NCBI GenBank assembly: GCA_049325495.1
Contig: JBMOKV010000477.1
Span: forward strand, 1 to 61,761
Direction of reading: 5' to 3'
DNA from: Candidatus Rifleibacteriota bacterium
Lineage (GTDB): Bacteria > Muiribacteriota > Ozemobacteria > Ozemobacterales > Ozemobacteraceae
Length of the DNA stretch: 61,761 bases
Under the pieces are notes generated by a model. It ran no database searches, had not been told where the DNA came from, and was given only the letters and a program-made list of their open reading frames with translations. The number at the start of each line of letters is the position of its first letter. The stretch's first letter is position 1. Positions 1 to 61,761 of the stretch are shown here, in pieces. The position numbers and the translations under genes are program-made.

Positions 1-750
1 GTCACCATCGGGGCCGACCACGCTTCCTTCTGCTCTTGAAAAACTTGAGCGCACATGAATTCGTATCTGATGGTCGCGGGCGCAGGAAATAGCGCGCGGG
101 TGCAGTATTCCATTGCCAAAAGCTGCCAGCTCAAGCATTTCTTCGTAATCGAGGTGCCAGATTTTCCTGGCTTGCGGAATAATGCGAGGATCAGCCGTGT
201 AAATACCTTCTTCGTCGGTGTATTTTTCACAGACTTTCTGGCCAAGTTCTGCCGCCAGAACTACGGCAGTAAGATCTGACCCGCCACGACCAAGAGTCGT
301 GAGGTCACCTTCGGCGGTAATTCCCTGAAATCCTGCGACAACCGCCACACTTCCGGGTTCGAGAAAGCGGGCCAGATTGTTTCCCCGGCCAACCTGCACG
401 ATGTTGTATTCATCATTCTGCATTTCAGAAAGAAGATGCAGGTTGAAAGCATTAAATGAACGGGCCCTTATTCCAAGTTTCTGTAAAGCGGCGGCGGCAA
501 GAGATGCGCTGACCATTTCGCCGGTTGCCAGCATCTGATCGTATTCTCTACGGTCAACATCTATTGAAACCTTGTTCATCAGCCCGATAAGATCATCGGT
601 AGTGTCTGCCATCGCAGAAACTACGACGACCAGGCGACTGCCACGCTTTGCTTTTTCCGCAATTCTTTCTGCGACCCGGTTGATTCGGTCAACCGAGCCC
701 ATTGAAGAACCACCGAACTTCTGAATCAGAACATCGCCGTTTGCAAACAT
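1..750 (-). CDS. lysC: Aspartate kinase (partial, runs off the left edge)
   Basis: Not in the ORF track; translated by hand from ATG at 750: MFANGDVLIQKFGGSSMGS...VVVVSAMADTTD...DQMLATGE...VAGFQG...TTLGRGGSDLTA...YTDEEGIYTADP...EMLELA...ILHPRA. All standard aspartokinase motifs; open to position 1. Confidence 0.95.
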   Translation of the reverse strand, partial: MFANGDVLIQKFGGSSMGSVDRINRVAERIAEKAKRGSRLVVVVSAMADTTDDLIGLMNKVSIDVDRREYDQMLATGEMVSASLAAAALQKLGIRARSFNAFNLHLLSEMQNDEYNIVQVGRGNNLARFLEPGSVAVVAGFQGITAEGDLTTLGRGGSDLTAVVLAAELGQKVCEKYTDEEGIYTADPRIIPQARKIWHLDYEEMLELAAFGNGILHPRAISCARDHQIRIHVRSSFSRAEGSVVGPDGD

Positions 751-756
751 TGGAAT

Positions 757-1935
757 TTACCTGAAAAGTTTGAAAAAAGAGCAGAGCGAAGCAAGCTTAA
801 GCTGGCTGTTGATCTGAGAAATGGCACTCTGCAATTTTCCTGTATCGGTGCGACCGGTTAACAGAATGACGGTAGATGTACTTTCCGTTTCCCGTGAAAC
901 TTCTTCTGGCTGAAGAATAGACTCAATATCGATTCCGGCGGTTGAAAACATACCCAGCAATTGAGCCAGAGTACTGGTAAGATTAACCAGTCTGAAACGC
1001 AGATAAAACCGATCACAAAAACTTTCGACCGATTCACACATCTGTAGTTGTTCCACATCTTTTGAGCCGGTGGCAATATCATTCAAATCTGCGATAATGC
1101 CGCGAACCTGGGTTTCTTCAGAAGTCCCGGGGCAGGCATAAACATGGCCCTGGCCTTTGCGATCCTGGGTGTAAATAATTTCAGAACCACCACGCGCCTG
1201 GGCAAGAAAGAACTTTTTCGGTATCAGACAGGGTTCTACCGCTGCTTTTAAACTACCATCCTTCTTTTCCGCAAGTCCGAGAAGCCTGATGGAATAGCCA
1301 TAGGAATCGGCAATCTGTAAGTCTTGAAGATCGATCGAACTGACACCGGTTACCGGAATTTTTTCTAAAGGCACGACCAGCTTGAAAATCTCAGCGATCT
1401 GCAAAGCCAGACGATTTCTGGTTACCAGACCGTGCAGACTGGGGTTGGGGTTGCTCACCGCAATCTTTTCCCATTGGGCGGCTGCGGCTGCTTTTTCCAG
1501 GTTACAGTTGTGACGCTCCATGTAAGAAAGTATAAATCCGGCAACCGCGTCGTTCTGTACATAGAACTTTGTCGGCGGATCAATTTCACCATCGCCAGAA
1601 AGAATGCGCAAGAAAGGAAAAGTAGCTCCAATGGCTGCTTTATAAAAAGTCTGTGATTTCTGCCCATTTTTCAGCCGATTCAGGGCAAGCTGGGCATCAT
1701 CTGTCACCAGTCTTTCGGGATAACGACTGATTTTATGATCAGAAGCAAACAAAATGCCGGTAGAAACTGCCGAATAGAAATCTTCTGCTTCTAAAGCGAC
1801 CCAGGGGCGCTCAACGTTTTCAGCACCGAGAACCGGCAAACGCAGGAAATCCTGACGGTTCAATCCGGTAAGGATATCCTGGAGTTTGCTTTGCCAATAC
1901 GGCAGGTTTAAAAAACCGGCACCGGTTATCATCAA
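757..1935 (-). CDS. Homoserine dehydrogenase-like protein with C-terminal ACT domain, catalytically degenerate
   Basis: Aligns by eye with Hom: YKAAIGATFPFL for YEASVGGGIPII, GYSIRLLG, EPCLIP, and ACT start RFYLRF...GIDIESILQ. Next to lysC. The NAD-binding GxGxxG and catalytic D/K are altered. Confidence 0.75.
   Translation of the reverse strand: MMITGAGFLNLPYWQSKLQDILTGLNRQDFLRLPVLGAENVERPWVALEAEDFYSAVSTGILFASDHKISRYPERLVTDDAQLALNRLKNGQKSQTFYKAAIGATFPFLRILSGDGEIDPPTKFYVQNDAVAGFILSYMERHNCNLEKAAAAAQWEKIAVSNPNPSLHGLVTRNRLALQIAEIFKLVVPLEKIPVTGVSSIDLQDLQIADSYGYSIRLLGLAEKKDGSLKAAVEPCLIPKKFFLAQARGGSEIIYTQDRKGQGHVYACPGTSEETQVRGIIADLNDIATGSKDVEQLQMCESVESFCDRFYLRFRLVNLTSTLAQLLGMFSTAGIDIESILQPEEVSRETESTSTVILLTGRTDTGKLQSAISQINSQLKLASLCSFFKLFR
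886..901. other. parS-like centromere site inside the hom-like CDS
   Basis: CGTTTCCCGTGAAACT matches TGTTTCACGTGAAACA at 13/16. It encodes VSRET on the minus strand and lies about 3 kb from oriC. Confidence 0.6.
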
Positions 1936-3308
1936 CCATGCACTCCGCCGCCAAAAGCATTTTCCACTGATTCCATGAATGCTTCAGAAAGAGTCGGGTG
2001 AGGATGAATCATGCGTGAAAAAGCGTGGGAATCGATATTGAACTGAGCCATCATCGTGCCTTCATTGATCAGGTTGCTTGCTTCAGGACCCCAGATGATT
2101 GCCCCCAGCAGTTTTCCATCATGTGAAAGAAGGGTTTTGATCTGACCATCGCCTTCACCGGCAGTCAAAGCTTTTCCATTGGCAGAAAACAGGCTGCGGC
2201 CTATTTTGAAATCGACACCGGATGCTTTCAAGCTTTCTTCACTCTGACCGACCCATGAAATTTCGGGGTAGGTATAGACGCATGAAGGCACGAGAGAATA
2301 ATCGGCTTTTATTTTTTCTCCCAGCCATTGATGGGCAAGGGTCATTGCATCATAAGTAGCTTTATGTGCCAGCATCGGCCCTTTAATCGCATCACCGATC
2401 GCATAAACACCGGAAATGCTCGAACAGAAATTTTCGTCTACCTTGATAAAACCATTTTCGAGTTCAATGCTCAAACCGGTATCCTGCATGAAAGCATGAT
2501 TTACTTTGCGGCCAACCGCGATCAACACCCGGTCAAAATGCCGTTCGCTACCATCGATAACTGCTTTGGCCCGGTTTCCATCCTGCTCAAGGCTTTCAAC
2601 CTTTTTACCAGTGAGAATTTCGAGGCCGGCTTTTTTGAAAACCGGCAGTAACCGCTTGGCGGTGGCATTATCAAGACCAGGCAATATCTGGGGCATCATT
2701 TCAACAATAGTAACTTTACTGCCAAACTCGCAGAAAACCTGGCCAAGTTCAAGACCGATTACGCCACCACCGACTACCAGAAGAGATTCTGGAATCTCGC
2801 CGGCCTGCAAAGCTTGATCCGAAGTCCAGAAGATTTCCCGGTTTTTGGGAAAAACCGGCGGAGCAGCAGGAACAGAGCCAACTGCCAAAACGATTTTATC
2901 GGCCTGCAGCGTTTCTGAATTATCAGCAAGAACCACTGTTTTATCAGGCATAAGCCTGGCATAACCATTAAAAATGGTCACCCCGGCTTTTTCCAGCATT
3001 TTTACGATACCCTGTCTGAGCTGGTTAACGATCTGATCTTTACGGGCCTGAATTTTCGGCCAGCTGAATGAAGTCTGCCCGGTTTCGAGGCCAAAAGATC
3101 CGGCATTCTTAAGAAAATGCAGTCCTTTGGCCGAAGCCAGCAATGCCTTGGTTGGAATACAACCCCAGTTGAGACAGGTTCCGCCGAATTCACCGGCTTT
3201 GTCAACGACTGCAACTTTCCAGCCTTTTCTGGACATCAAAGTCGCCAGAGGATACCCGCCCGGGCCGCCACCAATAATGATCAGATCAAATTTCTGCATT
3301 TCATTCAC
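1932..3308 (-). CDS. lpdA: Dihydrolipoamide dehydrogenase
   Basis: [12 protein letters not shown] motif, [13 protein letters not shown] redox disulfide, [11 protein letters not shown] motif, GDAI, MLAHKA, C-terminal HPHPTLSE. Confidence 0.95.
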
Positions 3309-3834
3309 CTATATGGAAAAGAACCGAGCCCTTTTCTACCGGTTTACCATTTTCAAACAAAATTTTAACTATTTTGCCCGATTTATCTGCTTTGATTTCA
3401 TTCATCATTTTCATTGCTTCAACTATGCAGACCGTTTGACCGGCATTAACCTGGTCACCTTCGTTAACGAATGGCGCTGAAGTTGGAGACGGGGCGCGAT
3501 AAAAAGTTCCGGCCATCGGTGAATTGATTTTATGAAAATTGTTTTCTGCAGGAGCTGCGACCGGTGCTGCAGGCTTACTGGCAGTTTCAGTCTTTAAAAT
3601 TGGGGCAGGAACGCCAGGGATGCTGATTGGAACAGGCTGAACCGTTTGAACGGTTACACTGGAATGCTTTTTAAGCTTCATTTTGAGCTCAGTGGTTTCC
3701 AGTTCCAGTTCGGCCAGATGGTTATCTCCCATGAATTGGATAATTTCAATAACTTTATCAATAGCTTTGCCGCTTTTGTCGGCGGTTGTGCTTTCGATCT
3801 TTTTGCTGGTGGGCATGGTTTTGCTTTTAGGCAT
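3301..3834 (-). CDS. accB: Acetyl-CoA carboxylase biotin carboxyl carrier protein
   Basis: [22 protein letters not shown] biotinylation motif, Pro/Ala linker; AAGAGGT RBS upstream of the ATG at 3834. Confidence 0.93.
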
Positions 3835-3939
3835 AGTTTTACCTCTTTTTTAAGTCGAACGAGTATAACAGATAGATTTTTTCATGGTCAACCGGCGCTG
3901 AAAGATAAAAGTTTTTATTTATGTGATAGAATTTTTTCC

Positions 3940-4221
3940 ATGTGCCTGGATGTTTTTTATTGTTGGTTTCGATGTTGGCTGATGTTTGTTTTTGCACATT
4001 GTCTTTTATTATTTGTGTACATTTCTTTTTTTAAATCAGTCGTATTATTATTAGTTTCGGTGGAAAAGTGGAAAAGCCGGTAGAATTCTTTTCCAATCTT
4101 GATTTGCCCGGGTGGAAAAACATGTTGATGAGGTTATCGAGTTATAAACAATTTATACAGCTTTTCAACATGGCATTCTTTTCCACAGATTTTCCACAGG
4201 TTTTCCACCGGGTTTTCCATC
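3940..4221. other. oriC: Replication origin oriC (DnaA-box array, DnaA-trios, T-rich unwinding region)
   Basis: Perfect TTTTCCACA boxes at 4179-4187 and 4190-4198. One-mismatch boxes at 4059-4067, 4067-4075, 4111-4119, 4142-4150, 4162-4170 and 4201-4209. TAT-TAT-TAT-TAG trios at 4043-4054 and a T-rich tract at about 3950-4040. Gene orientation diverges here. Confidence 0.85.
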
Positions 4222-4251
4222 TCATTATCAAATCATTGATGCTAAAAAACC

Positions 4252-4280
4252 TTGCGAAAATGGCCTGTCTCTGCTATGCT
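4252..4280 (+). promoter_or_regulatory. sigma70-type promoter of dnaA
   Basis: TTGCGA (4252-4257), 17-bp spacer, TATGCT (4275-4280) with a TG extended -10, immediately downstream of the DnaA boxes. Confidence 0.55.
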
Positions 4281-4381
4281 TGAGCAACCCCGGCAAACAA
4301 ATCAAAAACGGTATTTATCGCCGTTAACGCCCTGATTTTCTTATTTGGTTGCTGTACAAAGAAAATAAGAGGTCGCTGTAC

Positions 4382-5761
4382 ATGACATCGATTGAAAACA
4401 TCTGGAATAAAATCACCGCCGAAATAGGTTCCGACGAAGCTGGTAAAAACAGTTCAAAAGTTTTTCTCAATACCATCAAACCAACGGAAATTGCCGATGA
4501 TTGTCTGGTTATTGAGGTTTTGAATGATTTTGCCCGTGAAATTGTTGAAAAACGTTACGCCAACGTTATTGACCGCATTCTCGAAAAGGAAAAACCGGGA
4601 ATGAAACATCGGCTGGTAACTAAGGCCAAACCCAAAAAAGAGGTTTTCGTACAGCCTGATCTGCCGATTATTTCAGAGCAGAAAGAGCAGACGCCGCCCC
4701 GGAATGAAAAAAACATTTCATCAAAATATGAAAGCATGTTCAACAGCAAATATTGCTTTGATTCTTTTGTGGTAGGTAAAAGCAATCAGTTTGCCTATGC
4801 GGTTTGTCAATCGGTAACGAGAAACCCGGGAACTTTGCATAACCCTGTTTTCATTTACGGCGGCGTGGGGCTTGGTAAAACGCATTTGATGCATGCCATA
4901 GGACAGGCCACCATCAATCACAATCCCAAAGCCAGGGTGGCATATCTTTCTTCTGAAACCTTTACCAATGAGTTCATTGATTCACTGAAAGACAAGAAAG
5001 CAGAGGCTTTCCGGTCAAAATATCGAAAGATAGATCTGCTGCTGATCGATGATGTTCAGTTTTTCGCCGGCAAGGAACAGACCCAGGAAGAGTTCTTTCA
5101 TACCTTCAACGAACTTTTTCAGCAAAGAAAACAGATAGTTCTCACTTCTGATTCACCCCCGGAAAAAATTCAGAAATTAGAAGAGCGTCTGGCTTCTCGT
5201 TTTGCCATGGGCGTTGTCGTTGATATTCAACCTCCCGACCTGGAAATGAGGGCGGCCATTTTAAAGAAATGTGCTGCAAAATCAATGGTAGAAGTGCCCG
5301 ACGATGCAATCATGTATCTTGCTCAGGGTGTAACTTCAAATATTCGTGTTCTTGAAGGCGCTTTCAACAGTGTTCTGGCGTTTTCAGGAGTCATGGGCAA
5401 GCCAATCAATAAAGATCTGATCGATCAGGTTCTCAAAGATGTGCTGCGCGAAAATTCAGGTGGTAAAATAACCATTCCCTGGATTCAAAAGAGAGTTGCC
5501 GAATTTTACGACATTCCAGAAGAAGAGCTGGTTGGAAAAAAGCGATCGCAGAATCTGGTACTGCCGCGTCAGGTTGCCATGCGGCTTAGTCAGATTTTTA
5601 CCGACACTTCCCTCAACCAGATTGGCGAAAAGTTTGGTGGAAGAGATCACACAACAGTTATGCATGCATGCGAAAAAATAAATCGCATGCTGAAGAACGA
5701 TAAAAGTTTCAATGAAGAGTTCGAACGGGTCAAGCGTTTTGTTGACCCGGAAAAATCCTGA
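4382..5761 (+). CDS. dnaA: Chromosomal replication initiator DnaA
   Basis: YGGVGLGKTHL Walker A, LLIDDVQF Walker B, RLASRF, GGRDHTTVMHA domain IV. ATG at 4382 follows AAGAGG; the ORF track starts at TTG 4349. Confidence 0.98.
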   Translation: MTSIENIWNKITAEIGSDEAGKNSSKVFLNTIKPTEIADDCLVIEVLNDFAREIVEKRYANVIDRILEKEKPGMKHRLVTKAKPKKEVFVQPDLPIISEQKEQTPPRNEKNISSKYESMFNSKYCFDSFVVGKSNQFAYAVCQSVTRNPGTLHNPVFIYGGVGLGKTHLMHAIGQATINHNPKARVAYLSSETFTNEFIDSLKDKKAEAFRSKYRKIDLLLIDDVQFFAGKEQTQEEFFHTFNELFQQRKQIVLTSDSPPEKIQKLEERLASRFAMGVVVDIQPPDLEMRAAILKKCAAKSMVEVPDDAIMYLAQGVTSNIRVLEGAFNSVLAFSGVMGKPINKDLIDQVLKDVLRENSGGKITIPWIQKRVAEFYDIPEEELVGKKRSQNLVLPRQVAMRLSQIFTDTSLNQIGEKFGGRDHTTVMHACEKINRMLKNDKSFNEEFERVKRFVDPEKS

Positions 5762-5933
5762 CTGAAACCGCTCGACAACCGCCATTGAACCTGTAATTTC
5801 TCTTGAAAATTTTGCCGTTTTGCGGTATCATTACAGACCTACTAAATTCTAGTGGGGTTTTGAAAAAAATTTCTCTCAATAAGAAGTCTGAAACTCTATA
5901 TAGACTTTCTCAAGAGAAAATGGCAGGCGTGAA

Positions 5934-6899
5934 ATGGCAGGACGGAAAACAACAACAGCCACCAAAACCGGTAAGACATTACCGGTAGGCTCGAATCTGC
6001 TTAAGGTTCTTGGCGGAATCCGCGAGAAGAATTTTCAGGCATCACCTGAAAGCCAGCGATTTTGCCTGACTGCCAGAGAAATGCTTATGCTCGGTCGCCT
6101 AAAATTTTCCTGGAAAGACATTGTCGGCATTCAACTGGCGCATAAAACCTGCCCTGAAAGGTTGATTCGCGGTCGGCTTTATTTAACCGTTTCTGACAGT
6201 CAGTGGCTTCACACCCTTGTTTTTGTTAAGGGCAAAATTATCGAGAAGCTCAAAGAACGTTTTCCCGAGTTGCAGATCGTTGACCTGGTCGGTCGTCCTG
6301 GTCGTATTCCGGTTGAAGTTGAAAAACTGGTTTCTGAATCGGAATGGCCAGAATGGGAAGAAAAAGAAAATCTGCCGATTCCCGATGCCATCGATAAAGA
6401 TCTGGGTGAACAGATAAATCGCTGCTATAAGCATCTGATAGCCCGCAATGAAGGCTTGTTGAAGCGTGGTTACCGGGTTTGTGTAAGGTGCCGATCTGGC
6501 TTAACCACGGCAGAGAATCAGGTTTGTGCCCTATGTGTTTCTGTAGAGCGCTCAGAACAGATTTTGCCGGTCAGAAACCTGTTGAAAGAAATGCCATGGC
6601 TCGATTATGACGAAATTCTTGCTTTTGAGAGCACTGTCAAATCTTATGAATTCGAAGCGGTAAAAGCAGATCTTGTTGCAGAAAGTCTCGATCTGGTTAA
6701 GGAACTTGCGATTAATTTAAAAGAAAATTTGAATGAAGAAATTCTGGTGCAGATGAAAAAAGAAATGGTTCGGGCAATTATGCTGGTTACCGGCGATATG
6801 CCCGATCAGGTCGATCTGTTTCATTTATCACCCGATCAGATAATAGATCCTGAGTGGCTTGAGCTGCTTTCGATCAATACGGAGGGAGAAGCATGCTGA
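5934..6899 (+). CDS. DUF721/DciA-family protein with Zn-ribbon and long C-terminal extension
   Basis: LYLTVSDSQWLHTLVFVKGKIIEKL resembles the DUF721/DciA core; CVRC-x12-CALC follows; typical position between dnaA and gyrB. Confidence 0.7.
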   Translation: MAGRKTTTATKTGKTLPVGSNLLKVLGGIREKNFQASPESQRFCLTAREMLMLGRLKFSWKDIVGIQLAHKTCPERLIRGRLYLTVSDSQWLHTLVFVKGKIIEKLKERFPELQIVDLVGRPGRIPVEVEKLVSESEWPEWEEKENLPIPDAIDKDLGEQINRCYKHLIARNEGLLKRGYRVCVRCRSGLTTAENQVCALCVSVERSEQILPVRNLLKEMPWLDYDEILAFESTVKSYEFEAVKADLVAESLDLVKELAINLKENLNEEILVQMKKEMVRAIMLVTGDMPDQVDLFHLSPDQIIDPEWLELLSINTEGEAC

Positions 6900-7174
6900 T
6901 TCATATCGGTCAAAATGAGTTCGTTGATTTTCAGCATTGTGAAAGTATTTTTAATCTTCAAACCATCGATGAAGATTCCCGAAAAAGAATTCTGGCAAAA
7001 CTGCCGCAGGAGCATCGTGATGATTATCGTGCCGCTATTTTGACCATCGAAGGGAAATGGATCGGCTCGACTCTTTCGCCGGAAGCTTTGGCCCAAAGAG
7101 GCATCTGCCACCCATTTCAAAGTGCCTGTTATTTAAAAGACGATTGGAAAACAAGTGACCATTACCATTATTGA
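6893..7174 (+). CDS. RemB/YaaB-like (DUF370) small protein
   Basis: N-terminus MLIHIGQNEFV...ESIFNL resembles DUF370 proteins; it sits directly upstream of gyrB as yaaB/remB does in Bacillus. Confidence 0.65.
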   Translation: MLIHIGQNEFVDFQHCESIFNLQTIDEDSRKRILAKLPQEHRDDYRAAILTIEGKWIGSTLSPEALAQRGICHPFQSACYLKDDWKTSDHYHY

Positions 7175-9199
<2,025 letters not shown>

Positions 9200-9214
9200 T
9201 AAAGGGGTCAGTAA

Positions 9215-11902
9215 ATGGACACCAATAATGAAAACCCTGTAAACGGCAATCCCGGCGACGTTCAGGCACCTCCTCCACCGCCGATGCCCCCCATGGGAAC
9301 CAAATTCATCAACATTGAAGACGATATGAAGTCTTCTTATATCGATTATGCGATGAGCGTAATCGTCGGTCGCGCCCTTCCAGACGTGCGTGATGGTCTG
9401 AAACCGGTGCATCGCCGTGTTCTTTATGCGATGTTCGACCAGGGTTTCACCAGCAAAAAGGCTTTTGTAAAGTCTGCCCGTACCGTCGGGGAAGTCCTGG
9501 GTAAATACCATCCGCATGGCGATGCGGCAGTTTATGACACGCTGGTGCGCATGGCCCAGGATTTCAGCCTGAGATACCCGCTGATTGACGGACACGGCAA
9601 CTTTGGTTCAGTCGATGGCGACGAAGCAGCGGCGATGCGTTATACCGAAGCCCGTCTCAAGGCTCTGGCAGAAGAAATGCTGCGCGACCTTGAAATGGAT
9701 ACGGTTGACTGGATGCCGAACTTCGACGGTTCACTCAATGAACCCATCGTTCTGCCGAGCAAGTTTCCCAATCTTCTGGTAAACGGCTCTTCCGGTATTG
9801 CGGTCGGTATGGCAACCAACATGCCTTCGCACAATCTTACCGAAATCATCAACGGCGTGGTGTCGCTGATCGACAACCCCGATCTGACGATTGAAGAATT
9901 GATGGAATTTGTTCCCGGCCCGGATTTTCCGACTGGCGGCATCATCATGGGAACCGAAGGCATCGACTCGGCTTATCGCATGGGGCGTGGCAGTGTCGTG
10001 ATCAGATCGGTAGTCAACATAGAAGAATTCAATAAGGGCCGTGATCGCATCGTGGTTACCGAATTGCCCTATCAGGTCAACAAAGCCAAACTGGTTAAAT
10101 CAATTGCCGACCTGATCAAAGACAAGAAGGTTGATGGCATCACCGACCTGCGTGACGAATCGAGCCATGAAGGCATGCGCGTCTGCATCGAGCTGCGCAA
10201 GGGTGTAAACACTGATGTAGTGCTGAATCAGCTTTATAAGCACACTCAGCTGCAATCGAGTTTCGGCATCATCAATCTGGTGCTGGTTGAAAACAAGCCT
10301 CTGGTGCTGAATCTCAAGCAGATGATGGAATTCTACATCGATCACTGCCGGGTAATCATTCGCCGGCGAACCATGTTCCAGCTCAGGAAAGCCGAAGAAA
10401 AGGCCCACATTCTTGAAGGTTTGACCATCGCTCTCGATAACCTCGATGCGGTCATTCAGCTGATTAAAGAATCTCCAGATCCTGCCGAAGCACGCCAGGG
10501 CCTGATGGATACTTTCATGCTTTCTGAAAAACAGGCGCAGGCTATTCTTGAAATGCGTCTGCAGCGCCTTACCGGTCTCGAACGCGACAAGATCATCGCA
10601 GATTACCATGAAACCCTGGCTTTGATCGAAAAGCTCAAAGGTATTCTTGAATCTGATGTTAAGGTTCGCGAAATCGTTAAAGAAGAACTGGTCGAAATCA
10701 GAGAGCGCTATGGCGATGCCCGCCGCACCAGAATCACCAGATCTTCAGCTGAAAAGCTCGATATCGAAGATCTGATGCAGGAAGAAGACATCATCATTAC
10801 GGTTACCAGAAATGGTTATATCAAACGCATGTCCCCCACCGCTTTCAGGCAGATCAGCCGTGGCAGCAAGGGCAGCTCGGTAATGGGCGTTAAAGAAGAC
10901 GATGTCGTGGAGCACATGTTCCTGGCCACAACCCATTCCTACATGCTGGCCTTCACTTCCATCGGTAAGGTTCACTGGATCAAAGGTTATCAGATTCCGG
11001 AAGGCGGCCGTCAGGCCGGTGGTCGTGCAATAGTAAACCTGTTCCAGCTAGAGGAAAATGAATTCGTCACTGCCCTGTTGCCGATCAAGAAGTTTGACGC
11101 TGTGCGTCGCCTGTTCATGGTGACCCGTCACGGTGTCTGCAAAATGGTTATGCTGTCAGCCTTCGCTCGGCCCATGGCCCGCGGAATCATTGCCCTCAAA
11201 CTTGATGAGGGCGATGAACTGGTCGGCGTTAAACCGATTCTTGGCGGTGAGCAGGTGGTTATTGCAACCAGAAATGGCTATGCGATACGCTTCACCGAAA
11301 GTGAAGTCAGAGTAATGGGTCGCTCAGCCCGTGGCGTGAAGGCCATCACCTTCAGAGACAAAGATGACCAGGTCGTCGGCATGGAAGTTTTCAGCACCTC
11401 CAAATCCAAGGAAGAGCTTGATGAAATGCTGAAAGAAGGTCGTCAGGTCGTGGCGGCCGCGGTCGATGAAAACGGTGAAGAAGCAGAGATCGTCGAAGAA
11501 CTGATGGTCGAAGATGAAGGCGCTGAAGAACTGGCCGAAGAAACCGCAGGCGAAGAAATCGATGACAAAGTGGTTTACGAAGGTAAGCTGCTGACGGTTT
11601 CAACCCTTGGTTTTGGCAAGCAGACCAATATTAACAACTATCGCGTAACTCATCGCGGCGGAAAAGGCGTAATCAACCTCAAGATCATGGAAAAAACCGG
11701 TGAAGTTCTGTCAATCAAACGTATGTTTGAAGGAGATGAACTGATGGTGGTTACGACCAATGGTAAAGTTGTCAGACTCGATGCAGATAAGATCAGAAAT
11801 ACCGGCAGGGCAGCCTCCGGGGTTAAGCTGATCACTCTCGATGATGATGACAAGCTGATTTCAGTCGTAAGAATCCCTTCCAGAGAAGAGGCCGCTGATT
11901 AG
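9215..11902 (+). CDS. gyrA: DNA gyrase subunit A
   Basis: [29 protein letters not shown] catalytic Tyr, six-blade CTD with a non-canonical GyrA-box and an acidic insert. Confidence 0.97.
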
Positions 11903-11944
11903 TAAGCAGGAGGCCGGGGGTCATTCCCCGGCCTGATTAAACCA

Positions 11945-12304
11945 ATGTCAGAAGAAAATAAAACTGGTCGAAAAAAAAGAGTCAGGTTCTCAACCGAAAT
12001 AATGTTTATTATTTCAGTTCTTTTCTGCGTGGCACTGTCAATTACCTATCTGGTGAGATACAACAACATTCGCAGTCTTCTGCAGCGCGAGACTGAACTG
12101 AAAGAAAAAATTGAAGCGCTCGAGCGTGAAAACCGGCATTTAAAACAGAATCTTGACACACTTTCTACTCCCGAAGGCATTGAAAGACTGGCCCGTGAAC
12201 GTCTTGGCCTGGTCAAACCAGAAGAACTGGTAATTTATACGGTTAACGATTCTGTGGCCACCGATACGGCAAACCAGCCACAGAATATGGGTGGCGGCCA
12301 GTAG
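11945..12304 (+). CDS. Septum formation initiator FtsB/DivIC family
   Basis: One TM helix, coiled coil, IERLARERLGLVKPEE signature. Confidence 0.85.
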   Translation: MSEENKTGRKKRVRFSTEIMFIISVLFCVALSITYLVRYNNIRSLLQRETELKEKIEALERENRHLKQNLDTLSTPEGIERLARERLGLVKPEELVIYTVNDSVATDTANQPQNMGGGQ

Positions 12305-12323
12305 TTTACTTGCTATTTTTTTG

Positions 12324-12352
12324 TTGATTTTATTTTGTACCTGTGTTAAATT
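12324..12352 (+). promoter_or_regulatory. sigma70 promoter of the tRNA/SRP RNA operon
   Basis: TTGATT, 17-bp spacer, TAAATT with a TG extension, 11 bp before the first tRNA. Confidence 0.55.
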
Positions 12353-12363
12353 AAAAAACACTT

Positions 12364-12446
12364 GGAGGAATGGCCGAGTGGTCGAAGGCGTCGGTCTTGA
12401 AAACCGAAGGGCGAAAGCTCCGTGGGTTCGAATCCTACTTCCTCCG
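12364..12446 (+). tRNA. tRNA-Ser(TGA)
   Basis: Acceptor GGAGGAA/TTCCTCC, anticodon arm CGGT-CTTGAAA-ACCG, long variable arm, GTTCGAATC T-loop, no encoded CCA. Confidence 0.95.
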
Positions 12447-12457
12447 CTTTCTACTCT

Positions 12458-12546
12458 GGAGAGATGGGTGAGTGGCTTAAACCAACAGTTTGCTAAACTG
12501 TCGTACTGGGTAACTGGTACCGGGGGTTCGAATCCCCCTCTCTCCG
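12458..12546 (+). tRNA. tRNA-Ser(GCT)
   Basis: Acceptor GGAGAGA/TCTCTCC, ACAGT-TTGCTAA-ACTGT, long variable arm. Confidence 0.95.
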
Positions 12547-12559
12547 AAGTAAAAAAATT

Positions 12560-12634
12560 GCGCCCGTAGCTCAGTTTGGATAGAGCACCAGATTGCGGAT
12601 CTGGTGGCCAGAGGTTCGAGTCCTCTCGGGCGCG
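12560..12634 (+). tRNA. tRNA-Arg(GCG)
   Basis: Acceptor GCGCCCG/CGGGCGC, anticodon arm CCAGA-TTGCGGA-TCTGG, A20 in the D-loop, G37. Confidence 0.93.
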
Positions 12635-12665
12635 CTGTTCTTTTCTGGCAACCTTGATTGCCAAT

Positions 12666-12750
12666 GGAAAGGTGGCCGAGTGGCTTAAGGCGCACGCTTG
12701 GAAAGCGTGTGTAGGTCACACTACCGCGGGTTCGAATCCCGCCCTTTCCG
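12666..12750 (+). tRNA. tRNA-Ser(GGA)
   Basis: Acceptor GGAAAGG/CCTTTCC, CACGC-TTGGAAA-GCGTG, long variable arm. Confidence 0.95.
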
Positions 12751-12751
12751 A

Positions 12752-13022
12752 TGTCGTGCTAGGTGGAGGGCTCGGGGTCCTCTATCAACCGCAAATCCCC
12801 GTCAGGCGGACTGAATTCCTGACAGAGGGCTTTATTGGTAGTACCGGCCGGTTCTAAAAGCATCGAAGGACGGGTTCCACACGGCGAGAGTCCGTGAACC
12901 CCGCCAGGATCGGAAGATAGCAACGGTAAGCGATCGCTTTCGGGTGATGTGGCAGCGCCTGTCCGGAGCCTATAGTTCAGGACACGGGCTATTGATGTAA
13001 GTTCGAAGTCAGGTGCACGACT
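12752..13022 (+). ncRNA. ffs: Signal recognition particle RNA, large (Alu-containing) bacterial type
   Basis: Helix 8 CCGCCAGG-ATC-GGAA-GAT-AGCAACGG near 12900-12927. The 5' GTCGTGC (12753-12759) pairs with the 3' GCACGAC (13015-13021). About 270 nt, directly upstream of dnaX. Confidence 0.9.
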
Positions 13023-13026
13023 TTTT

Positions 13027-13052
13027 AAAAACCCTCTTTATTGAGGGTTTTT
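13027..13052 (+). terminator. Rho-independent terminator after SRP RNA
   Basis: AAAAACCCTC-TTTATT-GAGGGTTTTT followed by a T-rich tail. Confidence 0.8.
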
Positions 13053-13134
13053 ATATTTTAGTTTGATTTACGAATTTGCTTCTACCGGCAAAAAAGGTTA
13101 TTTATATGAGAGTGTAATCCCACAGGAGAAAGCC

Positions 13135-14826
13135 ATGACTGTTCCAGTGAAGCAGAATCTTTATCGTAAATATCGCCCGACCCGTTTTTCTGAACTTGCT
13201 GGGCAAGAGCATATTTCACGCACCATTCAGTCATCGGTGGCATCGGGACGCACCTCACATGCATACATGTTTTCCGGCCCGCGTGGAACGGGAAAAACCT
13301 CGAGTGCCCGCCTGCTTGCCAAAATTCTCAATTGCCTGTCGCCGGTCAGCGATTTGGCGGGGTTACCTGATTGTTGCTGCCAGTGCGAGAATTGCCGGCG
13401 TATTGATTCGCAGAATTTTATGGATATCGTTGAAATCGATGCGGCGAGCAATAACAGCGTTGAAGACATCAGGCAGATGCGGGAAAAGGTCAGATACCGC
13501 CCGGCTGAGGGGAAATACAAGATTTACATTATCGATGAAGTGCACATGCTTTCAGGTTCGGCATTCAACGCCTTTCTCAAGACTCTTGAAGAGCCGCCGG
13601 AAAATGTGATTTTCGTTCTGGCCACAACCGATCCACAAAAGGTTCCGGCAACTATCATTTCCCGCTGTCAGTGTTTTGACTTTCATTCGGTTTCGCGCAA
13701 AACCATCAAAGCCCGCCTGGAAGAAATAGTCAGGCTTGAACGGGAAACCGGCGAGTTTCCTGAATTTGATGCAGAAGCACTGGGAATGATCGCTGAATGT
13801 GCTCAGGGAGGTTTTCGTGACGCATTGAGCCTGCTTGACCAGATTTCCTCGACTGCCGTTTCCGGAAAAATAGAGCTCGACCAGGTTCTTTTAATGACCA
13901 GGCGGTTGAGTTATTCAATTCTTCGTGACCTGTCTGCCGGAGTTTTTACCAACCAACCGGCAAGCGTTATAAAGATTCTGAATGAGCTTTTTTTCCGGGG
14001 TTACGAGCCTTCGACTATTGCCCGTGACTTTCTAGAGCATCTGCGGCGCTGCATGTTACTGAAAATAGACAGTGAGGCAAACCAGATTCTAGATCTGCCA
14101 CAGGAACAGGTTGATGAAACCCTGGCAATGATAAGAAATCTTGCGCCACGATATCTGGTCACTGCGGTCAGCAGAGTCGAAAGGGCGATTATGAATTTAA
14201 AAAGCTCTTTTCAGGCCAGAATTTTGCTTGAATCAGAAATGATTCGCCTTACCCTGGGAAATGATATTTTTAGCGCAGAAGAGCTTGAAAAGAGAGTTGA
14301 AGCTCTTGAGCAGAAACTGGCCGGGCTGAAACGTGGTGGTGTGCCAACCGGTCGACCGGTTGTGAAAGCAGTGATGCCCGTTCGCCGGCATGAGAGCCCC
14401 GAACCCAGAGAAGAAGAAACCGTGTTAAACCTGGTTAAAGATGTGATGCTTGATTTCAAAAATGCCGTGGCTTCGCGGTCGCGAGTTTGTTCAGCCCTAA
14501 TTGGCCCCGCAAAAATCGGCAAACCGGTTAACGGGATACTGACCATAGCCATGGAGCAGGAATTTGCGGTTAACAAGCTCAAAGAGGAAAAGAATCTGGC
14601 CGTTCTGCTTGAAGCAGCACGAGAAGCTTTTGGGGCAATCGACAGGGTAGACTTCAAAGTGCCTGGAAAAAGCAGCGAAAGCAGCGAAAGGGTACCGGAA
14701 AAAATCAGTCATCGCGAGCAGATTGCGAGAATTGACGACGCGGCTAGAAAAAAGTTGTTGGCAAAACCGGCTATTGCTGATGCTATCGAGGTTTTTGGGG
14801 GAGAAATACTCGACCTGGAAAGCTGA
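13135..14826 (+). CDS. dnaX: DNA polymerase III subunit gamma/tau
   Basis: LYRKYRP, GPRGTGKTS, EIDAASN, IIDEVHML, FLKTLEEPP, TIISRCQ. ATG at 13135 follows CAGGAG; the ORF track starts at 13063. Confidence 0.97.
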   Translation: MTVPVKQNLYRKYRPTRFSELAGQEHISRTIQSSVASGRTSHAYMFSGPRGTGKTSSARLLAKILNCLSPVSDLAGLPDCCCQCENCRRIDSQNFMDIVEIDAASNNSVEDIRQMREKVRYRPAEGKYKIYIIDEVHMLSGSAFNAFLKTLEEPPENVIFVLATTDPQKVPATIISRCQCFDFHSVSRKTIKARLEEIVRLERETGEFPEFDAEALGMIAECAQGGFRDALSLLDQISSTAVSGKIELDQVLLMTRRLSYSILRDLSAGVFTNQPASVIKILNELFFRGYEPSTIARDFLEHLRRCMLLKIDSEANQILDLPQEQVDETLAMIRNLAPRYLVTAVSRVERAIMNLKSSFQARILLESEMIRLTLGNDIFSAEELEKRVEALEQKLAGLKRGGVPTGRPVVKAVMPVRRHESPEPREEETVLNLVKDVMLDFKNAVASRSRVCSALIGPAKIGKPVNGILTIAMEQEFAVNKLKEEKNLAVLLEAAREAFGAIDRVDFKVPGKSSESSERVPEKISHREQIARIDDAARKKLLAKPAIADAIEVFGGEILDLES

Positions 14827-14938
14827 TATCAGAAAAGTGATAAATATTGCCTTTTCATTGTGAAATTTTCCCTGTTTTTTTTTATCCGTCCAGAAAATGC
14901 CCATTGAAAAACCTTTGTTTAAAGGTCTTTCAAAAGAT

Positions 14939-15265
14939 TGTGCATATGTCCACTATGGTACAAAGGTTTTTAGTGGAAAATGTGGAAAACCATGGGGAAA
15001 AGCATTAATACTGAATCGAATCCTGTGGAAAAAGAAAAATGCTACCCTCTTGACAAAGACTGTTTAAAAGCATTTGCGAAGATTTTTCCAGTGGCCGAAA
15101 AAAAGTCTTGCCAAAATGAAAACCGATTTTGTCAATATTGTGTACATAAATTTTCCTGGTTTTAACTTAACCGGGGTCAGGAAAAAAGGTTTGATAAAAA
15201 GTTGTGTGGTGGTTTTTGGGGGCCAAAAGTGCGATGTTGTCTGTACATGTGGAGTTTGGGGAAAA
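14939..15265. promoter_or_regulatory. Second DnaA-box cluster downstream of dnaX
   Basis: Perfect TGTGGAAAA at 14981-14989 and 15024-15032. One-mismatch boxes at 14939, 14972, 14993, 15141 and 15257. Confidence 0.65.
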
Positions 15266-15419
15266 GCTTTGTTTACATAATCTGTGTACACGGTCTTATG
15301 TAAACCAGGGTACAGTTTTGAATCAGCACTTTTTTTATTCTCGGCAGAGATTCAGAATAATTTATAGCATTTCAAAATAAACCAAACTTGCAGGGCCCGA
15401 AAAAATAACATCTCACGAA

Positions 15420-15635
15420 GTTATACAAAAGCTCATTGAAAAATTCGCATTACCACGTCGCTTCGATGGTTCGACAGGCTCACCAACCGCCCGCTAAGCG
15501 GGCTCAGCGACCGACAAAAGGCGGTCGTTGAGCCTGTCGGACGCGAAGGACTCGCTAATGCAGAGTCGCCTGAGGATTCAGCGCGACTCGTAAAATGCCC
15601 GCCTTTGAGAAATAGTTAATGAGCTTTGGTATAAC
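15420..15635. mobile_element. MITE-like element with 18-bp imperfect terminal inverted repeats and nested hairpins
   Basis: GTTATACAAAAGCTCATT (15420-15437) versus AATGAGCTTTGGTATAAC (15618-15635), one mismatch; no coding capacity; a second degenerate copy at 22652-22764. Confidence 0.65.
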
Positions 15636-15786
15636 AAGCCACCGAGTTGCTTTTTTCTAAATTCTTTGTGTACTGGGCAATTTTACGTTTTGAAGCGAAA
15701 AAAAGAGGGGCATGGCAAAAAGCTTTGGTTATCCAGCCAGTGATTGGCCGGGTAACCAAAGCTTCGCATTGTCTGGCGCAAAATGG

Positions 15787-16605
15787 TTACTTTTTCTTTT
15801 TTCCTTTTTTACCGGATTTTTCTTTTTTTGCTTCCTGGGCTGCTTTTTTTTCTTCAGGACTCACGGTTCCGTCTTTGTCCGTATCCATTTTTTCCTGGCG
15901 TTTGGCTTTTTTTTGAGCTTTAATTGCAGCTTCTTCATTCTCATCGAGAACCCCGTCTTTGTTCAGGTCGTATTTTTTCAATCTGGTGGCATCTTTCATT
16001 GCCTTGGTTTCATTGTCATCGAGCTGGCCGTCATGATTGTTGTCCCATTTTTTCAGCTTTGCAGCTTTTTTCATTGAGGCTTTTTCACTCTCATCGAGTT
16101 GCCCGTCATTGTTGGCATCCCATTTTTTGAGCTTGTTGGCTTCTTTCATCGCTTTGGTTTCAGCATCGTCAAGCTTGCCGTCTTTGTTGGTGTCAAATTT
16201 TTCGAGCTTTCTGGCCTCTTTTTGTTTCTTCTTTTCCGCCTTTTCAGCTTCGCTCAGCTTTCCATCACCATCCGTGTCGAATTTTCCAGGTTTGTCGGCT
16301 TTTTTTCCGGTATTTCCACTCGCCTGCCGCGCCGCTTCTTTTTCCTGGCCATTCAGCTGCCCGTCACCGTCTTTGTCAAATCTGGCAAGTCGTTCTGCTT
16401 TCAGGGTGTTTTGCATTGCGCTCTTTTCGTCGGGGCTTAAATCACCGTTTTTGTCAAAATCAAATCGATCTTTGATTTCTGGGGTAACATTTCCGACGCC
16501 GTTATCCCAACCCTCATCAAAAATCGGGTCAGTGGCCGTCTGGGCATAAGATGAATGGTTCAAAGCTACGATTAACGCGAGAATAAGCAGAAATTTTCTG
16601 GTCAT
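15787..16605 (-). CDS. Secreted poly-EF-hand calcium-binding protein (8 loops)
   Basis: Signal peptide, then DFDKNGDLSPDE, DKDGDGQLNGQE, DTDGDGKLSEAE, DTNKDGKLDDAE, DANNDGQLDESE, DNNHDGQLDDNE, DLNKDGVLDENE, DTDKDGTVSPEE. Confidence 0.9.
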   Translation of the reverse strand: MTRKFLLILALIVALNHSSYAQTATDPIFDEGWDNGVGNVTPEIKDRFDFDKNGDLSPDEKSAMQNTLKAERLARFDKDGDGQLNGQEKEAARQASGNTGKKADKPGKFDTDGDGKLSEAEKAEKKKQKEARKLEKFDTNKDGKLDDAETKAMKEANKLKKWDANNDGQLDESEKASMKKAAKLKKWDNNHDGQLDDNETKAMKDATRLKKYDLNKDGVLDENEEAAIKAQKKAKRQEKMDTDKDGTVSPEEKKAAQEAKKEKSGKKGKKKK

Positions 16606-16738
16606 GACAAATCCCCTCTTTGAAAAACTTCAAAACAATTATATCACCTGGTAAAAGTTTCTGAAAACAAGCAAAGATATTTTGCTGGACTGGAAGTCAT
16701 CTCAAAATTGCCTCGAAAGCATGATTAAAATGCCAACT

Positions 16739-16763
16739 GGATGCCTGCCTACGCAGGCATGAC
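16739..16763. repeat. REP-like palindrome
   Basis: GG-ATGCCTGC-CTAC-GCAGGCAT-GAC; resembles the widespread GATTCCCGC...GCGGGAATGAC class of intergenic palindromes. Confidence 0.5.
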
Positions 16764-16808
16764 GTTAATGAATTTTGAGATGAATTTTAATTAATTCAAA
16801 TTTGATTT

Positions 16809-19724
16809 TCAATCGGTTGAACAGGTTATTATAACCAGAGTTTTATCATCAGAATTTTGAATAAGTCCGGCTTTCTGGTAAAACTGGTTGACGTTCTGGA
16901 AATATTTCAGGGGGGAAATGTTGAAACTGCTCAGTAGTGCCGATTTGAACTTTTCAAGATCCATATTTTCAAGTTCGTAATAGCCGTCTGTATAGAGAAC
17001 CAGTGCCTGGCCAGGTTCCAGCTGATAAGAGGCGGTTTTTTCATAGTCTTTTTTTGAAGTTCCCAGCGGAGAATTTATCATCGCCAGCATTTCAACCCGG
17101 TTATTATTTTTGTCGATCAGAATGGGAAAGCAGTGCCCGGCATTGAGATAGGTAAATTGCCCGTTTTTATCAAAGAGCAGATATTGAAAAGACATGAATT
17201 TTTTCTGGTTTCGGTTTTGTGTTTGTTTCAAAAGTTTATTTAAACGGTTTGCAAGTGCTAAAGGCTGGTTGTAAAGATCAAAAAGCTTTATAACCGCCGA
17301 TTTTACGAAGGCCATTATCAGAGAAGCTGCAACTCCATGACCCGAAACGTCGCCGAGCATAAAACCGGTCTTTCCATCAGAAGAGTTAAGTATGTCAAAA
17401 TAATCGCCACCAAGGTCATCGAGCGATTCAGTTTTTCCATAAAAATTTATTTTTCCGTGAACCTGCTCTTCATTGAGCTGAGGTAAAAGCTTTTCTTGAA
17501 CTATTCCCGCAACCTGCAATTCTTCCATGTCGTTGAGGGTTCGGTTGAAAATCTGGGCCAGATGACCGAATTCGTTCTTTCCCAGGTCTGGCAGGCGATA
17601 ACTGAAATTTCTTGAGCCCAGGGCGTTAACTCCCTTTTTGAGTACGGTTATTGGCTCGGTTACAGTTCCTGAAATCAAAAGGCTCAGGGCAAAAATTGCC
17701 AGAGCGGTTAAAATACCTGCAAGCAGGATGTTTTTTATCAGTTTCTTCGATTCATCATCGATAACTTCGAGTGGAAAAATGGCCACCATCGAAATATTGT
17801 CATTATGATTGCCCTGATATGGCATGAAAAAGTGTTTTTTGCCCTGATAATCAATAACGGAAGAAATGCCATTATTTGATGCGTTAATTTTATCGAGGAA
17901 AACTCTGATCTGGTAATCATTAATCGTTCCTTCCGGAAAATATGCGTCGTAAGATGTTCTAATAAAAATTCGGAAGCCATATTTGTTGCGGTTTAGGTTA
18001 TTGATCGTTTTTTCGGCAAAATGTCTCGCAAGGTCACCGCTGCTCAAAATCGCCAACAGGTTGTAATCGTAAGCTGAAGAATTTAAACGGAGTATTTTAA
18101 TGAAACTTTTGAAGGGTTGGCTGCCAAAACCAAATCGCCAAAGTGTTCCAAGAGATTCAAAGTAGCTTTGAGAAATGATCATCTGGTTGCTTTGCCCCAT
18201 TGCGTCAAAAACCATTTCCGCTTCCAGGCCCTGTTTATCTGAGGGTGTGCTTCCATTCATAAGGGTCAGAAAAAATTTGAAAATTATATCAAAGGCTCGA
18301 ACTCTATTTATTCTATCAGGCTCAATGGGCCCCTGATCTGATTGAAAAAGATAATTGATGACCTGGTTTCGGGTTAGAATCGCTCTTTCATTGGCTATCA
18401 ACGGGGTTTGGCTACCGATCAGAAAAAAGTTTCTCAGTTCCGGGACCTGTTTGCTTATAAAATCAGAAACTGCCTGTCGGGTAATTCCTTCTTTCTGCAA
18501 TGAATTTTCCAGGGCCGGAATGGTTTTTTCCAGAGTGGCGAGTTGAGCTGATTCCGAAAAAACAACTCCTTCATCGATACTTTGCAGGAAATCCAGGCTG
18601 CTGCGGTTAAGGTCGCCGATTCTGCTTTCTCGAAACTCATTTACGTAATCATGGCCAATAACCAGGTAAAAAAGCATGGGCAGAAAACTGGAAAAAACAA
18701 ACAGTACTATCAGTCTGAGTTGAAGTCGGCCTGGCGCAGGTTTTTTACCGCTCGCAGCAAAATGCTGGGCGAGTAAAGTCGCGATGAAAAACCAGAAAAG
18801 AAGGAAAACTTTTTCATGAATTACCCTGGTTGAACCTGGAATCTTGTGGTGATCGATTAATCCAATCAGTTTTCGAGAATCATCCAGAGGATAAACGCAC
18901 AAAGTCAAATCATTACGGGTTAAAACTCGATTTGTCTTGATTTTGGAAATCCCGGAAAAGGCTTTTAAGCTTGCCGAATGATCTCTTGTTTCTGGCATTA
19001 TTGAAGAGCCTTCAAGAAGAAAAATCGGATTCTTTCTGTTTTTTTCCTGGTTAATCTGGGTAATATGATTTTTAATTGATGAATAGTTTTTCAACTTGTC
19101 AGGATTGAAAAAAACCAGAAGACCAGACGATTCTGCCATTCCGAGCCAAATTTTGTCGGCTTTATCGGAGAATGAAACCCTGGCAAGAGAAGGTGAACTG
19201 TTGTGAGAGCAGATAAATCGGGATTGGGTAAAGAAAATTGGACCGATCATGGTTCGCAGATTGATGATTTCATCTTCAGGATAATCTTCAAAACGAATGT
19301 CGTATTGATCGGTAAACTCGAGAATCATGGTTCTGGCTGCCTTCTCCCAGGCATGCCTGTCAGAGGTCCAGTTGAAGTTGCAATATGTGATTTCAGCTTT
19401 ACTGTTCCAGATCATGATTCGACAATTCAGATCTGTTTTGTTTAAAAAATTTTGAACCGCGATTTCCATTTTCCCGGGATCGAAAACATTGCCATAGTAG
19501 ATGTCCCGTAAATTTGAACTCAGGTAATTTTCAGAGTCGGCGGCGGTAATTTTGATGTTTTCACATTCACTCTGAACACGCTGAACTTCATTTTCAAGAT
19601 TATTTTTAAACAGATATTTGGAATACAGGTTCCATAGATAGCTGAAAACCATGGCTGGAAAAAATAATATCAACAACCAGACAAGGCCATTCTGAAACGT
19701 TTTTCTGCCCGATTCAGTTCTCAT
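16809..19724 (-). CDS. Multi-TM sensor with HAMP and SpoIIE/PP2C phosphatase domain
   Basis: Four hydrophobic segments, HAMP (TEPITVLKKGV...NEFGHLAQIFN), LGGDYFD, GDVSGHG, YTDG, SDDKT. Confidence 0.9.
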   Translation of the reverse strand: MRTESGRKTFQNGLVWLLILFFPAMVFSYLWNLYSKYLFKNNLENEVQRVQSECENIKITAADSENYLSSNLRDIYYGNVFDPGKMEIAVQNFLNKTDLNCRIMIWNSKAEITYCNFNWTSDRHAWEKAARTMILEFTDQYDIRFEDYPEDEIINLRTMIGPIFFTQSRFICSHNSSPSLARVSFSDKADKIWLGMAESSGLLVFFNPDKLKNYSSIKNHITQINQEKNRKNPIFLLEGSSIMPETRDHSASLKAFSGISKIKTNRVLTRNDLTLCVYPLDDSRKLIGLIDHHKIPGSTRVIHEKVFLLFWFFIATLLAQHFAASGKKPAPGRLQLRLIVLFVFSSFLPMLFYLVIGHDYVNEFRESRIGDLNRSSLDFLQSIDEGVVFSESAQLATLEKTIPALENSLQKEGITRQAVSDFISKQVPELRNFFLIGSQTPLIANERAILTRNQVINYLFQSDQGPIEPDRINRVRAFDIIFKFFLTLMNGSTPSDKQGLEAEMVFDAMGQSNQMIISQSYFESLGTLWRFGFGSQPFKSFIKILRLNSSAYDYNLLAILSSGDLARHFAEKTINNLNRNKYGFRIFIRTSYDAYFPEGTINDYQIRVFLDKINASNNGISSVIDYQGKKHFFMPYQGNHNDNISMVAIFPLEVIDDESKKLIKNILLAGILTALAIFALSLLISGTVTEPITVLKKGVNALGSRNFSYRLPDLGKNEFGHLAQIFNRTLNDMEELQVAGIVQEKLLPQLNEEQVHGKINFYGKTESLDDLGGDYFDILNSSDGKTGFMLGDVSGHGVAASLIMAFVKSAVIKLFDLYNQPLALANRLNKLLKQTQNRNQKKFMSFQYLLFDKNGQFTYLNAGHCFPILIDKNNNRVEMLAMINSPLGTSKKDYEKTASYQLEPGQALVLYTDGYYELENMDLEKFKSALLSSFNISPLKYFQNVNQFYQKAGLIQNSDDKTLVIITCSTD

Positions 19725-22581
19725 CTGATTTTCCTTTGAATCTCATGATCAACATGCTCAGATCATCATTTTGAACTGGAGACCAGGCATGATGATATCG
19801 AAAAGCTTCTTCAAGAATTTTTTCCGGATTCTGGTGAGCAAGGCTTTTTATCAATTCAAGAAAACGAGGATATCCAAATGCTTCCATGTTTGAACCAACA
19901 TCTTCGATAAATCCATCAGAGTAGAACAGCAGCATATCGTTATTCCCCAGGCTTAACTCGACTTCTGAATAATCTCTGGCATATTTTGAGCCAAGTGGGA
20001 TTCCTGAGATTTCTATGAATTCAACGTCTCCAGAATTTCGAATCAGAATGGGATAACAATGTCCGGCATTTGCCAGACTGGTTTTTCCTGTTTTCAGGCA
20101 GATGGTAAGGTTAATCAGCGTCATCATGCGTCGCCAGTTTTTTTCACGAAGGAACAGGAATATCTTGTTACATTCAAGCAAAAACCTGGAAGGATTGATC
20201 ATTTCTTCAGGAAGAGTAGTATGAGCTTTGATCATCGCCATTATCAGGGCAGCAGGAATGCCGTGTCCGGCCACATCTCCAAACGCAAGATGAAGAAGGT
20301 TATCGTTGATTTTGTGATAATCATAAAAATCTCCTCCCATTGATGTCATGTAACTGGCTTTTGCAGAGATTTCGAACTGTGGGTCAGTCATAGAAGCAGC
20401 TGGAAGTAAAGCTTCCTGGACTGAAGAACCAAGTGAAAGATCTGCCATATTTTCAATGGCTTTATTGAAGGCTGCTGCAAGTTCTGCGAATTCATCAATA
20501 TCGTCGATGGGAAGTCGATGGCGAAAATTCCTTTTTTGAATTTCCTGCAGACCTGTTTCAATTTTAGTCAATGGTTTGAATAGATTGGTTGAAAATCGTA
20601 TAGTTGCAAAAATGGTAAATGAAATAAAAATCAAAGAAACAATTAAAATTCGTTTTGCCAGATTGTCAATTTCCGAAAAAAGAAGTCTGGTTGGCCACAA
20701 TGCAATGATTACTGAACGATTAAGATTATTTCCGCTCATTGCTGAGGCGACGAACTGTTTTCCATTCAGGTCAATCATATCAGAAAAAGCGAACTTTTCT
20801 TTTCTTGCTCTTTCAAATACATCCTGGAGTTCTTCGGGAACTTCATCGCTGGTGACGAAGTTCTGGTTTGAAACATTGTTGAATGCAAGAATCTTACCAG
20901 GGTCAAATGAAGATTTAAAATTATCCAGTTCTCTGCGAAAGAAAAATCGGTGAAAAGAAAACGGATCCCAGGCAATTGAAAGCATTCCCCAGCAGTTATA
21001 ATCTGCCTGGCTTCCAAGAAAATTCAAATAAACAATTCTTTCGCCGGTACTCAAGGTTCTAAATGAAATTTTTCCGGTGTCTTTGAGAACTTCGGCAGTG
21101 AGGTCATGCTGGGCAAAAAATCCATCAGTGTTCATGTGATTATAAATTACTGCGGGATTTTTGCTGTTGTTCATGCTGTCGAGAATGTTTGAGAAAAGCA
21201 GCATCATGCGCTTGTATGTCTGATTATCTACCTGTTCGCCGCCATAAAAGAAGGTGTCAGATTTGGGCTTAAACAGTCCATACTCCGAGGCGGACAATTT
21301 TTCCAGTCTCTGTTCGAGATCATTAATTGCTTCTGGTGGCCATACTTTTAAACCGTGCTTGTCCTGCAGCCTGCTAATGGTCTGATTCAGATTCTCAGCA
21401 AGATTTTTCTGAAAGCTTACGTAGCGATGGTCGAGGTCTTTAATTATGCCAAGATTGGCATTATGCTGCCTGAAAATTAAATTCTGTTTCTGAAAGTTGA
21501 AATACTCATAGCATGAAGAAACCAGGAGTAGAAGGGGAAGTCCGGTGGAAAATGAAACAATGAGAAGAAGTCGCATCTTGATTGAAAGCTGTAAATCAAA
21601 GCGAAACCAGGCGCAATAAAAAATAAAGGCAGAAATTAGCAGAAATTTGAAAATTTTACCGGCAAAAATTAAAATATCTTTTGAAACTTGAGCGGTTTTC
21701 TTTTCAACTGCCGCAAAAAGAGCTATTTCGGGGGTAATTTGCCGGAAAATCCAATAATGTGCCGAGCTTTCCTGAAATGCAGCGGTGTTGCTTCTGAAGG
21801 CCTGAAGTTGCATGTCAAATTCAGAACGATCAGTCAGCCATGGCGCATTTAAAAATTCTTTGCTCGACAGGTAAAAGCCTGCTTTATATCGTTTTGATCG
21901 GGAAAAATCTCGACAAAGCTTTTTCAGGGCAATGTTGCGATGCTTGAAAATCCGGGGTATCAGACAGGCAACTGAAAAATCCTGGCCGAACTGGTACCAG
22001 ACGAAACCTTTATCTTCATCTGCACTGACAAAAAGTGCAGAACCATTTTGCCCCTGTAGAAAAGGCCGGTCCATGACATTTTCCACCAGGAAAACTCCAA
22101 AATATTTGCGAAGCAGATGAATGTTTTCGTTGAGAAAAGTGAGTCGGGAAACTTTGTTGAGCGGGTCATTTTTTAACGTGTCGTTTATCAGCCTGAGGGC
22201 CTGCCACATTTTGCCCAGAAGATATGAGAATTTCTTTTCGTCGCAGAGCTCAGGAATAAGCTTTCCAGTTTCATTCCAGGTGATTATTTTAATCTTGTTC
22301 TGGAATGCGGATTTAGCTCTACGATAAAAAAGGCCTGGATCTTTTTCGCAGCGTTTAAAAAGGTTCTGTAGAAAAACATGAAAAAATTTCCGGTCGTCAT
22401 GCATCGGTTCAATTTTGTTAAGGATCGATGCCAGTTCGCTTTCGATTTTTTTTCCCGCTTCTTTTTCTTTAACCGTCAGGTGAATCTGTATGGCGGAAAA
22501 AACCGCGAACAGGGGAAGAATCGCCAGAAGAGTTATCTGGCTGATTCTTTTCAATAACCAGGTTGCTTTGTTTGCCTGCAA
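19714..22581 (-). CDS. Multi-TM sensor with HAMP and SpoIIE/PP2C phosphatase domain
   Basis: Four hydrophobic segments, HAMP (FKPLTKIETG...DEFAELAAAFN), MGGDFYD, GDVAGHG, YSDG, NDDLS; overlaps the downstream paralog by 11 nt. Confidence 0.9.
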   Translation of the reverse strand: MQANKATWLLKRISQITLLAILPLFAVFSAIQIHLTVKEKEAGKKIESELASILNKIEPMHDDRKFFHVFLQNLFKRCEKDPGLFYRRAKSAFQNKIKIITWNETGKLIPELCDEKKFSYLLGKMWQALRLINDTLKNDPLNKVSRLTFLNENIHLLRKYFGVFLVENVMDRPFLQGQNGSALFVSADEDKGFVWYQFGQDFSVACLIPRIFKHRNIALKKLCRDFSRSKRYKAGFYLSSKEFLNAPWLTDRSEFDMQLQAFRSNTAAFQESSAHYWIFRQITPEIALFAAVEKKTAQVSKDILIFAGKIFKFLLISAFIFYCAWFRFDLQLSIKMRLLLIVSFSTGLPLLLLVSSCYEYFNFQKQNLIFRQHNANLGIIKDLDHRYVSFQKNLAENLNQTISRLQDKHGLKVWPPEAINDLEQRLEKLSASEYGLFKPKSDTFFYGGEQVDNQTYKRMMLLFSNILDSMNNSKNPAVIYNHMNTDGFFAQHDLTAEVLKDTGKISFRTLSTGERIVYLNFLGSQADYNCWGMLSIAWDPFSFHRFFFRRELDNFKSSFDPGKILAFNNVSNQNFVTSDEVPEELQDVFERARKEKFAFSDMIDLNGKQFVASAMSGNNLNRSVIIALWPTRLLFSEIDNLAKRILIVSLIFISFTIFATIRFSTNLFKPLTKIETGLQEIQKRNFRHRLPIDDIDEFAELAAAFNKAIENMADLSLGSSVQEALLPAASMTDPQFEISAKASYMTSMGGDFYDYHKINDNLLHLAFGDVAGHGIPAALIMAMIKAHTTLPEEMINPSRFLLECNKIFLFLREKNWRRMMTLINLTICLKTGKTSLANAGHCYPILIRNSGDVEFIEISGIPLGSKYARDYSEVELSLGNNDMLLFYSDGFIEDVGSNMEAFGYPRFLELIKSLAHQNPEKILEEAFRYHHAWSPVQNDDLSMLIMRFKGKSDEN

Positions 22582-22651
22582 GTTCCTGCCTGTTTCTAAA
22601 TCAGAAAATTTAAAAGCGAATGATCATCTGAATTTTTCCCTATTATTTCTC

Positions 22652-22764
22652 TCGCTTCCATGTTTCGACGGATTCAGCGACCGAAAAAAGGCGATCATCG
22701 AGCCTGTCGGACGCGAAGGACTCGTAAAATGCCCGCCCCTGGGAAAAACTCAATGAGCTTTCGT
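22652..22764. repeat. Degenerate internally deleted copy of the 15420-15635 element
   Basis: Shares TCAGCGACCG...GAGCCTGTCGGACGCGAAGGACTCG-TAAAATGCCCGCC...AATGAGCTTT with copy 1. Confidence 0.75.
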
Positions 22765-22845
22765 TTGGCAGTTTAGCAGGTTCTCAGAAATTTGTAATCT
22801 TGAAACATGAGCGTTTAATTTGTAGAGAGAACAGGGTTTTCGGGT

Positions 22846-23337
22846 TTAAAGGCTTCCAATGCCGACTACCTTGGGAGTTTTTATCGTCGGGTGGGCTTCT
22901 GGTACCAGAATTGAAATCGGGGCTGGCATGCCGCTTACACCCTGTTTTTTGCCGATCCAGATTTTGTATACCACGCCCTTGATCGCACTTTCGCCGTAAC
23001 CATCACCGTTTGAATAGCCTTTGTTAACCCTGGTGATTTCGAGGGGCTGGGCATAGAATTTGAAATTGTTGAAATCTTTCTTGAGGGAAAATTCAGGAAC
23101 GTCGCCTCGCAGCTTTTTTGCCGATTCATCGACCAGTGACCCGCCTGCTATTGCAATGAAAGCTTCGGCGCATTTTTCCAGACTTTCAGAAGAGAGAATC
23201 GTTGCATATTCCTGCAAAACCGCAATAACTTCCGTCGGCGTCTGCTTCACCGGAATATCGTTCTTTTTGCTTTGAGCCAGCAGACTTCCGCTGAGCAAAA
23301 AAATTGCGATCACTGAAAAGGCTATGATTTTTTTCAT
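22846..23337 (-). CDS. Hypothetical exported protein
   Basis: Signal peptide MKKIIAFSVIAIFLLSGSLLA; AGGAG RBS; no motif recognised. Confidence 0.75.
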   Translation of the reverse strand: MKKIIAFSVIAIFLLSGSLLAQSKKNDIPVKQTPTEVIAVLQEYATILSSESLEKCAEAFIAIAGGSLVDESAKKLRGDVPEFSLKKDFNNFKFYAQPLEITRVNKGYSNGDGYGESAIKGVVYKIWIGKKQGVSGMPAPISILVPEAHPTIKTPKVVGIGSL

Positions 23338-23486
23338 ACAATCTCCTGTAAAATTTCTTCTCGGTAATTTATTGTATTATTTAGCGTAATTCAGTGCAAA
23401 TTCAAAGTTGAGGAATTTGCCTGGCAACCATAAAAAATTGAGTCGTTATGGTGTAGAATGCAAAAAAAATGCAGAGTTGAGGTTTT

Positions 23487-25136
23487 ATGAGAATTCTTAA
23501 AGAGCGCTGGCTGAAACTGGTTATTCTGTTCATTCTTGCGATTCCTGCGGGGGCATCGGCTTTAGAGCTTTTTCTGATGCTTTCGTATCAGGACAAGGGG
23601 CGGGTTTACCGGGTAAAAACCTCAAACGAGGGTCTGTTGCCAACCGGTTATCTTTTCGAGTCTGAGCCGGCTGATGGTTTTTTTGTTGATAACTACTTTG
23701 ACTTTCGATTGTTGATCACCAGAGATTCCAACCTGTATGAACCCGAAAACCGAACTTTGTTCAGACAGGTTTTTGATGGAACGGTTGCCGATGCTGAAAA
23801 CGGTTTGCAGAGCATGACACATCAGGATATGCGCGACCAGTTGATTGCTGACAGTCTTGCCAGGCCGGTGTTTCGTCCCGTCGGCGCGCCATTAAGCTGC
23901 GGTACGGGCCGAAAAATCAGCGTGCGGCCTGATAAAAGCAACTTTTTGCCTGGTGAATGTGAAATTCTGCCCGATCATGACTGGTATCAGATTCCCAATG
24001 GCAGCTGGTATCAGACCTGGCACAAAATTTCTGAAGGTGAACGCAGTTCATATCTTATTCATTTCGATGAATGGCAGAAGGGCTCGGTTGAGGTCATTGA
24101 AACACTCTGGCGAGGAGTGCATCCGGCTTATGTTACCCAGCGCCCATTGCACCAGCTCGAAAGCTCGCGATTGTTACGTGCCCTGACCGATGGCTCGCTT
24201 GAACTGGTGAATGGTTACGAAAAGAGTTTCGTGGCGGCCGAAAAAAGGGCTTCTTACGCCTGGGCATTCAATCCTGGTTTCAATGTAAGTAAAGGTGAGC
24301 TTTTGCTCTATTCATGGCTCGCAGACAAGCCCGGCAAATTAAGGGTAATCGGTCGCCCCGGCGAATTTCAGACTGGGTTCGAATCTAAAGAGCCGGGGCA
24401 ACGGTTTGTCGGCATCGCGGGCATGAAAGCCGTGGTGATCGGAACCGACATCATGCGCGGCTGGCTGGCAGAAGCGTCGATGCAGGAGGCCGCGCGGGTT
24501 GCGGAGTGCTCGCTGGCAGCTTTCCACTATTCATGGGAAACGAATCTTCTGCAGATCATGGTTTATTCAAATTCTGACCAGAAGCTCTATCGTTTTTTCT
24601 ACGATACCCAGCAGAATCGACTTATGGGTTCGCCAGAGCAGTTCGTCATCGATATGAAACCCGATGCCATACTTTTTGACCTGAGCGGCAGTTTTTACAT
24701 TACCGCCATGCAGCAGGCGGAATGTCTGATTCAAAAGGATGTTGAACCGGGTTATGAAGTTGAAACCATGCAGTTGTATGGTCTTGATGGAGTGGCAGAA
24801 TTTGATGAAGAGAAGGGAAAATACGTGAATTCAACAATTCCCGAGCAGGTCAGGGGTCATATCGTTTTTTCCCGGAGTTATTCGCAGAATGTTTTCTGGT
24901 TTGGAAATAACCGCCCAGAGCTGATTTACAGTGCCGATCTCGGCAAAGAATTCTTATTCAGGGAATTCGAACTGAATCGGCCGCCACTCGACCTGCTGAA
25001 CTATGATTATTACCAGGTTATGACGCTGGCCGGAAAACCAGGCAACCGCCTCAGTGAATTGAAGCCGGATGTGCCGGGCTATCCTGACCAGTATGTCAAG
25101 CCACAGAAAGCTTTTCTGGGGTTTTACCAGCGCTGA
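23487..25136 (+). CDS. Hypothetical exported protein
   Basis: 549-aa ORF with signal peptide and GAGG RBS; no family recognised. Confidence 0.7.
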   Translation: MRILKERWLKLVILFILAIPAGASALELFLMLSYQDKGRVYRVKTSNEGLLPTGYLFESEPADGFFVDNYFDFRLLITRDSNLYEPENRTLFRQVFDGTVADAENGLQSMTHQDMRDQLIADSLARPVFRPVGAPLSCGTGRKISVRPDKSNFLPGECEILPDHDWYQIPNGSWYQTWHKISEGERSSYLIHFDEWQKGSVEVIETLWRGVHPAYVTQRPLHQLESSRLLRALTDGSLELVNGYEKSFVAAEKRASYAWAFNPGFNVSKGELLLYSWLADKPGKLRVIGRPGEFQTGFESKEPGQRFVGIAGMKAVVIGTDIMRGWLAEASMQEAARVAECSLAAFHYSWETNLLQIMVYSNSDQKLYRFFYDTQQNRLMGSPEQFVIDMKPDAILFDLSGSFYITAMQQAECLIQKDVEPGYEVETMQLYGLDGVAEFDEEKGKYVNSTIPEQVRGHIVFSRSYSQNVFWFGNNRPELIYSADLGKEFLFREFELNRPPLDLLNYDYYQVMTLAGKPGNRLSELKPDVPGYPDQYVKPQKAFLGFYQR

Positions 25137-25628
25137 TCAGCTCAGCTCTTTGAGCATCTTTTCCAGTTCAGGGTCTTCGAAGGGCTCATCCTGGGTTTCG
25201 CGAATCATGAAAACCAGTTTCTTGAGTTCGAGGTCGGAAAGATGGTGCTTGTCTTTGTGCGGAATCTTTTCCGCTTCTTCCTGCAAAAGCTTTTTAATGA
25301 ATTTTTCGCGGGTTTTGCTGTCGGAAATCACCTGATAAATTTTTTCAGCCAGGATTGTCGGATCGACCATTTTATAGGTACCATCCTGAACCTGGCGGGT
25401 GATTTCCTGCAGGCGCTGCATGCGTACCAGTTCCTGCTGCTGCATAATTTTTAAATTATTCTGCGCCGGATTCAGTACAGGCTGATTGCCGGCGGCCTTG
25501 TCGGTGGCGCCGGATTTATCTTTCAAAGCTTTGTCAAAAGAGCCGTCTTTATTTTCCGTGCTTTCTTTCGACTTGGGCTTTGTTGTTATAATTATTCTTT
25601 TCCCAGGTCCATTGATGGAATCAACCAT
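25137..25628 (-). CDS. flgM: FlgM-like anti-sigma-28 factor with C-terminal extension
   Basis: RMQRLQEITRQVQDGTYKMVDPTILAEKI matches the FlgM C-terminal motif after a low-complexity N-terminus; a sigma28-type promoter lies upstream. Confidence 0.65.
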   Translation of the reverse strand: MVDSINGPGKRIIITTKPKSKESTENKDGSFDKALKDKSGATDKAAGNQPVLNPAQNNLKIMQQQELVRMQRLQEITRQVQDGTYKMVDPTILAEKIYQVISDSKTREKFIKKLLQEEAEKIPHKDKHHLSDLELKKLVFMIRETQDEPFEDPELEKMLKELS

Positions 25629-25689
25629 TATCTATCTCCCTCGTAACTTCCATGTTAAAAAGGCAATTTTTTCCCTTATCCCAATTTAA

Positions 25690-25717
25690 TTATCGTCATA
25701 AAAGGGCAAAAAGTTTA
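25690..25717 (-). promoter_or_regulatory. sigma28 (FliA/SigD)-type promoter of the flgM-like gene
   Basis: Minus strand TAAA-N16-GACGATAA versus consensus TAAA-N15/16-GCCGATAA. Confidence 0.6.
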
Positions 25718-25976
25718 CCCCCCAAAATGCAACGAAATTATAGATAAAAAAAATGTGCTACTTATTAACAGGCCTATTAGCAGTAGGGTCAGCTTTACCG
25801 GATTCACCGGAAGAGCTGTTGGGTTGATGGATTTGAAACCTGTTACTTAAGTATTTTGGTTGTTGGGTAGAATAATCGGCAAATTTTTATTGTCTTTTTT
25901 TTTTTCAAGATGTAATTTTATTGTAGAGTCGCACTATTATATTAAAAACTAGAAAATTGATAATGTTGGAGTTTAT

Positions 25977-26582
25977 ATGAAAAAGGTTGGAAGTTTGTGG
26001 TTTGTTTTGGGTTGTTTTCTTTTTGTTGCTTCTTTTAATCTGATGGCACAAGACCCTGATCCTGTCGTAGCTGCTCCAGTTGATCAGATTTCTCGGGAAG
26101 AACTGGCAAAAATTACAGAAGAAGCTTGTGCCGCCACATCTGGTGAAAAGCCGACCGCTGAAATGATAATCAAGAAGGTCGAAGAAGCATGCGAAATTCT
26201 TACCAAAGAAGGAAAAAAGGCTTTTTCGCAATTCATGGGGAAAGATAGTAAGTTTTTATTTGCCGGAACTTACATTTGGATTCACAACCTTGAAGGCATT
26301 ATGTTGATGCATCCCATTAAGTTTAAGCTGGAAGGCACCCCCTTGTTGATTTTCAAGGATAAAAATGGAAAACGTTTTTTTGTGGAAATGAATAAAGTAG
26401 CAGAAGAAAAAGGCTCTGGTTGGGTTGATTATCTCTGGCCTATTCCCGGTTCAAAAGAAATCGGCAGAAAAGTTTCATTTGTAAAATACTGTGAGACTCC
26501 AGAGAAAGACAAGCTTGTAGTGGGTTGTGGCATTTATGGAATGGCAGATGCAGAAATTGAGAAGTTGGTATCAGGAAATTAG
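25977..26582 (+). CDS. Stand-alone secreted Cache_2-type sensor domain protein
   Basis: Signal peptide; YIWIHNLEGIMLMHP, KDKNGKRFF, GSGWVDYLWP, KVSFVK, VVGCGIY are typical Cache_2 motifs; no TM anchor or output domain. Confidence 0.8.
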   Translation: MKKVGSLWFVLGCFLFVASFNLMAQDPDPVVAAPVDQISREELAKITEEACAATSGEKPTAEMIIKKVEEACEILTKEGKKAFSQFMGKDSKFLFAGTYIWIHNLEGIMLMHPIKFKLEGTPLLIFKDKNGKRFFVEMNKVAEEKGSGWVDYLWPIPGSKEIGRKVSFVKYCETPEKDKLVVGCGIYGMADAEIEKLVSGN

Positions 26583-26695
26583 AATTTTTAAATTTCTATT
26601 TGATTAATTAAACTGCTTTAACCAAACTACCTGCCAGATTACTCAAAATTGAAGAGTTTTCATGGTTTTCCCGTTCAATTAATTGCGAGGAAAAT

Positions 26696-28669
26696 ATGAC
26701 AATAAAACAGCGACTTGGCATGTTTGTCTGTCTCGCCATAATCTTTATCGTTTTCTCAGCGTGGTTGGCCTGGTATTTCTTTGACCATCGCGTAGGCCAG
26801 GTAAATTCATACAAAGAAGAAATTGCGCGGATTTCAAATCAGATAATTGAAGGAAGGGTTCTTGAAAAAAGATATCTTCAATTCCTGACAAAAGAACTTA
26901 AAGAAGAATTTGCATTAACAGGGCTAAAGGTTCAAAAAGATCTCGCTACCCTGAAAAATTTCAGTGATCAGGATGACGCTGGAATTGATAAGGTTGGCTC
27001 TTTGTTTATCAGCTACGTTGATCTTTTCAATGATCTATGTAAGACGATCGAAGAAAACGCTGCGGTATATTCCAGTTCAATTGAACCAATTTTTGAAGTT
27101 AGAAAAGATTTGGCGAAGATCCAGACAGCGATATCAGAAAAGCAGCTTGAGCTTCAAATGGAAGGAGAGCAGCTTGACAGTAATTATCTTGGCCTGGTTA
27201 CCCTTTCAAACGAGGCTTCGGCAATCCTTTTCAGGCTGCAGACTCTACAGCAGGAATTTCTTGTGTCTGGAAAAGGCGAGTTTCTTGATGAATACAAAGG
27301 CATTCTTGAAAAACAACTTGCTGAAATCAGCGCGGGACTTGTACAGATAGCTAAGATTGTCAAAGATGAAGAAATTACCAAAAATGCGGAAAAATTGGGA
27401 AGTTTTCTTAAATTGCTGAAAGCCGTTCCCGAAAAGCTCGATGCAAGTTTCAATAAACACCAGATGCTTCTAAGGCAGCTTGACGAGTCTGGAAACAAGG
27501 TTATACAAGGCACTGATAATTTGAGAGTCACAGCAAATGATTTAATAATCAGAGAAAAAGCCAAAGCCTTTGTATACCTTGGAGCTTTGATCGGGAGCTC
27601 TCTTATTATTTTTATCCTTTTTTCAATTGCTGTTGCAGTGAAAATTACAAGGCCAATAAGTGAAGTAACAGCTCTCGTAAAAGAGATTGCAAAAGGAAAT
27701 TTAAATGTTGAAATCAGTCATGAATCGAATGATGAAATCGGCGTAATGACGGCGGCATTCAAGGAAATGGTTAAAGAGCAAAGGAAAAAAATTGCAGTTG
27801 CTCAATCAATTTCCGAAGGTGATTTTACCAGTAAAATTGACCTTTCATCACAGGATGATTCTCTTGGGCAGGCTTTTAATCATATGTCTGGCAGTCTTGC
27901 AGATGTACTTTCCAATATCAATGTCTGCGCCAGCAACGTTTCAATAATTGCCAAAAGAGTTTATGAAGGCAGTGAACAACTCTCTGCCGGGTCTGTAAGA
28001 TCAGCTTCTTCCCTGGAAGAACTTTCCAGTTCCTTGAATGAAATTGGCGCACAGGTTAAATCGAATGCAGAAAATGCCCAAATTGCCAGTAAAGCGGCCT
28101 CTGTAGCTATGAACTCTGCGAATATTGGTAATGAGCGGATGAATAAAATGAATCTGGCGATGGGTGAGATTAGAGCTTCAAGTGACAAGATTCGTTCAAT
28201 ACTGAAGGTTATAGAAGATATCGCCTTTCAAACGAACCTTCTTGCTCTTAATGCTGCCGTGGAAGCTGCCAGAGCGGGGCGCCACGGAAAAGGATTTGCT
28301 GTGGTAGCCGAAGAGGTTCGAAATCTTGCAGCCAGAAGCGCAAAAGCGGCGAAAGAAACCTCTGAATTGATTGAAAACTCATCCAATATGGTAGATCAAG
28401 GGGCCGGAATAGCCAGAAATACTGTTGAAGCTCTTGCTGAGATAGTCGAATCAATTACCGCCACCTCAGGACTTGTTGAAAAGATTTCCAAAGCGTCCTC
28501 GGAGCAATCATTGGGCGTTTCTGAGATCAATGCTGGTCTTGATCAAATCGACAAAGTTACTCAACAAAATGCGGTTGAGGCGGAGAAGAGCCTTTCTGAT
28601 GCCCAAAACCTCGCCCAACAGGCCGAAAAACTGCAGGATCTCCTTTCTCAATTTGTCCTTCCAGACTGA
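26696..28669 (+). CDS. Methyl-accepting chemotaxis protein
   Basis: TM, about 270-aa helical periplasmic domain, TM, two HAMP-like segments, [37 protein letters not shown] hairpin tip. Confidence 0.97.
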
Positions 28670-28764
28670 TTTTTTCGAACTTTTGTGCCGTTTTTGTTGA
28701 TGTAAGGATTTCTGCTGGTGGAATTTTGACAACAAACGAGCATTGATGTGAATCGGATAAGCGT

Positions 28765-28792
28765 TAAACTTTTGCCGGTGAAAAGTCGATAA
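28765..28792 (+). promoter_or_regulatory. sigma28-type promoter upstream of the TPR gene
   Basis: TAAA (28765-28768)-N16-GTCGATAA (28785-28792); shares TAAACTTTT with the flgM promoter. Confidence 0.55.
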
Positions 28793-28829
28793 TCCGTTAA
28801 GAATCAGTTTCTTTAACGGAGGCAGAGTT

Positions 28830-30680
28830 TTGCAGAAAAATTCTATTGCTGCTGTTTTAATTATATTTGGAATGGTCGGCAGCAGTCTGTCGGCTTCGCT
28901 GGGAGATGCCGGCAAGCTGTTTCAGAACGGTGAAGCGGCATTCAGAAGCAATGATTTCGCCAGGGCTGCCAGCCACTTTGCTGAGGCGGTCAAGCTTGCA
29001 CCACAGGATACCCGAAGCCGATTCCGCTATGGTCAATCGCTGTTTTCGCTGAACCGCTACCAGGAGAGCATCGGTCAGTTTCAGACCGTACTCGAAGCTT
29101 CGCCCAACAATATCATTGCCCGGGTTTACCTTTCGGAAAACCTGCTCAAGCTTGGGCAGGATGATGCGGCAAAAGCCCATCTCGAATGGATATTGAAGGT
29201 TCAGCCCGGACATGTGCGGGCCGCCGAACTTTTGCAGGAAATACAGGGGCGGGGTAAGGAAGCTGTTCCAGATGGTTTCAAACCTCTGCCGGTTAAAGAA
29301 GTGAATCTCAGCAGTTCTGAGGTTGAAAAAATTGAGGCCGACCGGGGCAAAAAAGCGGAAAAAAGTAAAAAGGCCAGAGAAAAGAAATCTGGTGGCTCAT
29401 TACCCCCCGAAGCTGCCGGCGCTGACAACTGGGATGTGTCGAAATTCATTGCCGCGAACCCTGATTCTTTCATGGTAAATCTTGAGTATGGCCGCTATGC
29501 AATCGAGAAAAATGAGCTGAAAACTGCCCGAGAACGCCTTGCTAAAGCAGAAAAACTGGCAAAACAGCAGCAGGATACCCGACGTTTTCTCGAAGTACAG
29601 ATTTTGACCAGCCTGGTATATGTTTACAGCAAGGATTATCTGGCCTTTGGCAAGCATTTGATGAAGCTTAAGCCTCTTCTTTCAGAAAAGTCCTATCAGT
29701 CGTTTCTTGATATCTATAATCAGGCCCGTGAGCTGAAAAATGATGTCGAGTTGACCCGTCTGGCCGCAGGTGTGGCGATGGGAGCCGGGCATTACGCCGT
29801 GGCGGCCGGTATGCTGAAGGATGCCCTTGCGAAAAACCCGTCTGAGCCGCTGCTCGCAAGCTTGCTGGCCGAGGCGCAAATGCAGAATATGGATTACAAG
29901 GGCGCTGAAATTACCCTTTCAGACATTGCCCGCAATGATCCAAAAAACGCCGAAGCCTGGTTCAATCTGGCACGTTTTTATCTTACAGCTTTTTATCGCC
30001 CTGATATGGCGAAAAAATGTGCTGAATATTCTCGCATGCTCAAACCCGATGATCCAAGAATTTCAGTGCTGCTTGCCTTGCTTGACTATGCCGAAGGAAA
30101 AATCGAAACGGGTATAGCCAGATTGCAGCAGTTGCTTCCCCAGGTTGAAGATCAGGGTTTTCGTACAATCTGCCGGCGCATTATCGATGACGGGCAGTAT
30201 GCTGACAGTACCAGCGGTCGCCAGCGCATCGACTTTGTTGAAGTAATGGCCCTTCCCGGTGCCGAACATGCTCCCAAAAGCAGTTATCGGTTGATTGCCA
30301 CCGATTATCTCAAACGGGGATCATTCTTCTCAGCAATGCGATACTTTATGATGGCCCAGGATCTTTCTGAAGTCGGCCGCACTTATCTTGGCCTGTCTTC
30401 TGCTCTACACATCGGTGGAGACGATAAAGCAGCGTCAATAGCTGCCGGTTATGGTCTTAAGGCACTTAAAGACGAACTGGCCCGTGACCCTGAATCTTCG
30501 CGGGCCAATCTTTATCTGGCGCTGTATCACTTCGAGCGCGATGAAATGCTGCAGGCCAGCCAGGCGGTGCAGAAAGGCCTGAACGGAAATCCTGAGCGTG
30601 GCACCCGTCAGCGTCTGACTGCTCTGCTTGACACTATCAACAAGCCAGACGATTCAAGTAAAACCAATTCCACAGACTGA
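28830..30680 (+). CDS. Exported TPR-repeat protein
   Basis: Signal peptide; several TPR units (AASHFAEAVKLAPQD, FQTVLEASPNN, LEWILKVQPGH, RNDPKNAEAWFNLA). Confidence 0.85.
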   Translation: MQKNSIAAVLIIFGMVGSSLSASLGDAGKLFQNGEAAFRSNDFARAASHFAEAVKLAPQDTRSRFRYGQSLFSLNRYQESIGQFQTVLEASPNNIIARVYLSENLLKLGQDDAAKAHLEWILKVQPGHVRAAELLQEIQGRGKEAVPDGFKPLPVKEVNLSSSEVEKIEADRGKKAEKSKKAREKKSGGSLPPEAAGADNWDVSKFIAANPDSFMVNLEYGRYAIEKNELKTARERLAKAEKLAKQQQDTRRFLEVQILTSLVYVYSKDYLAFGKHLMKLKPLLSEKSYQSFLDIYNQARELKNDVELTRLAAGVAMGAGHYAVAAGMLKDALAKNPSEPLLASLLAEAQMQNMDYKGAEITLSDIARNDPKNAEAWFNLARFYLTAFYRPDMAKKCAEYSRMLKPDDPRISVLLALLDYAEGKIETGIARLQQLLPQVEDQGFRTICRRIIDDGQYADSTSGRQRIDFVEVMALPGAEHAPKSSYRLIATDYLKRGSFFSAMRYFMMAQDLSEVGRTYLGLSSALHIGGDDKAASIAAGYGLKALKDELARDPESSRANLYLALYHFERDEMLQASQAVQKGLNGNPERGTRQRLTALLDTINKPDDSSKTNSTD

Positions 30681-30754
30681 TATGCCCGATGCTGGCAGGC
30701 CTGAGTTTTTCAGCTGTCTGTGTGGCGCTGCAATACAACGTTATGGTTCTGTAC

Positions 30755-30806
30755 AAAAATGCAACTCGTAAATGGGTTGCATTTTTCTATGGTTTCTCAT
30801 TATAAT
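30755..30806 (+). terminator. Hairpin terminator after the TPR gene, overlapping a sigma70 promoter for the cheY-like gene
   Basis: AAAAATGCAACTC-GTAAAT-GGGTTGCATTTTT (30755-30786); TTGCAT (30777-30782)-N18-TATAAT (30801-30806). Confidence 0.55.
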
Positions 30807-30847
30807 CTGCAGTTAAGATTCCAGAATTTCCGGAGGATTCCAAAATA

Positions 30848-31234
30848 ATGGCCAAAACAATACTTGTGGCTGAAGACTCCTTGATGTTGCGAAAGGTCGC
30901 CTGTTTCCCGCTTGAAAAAGCAGGTTACAAGGTTCTCGAAGCCAACAACGGCATCGAAGCGATCGAAGCCATGTCAAAGAATGAAGTCGACATAATCATC
31001 ACTGACCTGAATATGCCTGGTATGGACGGTTTTGAATTGATCACCCAGGTCAAGGAAAACGAAAAATTCAAGCATATTCCCATTATTATTCTTACTACAG
31101 AAGGCAAGAAAGAAATGGTAATGAAGGGTCTGACCCTTGGCGCCAATTCGTTTCTGCAGAAGCCGATCAAGCCTGATCTGATGTTACAGGAAGTTGACAG
31201 ACTTCTGAGCAAAGCATCAGGGAAAGGAAGCTGA
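30848..31234 (+). CDS. Single-domain response regulator (CheY-like)
   Basis: ILVAEDS, IITDLNMPGMDG, LTTEG, FLQKP; all phosphorylation-site residues intact. Confidence 0.95.
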   Translation: MAKTILVAEDSLMLRKVACFPLEKAGYKVLEANNGIEAIEAMSKNEVDIIITDLNMPGMDGFELITQVKENEKFKHIPIIILTTEGKKEMVMKGLTLGANSFLQKPIKPDLMLQEVDRLLSKASGKGS

Positions 31235-31236
31235 TT

Positions 31237-34200
31237 ATGGCAAGTTCAGCAGTATTACTCGAGCAGTTGAAAAATTCCGATCCTGGTTTGCGTCGCAAGG
31301 CAGTTCGCGAACTGGTCAATTTTGCTGACAGCAAAGAAGTTGTAGAAGCTTTGTGTGATGCTCTTGGCGATCCCAACAAGGGCGTTCAGAATATCACCAT
31401 CGAAATTCTCTCTCAGATGCTGCATGAAAACGTGGTACATGGCCTGATTCCGGTCGTTCGCAGTTCGGATTTGAATACCCGCAACGCCGGCATGACCATT
31501 CTGCGCAATCTTGGCCCGATGGCTATTCCGCCACTGGTTAAGGCAATCAATGCGTCAACCGATGTTGATGAAACCATCCAGATTCTCGTCATTCTTGGCG
31601 ATATTCGCTCTCCTCTTGCAACCGAAACCATTGTCAAATTCATCGATCACGAAGACGACAACGTCAAAACCACCGCGGTTGAATCACTTGGCAAAGTTCA
31701 AGACCCGACCGCCATCGATCGACTGATCGAAACCTATAAAAACACCGATATTCTCAAATATTCAATTGTTGAAGCTTTGGGCAACATTGCCATAGACAAG
31801 GCTATGCCGATTCTTCTCGGCTCTCTGGAATCTGAAGATATTCTTGAATATTTCACTGGAATAGGTGCTCTTGGCTCAATGGAAAGCGTTGAAGGCATCA
31901 ATCCTCTTTTCAATAAGCTGGTAAAAGAAGAAGACAGTGGCACCCGCCGCCTGATTTTCAAATCTCTTGCCCAGATCGAAGACGCTAACCCCGGTTCGCT
32001 GGCCAACCTCGACAAAGGCACTCTGCGCCCGATTCTGCTTGCTCTGATGGAAAACCAGGATGCTGCGGAATTCAGGTATATGGTAAAAGTCGCTGCTTCA
32101 GTGGGCGATGATTCTTATGCCGGTTCTTTGATCAACGCAATGCAGGTCAACGAACCTGAAATCGTTGACATCGCTTTTGCCGGTGTTAAGGTTCTGGGCC
32201 GCAAAGCGGTCAAAGCTGCCCTCGAAAAAGTCGGTAGAGTTGAACCGCCGGTAGCAGCCATGCTGCTCGATTTCCTGGCCGCCAATCCCAGCCCTGAAGT
32301 CCCCGGGGCTGTATCATTATTTGCAAATAACCCGGATGATGGGCTGAGACAGTCATTAGCCCGCACCCTTGGTGCCAACCCGTCCGATGTTTCCTTTGCC
32401 ACTTTGAAGGAAATGCTTAACGATGCCGATGAAATGGTGCGCAAGTTCTCGGTCATGAGCATTGCCAAGATGCTTGATTATGACGGAGCTTTGACAGCTT
32501 TGATCAACAAGCTCAAGGATATCAACGGTCACGTCAGAAGAGAAGCGGCCTTGACCCTTGGAAAATCATCTTCGAGCCAGGTCGTTGAACCTCTGTTCAA
32601 TGTAATCATCACTGAACCCTACGGTGACGTTCGTGAAGCCGCGGCATCAGTGCTTGCCGGCCGCAAAGACCCAGAAATTACCAAACGTCTGCTTGAATTG
32701 CTCGACAGCGACAATTCACGCATTCGCGAAACCGTTTCCCGCACCATCTGGCAGTGTGGTTCGACTCTTGCCGTCGATTCCCTGATTCAGAAGCTTTCTG
32801 ATAAAGAATGGCGCGTGGTGGTCAATTCATGTAAATCTCTCGAAAACATGAAAGATCTCAAATCGATCTTTCCGTTGAAAGAACTCCTCAAGAACAGTGA
32901 CTGGCAGATTCGCATCGCAGCCCTCTCTGCATTGCGTGCTTTCAAGAGCAAAGAACTGAAACAGTTCTTTGTGCCGTTGCTTGCCGATGAAAATTCTCAG
33001 GTAGCAAAACTCGCTGTGGTTGCTTTGAGTGAGCTGGGTGATAAATCACTCGATCACGATTTCCAGAAGTATCTCAATCACAACCGCTGGGAAGTCAGAT
33101 ATCAGATTGTTAAAGCCCTGGGCACCATTAAAAGCCTTTCAAGCGTTAACACCCTGGTTAAGCTGGCCGAAAAGGATGAAAATCCCGCAGTTCGTTCGAG
33201 AGCGATTCTGGCTCTCGCCAAAATCGGCGAAAAGAGCGCCTGTGAAACAATTTTCAAGGTTCTTGATCACGCCGACCGCAATCTGGTGGTTGCCGCAATC
33301 AAATTTTTCTGTCAGTCTGGTTTAACTGATCACCCGGGTCTTGAAGTGAAGCTCAAAGATATTTTCCTGAAAAACAACTGGATCAGGAATTATTTTATCC
33401 AGACCTTCGCCCAGAACAAATCCGATTTCCTGGAAAAGGTGCTCGGCTCGGTAATCTCACCGCGTCAGGCCCGCTATATTGCCAGACTGAAAACTCAGAC
33501 CGGTGAAGAAAAAGGCGTCAATACAGAAGAAGCTCTGCTGCTTCATGATATCATTGCCGATCTGTGCGGCATTGAACTCTCTGACAAAAAAGTTCTTGAA
33601 CAGAAGCTTGGCAGAAATCTCGGCCGATTTTTCATCACATCCTGGATCGAATATTATCACGCTCTCAGATATGGTGCTGAAGAAGGCGATGAGCTGCTGG
33701 TAAGCCTGTATGATTCGATTACCAACCCTGCAACTGAGTTCTTCGGTGAAAGTGAGCAGAGTAAAGTTCTGGTCAATACTATCATTCCAAACATTATCGA
33801 AGATCGCGGCAAAGAAGGCGTCGATGAAATCAAGATTCTGTGCATTGGCACTTCATTCGGACCAGAAGCTTATTCAATCGCGATGAATGTACTTGAAGAC
33901 GTTCACTCTGACAAGGCAAGAATCAAAGTAAACGGCATCGATATTTCACATATCTGTTTGAATACTGCCAAACGCGGAATCTACAAGCGAGAAATGTTCA
34001 GACAGGTCGATCAGAAGTATATCGATCTGTATTTCGAAGATGACCGTGGTGATTTGCGGGTAAAAGACCAGGTCAAGAACCTGGTTGAATTCAAATATAC
34101 CAACAGCGTCAATTCAGAAGCCATGGATCAGCTTGGAGAATTCGATGTGGTGATTTGCCGCAACCTGTTTGGTGACTTCAATCAGAAAGGCCGCGAAAGA

Positions 34201-34335
34201 ATGGCTGAGAATATTTACAATATTCTCGTTCCTGGCGGTGTGCTGCTGATTGCCGGCAGAGAAACCCTGTATAATGTTACCAAAGCTTTCAGACTGCAGA
34301 CCTTTGACAAGGTCGTTGCCTACCGTAAGCTTTAA
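31237..34335 (+). CDS. HEAT-repeat protein fused to a degenerate CheR-type methyltransferase
   Basis: About 740 aa of HEAT/PBS-lyase repeats (VKTTAVESLG, VRREAALTLG, VRYQIVKALG), then CheR N-domain and SAM fold (GPEAYSIAM, GIDIS, GIY, FDVVICRN, LVPGG). Confidence 0.88.
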   Translation: MASSAVLLEQLKNSDPGLRRKAVRELVNFADSKEVVEALCDALGDPNKGVQNITIEILSQMLHENVVHGLIPVVRSSDLNTRNAGMTILRNLGPMAIPPLVKAINASTDVDETIQILVILGDIRSPLATETIVKFIDHEDDNVKTTAVESLGKVQDPTAIDRLIETYKNTDILKYSIVEALGNIAIDKAMPILLGSLESEDILEYFTGIGALGSMESVEGINPLFNKLVKEEDSGTRRLIFKSLAQIEDANPGSLANLDKGTLRPILLALMENQDAAEFRYMVKVAASVGDDSYAGSLINAMQVNEPEIVDIAFAGVKVLGRKAVKAALEKVGRVEPPVAAMLLDFLAANPSPEVPGAVSLFANNPDDGLRQSLARTLGANPSDVSFATLKEMLNDADEMVRKFSVMSIAKMLDYDGALTALINKLKDINGHVRREAALTLGKSSSSQVVEPLFNVIITEPYGDVREAAASVLAGRKDPEITKRLLELLDSDNSRIRETVSRTIWQCGSTLAVDSLIQKLSDKEWRVVVNSCKSLENMKDLKSIFPLKELLKNSDWQIRIAALSALRAFKSKELKQFFVPLLADENSQVAKLAVVALSELGDKSLDHDFQKYLNHNRWEVRYQIVKALGTIKSLSSVNTLVKLAEKDENPAVRSRAILALAKIGEKSACETIFKVLDHADRNLVVAAIKFFCQSGLTDHPGLEVKLKDIFLKNNWIRNYFIQTFAQNKSDFLEKVLGSVISPRQARYIARLKTQTGEEKGVNTEEALLLHDIIADLCGIELSDKKVLEQKLGRNLGRFFITSWIEYYHALRYGAEEGDELLVSLYDSITNPATEFFGESEQSKVLVNTIIPNIIEDRGKEGVDEIKILCIGTSFGPEAYSIAMNVLEDVHSDKARIKVNGIDISHICLNTAKRGIYKREMFRQVDQKYIDLYFEDDRGDLRVKDQVKNLVEFKYTNSVNSEAMDQLGEFDVVICRNLFGDFNQKGRERMAENIYNILVPGGVLLIAGRETLYNVTKAFRLQTFDKVVAYRKL

Positions 34336-34355
34336 AATTCAGTTAGAACAAGAGT

Positions 34356-34389
34356 CTGCCCGGTTTAATCACCGGGCAGCTTTTTTTTT
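34356..34389 (+). terminator. Rho-independent terminator
   Basis: CTGCCCGGT-TTAATC-ACCGGGCAG-C-T9. Confidence 0.9.
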
Positions 34390-34456
34390 GACGGGGTTCT
34401 AATTGGGCGATAAATCTGGTACTATTGTGCACAACAAATATCTGTGGAGAAAGAAT

Positions 34457-35908
34457 ATGCACCGGAATCTCGGGTTTTGTTTCAGTCTGCTGTTGGTCAG
34501 TGTCGTTTTAACCATGGTCGGGTGCTTTGGCGGTAGTGACAATAATGCCGGGCCGGTTGTGCCCGTTGAACTGATTACCCTGAATGGTACTTTGACGGCT
34601 CCAGGTCAGCTCGAATCTTCGCTGCTGGGAAACCTGCTGCAGAATACCGACAGCCAGGTGCGCAATGCCTTTCAAAAAGGGCTGGTCACTGTTAATGGCG
34701 TGCCCAATGCACTTTTTTCGCTGAGCCCCCTTTCTTCAAATCCTGAATGGCAGCTTAGAATTCCAGGGGTTGCAAAAGCAGCTGATGGAAAATATCGTAT
34801 CGAAGTACTGGTCGGCAAGATCAATATGCGATCGATGGTTGAGCCTGGCGAAATCAACAGTTTCAAAATCAATCCCGAAACTACCGCTGCTCTGCTTCTT
34901 GCAGATGCAACCGGCCGCAGCACTTCTGAGCTGCTGGCATCTTTCCCTTCTTTCATCAGTACTGTCGAGAATTCGTTTCTCGATATGTGCAAACTTGAAT
35001 CGGACAAGCTTATTGGGGTTGTGGTTCAGTCGGCGACCCTGACAAAAGTTATTCAGGATCAGAAAGCTTTTTTCAATGAACTTGGCAATGTCAGCGCCAC
35101 GGGAAAACTGGCTTATCTGCAGCTAAGTAATGATCTTGACGGCGATGGAACTGAGGATGTCAGGATCGTGCCGAACATCGAAAACAATCGTATCAGATTT
35201 CTTACCGCCCTCTCAAGCTACACATCGATTTTGACCGATATCGCCAGTCTTTCAGCATATTCAAATGAACGTTTGATTCAAGATTTCAAGGATAATCTGA
35301 CCAGTGATTCACGCTTTTTTGCCAGTGATGCTGCCAATTTCTCTTTGGGTCTCTATTTTAAAAAATCAGCGGCTGCCGATATTTACCTGAAACTGTTCAT
35401 TCGTCGCATTGACCTGGCTAATGGCGTTTTCAAAGGGGCTGTAGTTGAATATGAATTCGTTACCACTACCACCACAGCAATTGTCAGCGGAACAAAAACT
35501 CTGCTTCTGCAGGGAGCCAATGCGGTAGAAGGAGCAGTGGCCGCAACCAATTTCGTTACCGATGCCGAACCGGGCCCCTATGTTCTTACATTTGTCAATG
35601 CCGATGCTGGTCTTGGCTGTAGCAGTGGGGATACCAGACTGGTTCGTTCGATCGACGGAAAGCCTGAGCTTATCAACCTTTCCTATGCTGAACGCTATCT
35701 CGATGGTGGTGGGAACTATCACATTACAACCAGAGATGCTTTAAAAGCCATTTACAAAGATCGCGGCATCGAAGTTGGCGATGTGTTCAGCGCATATTTT
35801 CCCAAAACGAAAAATTATGCGATTTTTAAAATTAAAACGATTAATGCAACTTCTATTACCGTCGACTATATTGTCAATACCGCCGAGAATGAAGCAAGAT
35901 TCAAATAA
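34457..35908 (+). CDS. Hypothetical lipoprotein
   Basis: ATG at 34457 gives MHRNLGFCFSLLLVSVVLTMVG-C lipobox-like signal followed by a G/S/N linker; beta-rich; the ORF track starts at 34403. Confidence 0.7.
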   Translation: MHRNLGFCFSLLLVSVVLTMVGCFGGSDNNAGPVVPVELITLNGTLTAPGQLESSLLGNLLQNTDSQVRNAFQKGLVTVNGVPNALFSLSPLSSNPEWQLRIPGVAKAADGKYRIEVLVGKINMRSMVEPGEINSFKINPETTAALLLADATGRSTSELLASFPSFISTVENSFLDMCKLESDKLIGVVVQSATLTKVIQDQKAFFNELGNVSATGKLAYLQLSNDLDGDGTEDVRIVPNIENNRIRFLTALSSYTSILTDIASLSAYSNERLIQDFKDNLTSDSRFFASDAANFSLGLYFKKSAAADIYLKLFIRRIDLANGVFKGAVVEYEFVTTTTTAIVSGTKTLLLQGANAVEGAVAATNFVTDAEPGPYVLTFVNADAGLGCSSGDTRLVRSIDGKPELINLSYAERYLDGGGNYHITTRDALKAIYKDRGIEVGDVFSAYFPKTKNYAIFKIKTINATSITVDYIVNTAENEARFK

Positions 35909-35919
35909 AGATTCAGTAG

Positions 35920-36897
35920 ATGCGTAAGGCCGAGTTTTTTCAAAAACAGGAAGATGGCAGCGTAAAATGTTTGCTCTGCCCGAATTTCTGTATCATCAAA
36001 GAAGGTGAAAATGGTCGCTGCCTCAGTCGTGGCGTGCGCGGCGGTGAAATGCGGCTGCTCAATTACGCGGTCGTTGTTGCTGAAAACCTTGATCCCATAG
36101 AAAAAAAGCCGCTTTATCATTATTATCCCGGCGGTATGATTTTTTCAATCGGTTCTTATGGCTGCAATCTCAAATGCCGGTTCTGCCAGAATTCAGATAT
36201 TTCCCAATTCGAGCAGCCAGGAAAAATGATTTTGCCAGATAAGCTTGTACAGCGGGCCTTCCATCAGGCGGGCAATCTGGGTGTTGCATTCACTTACAAT
36301 GAGCCGGGAATCTGGTATGAATACCTTCTTGATTGCATCGATCTGTTGAAAAAGTCAGGATTGAAAGCCGTTCTGGTCACTAACGGCTATCTCTGCAACG
36401 AACCTTTCAGCCGTCTTTGCGAAGTTTCCGATGCAATGAACATTGATCTTAAGGCATTTTCCCCGTCTTTTTATAAAAACGTCTGCCAGGGTGACCTTGA
36501 AACGGTTAAGCGCAATATTACCACCGCCGTTCGGTCGAAAACTCATGTTGAACTGACCAATCTTGTGGTAACCGGTCTAAATGATGATGAAAACGAGTTT
36601 CGCCGGCTGGTTGAATGGGTCGCTCAACTGTCAGACGAAATACCTCTGCATATTTCCAGATATTTTCCCCGCTATCTGGAAACCGCTCAGGCAACTGACC
36701 CGCAAACCATTGCCCGTTTTGTGGAAATTGCGCAGGAAAAATTGAAATATGTTTATGCCGGAAATATCGGGTTTTCTCAAAATACCATTTGTCCTGCCTG
36801 CAAGAAAACTTTGATTGAAAGAACCGGTTATCATACCAGAGTTTTGTTTTCCTGGGGAAAATGCTCGTGCGGACAAGAATTGCCAATAATCATTTGA
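35920..36897 (+). CDS. amrS: AmmeMemoRadiSam system radical SAM enzyme
   Basis: N-terminal CLLCPNFC...C..R, DPIEKKPLYHYYPG, GCNLKCRFCQN, AFTYNEP, NIDLKAF, LHISRYFP, C-terminal TICPAC. Confidence 0.93.
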   Translation: MRKAEFFQKQEDGSVKCLLCPNFCIIKEGENGRCLSRGVRGGEMRLLNYAVVVAENLDPIEKKPLYHYYPGGMIFSIGSYGCNLKCRFCQNSDISQFEQPGKMILPDKLVQRAFHQAGNLGVAFTYNEPGIWYEYLLDCIDLLKKSGLKAVLVTNGYLCNEPFSRLCEVSDAMNIDLKAFSPSFYKNVCQGDLETVKRNITTAVRSKTHVELTNLVVTGLNDDENEFRRLVEWVAQLSDEIPLHISRYFPRYLETAQATDPQTIARFVEIAQEKLKYVYAGNIGFSQNTICPACKKTLIERTGYHTRVLFSWGKCSCGQELPIII

Positions 36898-37394
36898 AAT
36901 CAGGTGAAACTTTGAACGACAATCTGGAAAAAAATGCAACCAAACGGGAGTTTGACTGGGGCCCACCAGGAAACAGTACTTTTGAATCTTTCAAAGAATG
37001 GCTGGTTTATCTTTTGCTGTTTGCCTTGCTGTTGCTTGCAGCCTGGTTCTTTCTCGATATCGGTCAGCGAACCACGGTTAAAGTTGACCATAGCCCGGTA
37101 AAAACCGTTTCAGGCGATAAGCTGCCACCCGCAGTAGATAAACCGCTCCCTCCACCGGTTCAGTTTAAAAAATTCATGGTTCAGCTTGGAGCCTTTGCCG
37201 AGCGAAAAAGTGCGGAAGAAGCCATTGAGGCTTTGAAAGGTCATGGTTTTTCGCCGGTTTTGTCAGAACCAGATTCGGAATTTGAGATTTACCGGGTTGC
37301 AGTTGGGCCTTTCAATACCGAGTCAGAAGCTGAAAGAACCGTAGAAAAATTGAATTCGTTAGAATTCCACTCTTTTGTGGTAGAATCAGACTGA
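36861..37394 (+). CDS. SPOR domain membrane protein (start uncertain)
   Basis: One TM, Pro-rich linker, FMVQLGAF...YRVAVGPF SPOR motifs. Confidence 0.88.
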   Translation: MLVRTRIANNHLKSGETLNDNLEKNATKREFDWGPPGNSTFESFKEWLVYLLLFALLLLAAWFFLDIGQRTTVKVDHSPVKTVSGDKLPPAVDKPLPPPVQFKKFMVQLGAFAERKSAEEAIEALKGHGFSPVLSEPDSEFEIYRVAVGPFNTESEAERTVEKLNSLEFHSFVVESD

Positions 37395-37420
37395 TAAATT
37401 CCCGGGGGGAGGGCAAGACT

Positions 37421-38350
37421 TTGGCTATCAAAAGTTCAAAGGAAACCACAGCGTCAGCTGCCTTTCTGGCACCTTTCATGCTGTTGTTCGTGGTATTCCT
37501 GATTTTCCCGATTTTTTATTCGTTTTATCTGAGCTTCTTTGGCTCACCTACCGATTACAGTCTGACCAATCTTGAATTTGTCGGTCTGCAGAACTACAAG
37601 AAAATTTTTACCGATTTTCAGTTCTGGTGGTCGCTTATGGTCACGGCTTTTTATGGAGTGATTGCCATTCCGTCGGGTATCGCTGCTTCTCTTGCTCTGG
37701 CCATGCTGTTGCATAACAAGCTGTTCGGAAAAAGCTTTTTTCGCAGCGCTTTCTTTCTCCCCAATGTTCTTGACATGCTGGTTGTCGGGGTTATCTGGAC
37801 GTTGATCTATGCCCCGAAATTTGGGGCCCTGGCCCAGATTACCACTTTTTTCTTTTCCGAAGACAATTTTTTCAATACCACCGGTCTTCTCGGACACCCG
37901 CTGACCGCACTGCCGGCCGTGGTGCTGGCAATGGTTCTCAAAGGCGCGGGGTTCGGTATGGTACTGTTTCTGGCAGCTCTGCAGAATATTCCCGAAACAG
38001 TTTATGAAGCAGCCGATATCGATGGTGCCAACGAATGGCAGAAATTCTGGAAGATCACGGTGCCGTTGCTGCAGCCGATCATCGTTTTTATGTGTATCAC
38101 CGGTGTGATCGGTGCTTTGAATGCCTTCACCGAAATTTATGCAATGACTTCAGGCGGCCCGCAGCAGGTCGTCATGGGCGAAACGGTTGGTTCGACCTCG
38201 GTGGCCGGTTATTATCTTTACAAACAGTTCGAGTCGGGTAATTACGGCTATGCCGCTGCGATTTCTTATATGCTTCTGATTATTACCCTCGGCATCACCT
38301 GGCTGCAACAGAGAATTGCCGAGCGCAAAGCCCCGGGAGGTGCCAAATGA
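37421..38350 (+). CDS. Carbohydrate ABC transporter permease 1
   Basis: FVGLQNY, FFLPNV, LQNIPETVYEAADIDGANEWQKFWKITVPLL EAA motif. Confidence 0.95.
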   Translation: MAIKSSKETTASAAFLAPFMLLFVVFLIFPIFYSFYLSFFGSPTDYSLTNLEFVGLQNYKKIFTDFQFWWSLMVTAFYGVIAIPSGIAASLALAMLLHNKLFGKSFFRSAFFLPNVLDMLVVGVIWTLIYAPKFGALAQITTFFFSEDNFFNTTGLLGHPLTALPAVVLAMVLKGAGFGMVLFLAALQNIPETVYEAADIDGANEWQKFWKITVPLLQPIIVFMCITGVIGALNAFTEIYAMTSGGPQQVVMGETVGSTSVAGYYLYKQFESGNYGYAAAISYMLLIITLGITWLQQRIAERKAPGGAK

Positions 38351-39528
38351 CCGGTCATTCCCATGGAAAAATGAGTCCGGTGCGGGTGGCCATTTTCATG
38401 GTTCTGCTCGCCGCCATGATTTCGATCTGTTATGTGGTTTCAGGCCAGCTTTTCAAGTTTGCCGCGATGGTTATAACCGCTTTCGCTGCTGGTGATCCGG
38501 TTGCTCCCGCTGCGGGGCCTTCTCAGACTGCCGATATGATGACCCGGCTGATTCCAGTTTACAACGGGCTGGCCATTATTTTGACCATTGGTCTGGTCAT
38601 GTTGACGGTCAAGTGGTATATCAACACCCGAGCCGAAGAACGATCCACTTTTCTTAAGAAAATGTTTCTCTTTGAAGCTCTGGTTGTTGGCGTTGTCGTC
38701 GTTTTGTTTCCATTTTTCTGGATGTTGTGCACCTCTTTCAAACCATCCGGTCAGGAACTGATAATCAATAAGGCAAATCCCTTCGACATCGTTCCTTCAG
38801 AACCAACTCTGATGAATTTCAAAAAAGTACTTAAAATAGATGAAGCTTCTATTGCTCAGGCTTCTCAAGATCCGATCGAGCAGAAGAAAAACTTTGGCAC
38901 CTATTTTTTAAACAGCCTGCTTGTGGCTACCACCGCCGCTTTTCTGGTTACACTCTTTGCTTCCATGGGCGCCTATGTTTTCTCCAAAAAAGAATTGCCT
39001 TACAAGCAGCAGATCTTCATGCTTTTGCTGGCAACCATGATGATTCCCGGCATGATGTTCATGGTTCCCCAGTTTTTCATGGTTTGTCAGATGGGCTTTT
39101 TCGGCACCAAATGGGCGATGTTTCTGCCCCATCTTGCCTCTGTCTTTGGCATTTTCATGCTCAAGCAGTTCATGGATACGATTCCCAATTCTCTGCTTGA
39201 AGCAGCCCAGATCGATGGAGCATCTGAATGGCAGGTATTCAGAGTCGTCATCATTCCGCTCGCATTTCCCATCATTCTGACACTTTTCCTGCTGACCTTC
39301 CTGTTCCACTGGTCAAACTTCCTCTGGCAGCTGATCGTCACCAATTTTGAAAATCCGCTGAGTATTACGCTTCCGGTTGGTCTGGCGCTGTTTCGTGGTC
39401 AGTACACCTCTGAACTTGGGCTGATCATGTCGGCCTCATGTTTCTCGATCGTTCCGATCGCAGTGTTGTTCCTGTTTGCCCAGCGCTACTTCATTGAAGG
39501 CATGACTCAGGGCGCGGTAAAGGAATAG
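38347..39528 (+). CDS. Carbohydrate ABC transporter permease 2 with N-terminal TM extension
   Basis: YFLNSLLVA, TIPNSLLEAAQIDGA, QRYFIEGMTQGAVKE. Confidence 0.95.
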   Translation: MTGHSHGKMSPVRVAIFMVLLAAMISICYVVSGQLFKFAAMVITAFAAGDPVAPAAGPSQTADMMTRLIPVYNGLAIILTIGLVMLTVKWYINTRAEERSTFLKKMFLFEALVVGVVVVLFPFFWMLCTSFKPSGQELIINKANPFDIVPSEPTLMNFKKVLKIDEASIAQASQDPIEQKKNFGTYFLNSLLVATTAAFLVTLFASMGAYVFSKKELPYKQQIFMLLLATMMIPGMMFMVPQFFMVCQMGFFGTKWAMFLPHLASVFGIFMLKQFMDTIPNSLLEAAQIDGASEWQVFRVVIIPLAFPIILTLFLLTFLFHWSNFLWQLIVTNFENPLSITLPVGLALFRGQYTSELGLIMSASCFSIVPIAVLFLFAQRYFIEGMTQGAVKE

Positions 39529-39538
39529 GAGGCGAAAT

Positions 39539-40780
39539 ATGGACGAAAAGAAAATCTTCATTGCTGCCATCATCGCTTATCTCGCTCTGGTGTTTGTGTG
39601 CTGGGACGACTCGATCGCCACCACCGCCGATGGGCGTACAATTCTCGCCTTCTGGCATACCTACAATGATCTTGAAGAAAAAGTTCTGAAAGAAATCATC
39701 AAAGACTGGGAAAAGCTGAACCCGGGCTTTACCGTCAGACCGGTGCGCATTCCATTCGATGGTCACAAGCCGAAGCTGCGCACTGCGCTTACGGTGGGTC
39801 AGGGGCCTGATATGGCCAGGGTTGACTGGTCTTTTGTCTGCGAACTGGCAAGAAAAAATGCGGTGGTGAACCTCGAATCCTTTGAATTTTCCAAAATCCG
39901 CGACCAGTATCTGAAAGCTCCGCTCGAAACTGGGTTTGTCGATGGCAATTACTATGGTATTCCCGATCAGACCACCTGTGTCGCCATGTTTTACAACAAA
40001 CAGATGTTTCGCGATGCCGGCCTTGAAACTGCAGTGCCCACAACCTGGGAAGAATTCATCGAAGTGGGCAAAAAGCTGACCAATTCATCCAATGGCCAGT
40101 ATGCGTTTGCCATGACCAATACCCTGTGGTGGAACCTGCCGTTTTTCAATTCCTATGGTGCGAGAGTCATTTCTGCCGATGGCAGAAAATGCGAACTGGC
40201 TTCAGATAAGGCAGTTGCCGCTCTTGAAATGATGGCCAGCCTGGTAAACGAGCACAAGGTTGAAGCCGGTGCCTGGCGCCCGGGAGCCATTTCCCCGGAA
40301 CAGGGCTTCGTTAACGGCAAATACGCCATGATCTTTATGGGCCCATGGAACCTGGCAAAATTCAAAAATACCAATATGGATTTTGGCGTTGGCCTTATTC
40401 CTGGCGGTCCGGCAGGAACATCGACGAACGTCGGTGGAACCGACACCGTGGTTTTCAAGCATTCACCCTATGCAAGAGAAGCCTACAATTTTCTTACTTT
40501 TTTCACCAATGCCCAGAACCAGGCGCGCTGGTGCTCTGAGCTGAATCAACTGCCAATCAACCTGGGTGCTTACGACCTGGTTAAGTTTGAAGACGAGCAT
40601 CTCAAGACCTTCATGGAACAGATGAAACATGCGGGGGTAAACCCTGTCGTTACCAGCTATGGTCTGCTTGAAGATATTGTGAATCCCGAAATGGAAGCGG
40701 CGCTTTCGGGGCAGAAATCGGTGCGCGATGCGCTGACCAGTGCTGCAGAGAAAATCCAGAAACAGCTGCTTGATTCGTGA
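39539..40780 (+). CDS. Sugar ABC transporter substrate-binding protein
   Basis: FWHTY, GQGPD, YYGIP, MFYNKQMF, PTTWEE, AMIFMGPW. Confidence 0.93.
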   Translation: MDEKKIFIAAIIAYLALVFVCWDDSIATTADGRTILAFWHTYNDLEEKVLKEIIKDWEKLNPGFTVRPVRIPFDGHKPKLRTALTVGQGPDMARVDWSFVCELARKNAVVNLESFEFSKIRDQYLKAPLETGFVDGNYYGIPDQTTCVAMFYNKQMFRDAGLETAVPTTWEEFIEVGKKLTNSSNGQYAFAMTNTLWWNLPFFNSYGARVISADGRKCELASDKAVAALEMMASLVNEHKVEAGAWRPGAISPEQGFVNGKYAMIFMGPWNLAKFKNTNMDFGVGLIPGGPAGTSTNVGGTDTVVFKHSPYAREAYNFLTFFTNAQNQARWCSELNQLPINLGAYDLVKFEDEHLKTFMEQMKHAGVNPVVTSYGLLEDIVNPEMEAALSGQKSVRDALTSAAEKIQKQLLDS

Positions 40781-40800
40781 TGGGTAAATGGAGGTTTTTT

Positions 40801-41808
40801 ATGAGAGGTGCAAAGGCATTACTGCTCGTATCTCTGCTGGCATTTTCCCTGCCGGTTCAGGCGCAAAGTTCTGATGTTCAGAGACTTCTGGATTCTGCCG
40901 CTAAAAACAGCGTGCCGGCGATGATTGAGCTGGGCGAACGTTACTGGGATGGTAATGGGGTCGAAGTAAACATTCAAAAAGCCTGGGAATGGTTTAAAAA
41001 GGCCGCTGAAGCCGGTGGCCCGGAAGAAAAGCACGATTATGGAATAAGGGTGATTGAGCTGGCTCTTCATTCTGACTCAGTGGCCAACGAAAAAGAAGCT
41101 TTCAAATGGTTCAGTCAGGCCGCCGAAGCAAATCATGTTGCGGCCATGGCAAGTCTGGCACATTGCTATCGCACTGGCATGGGAACTGCTGAAGATCTGA
41201 CGAAGGCCGTAAGCTGGTACCGAAAAGCGGCTGAAAAGAAGCATCCAGACGCGCTTCTTGCTCTGGGCGAGCTTTCTGAAGATGGAACTGGTGTCGAAAA
41301 AAGTCTGGCGAATGCCGTTTACTTTTTCAAACTGGCCGCCGATCATGGAAGCGAAGAAGCCCGGTTTAACCTGGCCTTCATGTATTTTGACGGCCGGGGA
41401 GTGGAAAAAGACGAAGCCAAAGCCATTGAATTGCTCAAGCTTGCCGCAAAAGGTGAGCAGGTTGATGCCCAGTTTGAGCTGGCGCGTTGTTATGCCGAAG
41501 GAATTGGAGTAGAAAAAAACGATGTGGCGGCGGTTAAGTTGTTCAAGAAAGCCGTTGCCCAGGATCATTTTGAAGCCCGATACTATCTGGCCGAACATCT
41601 TTATCTCGGTCGTGGAGTTGATAAAAGCCCGGTGCGCGCCTATGCCCTGTTGTATGACCTGTCAGCTTATGACCCGGATGGAAATGAAAATTCTCCCGTA
41701 TTGCAGGCAGCTGAAAAGCTGGCCGAAAAGATTGAAGGGGAAATGACGCCCGAACAGTTTGCTGAAGCTGAGAAGATAATTGCTGAAGAAAAGCCCGATG
41801 AAAATTAA
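40801..41808 (+). CDS. Exported Sel1-repeat protein
   Basis: GGAGG RBS, signal peptide, about 7 SLR units (A...LG..Y..G.GV..D...A..W...AA); the ORF track starts at 40777. Confidence 0.92.
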   Translation: MRGAKALLLVSLLAFSLPVQAQSSDVQRLLDSAAKNSVPAMIELGERYWDGNGVEVNIQKAWEWFKKAAEAGGPEEKHDYGIRVIELALHSDSVANEKEAFKWFSQAAEANHVAAMASLAHCYRTGMGTAEDLTKAVSWYRKAAEKKHPDALLALGELSEDGTGVEKSLANAVYFFKLAADHGSEEARFNLAFMYFDGRGVEKDEAKAIELLKLAAKGEQVDAQFELARCYAEGIGVEKNDVAAVKLFKKAVAQDHFEARYYLAEHLYLGRGVDKSPVRAYALLYDLSAYDPDGNENSPVLQAAEKLAEKIEGEMTPEQFAEAEKIIAEEKPDEN

Positions 41809-42718
41809 GTATTTTATTTTAAATATTTGTTTTATTTTTTCTGTCGCAGCCAGTCTTCCGGCAGTTGAAACGCCAGCAGGAGTTTTGTTCGTTGGAGTTG
41901 TAGACGAAACTTCAGATATTTATTTATGGCAGTCGGGTTCTGGAAATGGTTCAATAAAGGCTTTGACCATTACTCCTGAAAAAGAAGGCAATGCCTGCTG
42001 GTGGCCGCAAAAAAAGCTTATTCTTGCTTCGCGTGAAACCGAACCAGGGCGCTATGGGCTGGTCGCAATAGATTCCCGGCTTGAAACCATCTGGACCTGT
42101 GAAGACCCGATCGGCAGCCTTGGCTGGCCGGTTCCGTCACCATGGGATAACCGCATTCTTTGTGTCAGAGAATGTGGCGATGGAACGGTTCAACCAGGCA
42201 TGGTAACCATGCCCGAAGGAAATTTCGAGCCTTTTGAATTTAACGGACTTTCCGGTGGTCAGCTGGCCTGGCTGGCACCTGATATGGTTCAGCTTTCAAG
42301 GGTTACTCAGGCTGGTTTTGTGATTACTCATCGTGATCTGCAGACCCGTGAAGAGAAAATTATCGTCAGCGGCGGCAATAACTGGCAAAGCCATATCAAT
42401 GTCGCAACCGGCAATAATCTTTTTGTCAGACGTGCCGGCCAGATCGGCAGTATTTTTCGCCTGCTTCGCACCGATGAACAGAAATGGGAATACGAAAATC
42501 TTACCAATGCCAGAACCTATGACTGGCAACCTTCGCTTTCTACCGATGGCGCTCAATTGATTTTTCGGTCTTTACGCAACGGTTTTTTCGTTACCGTTGT
42601 AAGATCGATGGCCGATTCTTCACCCGAAAAAGAACTGATCCTGCCAATCGAGGGCTTTTCACAGATCTATTTCCCGGTGATCGTTGATTCTGAGTTTGTT
42701 TTGGAATTCACCAGGTAA
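41798..42718 (+). CDS. Exported TolB-like beta-propeller protein
   Basis: Signal peptide; PD40-like YDWQPSLSTDGAQLIF, DIYLW, LGWPVPSP. Confidence 0.6.
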   Translation: MKIKYFILNICFIFSVAASLPAVETPAGVLFVGVVDETSDIYLWQSGSGNGSIKALTITPEKEGNACWWPQKKLILASRETEPGRYGLVAIDSRLETIWTCEDPIGSLGWPVPSPWDNRILCVRECGDGTVQPGMVTMPEGNFEPFEFNGLSGGQLAWLAPDMVQLSRVTQAGFVITHRDLQTREEKIIVSGGNNWQSHINVATGNNLFVRRAGQIGSIFRLLRTDEQKWEYENLTNARTYDWQPSLSTDGAQLIFRSLRNGFFVTVVRSMADSSPEKELILPIEGFSQIYFPVIVDSEFVLEFTR

Positions 42719-42760
42719 TTCAAATCAGATCCGAACAAATTATGTGCGCGGGAGCAGAAT

Positions 42761-43087
42761 ATGTCAAAACGGAAAATAATTTTGGTTTTAATCGCTTTGG
42801 TTTTTTCCATATCTATTCTGTTCGTCTTTTTTGGCGACGCATTTTTGTTCAGATTTGCCATGGAGTTTCAGATCAGAGATAAGCACCAGTGGGCGTATAA
42901 ATCTTACATCACGATTCTGGATTATTTTCCCAAAACTTCTTATTCTGATCTGGTTAAAAAGAATCTTTCTTTTATTGTCAAAAAAGACCCTCAGCTGGAA
43001 AGTTGTGCAAAGAATGATTCAGAAGTTATTGAAAAAGTTTTTCCTGATTTTTTCAAAAACCATGAAGATGAGCAGGGTAATAAATAG
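42761..43087 (+). CDS. Small membrane-anchored protein with a TPR/YbgF-like hairpin
   Basis: N-terminal TM; AYKSYITILDYFPKTSY resembles the A...Y..++..YP.S motif. Confidence 0.55.
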   Translation: MSKRKIILVLIALVFSISILFVFFGDAFLFRFAMEFQIRDKHQWAYKSYITILDYFPKTSYSDLVKKNLSFIVKKDPQLESCAKNDSEVIEKVFPDFFKNHEDEQGNK

Positions 43088-43390
43088 GTTTCATTTTTCA
43101 AGCAGTCAAAGCCGACCAGCTCGTCTTTAACCCTCGTGAGTATGAATCATTTTGCCACACGATAAAACTTATGGAAAATAATTCAGGTTTGCTGGTACGT
43201 ACCGCAGTTTCTCCAATGGTGTGGATGTTTAAGTTTGTTTGCCGTCGCTGATTAACGGCTGAATCTTTTTCGTAAACAAAACATCACTTTGGTTCGAAAG
43301 GGGTTATGGATTTGTTTGCCTCCTTATTTTTCAGTCCGGGATAGCTCCCGGATTCTTTTTTTTAGCCCAAAAAAATGTATAATTGTCTGC

Positions 43391-46354
43391 ATGTTCGAAG
43401 CAAAAGCGAAATCGAAAAACGACAGGGTTATGGCCCTGATCTTGGTTTTTAGCCTGTTTTTGCTTCTTTTTCTGCCGCTTTCAATTTTTAAAAACAAAAT
43501 CTTTCTTCTTTATCAGAAAGAAAACGAAGCCCTTCTTGTTGATCTGAAAGATCGCCTGCTTCAGGAAATTGCCGACTTTCAAGCCGATTTGAAACCTGAA
43601 ATTTTCTTTCAGAAATCATTAAAGGCATTTGAAGACAGATTTTTTGCAGGTAGTTTACCTGTTTTTTCAGACATACTGAGTGCTGCCAGTTCAAGCCAGG
43701 CCATTGACCCGGAAAAATTCTGTCGTGAACTTTGTCGCGAATACATTGATAAATACCGCATTGAGCCAAGGTTTGTCGTTGCTATCGACCCGAAATTGAC
43801 CAGACCTGCCGGTGTTTTTTCGCAAACCTTTGAGCGTGGCGGTTTTTCTGATCAAAAACTGATTGAGATTCTTCTTAATGCTGGTCTGATCAACTCTGTG
43901 CGAAAAGTTATCGGCGATTACCCTGATTTAAAGGAAAAACCTAGAGAAGTTAATAGCAAACTTTATTCCGAATTAGAAAAAGTTGTTTCGTCTTTTGACA
44001 ACCGCTTCTTAATGCCTGATATTCCCGGTAGATTCCTTTCTGATTTTTTAAATTTCCAAAGTTTTTATCTTTATTATCAGAAGCTCAAAAAAAATGGCAT
44101 TGAACTTGGTCATTTTACGATCGGCATCGGTGAATGTGATATCAGCGCTGAATCATTGAGAGATTTTGCACTCAATCAGGAAAAAGGCGGCATAACCAGG
44201 GAAATTAAGCGAATTCGTTCAGGCAAAAATATCAGGAGCGGATTCTTTTTCAATGGCGGGAAAATTTTTTACCTCGACCGGATTTCAGCTGAACATGCGA
44301 ATCTTATCAGAAACTCCTTTTTGACCGGTAATTGTGCTGATTACGCCAGTTTCGACGATGTTCTGATCGTGGGATCATCCATTCCTGAACATCTGCGCCT
44401 GAAAAATCTTGATAAACTGACTGGTATTACCCAGTTTTTTCTCATTCTTCTTTTTTTTGCCCTGGCGGTTCATACGGCACTGTTGGGTTTCAGGTTAAGC
44501 CTGCCACTTCGCCGCAAATTTATTCTCATCGTTGGAACCGTGCTTCTTCCTTTCGCATTTCTACTGAGCCTTTTTTCATGGCTCACCGCCGAAAAACTGA
44601 GTGCAGAAAGATTGTCGCAGGCATTTAACCGTCTGGCCCGTTATCTGCATGAAAACGAGCTTCTGGTGCACGAAGTTGGCGAAAGGCAGTCATTGAACAC
44701 GCTGATGCTCAAAAATGCGCTGGTTGAATTGAAAGAAAAAGACTTCATTAACCTTGAGGCCTGGAAGAAGGTAACCGATGTGAAAGTGGTAAATCTGCAT
44801 CTTGGCCTTCTTTATCATTTTTTGGGCGATTACATGCTGTATCCGACCTGGCTGGTTTATCCCTTTTCCAAGCTTCCGCTGGTTATGCATAATAATTGCG
44901 TAAAATTTCTGAATAATCTGAGAGAGCTCGATACGGGAATCGGGAAAATTCGCAACCAGCTCGAGCGGGTTTCCATGTCAGATGCTTTAATCGGGGATTA
45001 TGTGGCCATTGTCGATTACAGCGCGATTATGGCGGAAGAAATCAAGAATATGCCTGATTTTTCAAAGGCATCGCCCCTTTTGCGCATGAATTTTTTTCTC
45101 CTGCCTGACCCGGAAGGCAGTCGGCCGGTTAAACCTGCAGCAATTGCCATGCTTACCAACCAGAGAAACATGAACCACCATGGTCTGATTTTATCGATGC
45201 CCGGGTATCCTGATAAATTTCATCAACGCAGCGACGGTGACTGTCAGATTTTTATCAATATCGCATCACGAAACACCACTGATGTTGAAGACCTTTATTT
45301 TGAAGGAAAGGGAAATGACTGGCCGGATTTCAAACAGATTTTCAATAACGCTATCGAAAGCGGCGCGAGCGGCAATCGTACGATCAGAAAGAAAGATCGA
45401 ACGGAAATTGTAATGTGGATCTATTATGAGGATCTTTCTTTCATTCTTGCAGGTGTTTGTTATCTGCCTCACAGCTTTTATCAGTCCGGTTTTTTCTATT
45501 TTGGCCCGGCTATAGTACTCATTCTGGCGCTGGTTTCGCTTTTACTTGTCTCTGAAATCATGGGTTCTGTATTTCTTTCGCCCCTCGATACAATTGAAAA
45601 GGCTGCCTGGCAGATTTCTTCAACTACCGACCTTGATAAAAGAGTAGATATTCAGACCGGTGACGAGTATTCAGTGATGGGCATAGCATTCAACCAGATG
45701 GCTTCAGGTCTGTTGCAGAAGCAGCGTTTAAGCCGCTTCGTTTCCGGCCGTCTGCTGACAAATCTTGATAAAGGCGTGCAGTCATCAGCCGAACGGGTAA
45801 ATGTGGCCGTTCTGGTGTCTGACATTCGCAATTTTACCGGCATTACTGAAAAGCATGCTGCTGCAGATGTGGTTTTGATGCTGAATCTTTACTTCACCGA
45901 AATGGAAAAAGCAATCGTGGCAGCTGGTGGAATAATTGAACGTTTTGTCGGGGATGCGATAGTCGCTATTTTTTATCCGGATCAATGCCAGCACAATCCA
46001 TGCGTTCACGCCTGTCATGCCGGAATTAAAATGAGGCAGAACCTGGGGAAATTTAACGAACTACGCCGAAAAGCAGGGCTTTTTGAAGTGGAAAACGGCA
46101 TTGGGATTTCCTCTGGTGAAGTGATATCTGGCAGTTTGGGAATGACAGGCGGAAGAATGGAGTTTTCAGTTGTGGGAAAGGCGGTTGGGCGTGCCAGCGA
46201 ACTTGAGGGACTTACAAGGCACACAGGAAACTTGAAAATAGTATTCGATGAGTCGGTAAGCAGTAATGTTGGGAATATTTACTCTTTTCGCTCACTGAAT
46301 GGTTTCTCTGATGCATTTGAACTAATGGAAGCAAGAGATGAACAGGCAGAATAA
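43391..46354 (+). CDS. Multi-TM HAMP class III nucleotide cyclase, C1-like half (metal Asps only)
   Basis: SDIRNFT and FVGD Asps are present; K->R, T->S, N->G, R->E, and the KGK motif is absent. The start may be upstream (ORF track 43289). Confidence 0.9.
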   Translation: MFEAKAKSKNDRVMALILVFSLFLLLFLPLSIFKNKIFLLYQKENEALLVDLKDRLLQEIADFQADLKPEIFFQKSLKAFEDRFFAGSLPVFSDILSAASSSQAIDPEKFCRELCREYIDKYRIEPRFVVAIDPKLTRPAGVFSQTFERGGFSDQKLIEILLNAGLINSVRKVIGDYPDLKEKPREVNSKLYSELEKVVSSFDNRFLMPDIPGRFLSDFLNFQSFYLYYQKLKKNGIELGHFTIGIGECDISAESLRDFALNQEKGGITREIKRIRSGKNIRSGFFFNGGKIFYLDRISAEHANLIRNSFLTGNCADYASFDDVLIVGSSIPEHLRLKNLDKLTGITQFFLILLFFALAVHTALLGFRLSLPLRRKFILIVGTVLLPFAFLLSLFSWLTAEKLSAERLSQAFNRLARYLHENELLVHEVGERQSLNTLMLKNALVELKEKDFINLEAWKKVTDVKVVNLHLGLLYHFLGDYMLYPTWLVYPFSKLPLVMHNNCVKFLNNLRELDTGIGKIRNQLERVSMSDALIGDYVAIVDYSAIMAEEIKNMPDFSKASPLLRMNFFLLPDPEGSRPVKPAAIAMLTNQRNMNHHGLILSMPGYPDKFHQRSDGDCQIFINIASRNTTDVEDLYFEGKGNDWPDFKQIFNNAIESGASGNRTIRKKDRTEIVMWIYYEDLSFILAGVCYLPHSFYQSGFFYFGPAIVLILALVSLLLVSEIMGSVFLSPLDTIEKAAWQISSTTDLDKRVDIQTGDEYSVMGIAFNQMASGLLQKQRLSRFVSGRLLTNLDKGVQSSAERVNVAVLVSDIRNFTGITEKHAAADVVLMLNLYFTEMEKAIVAAGGIIERFVGDAIVAIFYPDQCQHNPCVHACHAGIKMRQNLGKFNELRRKAGLFEVENGIGISSGEVISGSLGMTGGRMEFSVVGKAVGRASELEGLTRHTGNLKIVFDESVSSNVGNIYSFRSLNGFSDAFELMEARDEQAE

Positions 46355-49226
46355 AATCAGCAATAGAATCAGCCCTTTGCACGCTCTGGCGATCTGGCTG
46401 TTTCTTCTTGTTCTGCCTCTTTTGCTTCTGAACCATGGCATAATCGAATATTCCGGCTTTTTAAGGCAAAGGCTGATTCTGTTGCGCCAGTCATTTCTGA
46501 ACGATGAGCTCTATGCTTTTATCGATGATCTGCAGCCTCAGAATTTTGTGCAGAGCCGTTTCGACAATGCTGATGCAAATTATCTGCAGAAAGCGGCTGA
46601 TGCTGATGAACTGTGTGGTATGCTCCAACAAAAGACCGGTATTGAAATTGCCGCTGTCTTTTTCCGTACGGGCAGCAAAGAAGCAATTAAAACTGCTTTT
46701 AGTAAGAATTTGAAGCAGGTCTTTGTGGCGCCGCCCCAGTATTTTTTAAAAAAAACATTTGAAGTGTTGGCATTTGAAAACGTTGAGCCTGGCACAAATC
46801 AAGACAAAGAGAGAAAGTCTGCCGCATCAATTTTTCGCTCGATTTTCGGAAACATCAGTGAAATTAAGCTCAAAAGCGGCATCGTCGTTAAAACGATTTC
46901 TTCGAAGACCGGTGACACGGGCCCGGTATATTTCTATTACTTCAGAGAGCAGGATTCAGAAAGGGCTTTCATTGCACTGATCCGGGAAGATGCCCTGAAA
47001 CCCCAGAGAATTATCAATGCCGCTCTGCAGAAAAAAGGAAGAAAGACTGAAAGGCGCATTGTCAGGTCAAAAATCGGGTTAGAGTTTCCCGACCAGGTTA
47101 AAGCCAAAGGCATCAGCACATTTCTGGAAACGGAAGATGGAATTGAGGTAAGAACTGTTCTACCTATTCGCAACATCATTCATCTGGTTCAACGTGGAAC
47201 CATTGTTCCGGTCAACGTTGACCGATTTGTTTCAAATCTGCCGTTGATCTCGGTTTTTTTGCCAAATTCCGCGCTTATGCCCAAAATCTGGCAATATCAT
47301 GGCTTGATTCGCTTTCTCAGTCTGCTCGCCCTTCTTGTCGGTTCTATTTTTCTTCTGAGATTTTGCCTTTTTGGTTTTACCTATCAATTTTCAATTACTT
47401 CCAGAATTTTTACCGGGTTGTCTGTAACCGGTTTTTTTCCGGTGGTCTTTTTCGTTTTTGCTTATAGTTCATTTGCTGAATTTGAGAGGGTAAATCTGAT
47501 TCAACAGGGGCGGCAGATGCTGGCGCAAAGAATGTCAATGCTGCAGAAAAAAGTAAATTCAGGAATCAATGAATTGGAGTTGTTCAATGTTCGCCTGACC
47601 ACCGAGCTTGAACAGATGCATTCTGCTGAGAAAAAGATTCAAAGGCTTGAAGAAGTTGTTGATAAGGTTCCAGAGCGATCATTTTTCGTTATTCCGATTG
47701 AAGGAAAGGGTGAAAAAATTGGTGGAAAGGAAAAGGCGAAAGATATGCAGCTCAACAGATTTGAAAGCGACGCCCTGAACCTCTTTGCAATGCAGATGTT
47801 TGACATGTTGAAAAATTCACCCTTTTTTGAACAGGATCGAAGCACTCTTTCAAGGTTTTTTAACGATGTTATTTCAAATAGAGGCAGCTTAAGCGTCGTT
47901 TTGAAGGCCTTTGGAAAACTGATTATCATCGAGAAACTTACAAGAAAATTCTGGTTTTCATGCATGATGATTCTGCAGCAGAAAAATCAGAGATTTCTGC
48001 CATCACACCTTCTTTTTCCGGCATTATCCGTTGAGAGAGCCATGAAACAGCAGTTTGCTGAAGCGCGAAAAGATGTGGCTCTCCACCATTCCGCCGCCGG
48101 GTTTTCCATAGACCTTGCGCTTGCTTTCCGGGGTGCAGAAGATATAGCCATTGAACCTGAAAATGCTTCAAAAAGAATCGATGTTAAGGCAATTGCAGGT
48201 AATTTGCGAATCGCTGCTCAGGTTAAAAGGGAAATGGTATGGGAAACGGTAGATGGAATTGAAATGGTTCGTTATGACGAGACTCTTCCATTGATCTGCT
48301 ACGGTAGAATTCGTATTCACCAGGAAGATGGACTGCTGACCATGGAAGCCATCCTTAAAATGATTCTATATCTGATTCTTCTAATTGTTGTGGTTGCGCA
48401 GGTTGTAGACAGGTTTTTCGTGAATCCGGTAAAAAAGTTTGCAGATGGAATGCTTGAAGTTTCAACCGGAAATTTAAAGTATAAATTTGAAAATGAAACC
48501 GGCGATGAGTTTGATCGGTTGTCCAGGTCTCTCAACTCAATGTTGCAGGGTCTTATCGAGAAAGAAACCCTGGCCGTTTATGTTTCCGATGATGTCCGAA
48601 ATGATGTCGAGAAAGATTATGAGGGCGGATTTGCTCCCGGCGGAGAAATGATTAAGGCCGCTGTTTTATTTTGTGAACCACTCGAATTCAGCGATTTCGC
48701 CGAAGCCTCTGACCCGTTGATGGTTGTGAATCGTTTGAATTTTTTTGTCGGCAAGGTTTCTCAGATATGTAGTCAGCATGGCGGCGTAATAGACAAAGTG
48801 GTTGAGCATAACCTGATGCTGGTTTTCAGGCAAAAGAAAGGTCTTGAAAACCATGTTTTGCGTGCTGCTTCGGCGGCAAGGCAGATTTCATTACAGGTCA
48901 ACCGGCAGAATGAAGAATTTCCGTTTGTTTGTAGAATAGGTCTTGCCTGTGGTGAAATGATTTCAGGAAAAATTGGCTCGACCATCGGCAAACTTGATTT
49001 TACTGTAATTGGTGACCGGGTTAATCTTGCTGCCAGGCTGAAAGCACTTGCTCACAAGGCCACCAGAACCGGGATTCTTATTTCTGCCGAAATCAGATCG
49101 GAGCTGGGAAACTTTATTGAAGCTGAGAAGGTTGATACGGTTGAAATCAAAGGCAAATCCGGCAAATATGATGTTTACGAGCTCCTTGAGGTCAAACCTT
49201 TGTTTGAAGATGCTAAACGCTCGTAA
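46338..49226 (+). CDS. Multi-TM HAMP class III adenylate cyclase, C2-like half (K/T/N/R/K only)
   Basis: FCEPLEF and VVEH replace the metal Asps; IDK, DFTVIGD, VNLAAR and IKGK are intact; overlaps the upstream cyclase by 17 nt. Confidence 0.9.
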   Translation: MNRQNKISNRISPLHALAIWLFLLVLPLLLLNHGIIEYSGFLRQRLILLRQSFLNDELYAFIDDLQPQNFVQSRFDNADANYLQKAADADELCGMLQQKTGIEIAAVFFRTGSKEAIKTAFSKNLKQVFVAPPQYFLKKTFEVLAFENVEPGTNQDKERKSAASIFRSIFGNISEIKLKSGIVVKTISSKTGDTGPVYFYYFREQDSERAFIALIREDALKPQRIINAALQKKGRKTERRIVRSKIGLEFPDQVKAKGISTFLETEDGIEVRTVLPIRNIIHLVQRGTIVPVNVDRFVSNLPLISVFLPNSALMPKIWQYHGLIRFLSLLALLVGSIFLLRFCLFGFTYQFSITSRIFTGLSVTGFFPVVFFVFAYSSFAEFERVNLIQQGRQMLAQRMSMLQKKVNSGINELELFNVRLTTELEQMHSAEKKIQRLEEVVDKVPERSFFVIPIEGKGEKIGGKEKAKDMQLNRFESDALNLFAMQMFDMLKNSPFFEQDRSTLSRFFNDVISNRGSLSVVLKAFGKLIIIEKLTRKFWFSCMMILQQKNQRFLPSHLLFPALSVERAMKQQFAEARKDVALHHSAAGFSIDLALAFRGAEDIAIEPENASKRIDVKAIAGNLRIAAQVKREMVWETVDGIEMVRYDETLPLICYGRIRIHQEDGLLTMEAILKMILYLILLIVVVAQVVDRFFVNPVKKFADGMLEVSTGNLKYKFENETGDEFDRLSRSLNSMLQGLIEKETLAVYVSDDVRNDVEKDYEGGFAPGGEMIKAAVLFCEPLEFSDFAEASDPLMVVNRLNFFVGKVSQICSQHGGVIDKVVEHNLMLVFRQKKGLENHVLRAASAARQISLQVNRQNEEFPFVCRIGLACGEMISGKIGSTIGKLDFTVIGDRVNLAARLKALAHKATRTGILISAEIRSELGNFIEAEKVDTVEIKGKSGKYDVYELLEVKPLFEDAKRS

Positions 49227-49282
49227 TTCTGCTATTCTTGAAAAGATGTTTTGTATCAGCTGATTTTTCCGGGAGGGTGGTT

Positions 49283-49993
49283 TTGAATAAAAAAACCTGT
49301 TGTGCATGTGGTTGTCTGATCATGGCCCTTGGCATCGTTGCCATCGTTGCCGGTGGATATTTTGGGGTTTCTTTTCTGCATTCGGCCGGCAAAGATTTTG
49401 CTGCCCTGACATTTGAAAAAGGAATGGAATCTGTTACAGAGAAAGCTTTCAGCGAAGAAGATCGCCAAGAAATCCTGGATGGAGCAAAACTGGTAGCCGA
49501 AGGAATTAAAAGTGGCGAAATAGGCCTGATTTCCATGTTTTCCGAAGGTACTCAGCAACTTGAAACTGGTATCTACAATAAGGTTATTCTGCTGGCCTTC
49601 AAAAATCATTATATGCTTAAGGCCGAAGATGGCGCTGAAGCCACTTTCTCGGTAGAAGGTGCCCGTTCGGTTGACCGACTTCTTTTTGGACTGAGTGAAA
49701 AACGAATTTCGGTCGACCAGATTGCTTCGGTAACCCTTAAGCTGACTGAGCATTTTCAGGATAAAATGCCCGACAAAGATGGAAAATCTAATGTTAAATT
49801 CAGCAGCAGAAGGGTGAATACAAAACTTTCCAAAGAAGATGTGGTTGAATGTCTTAAAATGATCAATGAAGTCTGCGATTTGAACAAGATTGAAAATCCG
49901 TCTGAAGAATTCAAACCGGAAAACGTGATTAAAAATGAACTGTTGCAGGTTTTCGACAAACTAAAAAAATCAGGGGAGTCTCAGAAAAAATGA
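49283..49993 (+). CDS. Hypothetical membrane-anchored protein with Cys-rich N-terminus
   Basis: GGAGGG RBS, TTG start at 49283, KKTCCACGC then a TM and a helical domain; the ORF track starts at 49238. Confidence 0.65.
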   Translation: MNKKTCCACGCLIMALGIVAIVAGGYFGVSFLHSAGKDFAALTFEKGMESVTEKAFSEEDRQEILDGAKLVAEGIKSGEIGLISMFSEGTQQLETGIYNKVILLAFKNHYMLKAEDGAEATFSVEGARSVDRLLFGLSEKRISVDQIASVTLKLTEHFQDKMPDKDGKSNVKFSSRRVNTKLSKEDVVECLKMINEVCDLNKIENPSEEFKPENVIKNELLQVFDKLKKSGESQKK

Positions 49994-50727
49994 CTTCGGC
50001 ATGGAAAACATTCTTCGACACTATCGCGCCTGAATACGACGGCGAAATTTTTACCCGCAACACTCTTGCTGAAGTTGATTTTCTTATTGAAGAACTTGGG
50101 CTGAAGGCCGGAGACAGCATTCTTGATATCGGCTGTGGAACAGGTCGCCATAGTGTTGAACTTGCCAAAAGAGGGTTAAAGGTTACCGGAATCGACCAGT
50201 CAAGCGGAATGCTGGCACAGGCAAGAAAAAAAGCAGAAAATGCAGGAGTTGAGCTTGAATTGATCGAAATTCCAGCTCAGGATTTCAAACCCACCCGAAA
50301 GTATTCGGCGGTTATTTCTCTTTGCGAAGGGGCTTTGTGTCTTTTTGACGAGGAAGACGACATCTGGGGCCGGGATATGGCTATTTTTGCCAATATTGCC
50401 GAAGCTCTCGAACCGGGAAGCCCGTTTCTGGTTACGGTGCTGAGCGCGTTTAAATCGATCAGACAGTTTTCCGACGAAGATGTGGCTGCGGGAAAATTCG
50501 ATCTTTTTACTCTGACCGCCCGTGAGCCTGTTGAAGTGAAGCGAAACGGCATCGATGCTTCGATTATTGGAATCGAGCGTCATTATACCCCGCCCGAGCT
50601 GGTAAGAATGGTTAACCGGGTTGGTCTGAAAATTGACCGCTTTTATGGCGGTACGGCTGGTGACTGGCATCGTGGGCCGATCAAACTCGATGAATTCGAG
50701 CTTATGGCTATCGGGCACCGTAAGTAG
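49990..50727 (+). CDS. Class I SAM-dependent methyltransferase
   Basis: ILDIGCGTGRH, VTGIDQS, AVISLCEGA, ALEPGSPF. Confidence 0.92.
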   Translation: MTSAWKTFFDTIAPEYDGEIFTRNTLAEVDFLIEELGLKAGDSILDIGCGTGRHSVELAKRGLKVTGIDQSSGMLAQARKKAENAGVELELIEIPAQDFKPTRKYSAVISLCEGALCLFDEEDDIWGRDMAIFANIAEALEPGSPFLVTVLSAFKSIRQFSDEDVAAGKFDLFTLTAREPVEVKRNGIDASIIGIERHYTPPELVRMVNRVGLKIDRFYGGTAGDWHRGPIKLDEFELMAIGHRK

Positions 50728-50736
50728 CAGTTGAAT

Positions 50737-50781
50737 AAAAAAATCCCCGAAAGCCAGACAACCGGCTTCCGGGGATTTTTT
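50737..50781. terminator. Bidirectional terminator between convergent genes
   Basis: AAAAAATCCCCG-AAAGCC...GGCTT-CCGGGGATTTTTT. Confidence 0.85.
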
Positions 50782-50790
50782 GTCATCGCA

Positions 50791-52248
50791 TCAGTGCTGT
50801 CGATGAATATTGTTGAAGTTTTCCAGAGCCTGGTATTTTTCAACGTATTCGCGCACGGTTGCCAGAGACATGTCTGACTTTTTAAGTGCTGCAAAGGCTG
50901 ATTTCATCGCACGTTTCTTTTCAACTGCCTTGACAAAATTGTTTACTCTCAACAGCTGAGCTCTATTGAAATCGAAGCCGGTGAACGGGTCGGTTACATC
51001 GATAATGATTTCTGGAACTCTTGCAGGTTTTTCAATGGCGCGGTGATGCCCATGGGAAGATGAGCCGAATTCCTTATTTTTGGCGAGCTGAATGATCTGA
51101 TTCTGGGTGAAAGCGTTGTCGGCCGCTTCAGCGAGAACCATACATTCACGGTAGCTTAAGGGGCAATTTTTGGCGGCAGTAAGCAGGAACTGGTCGCTGA
51201 TATAAGAATTACCGCAGGTTTTTGCCAGATCGACGATGGTTCTGGCGCTCATGACTTTGAAAACCGGGCCCGCGGCAATGGCATTGAAGAGTTGCTGGCG
51301 CAGCATATCGTTTTCCATGGCGGCGGAAACGTCAACGAATTCGTAATTGCTTACATAGTCGCGATTGGCCATGTTTTTGCCAAGCTCTACGAGAAACTGG
51401 TCACGTATGTAGCTGTTGTTGATGAACCCGGCCATTTCAACCATGCTTTTTGGGGTGAATTCACTGAACTTCGGATGGCTGGAAACTTTGTTAACCAGCT
51501 GTCCGCGGGTGAAATCGTTTTCGATAGCCTTGGCAAGTGCTACCATATCTTCGCCGGTGCTGGCTCTGCTGCTGCCTTCGAGAAGCATCTGATCGCGGGT
51601 AAAAGAGTTGCTTACTGTTTCGGCAACACGCAGCAGCTGTCTGATTTCTCTTGAAATTCCGGTTGCTGGCCCATGATGGTCATGGCCGCCGTGGTTGTCG
51701 TTTCCACCATTGTAGTCTCCGCCGCCGGTATAATCATCGCCGCCCGGGGTGCCACCATGGTTGTCGTCAAATGGGTCTGTATTGCCTGAACCTCCGCCAA
51801 AACCCATTTCTCTCAGGCGTTCTGATGACTTTCTTCCAAAAGAGTTGTTTGGGTAATTCTTGCGGCAGCGTTGATAAACCCTGATTGCTGCACGGCGGTC
51901 GCCAGTTTCTTCATAAACCCGGCCCAGAACGTAAAGAGCGTCAGGCACAAATTCGCGGCTGATTCCGTCGTCGTATTTTTCCAGAAATCTTTCAAAAACC
52001 CGCACCGCTTCCCAGGGGTCATTGTTTTTTACGTGGCAGTAACCGAGATAGTAAAAAGCTTCTTTTTTTACTTCCGGTGAGTTGTATTGTGATCTTGCTA
52101 TGTCACCGAACTTTTCGGCAGCATAAGCGTAATCGCCACGATCCATAAGGCTTTTGGCCCAGCGCAGGTCAGCATGACCCTGGCTCTGAGCAAAAGCGGC
52201 AAACGAAAAAAGAACCATCAAAGCACAAAACAGAATTCTTTTATTCAT
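50791..52248 (-). CDS. Exported protein: BamD/YbgF-like TPR domain, G/D/H-rich linker, six helical repeats
   Basis: Signal peptide; EAFYYLGYCH, FLEKY, DALYVLGRVY, KNYPNNSF TPRs; repeats with the N-x-[FY]-x-x-DQ motif. GAGG RBS favours ATG at 52248. Confidence 0.75.
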   Translation of the reverse strand: MNKRILFCALMVLFSFAAFAQSQGHADLRWAKSLMDRGDYAYAAEKFGDIARSQYNSPEVKKEAFYYLGYCHVKNNDPWEAVRVFERFLEKYDDGISREFVPDALYVLGRVYEETGDRRAAIRVYQRCRKNYPNNSFGRKSSERLREMGFGGGSGNTDPFDDNHGGTPGGDDYTGGGDYNGGNDNHGGHDHHGPATGISREIRQLLRVAETVSNSFTRDQMLLEGSSRASTGEDMVALAKAIENDFTRGQLVNKVSSHPKFSEFTPKSMVEMAGFINNSYIRDQFLVELGKNMANRDYVSNYEFVDVSAAMENDMLRQQLFNAIAAGPVFKVMSARTIVDLAKTCGNSYISDQFLLTAAKNCPLSYRECMVLAEAADNAFTQNQIIQLAKNKEFGSSSHGHHRAIEKPARVPEIIIDVTDPFTGFDFNRAQLLRVNNFVKAVEKKRAMKSAFAALKKSDMSLATVREYVEKYQALENFNNIHRQH

Positions 52249-52268
52249 TATATTCACCTCGCGAATTT

Positions 52269-53117
52269 TTATTTCGGTAATGATTCCAGCAGTTCATCGA
52301 TTTCAGCTGCCAGCGGTTCAAGAGATTGTCGGAGCTTTACACATGCCTGCTGCCAGTATTCAGGATCTGTTTCCCTTGAATACCAGCTTCCGGCAACTGC
52401 CTCTTTGGTCGCAGCCTTGAAATACTTTACAGCGAACTTCAGGCGCCAGGCAGGAAAATCGAAGCCACCGACTTTAGAAGCGGTCATACCAGCTTCATTT
52501 CCGGCATAAATTGCCGCCCTGGCTGCATTCTGCCATATATTGCGCGCATCTTCGGCAGCGGCTTCAGGAATTGCCGGAAGCATGCTCTTCACTCTGGTCA
52601 GACCTTCCCGGGCATTTTTTGCCCAGACGATATCGCCAGTCCAGATTGGTTCAGGTGTAACCCAGTATTTCATTTCATCGAGGCCGATTTTGCATGAATT
52701 GGCAAAATCACGGCACTGAAATTCATGAACCCGGCTGCTTTCTGTTTTTTGGGGGTAAATATGAGTGCCGAGAATAAATCTTTTACGGAAATATTTTGCG
52801 CCAAGCCGAATTCGAACCGGAAATTTCTGCTTTTCAAGCAGCTCTTCAAAGATTTTTGAGCACTTGAAGCACGCCTGGGCAACTTTTACCCTTATTTCAG
52901 CCCAGCTCTTGCCTATAAGTGCCGGGGGCAGCTGCTCGGGAAAACCCGCTTCAGCACTGAAAGGTCCAATTATTTCCCGGCATCGTTCAACAGCCTTCTC
53001 CATTGCCTGCTGGTGGACAAGCTGCCAGGGTATATCAACTTCAGCTCTTGCACTTGTCGCGCCAATTAAAAAAAACGCAACCAGCGTAATGGTTAGTTTA
53101 AGAAAGGTCTTCATCAT
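52269..53117 (-). CDS. Hypothetical exported protein
   Basis: GGAGG RBS, signal peptide ending SARA-E; helical; an internal FP...KYF motif occurs twice. Confidence 0.7.
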   Translation of the reverse strand: MMKTFLKLTITLVAFFLIGATSARAEVDIPWQLVHQQAMEKAVERCREIIGPFSAEAGFPEQLPPALIGKSWAEIRVKVAQACFKCSKIFEELLEKQKFPVRIRLGAKYFRKRFILGTHIYPQKTESSRVHEFQCRDFANSCKIGLDEMKYWVTPEPIWTGDIVWAKNAREGLTRVKSMLPAIPEAAAEDARNIWQNAARAAIYAGNEAGMTASKVGGFDFPAWRLKFAVKYFKAATKEAVAGSWYSRETDPEYWQQACVKLRQSLEPLAAEIDELLESLPK

Positions 53118-53178
53118 TTACCTCCCCATTGTTTTCTTTGTACATTTTATCAGATTTTTCTCTTTTGATCTTCTTTTC

Positions 53179-53349
53179 TCAGATAAATAGGTAAAACGTT
53201 CCATTGAAATATACCATGTCTCAAACTACAAATTCCATTTGGCCCGATTTAAACCTGGTCGAATCAAGGAATTTAAGTTGCTCAACAATTCAATCGTTGA
53301 GTTCGATAAGTTCAAGTTCGCTGACTTCTTCGAGATTGATATCAATCAT
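53179..53349 (-). pseudogene. Remnant of a small conserved hypothetical protein with in-frame TGA stops
   Basis: GAAGAG RBS, then MIDINLEEVSELELIELND*IVEQLKFLDSTRFKSGQMEFVV*DMVYF. It resembles the family MxIDIDxLTExELIDLNxRIVERLRFL...MLEFxxGDRVxF (recalled, unverified). Confidence 0.45.
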
Positions 53350-53455
53350 TCAAAATTTCGCTCTTCAATATGTTTTCGTTAACTTTGAGCATGATCAATG
53401 GGTGGCTGAATGTCATAAAAATTGTTTACAACAAACGATTTTTTATTTATTATTA

Positions 53456-53469
53456 AGTTAACGTTAACT
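53456..53469. promoter_or_regulatory. Perfect 14-bp palindrome, candidate TetR operator
   Basis: AGTTAACGTTAACT, 63 bp upstream of the TetR start. Confidence 0.6.
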
Positions 53470-53532
53470 AACAAAAAGAATATGACGAGTCCGGTAACCT
53501 TTGCAGGATTACCAGGGTAAGGAAGGTAATGA

Positions 53533-54135
53533 ATGGCTAGAAAAGCTACCGGCGCACGTAAAGAACAGATAATCGAAACGACCCGTGACCTGATTTTTAC
53601 CAGGGGGTTCAGTAACTTCACCGTAAGAACCGTAGCCGGCCTGGTTGGAATCAGTGAAGCGGCTGTTTATCGGCATTTCGCCAGCAAAGAAGATCTGCTG
53701 CAGGCTTTGCTCGATTCTCTTTTCGTGCCCTGGCGCCAGTCTTTCAATCAGATTGCATCGGAAAAGAGCTCAGTTGCTGAACGATTGGTTGCATTGGCGG
53801 CCAGGCATATCGAGTTTCTGCTAGAAAAAAAGCTAAACCCTATGCTTTTCTTTTCTGAAGCCATTAGTCCTGAAAATCCAGGCTTGCTGAAAGTTCTGCA
53901 GACCAACCTCTTATTTTTCAATCAGCTGCTTCAGAGCCTTTTTAAAGAAGGTGCCGCCAAAAAGGAATTTGCCGTCGATCTCGATGTTGAAAGTGCTGCA
54001 GTGTGCTTTCTCGGTATCGTTCAGGCCAGCATCATCCGCTGGACGGTTTTTCAGTCAGATCATCTGCTGAAAGAAGATACGATTGCCAAAGTCAGTTTTT
54101 TTTTAAAACAAATCGTCAAAGTTTCGGTGAAATGA
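53533..54135 (+). CDS. TetR/AcrR family regulator
   Basis: RKEQIIETTRDLIFTRGFSNFTVRTVAGLVGISEAAVYRHFASKEDL HTH. Confidence 0.95.
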   Translation: MARKATGARKEQIIETTRDLIFTRGFSNFTVRTVAGLVGISEAAVYRHFASKEDLLQALLDSLFVPWRQSFNQIASEKSSVAERLVALAARHIEFLLEKKLNPMLFFSEAISPENPGLLKVLQTNLLFFNQLLQSLFKEGAAKKEFAVDLDVESAAVCFLGIVQASIIRWTVFQSDHLLKEDTIAKVSFFLKQIVKVSVK

Positions 54136-54136
54136 A

Positions 54137-55384
54137 ATGAAAGAAAATTCCGGTAAGTCAATCAAACCTTTGATTTTTTCCGCCATTGTTGCCACTGTTT
54201 TCGTTTCAGTCGCTTTTTGGGGAATCAGCAAAATCAGGTCGCGGCAAGCCATGGCAGAAAAAATGCCGCAAAAACCTCTTGCGGTGAAAACCATTTCTGC
54301 ACAAGAAGGGGTTCTTCTTCAGAAAATTCCGGCTTTGGCCACCGTCAAAAGTGCTGCAACCATAATGGTTAAGGCTGAAATTGCCGGGCGCATTATAAGT
54401 CTGCCCATGCGCGAAGGAGATCATTTTAAAAAAGGCGATCTGCTGGCTATAATCGATGGTCGTGAGCAACAGGCGCAATTGAGCGCGGCGCAGGCACGCA
54501 GCAGCGTAATTGACGGTCAGATTGCTTCGATCAGGGCTAACATAAAAGCTTATGAAAGCCAAAAGCAGGGGCTAAAAAGCAATTTTGATTTCCTTGAAGC
54601 CGAACTTCAGAGATATGAAAAACTTTTTAGTCAGCGGGCCATTTCCGCCAGCGCCATTGAAGCACATAGAAACAGAAAAAATGATGCTGAAAGCAAACTT
54701 TTGAGTCTCGATGCCCAGATACAATCTCAGAAAGCCCAGATTGCAACCCTTGAATCCCAGAAGCAGGCAAGCAGAAAAGAAGTTGACCTGTGGCAGGTTC
54801 GAAAAGATTACAGCGAAATTATTGCAGAAGTTGATGGCGTTATCACCGCCAGACACCAGGAAGAGGGCAATCACATAATGCCCGGTGCCCCAATCATGAC
54901 CATCGATGATACTGCCCATTTGCGTCTTGTAATGCAGTTGCCACAGACCGCCGCCGGCCAGGTTGAAGCTGGTCAATCAGTCATTTTAAATGAATTTCCA
55001 GAAACCGAGTTTGTTTTAACCAGAATTTATCCTGGGCTTAACGATTTCCGGCAGTTCATCGTTGAAGCACAGGCTGATAAAATGAACCCCTCAATGAAAT
55101 TCGATTTGCAGATCCCTGTCAGCATTGTCGTCAGAAGAGTCGAAGGAACTCTGGTTGACCGAACTGCCCGCTTTATCAATTTCAATCTTCCTGACGAAAA
55201 CTATGTTTATCTGATCGAGGGATCGATGGCCAGAAGGGTTTCTCTGAAACCCATTCTAATAAGTGCTGAAGGTCACGCGGTTTTCGATGCAGACAAACTC
55301 CCTCCCAATTCTCTTCTTGCCGCCGGATCGTATCTGGAAAATGTCAGATTGCCCGCCTCTTTCCCGGTAGAGGTACTCAAATGA
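54137..55384 (+). CDS. RND efflux periplasmic adaptor
   Basis: N-terminal anchor, VKAEIAGRI...EGDHFKKGDLL lipoyl half, long coiled coil, IIAEVDGVI...GNHI.PG. Confidence 0.92.
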   Translation: MKENSGKSIKPLIFSAIVATVFVSVAFWGISKIRSRQAMAEKMPQKPLAVKTISAQEGVLLQKIPALATVKSAATIMVKAEIAGRIISLPMREGDHFKKGDLLAIIDGREQQAQLSAAQARSSVIDGQIASIRANIKAYESQKQGLKSNFDFLEAELQRYEKLFSQRAISASAIEAHRNRKNDAESKLLSLDAQIQSQKAQIATLESQKQASRKEVDLWQVRKDYSEIIAEVDGVITARHQEEGNHIMPGAPIMTIDDTAHLRLVMQLPQTAAGQVEAGQSVILNEFPETEFVLTRIYPGLNDFRQFIVEAQADKMNPSMKFDLQIPVSIVVRRVEGTLVDRTARFINFNLPDENYVYLIEGSMARRVSLKPILISAEGHAVFDADKLPPNSLLAAGSYLENVRLPASFPVEVLK

Positions 55385-58300
55385 ATCTTATCGGCAGAAC
55401 TTTACAGCATAAGGCCTGGTCTATTGCTTTTTGGCTGCTGATTTCGGCGATCGGAATCATTTCTTACCTGAGCATGCCCATCGATCTTTTTCCCGATGTT
55501 ACGCCACCTCAGGTCGTAACCATGACCATGGTAAGAGGGGCATCGGCAGAAGATGTTAGCCGAAAAGTCACCACCCTCGTTGACCGTGAGCTTAAAGGCC
55601 TTACCGGAATCAAGAAAGTTGTTTCTACTTCTCGCGATGAAGTCTCATCGGTTAATGCCCAGTTTGAATATGGTACCGATGTTTCTGCCGCTATGACCGA
55701 TGTAATCAATGCGGTCAATCGTGTGCGTTCCAGGTTTCCGGCCGGGTCCCAGGAGCCACAATATTTCCGGGTAACCGATGCAACTCGCCCGATCATGACT
55801 GTTTCTGTTGCCCCTGCCGCGAGTTTTTCTTTTGATCTGAAAGCAATCAGGCTTCTTGCCGAGAACGATTTGAAAGAAGAATTTCTTCGTCAGCCGGGTA
55901 TTGGCAGAGTTGATGTGTTTGGGGCCAATGATCCTGAAGTTTTGATCAGGTTCGACCTTGAGAGATTGCGAATTTTCCGGTTGCCTCCGGCACAGGTCCT
56001 GCAGAAAATCGGGGCACAGAACGTTTCTCTGCCTGGTGGTTATTATGAATGCGGTGGTCGGGAATCACTGGTAAAAACCCTCAGTGAAGCATTCAATCCC
56101 GAGCAGCTCTACGATATGCCGGTTGCGGTAAGAAACGGTGCCATAATCAGGCTTGCTGACGTGGCTTCGGTCAGCCTGTCCATTCGCACCCGGCGAAGCA
56201 TTTACCATGGAAATGGTGAACCAGCGATTGCCATGAATATACTCAAGCCTGAAGATGGCTACGCAGTCCAGGGGCTTTTTTATGGTAAAAAGTTGGTGAA
56301 GCAGCTCGAAATGCAATATCCCGAGCTAAAATTTGCCATCACTACCGATCAGGAACCAATTATTACGATAAACGTCGCAGGAATGAAGGGCGCGTTATTT
56401 TCAGCTGTCTGGATGACGATGTTGATCGTTTTCATTTTTCTGATTGAAATAAGAACATCCCTCGTCATCGGTGTTTCTATTCCATTGTCATTTCTGACCG
56501 CTTTTGCTTTTCTTAATTTTACCCCTTTCACCATCAACATGGTGACCTTGTCTGGCTTGATCATCGCAGTGGGTATGGTTGTCGATGCGGCAATAGTAGT
56601 CGTCGAGAATGTGTTTCGCCACCTCAGGGAAAAGGAAAGCAGTCTGGCTACAATAGCACATGGTACCGAAGAAGTGGTTTTTTCCGTGCTTGGTGGAATG
56701 CTTACAACAATCGTTGTGATGATTCCAATCATGTTTGTCGGCGGTTATCCCCAGCAGGTTCTACGGCCATTGACCATGACTATTTCTGCAACACTGGTCG
56801 GCTCTTTTCTTGCCGCGGTTTCCATAGTTCCCATTCTGCTCGGGTATTTTTTCGTCGGTCATCGGCCTGATGATGATAAGAATTCGTTTCTGGTGAAGTT
56901 GAACGAAAAAGTCGAAGTGGCTCTGAATTTTGTTGCAGAGATTTATCTGAGCCTTTTAAGGCTGTTTCAGAAAATCAGGCTTCCAGTTCTTATTGGTTGT
57001 TTTATTCTATTGGTTGTAACGGTCAGAACCGTGATTCCGACCATCGGTCGCGAGCTGATGCCGCGCATGGATACAGGACAGATAATTATCAAAGCTGATT
57101 TGCCTGCATCGATGACTCCGGAACAGGTAGAACTGGCGATAAACAAGGTTGAAAAGGTCATCAAATCAAACCCCCATGTTCTGACCATTTCTACCGTTGC
57201 CGGCTCGGAACCGGGTCAGGTCAGTTTCGGTGCCGGCGGGCAGCTGCTTCAGCAGCTGGAAATTCAGGTCAGGCTCACAACCCGTGATCAGCGCCAGGAA
57301 ACCATCTGGGAAATTAATCGTTCATGGCGGCATGAATTTTCCAGAATTCCTGAGCTGGTTGCTTTTTCGGTTACCGAATTTGGTGCAACTCCATTATCTA
57401 CGACCAGAGCGCCAATAGACGTCATGATCAGCGGACGAGACCCGGAAACTTTATATCAGCTGGCCGGGAAGCTTGATGCAGATTTGCGTTCAATCAAAGG
57501 TTTGAATGATTTGCGATTCAGCTGGTCCAAAAGCAAACCTGAGATTCACTTCCTTCCAGATCTTGAGTTTACCAACCGTTACAATGTAAGTCCTGTTGAG
57601 ATCGGTGAATTTCTGGCAACTACTTTTACCGGAAGAACCCCGACTTATCTGAAGCTCAACGGTTTCGTCGACATTCCGGTTCGAGCGGAACTCGGGATTA
57701 ATCAGCAAACCTGGAAGCGGCCCCTTGAAGAACTTGCGCTGACCAGAGAAGGTGGCGAGCTTTTTCTTAGCTCTCTGGGAAGAACCATGCCGGTTTTGAA
57801 ACCCACTCTGGTAACCCGGGAAAATCTGAGAGAAACAATCGATATTCTCGGCATAAACTCAAATCTTCCCCTTTCTACGGTTGCCGCCGAGGTTCAGAAA
57901 AAAATAGACGGGTTTCCTTTGCCTGCGGGCTATCAGATAGAGCTTTCAGGTTCGATGTCTGATATGACCGAAACCGGAATTCGACTTGGTAAAGCCTTGT
58001 TTATCGGAATAATAATGCTCTACATCGTTTTGTATCTTCTTTTCGAATGCTGGTGGCGGCCTTTTCTGGTTATGGCAGCCATTCCCCTTTCTCTGATCGG
58101 TGCCTTCTGGGGACTTGTAATTCTCGATAAACCAATGTGCATGCCGGCAATGATGGGAATTATTCTGCTTGGTGGCACTATCGTCAACAATGCCATTATT
58201 CTCATCGATTTCATTGATAATGCGATAAAAGAAGGATGTGGCAGGCAGCAGGCGATGGAAAATTCGGTTAGAATAAGGCTTCGGCCAATTCTGATCACTA

Positions 58301-58491
58301 CTTTATCAACAGTTATCGGTCTTATGCCCCTTACTTTTGAACAGGCAGTCGGCCTTGAGCGCATGTCTCCTCTGGGGGCAGTTGCCTCATTCGGCCTATT
58401 GGCAGGAACGATAATGACAATGGTTATAATACCTCTGGCTTACGATTTTGTCAGTGATATCAAAGACCGATTTCAAAATTCCAGCAGTTGA
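55381..58491 (+). CDS. RND efflux permease (AcrB/CusA family)
   Basis: PIDLFPDV, SLPGG, IAVGMVVDAAIVVVEN, VNNAIILID, RLRPILITT; 1036 aa. Confidence 0.96.
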   Translation: MNLIGRTLQHKAWSIAFWLLISAIGIISYLSMPIDLFPDVTPPQVVTMTMVRGASAEDVSRKVTTLVDRELKGLTGIKKVVSTSRDEVSSVNAQFEYGTDVSAAMTDVINAVNRVRSRFPAGSQEPQYFRVTDATRPIMTVSVAPAASFSFDLKAIRLLAENDLKEEFLRQPGIGRVDVFGANDPEVLIRFDLERLRIFRLPPAQVLQKIGAQNVSLPGGYYECGGRESLVKTLSEAFNPEQLYDMPVAVRNGAIIRLADVASVSLSIRTRRSIYHGNGEPAIAMNILKPEDGYAVQGLFYGKKLVKQLEMQYPELKFAITTDQEPIITINVAGMKGALFSAVWMTMLIVFIFLIEIRTSLVIGVSIPLSFLTAFAFLNFTPFTINMVTLSGLIIAVGMVVDAAIVVVENVFRHLREKESSLATIAHGTEEVVFSVLGGMLTTIVVMIPIMFVGGYPQQVLRPLTMTISATLVGSFLAAVSIVPILLGYFFVGHRPDDDKNSFLVKLNEKVEVALNFVAEIYLSLLRLFQKIRLPVLIGCFILLVVTVRTVIPTIGRELMPRMDTGQIIIKADLPASMTPEQVELAINKVEKVIKSNPHVLTISTVAGSEPGQVSFGAGGQLLQQLEIQVRLTTRDQRQETIWEINRSWRHEFSRIPELVAFSVTEFGATPLSTTRAPIDVMISGRDPETLYQLAGKLDADLRSIKGLNDLRFSWSKSKPEIHFLPDLEFTNRYNVSPVEIGEFLATTFTGRTPTYLKLNGFVDIPVRAELGINQQTWKRPLEELALTREGGELFLSSLGRTMPVLKPTLVTRENLRETIDILGINSNLPLSTVAAEVQKKIDGFPLPAGYQIELSGSMSDMTETGIRLGKALFIGIIMLYIVLYLLFECWWRPFLVMAAIPLSLIGAFWGLVILDKPMCMPAMMGIILLGGTIVNNAIILIDFIDNAIKEGCGRQQAMENSVRIRLRPILITTLSTVIGLMPLTFEQAVGLERMSPLGAVASFGLLAGTIMTMVIIPLAYDFVSDIKDRFQNSSS

Positions 58492-58587
58492 ATTGCTGAA
58501 CGATAAGGTTTAGCAGATGCCATTTTTTTGCAATTGTGTTAATCTTCTATGCTGCAGAACATAAGGTCTTGCTCTTGAGGATTAATT

Positions 58588-60255
58588 ATGAAATTGTTTG
58601 TAAAAAACGGTGTTTCGCTCAGAATAACTCTTTTCACGGCTTTCCTTGGAACGGTTCTTTTTACAACATTTCTCAATGCGGGCATAAGCTCTTTACATGT
58701 TAAAAACCTTATTCTTGAGTCTGTCAGAGAAAAATTGCAGGTTGCCGTAGGCATTGGTGCCCATCAGATCGATGGTGACATTCATGCCCGAATCATGCGT
58801 GATTCAGATAAAAGATCTGTTGAATTCAAAACTATTTTTGACCAGTTAAGCAGTATTTTAAAGGTCAACCCGGATATCAAAAATGTTTATACGATCCGCC
58901 AGACCGGGGAAAATGAAGCGGTCTTTGTAGTCGACGCTGACCCGAAAGAAATAGAACGGGCTAATGTCGGGCATCGGGTTATTTTGATTACACCATCGAT
59001 GGCAAAAGCTTTTGCCCAGAAAAACCTGGTGGTTGTCGAAAGAAAATTTTACAAGGATGAATGGGGAACTTTCGTTTCAGGTTTTGCTCCATTTTATCGA
59101 AGCGATGGCACTTTTGAAGGGTTGTTGGGCATGGATGTCATGGCTGAAACCGTAAGATCTCATCAAATCAACAATATACTGGCGATTTTGACCACCTGCG
59201 TTGTCGTAACCTTCGTTGCCGTTTTTCTGAGTCTGATCATTTCCCGAAAAATTTCCGACCCCATAACCAGAGTAACCAGTGACATGGCTGAAATTCAGAA
59301 ATTCAACCTTGAATCAGCCCTTGAATCAACTTCGAAAATCCATGAAATCAGAAGAATGACCGACGCTCTCGATAATATGAAGAAGGGCCTGCGCTCATTC
59401 AAAAAATATGTGCCTACTGAACTGGTTTCTGACCTGATAAAGTTAAAGAAAGAAGCTTCTCTCGAAGCTGAAAATCGTCAAATATCCATTTTATTTTCCG
59501 ATATTCAGGGCTTCACTTCAATTTCTGAAAAAATTGCTCCTGATGATCTGGCCGAATCTATCGGCTATTATTTCGGTGAAATGACACAGGTGATTATGGA
59601 TACTGGCGGCATAGTCGATAAATACATAGGTGATGCCATCATGGCGCTATGGGGAACTCCCCACGATCTTGAAGATCATCAGCTTGCAGCCTGCTGTGCA
59701 GCCTTGCGTTGCCGGGATAAAGAGAAGGAAATCAATGAGCGGCTTCAACAAAAGGGGTTGCCTACCTTTTTCACCAGAATTGGAATAAATTCCGGCCACG
59801 CAATTGTCGGCAATTTCGGATTCGATAAGCGTATGACCTACACGGCGATTGGCGACAGCGTCAATCTTGCATCCCGCCTTGAGGGAATCAATAAATTTTA
59901 TCAGACAGCGATTCTCATAAGTCAGAATACTTACAACGCGGTTAAAAATCACGTCCTTGCCCGACTTGTAGATGTGGTTATCGTAAAAGGAAAAACTGAA
60001 GGCGTAAAAATCTATGAATTGATTTCTTTGCTTGACAATGCTGATGAAAAAGAAATAAAGCGGGTCAGTCGGCATAACAAGGCCATGAGTCTTTATTTGA
60101 ATAAAAACTGGCGGTCGGCACTTCGGCTTTTTAAAGCTTTGAAAAAACAAAGGGATGATTTCGCGGTTGGTGTAATGATTGAACGCTGCCAGAATTTTCT
60201 TGAAAATCCCCCCGGCGATGATTTTGTCGGAGTTGTTGCCTTAAGAAACAAATGA
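58588..60255 (+). CDS. Membrane adenylate cyclase (Cache-like sensor, HAMP, complete class III domain)
   Basis: FSDIQGFT, DKYIGD, RIGINSG, YTAIGDSVNLASR, VKGK; all catalytic residues present. Confidence 0.93.
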   Translation: MKLFVKNGVSLRITLFTAFLGTVLFTTFLNAGISSLHVKNLILESVREKLQVAVGIGAHQIDGDIHARIMRDSDKRSVEFKTIFDQLSSILKVNPDIKNVYTIRQTGENEAVFVVDADPKEIERANVGHRVILITPSMAKAFAQKNLVVVERKFYKDEWGTFVSGFAPFYRSDGTFEGLLGMDVMAETVRSHQINNILAILTTCVVVTFVAVFLSLIISRKISDPITRVTSDMAEIQKFNLESALESTSKIHEIRRMTDALDNMKKGLRSFKKYVPTELVSDLIKLKKEASLEAENRQISILFSDIQGFTSISEKIAPDDLAESIGYYFGEMTQVIMDTGGIVDKYIGDAIMALWGTPHDLEDHQLAACCAALRCRDKEKEINERLQQKGLPTFFTRIGINSGHAIVGNFGFDKRMTYTAIGDSVNLASRLEGINKFYQTAILISQNTYNAVKNHVLARLVDVVIVKGKTEGVKIYELISLLDNADEKEIKRVSRHNKAMSLYLNKNWRSALRLFKALKKQRDDFAVGVMIERCQNFLENPPGDDFVGVVALRNK

Positions 60256-60809
60256 AGGGTTATATCAGGCCTTTTATCAGCGTTCTTTTTCTGCTTATCT
60301 TAACTGTTCTGGTCTTGAAGATTTCAGGAAGAAGCTGGTTTGCCATCGATGGAAGCATTTTTTTCTGGTATGGCGAATCCAATGGTTCGGGTACTTCCCA
60401 GCATTTTCTCGACCCTTACAGCTTTACCCATTTTCTGCATGGGGTCATCTTTTTCTGGTTGATTCATTTTTCAGCAGCCAGGATTTCTTTTTCATGGAAA
60501 TTCGTTCTGGCTGTAGGAATGGAATCTCTGTGGGAAATAGTCGAAAATTCTCCGGTGGTAATTAACCGGTATCGGGCAGTTACTATCGCTCTTGGCTATT
60601 TTGGCGACAGTATTCTGAATTCGATGAGCGATATACTGGTGTGCTCGATTGGGTTTATTGTTGCATCAAAACTTGATCTTAGAAAAAGCCTGATTCTGGT
60701 CGCGCTGGTAGAAACATTTCTTCTGATCTGGATCAAAGATAGTCTTCTGATAAATATTATTATGTTGATTTACCCGATTGAGGCCATAAAAGCTTGGCAA
60801 ATGCAGTAG
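60252..60809 (+). CDS. DUF2585 (UPF0314) family membrane protein
   Basis: TSQHFLDPYSFTHFLHG, WEIVENSPVVINRYR, GYFGDSILNSMSD. Confidence 0.85.
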   Translation: MKGYIRPFISVLFLLILTVLVLKISGRSWFAIDGSIFFWYGESNGSGTSQHFLDPYSFTHFLHGVIFFWLIHFSAARISFSWKFVLAVGMESLWEIVENSPVVINRYRAVTIALGYFGDSILNSMSDILVCSIGFIVASKLDLRKSLILVALVETFLLIWIKDSLLINIIMLIYPIEAIKAWQMQ

Positions 60810-60886
60810 AATCGACATTAAAAAGTTTGTTTAACTTTGACTCAGGCGTTAAACTGGTAATGAAATTTTTTTATTCAACGGAGAAG

Positions 60887-61761
60887 ATGATGCAAAGGTT
60901 TTTACTTCTGTTTTTAATAATGTTTTTCTGTTGCAGTCAGCTTTTTGCCGGGTGGCAGGAAAATGTTTCCGCCTTGCTCGACCGGGGTTTCAATGACATT
61001 GCAACCGCCAGTTGCAGAGAAATGTCCGTTTCACCTGACGAAATCAGCAAGGTGGTTAAAGAAATCAAGGATTCCTCCCGGTTAATAGACTTTCTTCAAC
61101 GTCGCGATTTCAAACCGGCCGAGAAGCGTGGTGAGCTCGAGCTTTTCAATCTGGTTGGCAAAGATGGCATAAACCGACCCTGGGTTTTGTATGTTCCGGA
61201 AAATTATTATCATAAAAGACCAACCCCGCTTTTGGTGGCTCTTCACGGCGGAGTTTCCCGAACTACAATCAGTGAAGATCCGCTTGGTTGGGCTAAAGAA
61301 TCAGAATGGCTGCAGCTGGCCCGACAAAACGGGTGTTTTGCCCTGTTTCCTTTCGGCCAGGAAAAAGCGACCTGGTGGGATGAAACGGGCATGGAGAACA
61401 TTCGCCGGCAGCTTCACCTGGTAAAACACCACTACAACATAGACGATAACCGGGTTTATCTTGCCGGTTTTTCCGATGGGGCCTCGGCTGGTTTTCTCCA
61501 CGCCATGATCCACCCCGATAATTTCGCCGCCGTGGTTGCTCTCAATGGCCACATGGGAGTAGGCAGTCTCGATGGCGGGCTTCCGACCTACGCTCCCAAT
61601 ATGGCCCAGACACCTGTTTATGCCGTAACTACCGACAAAGATGGTCTGTACCCAACTTCGATGATGGCACCGACGATTGCCATGGCAATCAACAGCGGCG
61701 CCGACATTTTTTATCGCCAGCTTGCCGGAGAGCATGAATTCTCTTATGCGGCCAAAGAATT
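60887..61761 (+). CDS. Exported alpha/beta-hydrolase (PHB depolymerase/carboxylesterase-like), partial at the right edge
   Basis: Not in the ORF track; translated by hand: signal peptide, RPWVLYVPENY, LLVALHGG, RVYLAGFSDGAS (GxSxG), FAAVVALNG, TTDKDGLYP, GEHEF; open to the end of the window. Confidence 0.88.
   Translation, partial: MMQRFLLLFLIMFFCCSQLFAGWQENVSALLDRGFNDIATASCREMSVSPDEISKVVKEIKDSSRLIDFLQRRDFKPAEKRGELELFNLVGKDGINRPWVLYVPENYYHKRPTPLLVALHGGVSRTTISEDPLGWAKESEWLQLARQNGCFALFPFGQEKATWWDETGMENIRRQLHLVKHHYNIDDNRVYLAGFSDGASAGFLHAMIHPDNFAAVVALNGHMGVGSLDGGLPTYAPNMAQTPVYAVTTDKDGLYPTSMMAPTIAMAINSGADIFYRQLAGEHEFSYAAKE

Follow-up and report, generated by a model that had tools for sequence, protein, structure and literature searches.

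Class III nucleotidyl cyclases form their active sites at the interface of a dimer. In the vertebrate adenylyl cyclases AC1-9, with the order TM1-C1-TM2-C2 (1AZS, 1CJK, 8SL3/8SL4, 9U3R), both halves are located on one polypeptide; C1 contributes the two metal-binding Asp, C2 contributes Lys, Asp/Thr, Asn, Arg and Lys, and the pseudo-symmetric second pocket is dead. The bacterial enzymes Rv1625c/Cya from Mycobacterium tuberculosis, CyaB (3R5G), Cya2 (2W01), CyaC (1WC0) and bPAC/OaPAC are symmetric homodimers with two sites. In 2001 Guo et al. reportedly restored one site by combining engineered complementary mutants of Rv1625c, and a survey of cyclases from Actinobacteria is said to discuss possible heterodimers. 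Soluble guanylyl cyclase alpha/beta and the chytrid RGC/NeoR consist of two homologous polypeptides with one active and one degenerate site, and their homodimers are inactive or poorly active (PMC3591389, PMC8815786). For bacterial class III cyclases reviews describe homodimerisation (PMC9552081). In the literature searched we found no published bacterial example of a split C1/C2-type cyclase pair.

The window analyzed here, a stretch of 61,761 nucleotides from a 4.9-Mb Riflebacteria MAG, contains two overlapping cyclase genes, A (43391-46354) and B (46338-49226, 962 aa), which lie on the + strand like all other features of the window described below. They were delimited by ORF, translation, Pfam matches (HAMP and Guanylate_cyc) and hydropathy. 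Both genes have the same architecture, consisting of four membrane helices, two extracytoplasmic modules, a HAMP domain and a class III cyclase domain. The product of gene A comprises 987 aa from ATG 43391; an alternative start is ATG 43430, where the database protein P0004 (974 aa) begins. One of these two codons is most likely the start rather than the first TTG of the ORF at 43289, because a terminator-like hairpin followed by T8 (43333-43362) is located directly upstream of the ATG and because P0004 starts at 43430. The hairpin also sets gene A apart from the upstream gene. Residues of A are numbered from TTG 43289. A 17-nt overlap of the two genes, described in the sequence-only reading, is borne out at 46338-46354, where the stop codon of A (TAA 46352-46354) meets the ATG of B; in relatives the overlap is 8 nt. 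This arrangement suggests co-transcription and translational coupling. Twelve nt past gene B begin two co-directional genes (49238-50727) for a 251-aa protein without Pfam match and a SAM methyltransferase. Their order is retained in the relative L001, and therefore they may be co-transcribed.

Both catalytic domains belong to the class III nucleotidyl cyclases, with PDB relatives down to E 3e-21. At a PF00211 cut-off of 21.9 bits the Pfam-matched part of the A domain (45797-46213) reached 43.7 bits (E 3e-11, profile positions 7-139 of 183) and the full-length B domain (48657-49178) 49.8 bits (E 4e-13, profile positions 9-179 of 183), in agreement with PDB alignments. To assign equivalent positions we used a phmmer alignment with the solved cyclases Cya2 (2w01), CyaB (3r5g) and OaPAC and, as a second check, a jackhmmer alignment that took in every cyclase domain in the genome of the window. 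A retains the first metal-binding Asp (D845, GAC, 45821-45823). In its motif R-F-V-G-D (45941-45955) the second Asp is retained as well (D889, GAT 45953), and R885 (45941) stands in place of the adenine Lys. Within the motif S-VVGKAV-G-RAS-E (46166-46201) S960 occupies the Asp/Thr specificity position, Asn is replaced by G967 (46187) and Arg by E971 (46199), and the C-terminal strands that would bear the KGK Lys are either absent or have diverged. B shows the opposite pattern: E780 (48675-48677) is found instead of the first metal Asp, and in the motif K-VV-E-H (48795-48809) the adenine Lys K820 is retained and Gly-Asp is changed to E823 and H824 (48804-48809). Thr889, Asn896 and Arg900 of the motif T-VIGDRV-N-LAA-R (49002-49037) are present, and so is Lys938, the gamma-phosphate Lys of the IKGK motif (49149-49151). 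Thus, the metal Asp are found only in A and the substrate and transition-state residues only in B, a split of the C1/C2 type. Neither domain is equipped as a self-sufficient homodimer, since Lys, Asn, Arg and the terminal Lys are missing from A and both Asp from B. All codons and residues named for A and B by the sequence-only reading are in frame and encode what was stated, and the canonical single-gene cyclase at 58588-60255, which it had chosen as internal control, has all catalytic residues (DKD-R-TNRK on the jackhmmer alignment). Its caveat that A lacks the Arg before IGI, which contacts phosphate in some cyclases, holds as an observation (Gly in A), but its weight is reduced, because Gly occupies this position in 22/22 A-type and 8/23 canonical domains of the genome.

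The homodimeric bacterial enzymes listed above are the closest sequence relatives of A and B and have fold and catalytic chemistry in common with them, but A and B are each devoid of one half-site; the complementary Rv1625c mutants are thus a laboratory analogue of the natural pair. Soluble guanylyl cyclase and RGC/NeoR resemble A/B in the use of two homologous polypeptides, but these systems are eukaryotic and GTP-specific and carry H-NOX/PAS or rhodopsin sensors, whereas A and B are bacterial HAMP receptors with the ATP-type Lys/Thr pair. With AC1-9 the pair shares the distribution of catalytic residues and, as predicted, the dead pocket, and the vertebrate order of membrane domain, C1, membrane domain and C2 is found in fused relatives of A/B. 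Differences are the two genes instead of one polypeptide, the four helices with two dCache-like modules and HAMP instead of six helices per half, and the lack of G-protein or forskolin determinants. The catalytic domains are also not of class IIIa, the clade of the vertebrate membrane ACs and Rv1625c with its Lys/Asp specificity pair: the best PDB matches are Cya2, CyaB, bPAC/OaPAC and CyaC, and B has Lys/Thr. Mammalian AC5/AC8 match A with no better than E 1e-5 to 1e-7 and do not occur among the matches of B. In contrast, the bacterial class IIIb relatives reach E 1e-21 to 1e-15. Linder and Schultz in 2003 are said to have defined class IIIb by a Thr replacing the specificity Asp, paired with Lys; B contains this combination (K820/T889), as do 23/23 B-type domains of the genome. 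The asymmetry of A/B therefore looks independently evolved.

We consider it likely that A and B are the obligate partners of a heterodimeric receptor adenylyl cyclase with a single composite active site and, as its counterpart, a dead pseudo-site, and that neither subunit is likely to make cAMP without the other. The genes would be co-transcribed and translationally coupled by the overlap. Each subunit would be anchored by its four helices and expose two dCache-like sensor modules, from which the signal would run through HAMP to the IIIb-like cyclase domain. The cyclase domains would pair head to tail. To the complete pocket A would contribute the metal-binding D845 and D889, and B the adenine Lys K820, Thr889, the ribose/transition-state residues Asn896 and Arg900 and the phosphate Lys938. 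The pseudo-symmetric pocket with E780 and E823-H824 of B and R885, S960, G967 and E971 of A would be catalytically dead. Homodimers would be inactive, A:A for lack of Asn, Arg and both Lys, and B:B for lack of the metal Asp. Given the Lys/Thr pair, cAMP is the most likely product. That the dead pocket serves allosteric control and that the pair works as an AND gate is speculation.

A census of the genome of the window identified about 70 class III cyclase domains, 22 of the A type, 23 of the B type and 23 canonical. Both Asp are present in 22/22 A-type domains, with Asn and Arg in 2/22 each. Among the B-type domains Asp1 is found in 0/23, K, T, N and R in 23/23 and the last Lys in 21/23. Same-strand adjacent cyclase neighbors were of opposite type in 20/20 cases, and the genome contains at least 17 such pairs, the window pair included. 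Chance or random decay is ruled out by the strict reciprocity of the 22 A-type and 23 B-type domains and by the 20/20 alternating neighbors. The census also bears on a second explanation, according to which B forms a homodimer with weak cyclase activity and Glu780 and Glu823/His824 as metal ligands, and A is a non-catalytic modulator that titrates or tunes B. B indeed retains every substrate and transition-state residue, and its Asp replacements are potential metal ligands, with E at Asp1 common to the window pair and its closest relatives L001, L003, L007 and L008; Glu and Glu-His could bind metal weakly and hence allow residual B:B activity in the window pair. However, paralogous B-types have Gly, Ser, Thr, Ala or Lys at the metal positions, which are unable to bind metal, and a mere modulator would not need both Asp in 22/22 A-types or a cyclase homology domain (CHD) with dN/dS 0.04. 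We therefore regard this explanation as quite improbable.

In a phylogenetic tree the A and B types form one weakly supported group (SH-aLRT 85), which is set off from most canonical cyclases and includes one of them. Its A and B subclades mirror one another. A Mantel-type mirror-tree test with the catalytic domains of 17 cognate pairs yielded r = 0.548, a value reached in 0/20,000 permutations, which indicates that the partner domains of the two types diversified together. Two canonical cyclases, C267 and C482, share the membrane layout of the split types and are their nearest canonical neighbors in the tree; both are single genes. The genome encodes in addition 13 cNMP-binding domains, which could be receivers of the cyclase signal. 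It is conceivable, but unlikely, that A- and B-types pair promiscuously across roughly 20 pairs in a combinatorial network and that adjacency reflects co-expression only and not exclusive partnership. The 22 A-type and 23 B-type domains do share one complementary logic, and the orphan A-like genes L004/L005 have no neighboring partner. Against this, the cognate co-diversification (r = 0.55), the translational overlap and covalent fusion in one subfamily point to dedicated partners, and since promiscuous pairing still needs heterodimers, it refines the obligate heterodimer more than it opposes it.

Natural fusions of the two types were found in the same genome. The ORF C278 5131-11193 encodes 2021 aa with eight membrane helices and an A-type domain followed by a B-type domain. 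Fused frames of ~2000 aa are present in 32/51 genomes of the family and in 6/15 genera. In 20/20 fused proteins from 20 genomes the C1-like half precedes the C2-like half, CHD1 retains D,K,D with loss of Asn and Arg, and CHD2 has lost Asp1 with retention of T/S,N,R,K. The fusions are not assembly or frameshift artefacts, since the four fused frames of the window's own genome form one clade in the tree and 20/20 frames retrieved from 20 other genomes are intact with the same order. They belong to a paralogous subfamily other than that of the window pair, so they support the heterodimer of A and B by analogy. We also predicted the structure of a fused protein with AF2, using an alignment of fused proteins alone (A3). 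Both cyclase domains fold in this model (mean pLDDT 78, pTM 0.57). Foldseek returned full-length human AC5 as the best match by E-value and also matched AC9; the TM-scores for AC5 and AC9, normalized by target, were 0.30 and 0.38, which exceeds what one cyclase domain by itself could give. Like the fusions and the co-diversification, this match is indirect evidence of a physical association of the two halves.

The sensor regions of A (43433-45550; TM1, a ~315-aa module, TM2-TM3, a ~305-aa module and TM4, from hydropathy peaks) and B (46374-48407; TM1, module 1, TM2-TM3, module 2 and TM4, from hydropathy, AF2 and Foldseek) contain no named sensor domain in Pfam or NCBIfam, including no Pfam Cache match. 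They are homologous according to jackhmmer, and BLASTP revealed no similarity between them. In both proteins TM4 ends just ahead of the HAMP domain (PF00672; A: 45572-45712, E 1.5e-6; B: 48411-48554, E 6.4e-9), as in HAMP-linked receptors. In an AF2 model of B residues 1-720 (mean pLDDT 74) each module consists of a long stalk helix and alpha/beta domains resembling dCache ligand-binding domains. Foldseek matched this model to the sensor domains of PctA/B/D, TlpA, Mlp24/37 and HK1S-Z with prob 0.9-1.0, with weak E-values of 1e-3 to 1e-2 and TM 0.35-0.48. Unlike the dCache receptors, A/B-type subunits carry two modules in tandem within one subunit, with a membrane hairpin between them. Versions of this four-helix/two-module/HAMP scaffold with PP2C output also occur as adjacent pairs.

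A search of related genomes, which had been proposed as a check together with dN/dS, revealed 16 further neighboring pairs with the same split. Four are positional relatives (L001/L002/L006, L003, L007 and L008, Candidatus Ozemobacter sp.) with retained adjacency and residue pattern, and 12 were found in 10 family relatives, where adjacency and pattern were retained in 12/12. Between L001 and L007 dN/dS was 0.04 for the A CHD, 0.125 for the B CHD and 0.11-0.13 for the sensors; these are rough values with dS near saturation, and for both catalytic domains they are far below 1. In this one related pair both cyclase domains are under purifying selection. A pseudogene reading is ruled out by the intact ~1000-aa frames across genera and by dN/dS 0.04-0.13. 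It could still be argued that both domains are pseudo-enzymes and that the pair is a receptor or scaffold without cyclic nucleotide output, under relaxed selection after duplication, because A and B each lack residues required for homodimeric catalysis. Relaxed selection predicts random loss, however, and the loss is strictly reciprocal in >50 pairs and fusions; together with the purifying selection on both domains this makes the pseudo-enzyme reading highly improbable. Taken together, adjacency, reciprocity, dN/dS and fusions support the original proposal, in which A and B form an obligate heterodimer that combines an ATP-type site with a degenerate pocket. The six best A-like matches in other families of the phylum, from five genomes, were all canonical single genes and none was of the split type; to judge from this small sample, the split seems to be limited to a single family.

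More tentatively, with somewhat less than even confidence, we propose a radiation across this family of Riflebacteria, which includes Candidatus Ozemobacter, in which the four-helix/two-dCache-like/HAMP scaffold would be a dedicated heterodimer whatever its output and the versions with cyclase output would have independently re-invented the mammalian AC design. Single-gene canonical homodimers, overlapping pairs with reciprocal loss and ~2000-aa TM-C1-TM-C2 fusions would all be extant stages; the dead pocket may be regulatory, in which case each pair would detect the coincidence of several inputs.

The asymmetric C1/C2 design and the underlying gene fusion have been placed in early eukaryotes (PMC9552081). 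In the bacteria studied here the design occurs both split over two genes and fused into one protein. It recurs dozens of times per genome, in domains with a class IIIb background, and convergence is therefore the simplest reading. The family provides a natural series on the origin of obligate heteromers and dead allosteric pockets after duplication, and its pairs are simple bacterial models of the asymmetric cyclase core. Judged by their catalytic residues, many genes annotated as 'adenylate cyclase' in these genomes are predicted to be inactive alone. The pairs would also constitute a large receptor set, in which as many as four extracytoplasmic sensor modules are combined on a single catalytic site.

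For the assignment of catalytic positions the two overlapping receptor cyclases were aligned with solved cyclases using phmmer. The longest frame of gene A spans 43289 to 46354 (+) and that of gene B 46338 to 49226 (+), and both contain a HAMP domain and a PF00211 domain (Pfam, PF00211 E-values of 3e-11 and 4e-13). The sequence-only reading had named the catalytic codons of both genes and an overlap of 17 nt between them; all codons are in frame and encode the expected residues, and the overlap has this length. The VLVSD-IRNFT and RFVGD segments of A align with those of Cya2 and CyaB that carry the metal Asp residues, and its VGKAVGRASELE is located over VGAQVNLTYRIE and IGREVNLASRLE of the solved enzymes, so that Lys is exchanged for Arg, Asn for Gly and Arg for Glu. 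In B, FCEPLEFS and KVVEH lie over FSDIVSFS and KFIGD of OaPAC and both metal Asp residues are therefore gone; DFTVIGDRVNLAARL and IKGK are retained. The Thr assigned to B is T889, seven residues N-terminal of Asn896, which is the Asp/Thr specificity position, and the cyclase at 58588-60255, chosen as internal control, has the full catalytic set. In the long ORF of A that opens with TTG, a strong terminator-like hairpin of 9 pairs with a T8 tail (43333-43362) is located shortly before ATG 43391. This argues against TTG 43289 as start and, together with the 974-aa database protein, places the start at ATG 43391 or 43430.

The genome containing the window (4.9 Mb, 677 contigs) has 69 PF00211 matches; when all its cyclase domains were aligned with jackhmmer and typed at seven catalytic positions, three types separated. 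In the 22 A-type domains, which keep the metal Asp residues, Asp1 and Asp2 are always present, Asn and Arg in two each and the last Lys in one. The 23 B-type domains all retain Lys, Thr, Asn and Arg, and 21 the last Lys; Asp1 is kept in none and Asp2 in 10. Both Asp residues, Lys, Asn and Arg occur in all 23 canonical domains, with Thr (16), Asp (6) or Ser (1) at the specificity position and the last Lys in 19. A-type and B-type proteins of about 950-1030 aa are encoded next to each other on the same strand, and the adjacent neighbour is of the opposite type in 20/20 cases: A precedes B in 14 and B precedes A in 5, with junctions of tandem pairs included, and in one case the B after an A is truncated by the end of the contig. 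The genome thus has at least 17 pairs. The absence from A of the phosphate-contacting Arg before IGI, raised earlier as a caveat, extends to all A-types, which have Gly at this position, but Gly is also found in 8 of the 23 canonical cyclases, so the Arg is not essential in this lineage. A subfamily on contigs C403, C433 and C599 has the B-type gene upstream and the A-type downstream; its B-types are more mildly degenerated, with only Asp1 exchanged (for Asn or His) and Asp2 kept. A 772-aa protein on contig C114 (2111-4426, -) has a cyclase domain without either half of the site (pattern E-K-G-K-S-G-K) and is probably a true pseudo-enzyme.

Few full-length relatives of A (38-40% identity) were identified by a word-based protein search, and on their contigs the A-like gene overlaps a B-like gene by 8 nt. 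L001 and L002 are positional relatives, since the downstream genes are those of the window: first an unknown protein and a SAM methyltransferase, then, encoded on the opposite strand, a TPR protein and a second unknown protein. Three more relatives, L006, L007 and L008 (the last from Candidatus Ozemobacter sp.), were obtained by scanning species-representative genomes. The adjacency and reciprocal residue pattern anticipated for orthologs were found in the positional relatives: A keeps both Asp residues and has lost Asn and Arg; B has Glu at Asp1, Lys, Asn or His at Asp2, then Thr, Asn, Arg and Lys. At 12/12 further A-like loci from ten family genomes a B-type gene follows directly downstream. 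The six best matches in other families of the phylum, from five genomes, are all canonical single genes, and from this small sample the split looks like a trait of one family. The dN/dS comparison of L001 with L007 (74% identity), rough because dS is near saturation, gave 0.04 for the cyclase domain of A, 0.125 for that of B and 0.10-0.13 for sensors and HAMP; by these ratios both 'crippled' domains are clearly under constraint. That A and B are pure pseudo-enzymes is contradicted by this purifying selection on both domains and by the strict reciprocity of residue loss.

Twelve nt after B the window encodes a protein of 251 aa, which has a hydrophobic segment at its N-terminus and is not matched by Pfam, and then a SAM-dependent methyltransferase (49238-50727); as this order is kept after the pair in L001, both may belong to the A/B operon. 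An A-like cyclase of 993 aa that retains D, K, D and has Ser in place of Asn and Ala in place of Arg is encoded on L004 (1104-4085) and L005 (1094-4075); the next gene is LytB. No B-type partner was found on these two contigs; the orphan should be inactive by itself and any partner should lie elsewhere. In related genomes a few A-like paralogues contain one in-frame stop (TGA or TAA; G043:C17:371516-372157, G025:C6:8589-9227, G058:C20:94445-95077 and G056:C59:7941-8579) and may be copies in decay within the radiation of these pairs.

In a tree of 69 domains the A and B types form one weakly supported group (SH-aLRT 85) that includes one canonical cyclase; most canonical cyclases are located outside. 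The tree requires one label change for the A-type and two for the B-type. The arrangement of the A subclades is mirrored by that of the B subclades, also for the reversed-order trio, and the A-A and B-B distance matrices of 17 cognate pairs are correlated (r = 0.548, reached by 0/20,000 permutations), indicating that the pairs duplicated and diverged as units. The canonical cyclases nearest to the group, on contigs C267 and C482, share the four-helix layout of the split types and are single genes without an adjoining scaffold partner.

Hydropathy analysis of A and B revealed the same order in each: TM1, about 300 aa, TM2-TM3, about 300 aa, TM4, HAMP and the cyclase domain. For residues 1-720 of B, an AF2 model (10-row alignment, mean pLDDT 74) shows two modules, each with a long stalk helix and alpha/beta domains, and Foldseek consistently matched dCache ligand-binding domains (PctA/B/D, TlpA, Mlp24/37, HK1S-Z; probability 0.9-1.0, with weak E-values of 1e-3 to 1e-2). 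BLASTP detected no similarity between the sensor regions of A and B; a jackhmmer search with that of B recovered 17 A-type and 15 B-type proteins, and the two halves are thus homologous along their whole length. In the own genome the same search also hit 50 ORFs that have this scaffold and lack a cyclase domain, mostly in adjacent same-strand runs, with at least 11 consecutive on contig C556. The window itself contains two overlapping genes of about 960 aa (16809-22581, -) with four membrane helices, two modules, HAMP and a SpoIIE/PP2C phosphatase output (Pfam E-values 1e-31 to 1e-33). Pairing therefore seems to belong to the receptor scaffold and not to the cyclases alone.

Heterodimeric cyclases are known from eukaryotes (membrane ACs, sGC, chytrid RGC/NeoR), and engineered complementary mutants of Rv1625c reportedly restored one active site. 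In the papers covered by a full-text literature search, no natural class III cyclase of bacteria was described as heterodimeric or tandem. According to a 2022 review bacterial class III cyclases homodimerise, and cyclase duplication-fusion is assigned to an early eukaryote (PMC9552081). On contig C278 of the own genome (5131-11193, -) both types are fused in one ORF of 2021 aa; the A-type domain spans residues 830-986 and the B-type domain residues 1848-2019, and the protein has eight membrane helices. Three further long frames are truncated where their contigs end, and the four group in a single A subclade. Using the A-type domain of this fusion as query against 51 family genomes, about 55 open frames of 1976-2224 aa were found in 32 genomes and 6/15 genera. 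Typing of 20 of these, one from each of 20 genomes, showed that in 20/20 the first domain retains D, K, D and has lost Asn and Arg, and the second has lost Asp1 and retains Asn, Arg and Lys; the specificity position of the second domain is Thr in 19 and Ser in 1. The domain order is the same as in mammalian C1/C2. AF2 modelling of the C278 fusion, residues 822-2021 (23 fused rows, mean pLDDT 78, pTM 0.57), gave two folded cyclase domains. The best Foldseek E-value was obtained with full-length human AC5 (8sl4_A), and AC9 (9u3r) also matched; the alignments cover about 1220-1250 columns, and the target-normalised TM-scores are 0.30 and 0.38, compared with a maximum of about 0.20-0.22 for a single cyclase domain. 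The model suggests a C1/C2-like mutual arrangement of the two fused domains, in a sister subfamily of the window pair. Partners might also mix across pairs; co-diversification of cognates, gene overlap and fusion favour dedicated partners.

The simplest reading of these patterns is that A and B form an obligate heterodimer. A would supply the two-metal site and B base recognition, ribose orientation and the transition-state and phosphate contacts, leaving one pocket of the interface complete and the other dead. The residues of this second pocket are conserved in the closest relatives of the window pair (Glu at Asp1 of B, Glu or Asp at the Arg position of A) and vary freely across paralogues. 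B by itself might be weakly active using its Glu and His as ligands; this is unlikely as the logic of the family, because paralogues have Gly, Ser, Thr or Ala at these positions. The obligate heterodimer would place four dCache-like modules on one catalytic site; speculatively, these might operate as an AND gate and the dead pocket might take up a regulator. The Lys/Thr pair, like the nearest relatives of solved structure (Cya2, CyaB, bPAC/OaPAC and CyaC), points to a class IIIb adenylyl cyclase, cAMP is thus the likely product, and the 13 cNMP-binding domains of the own genome could be the receivers of this signal.
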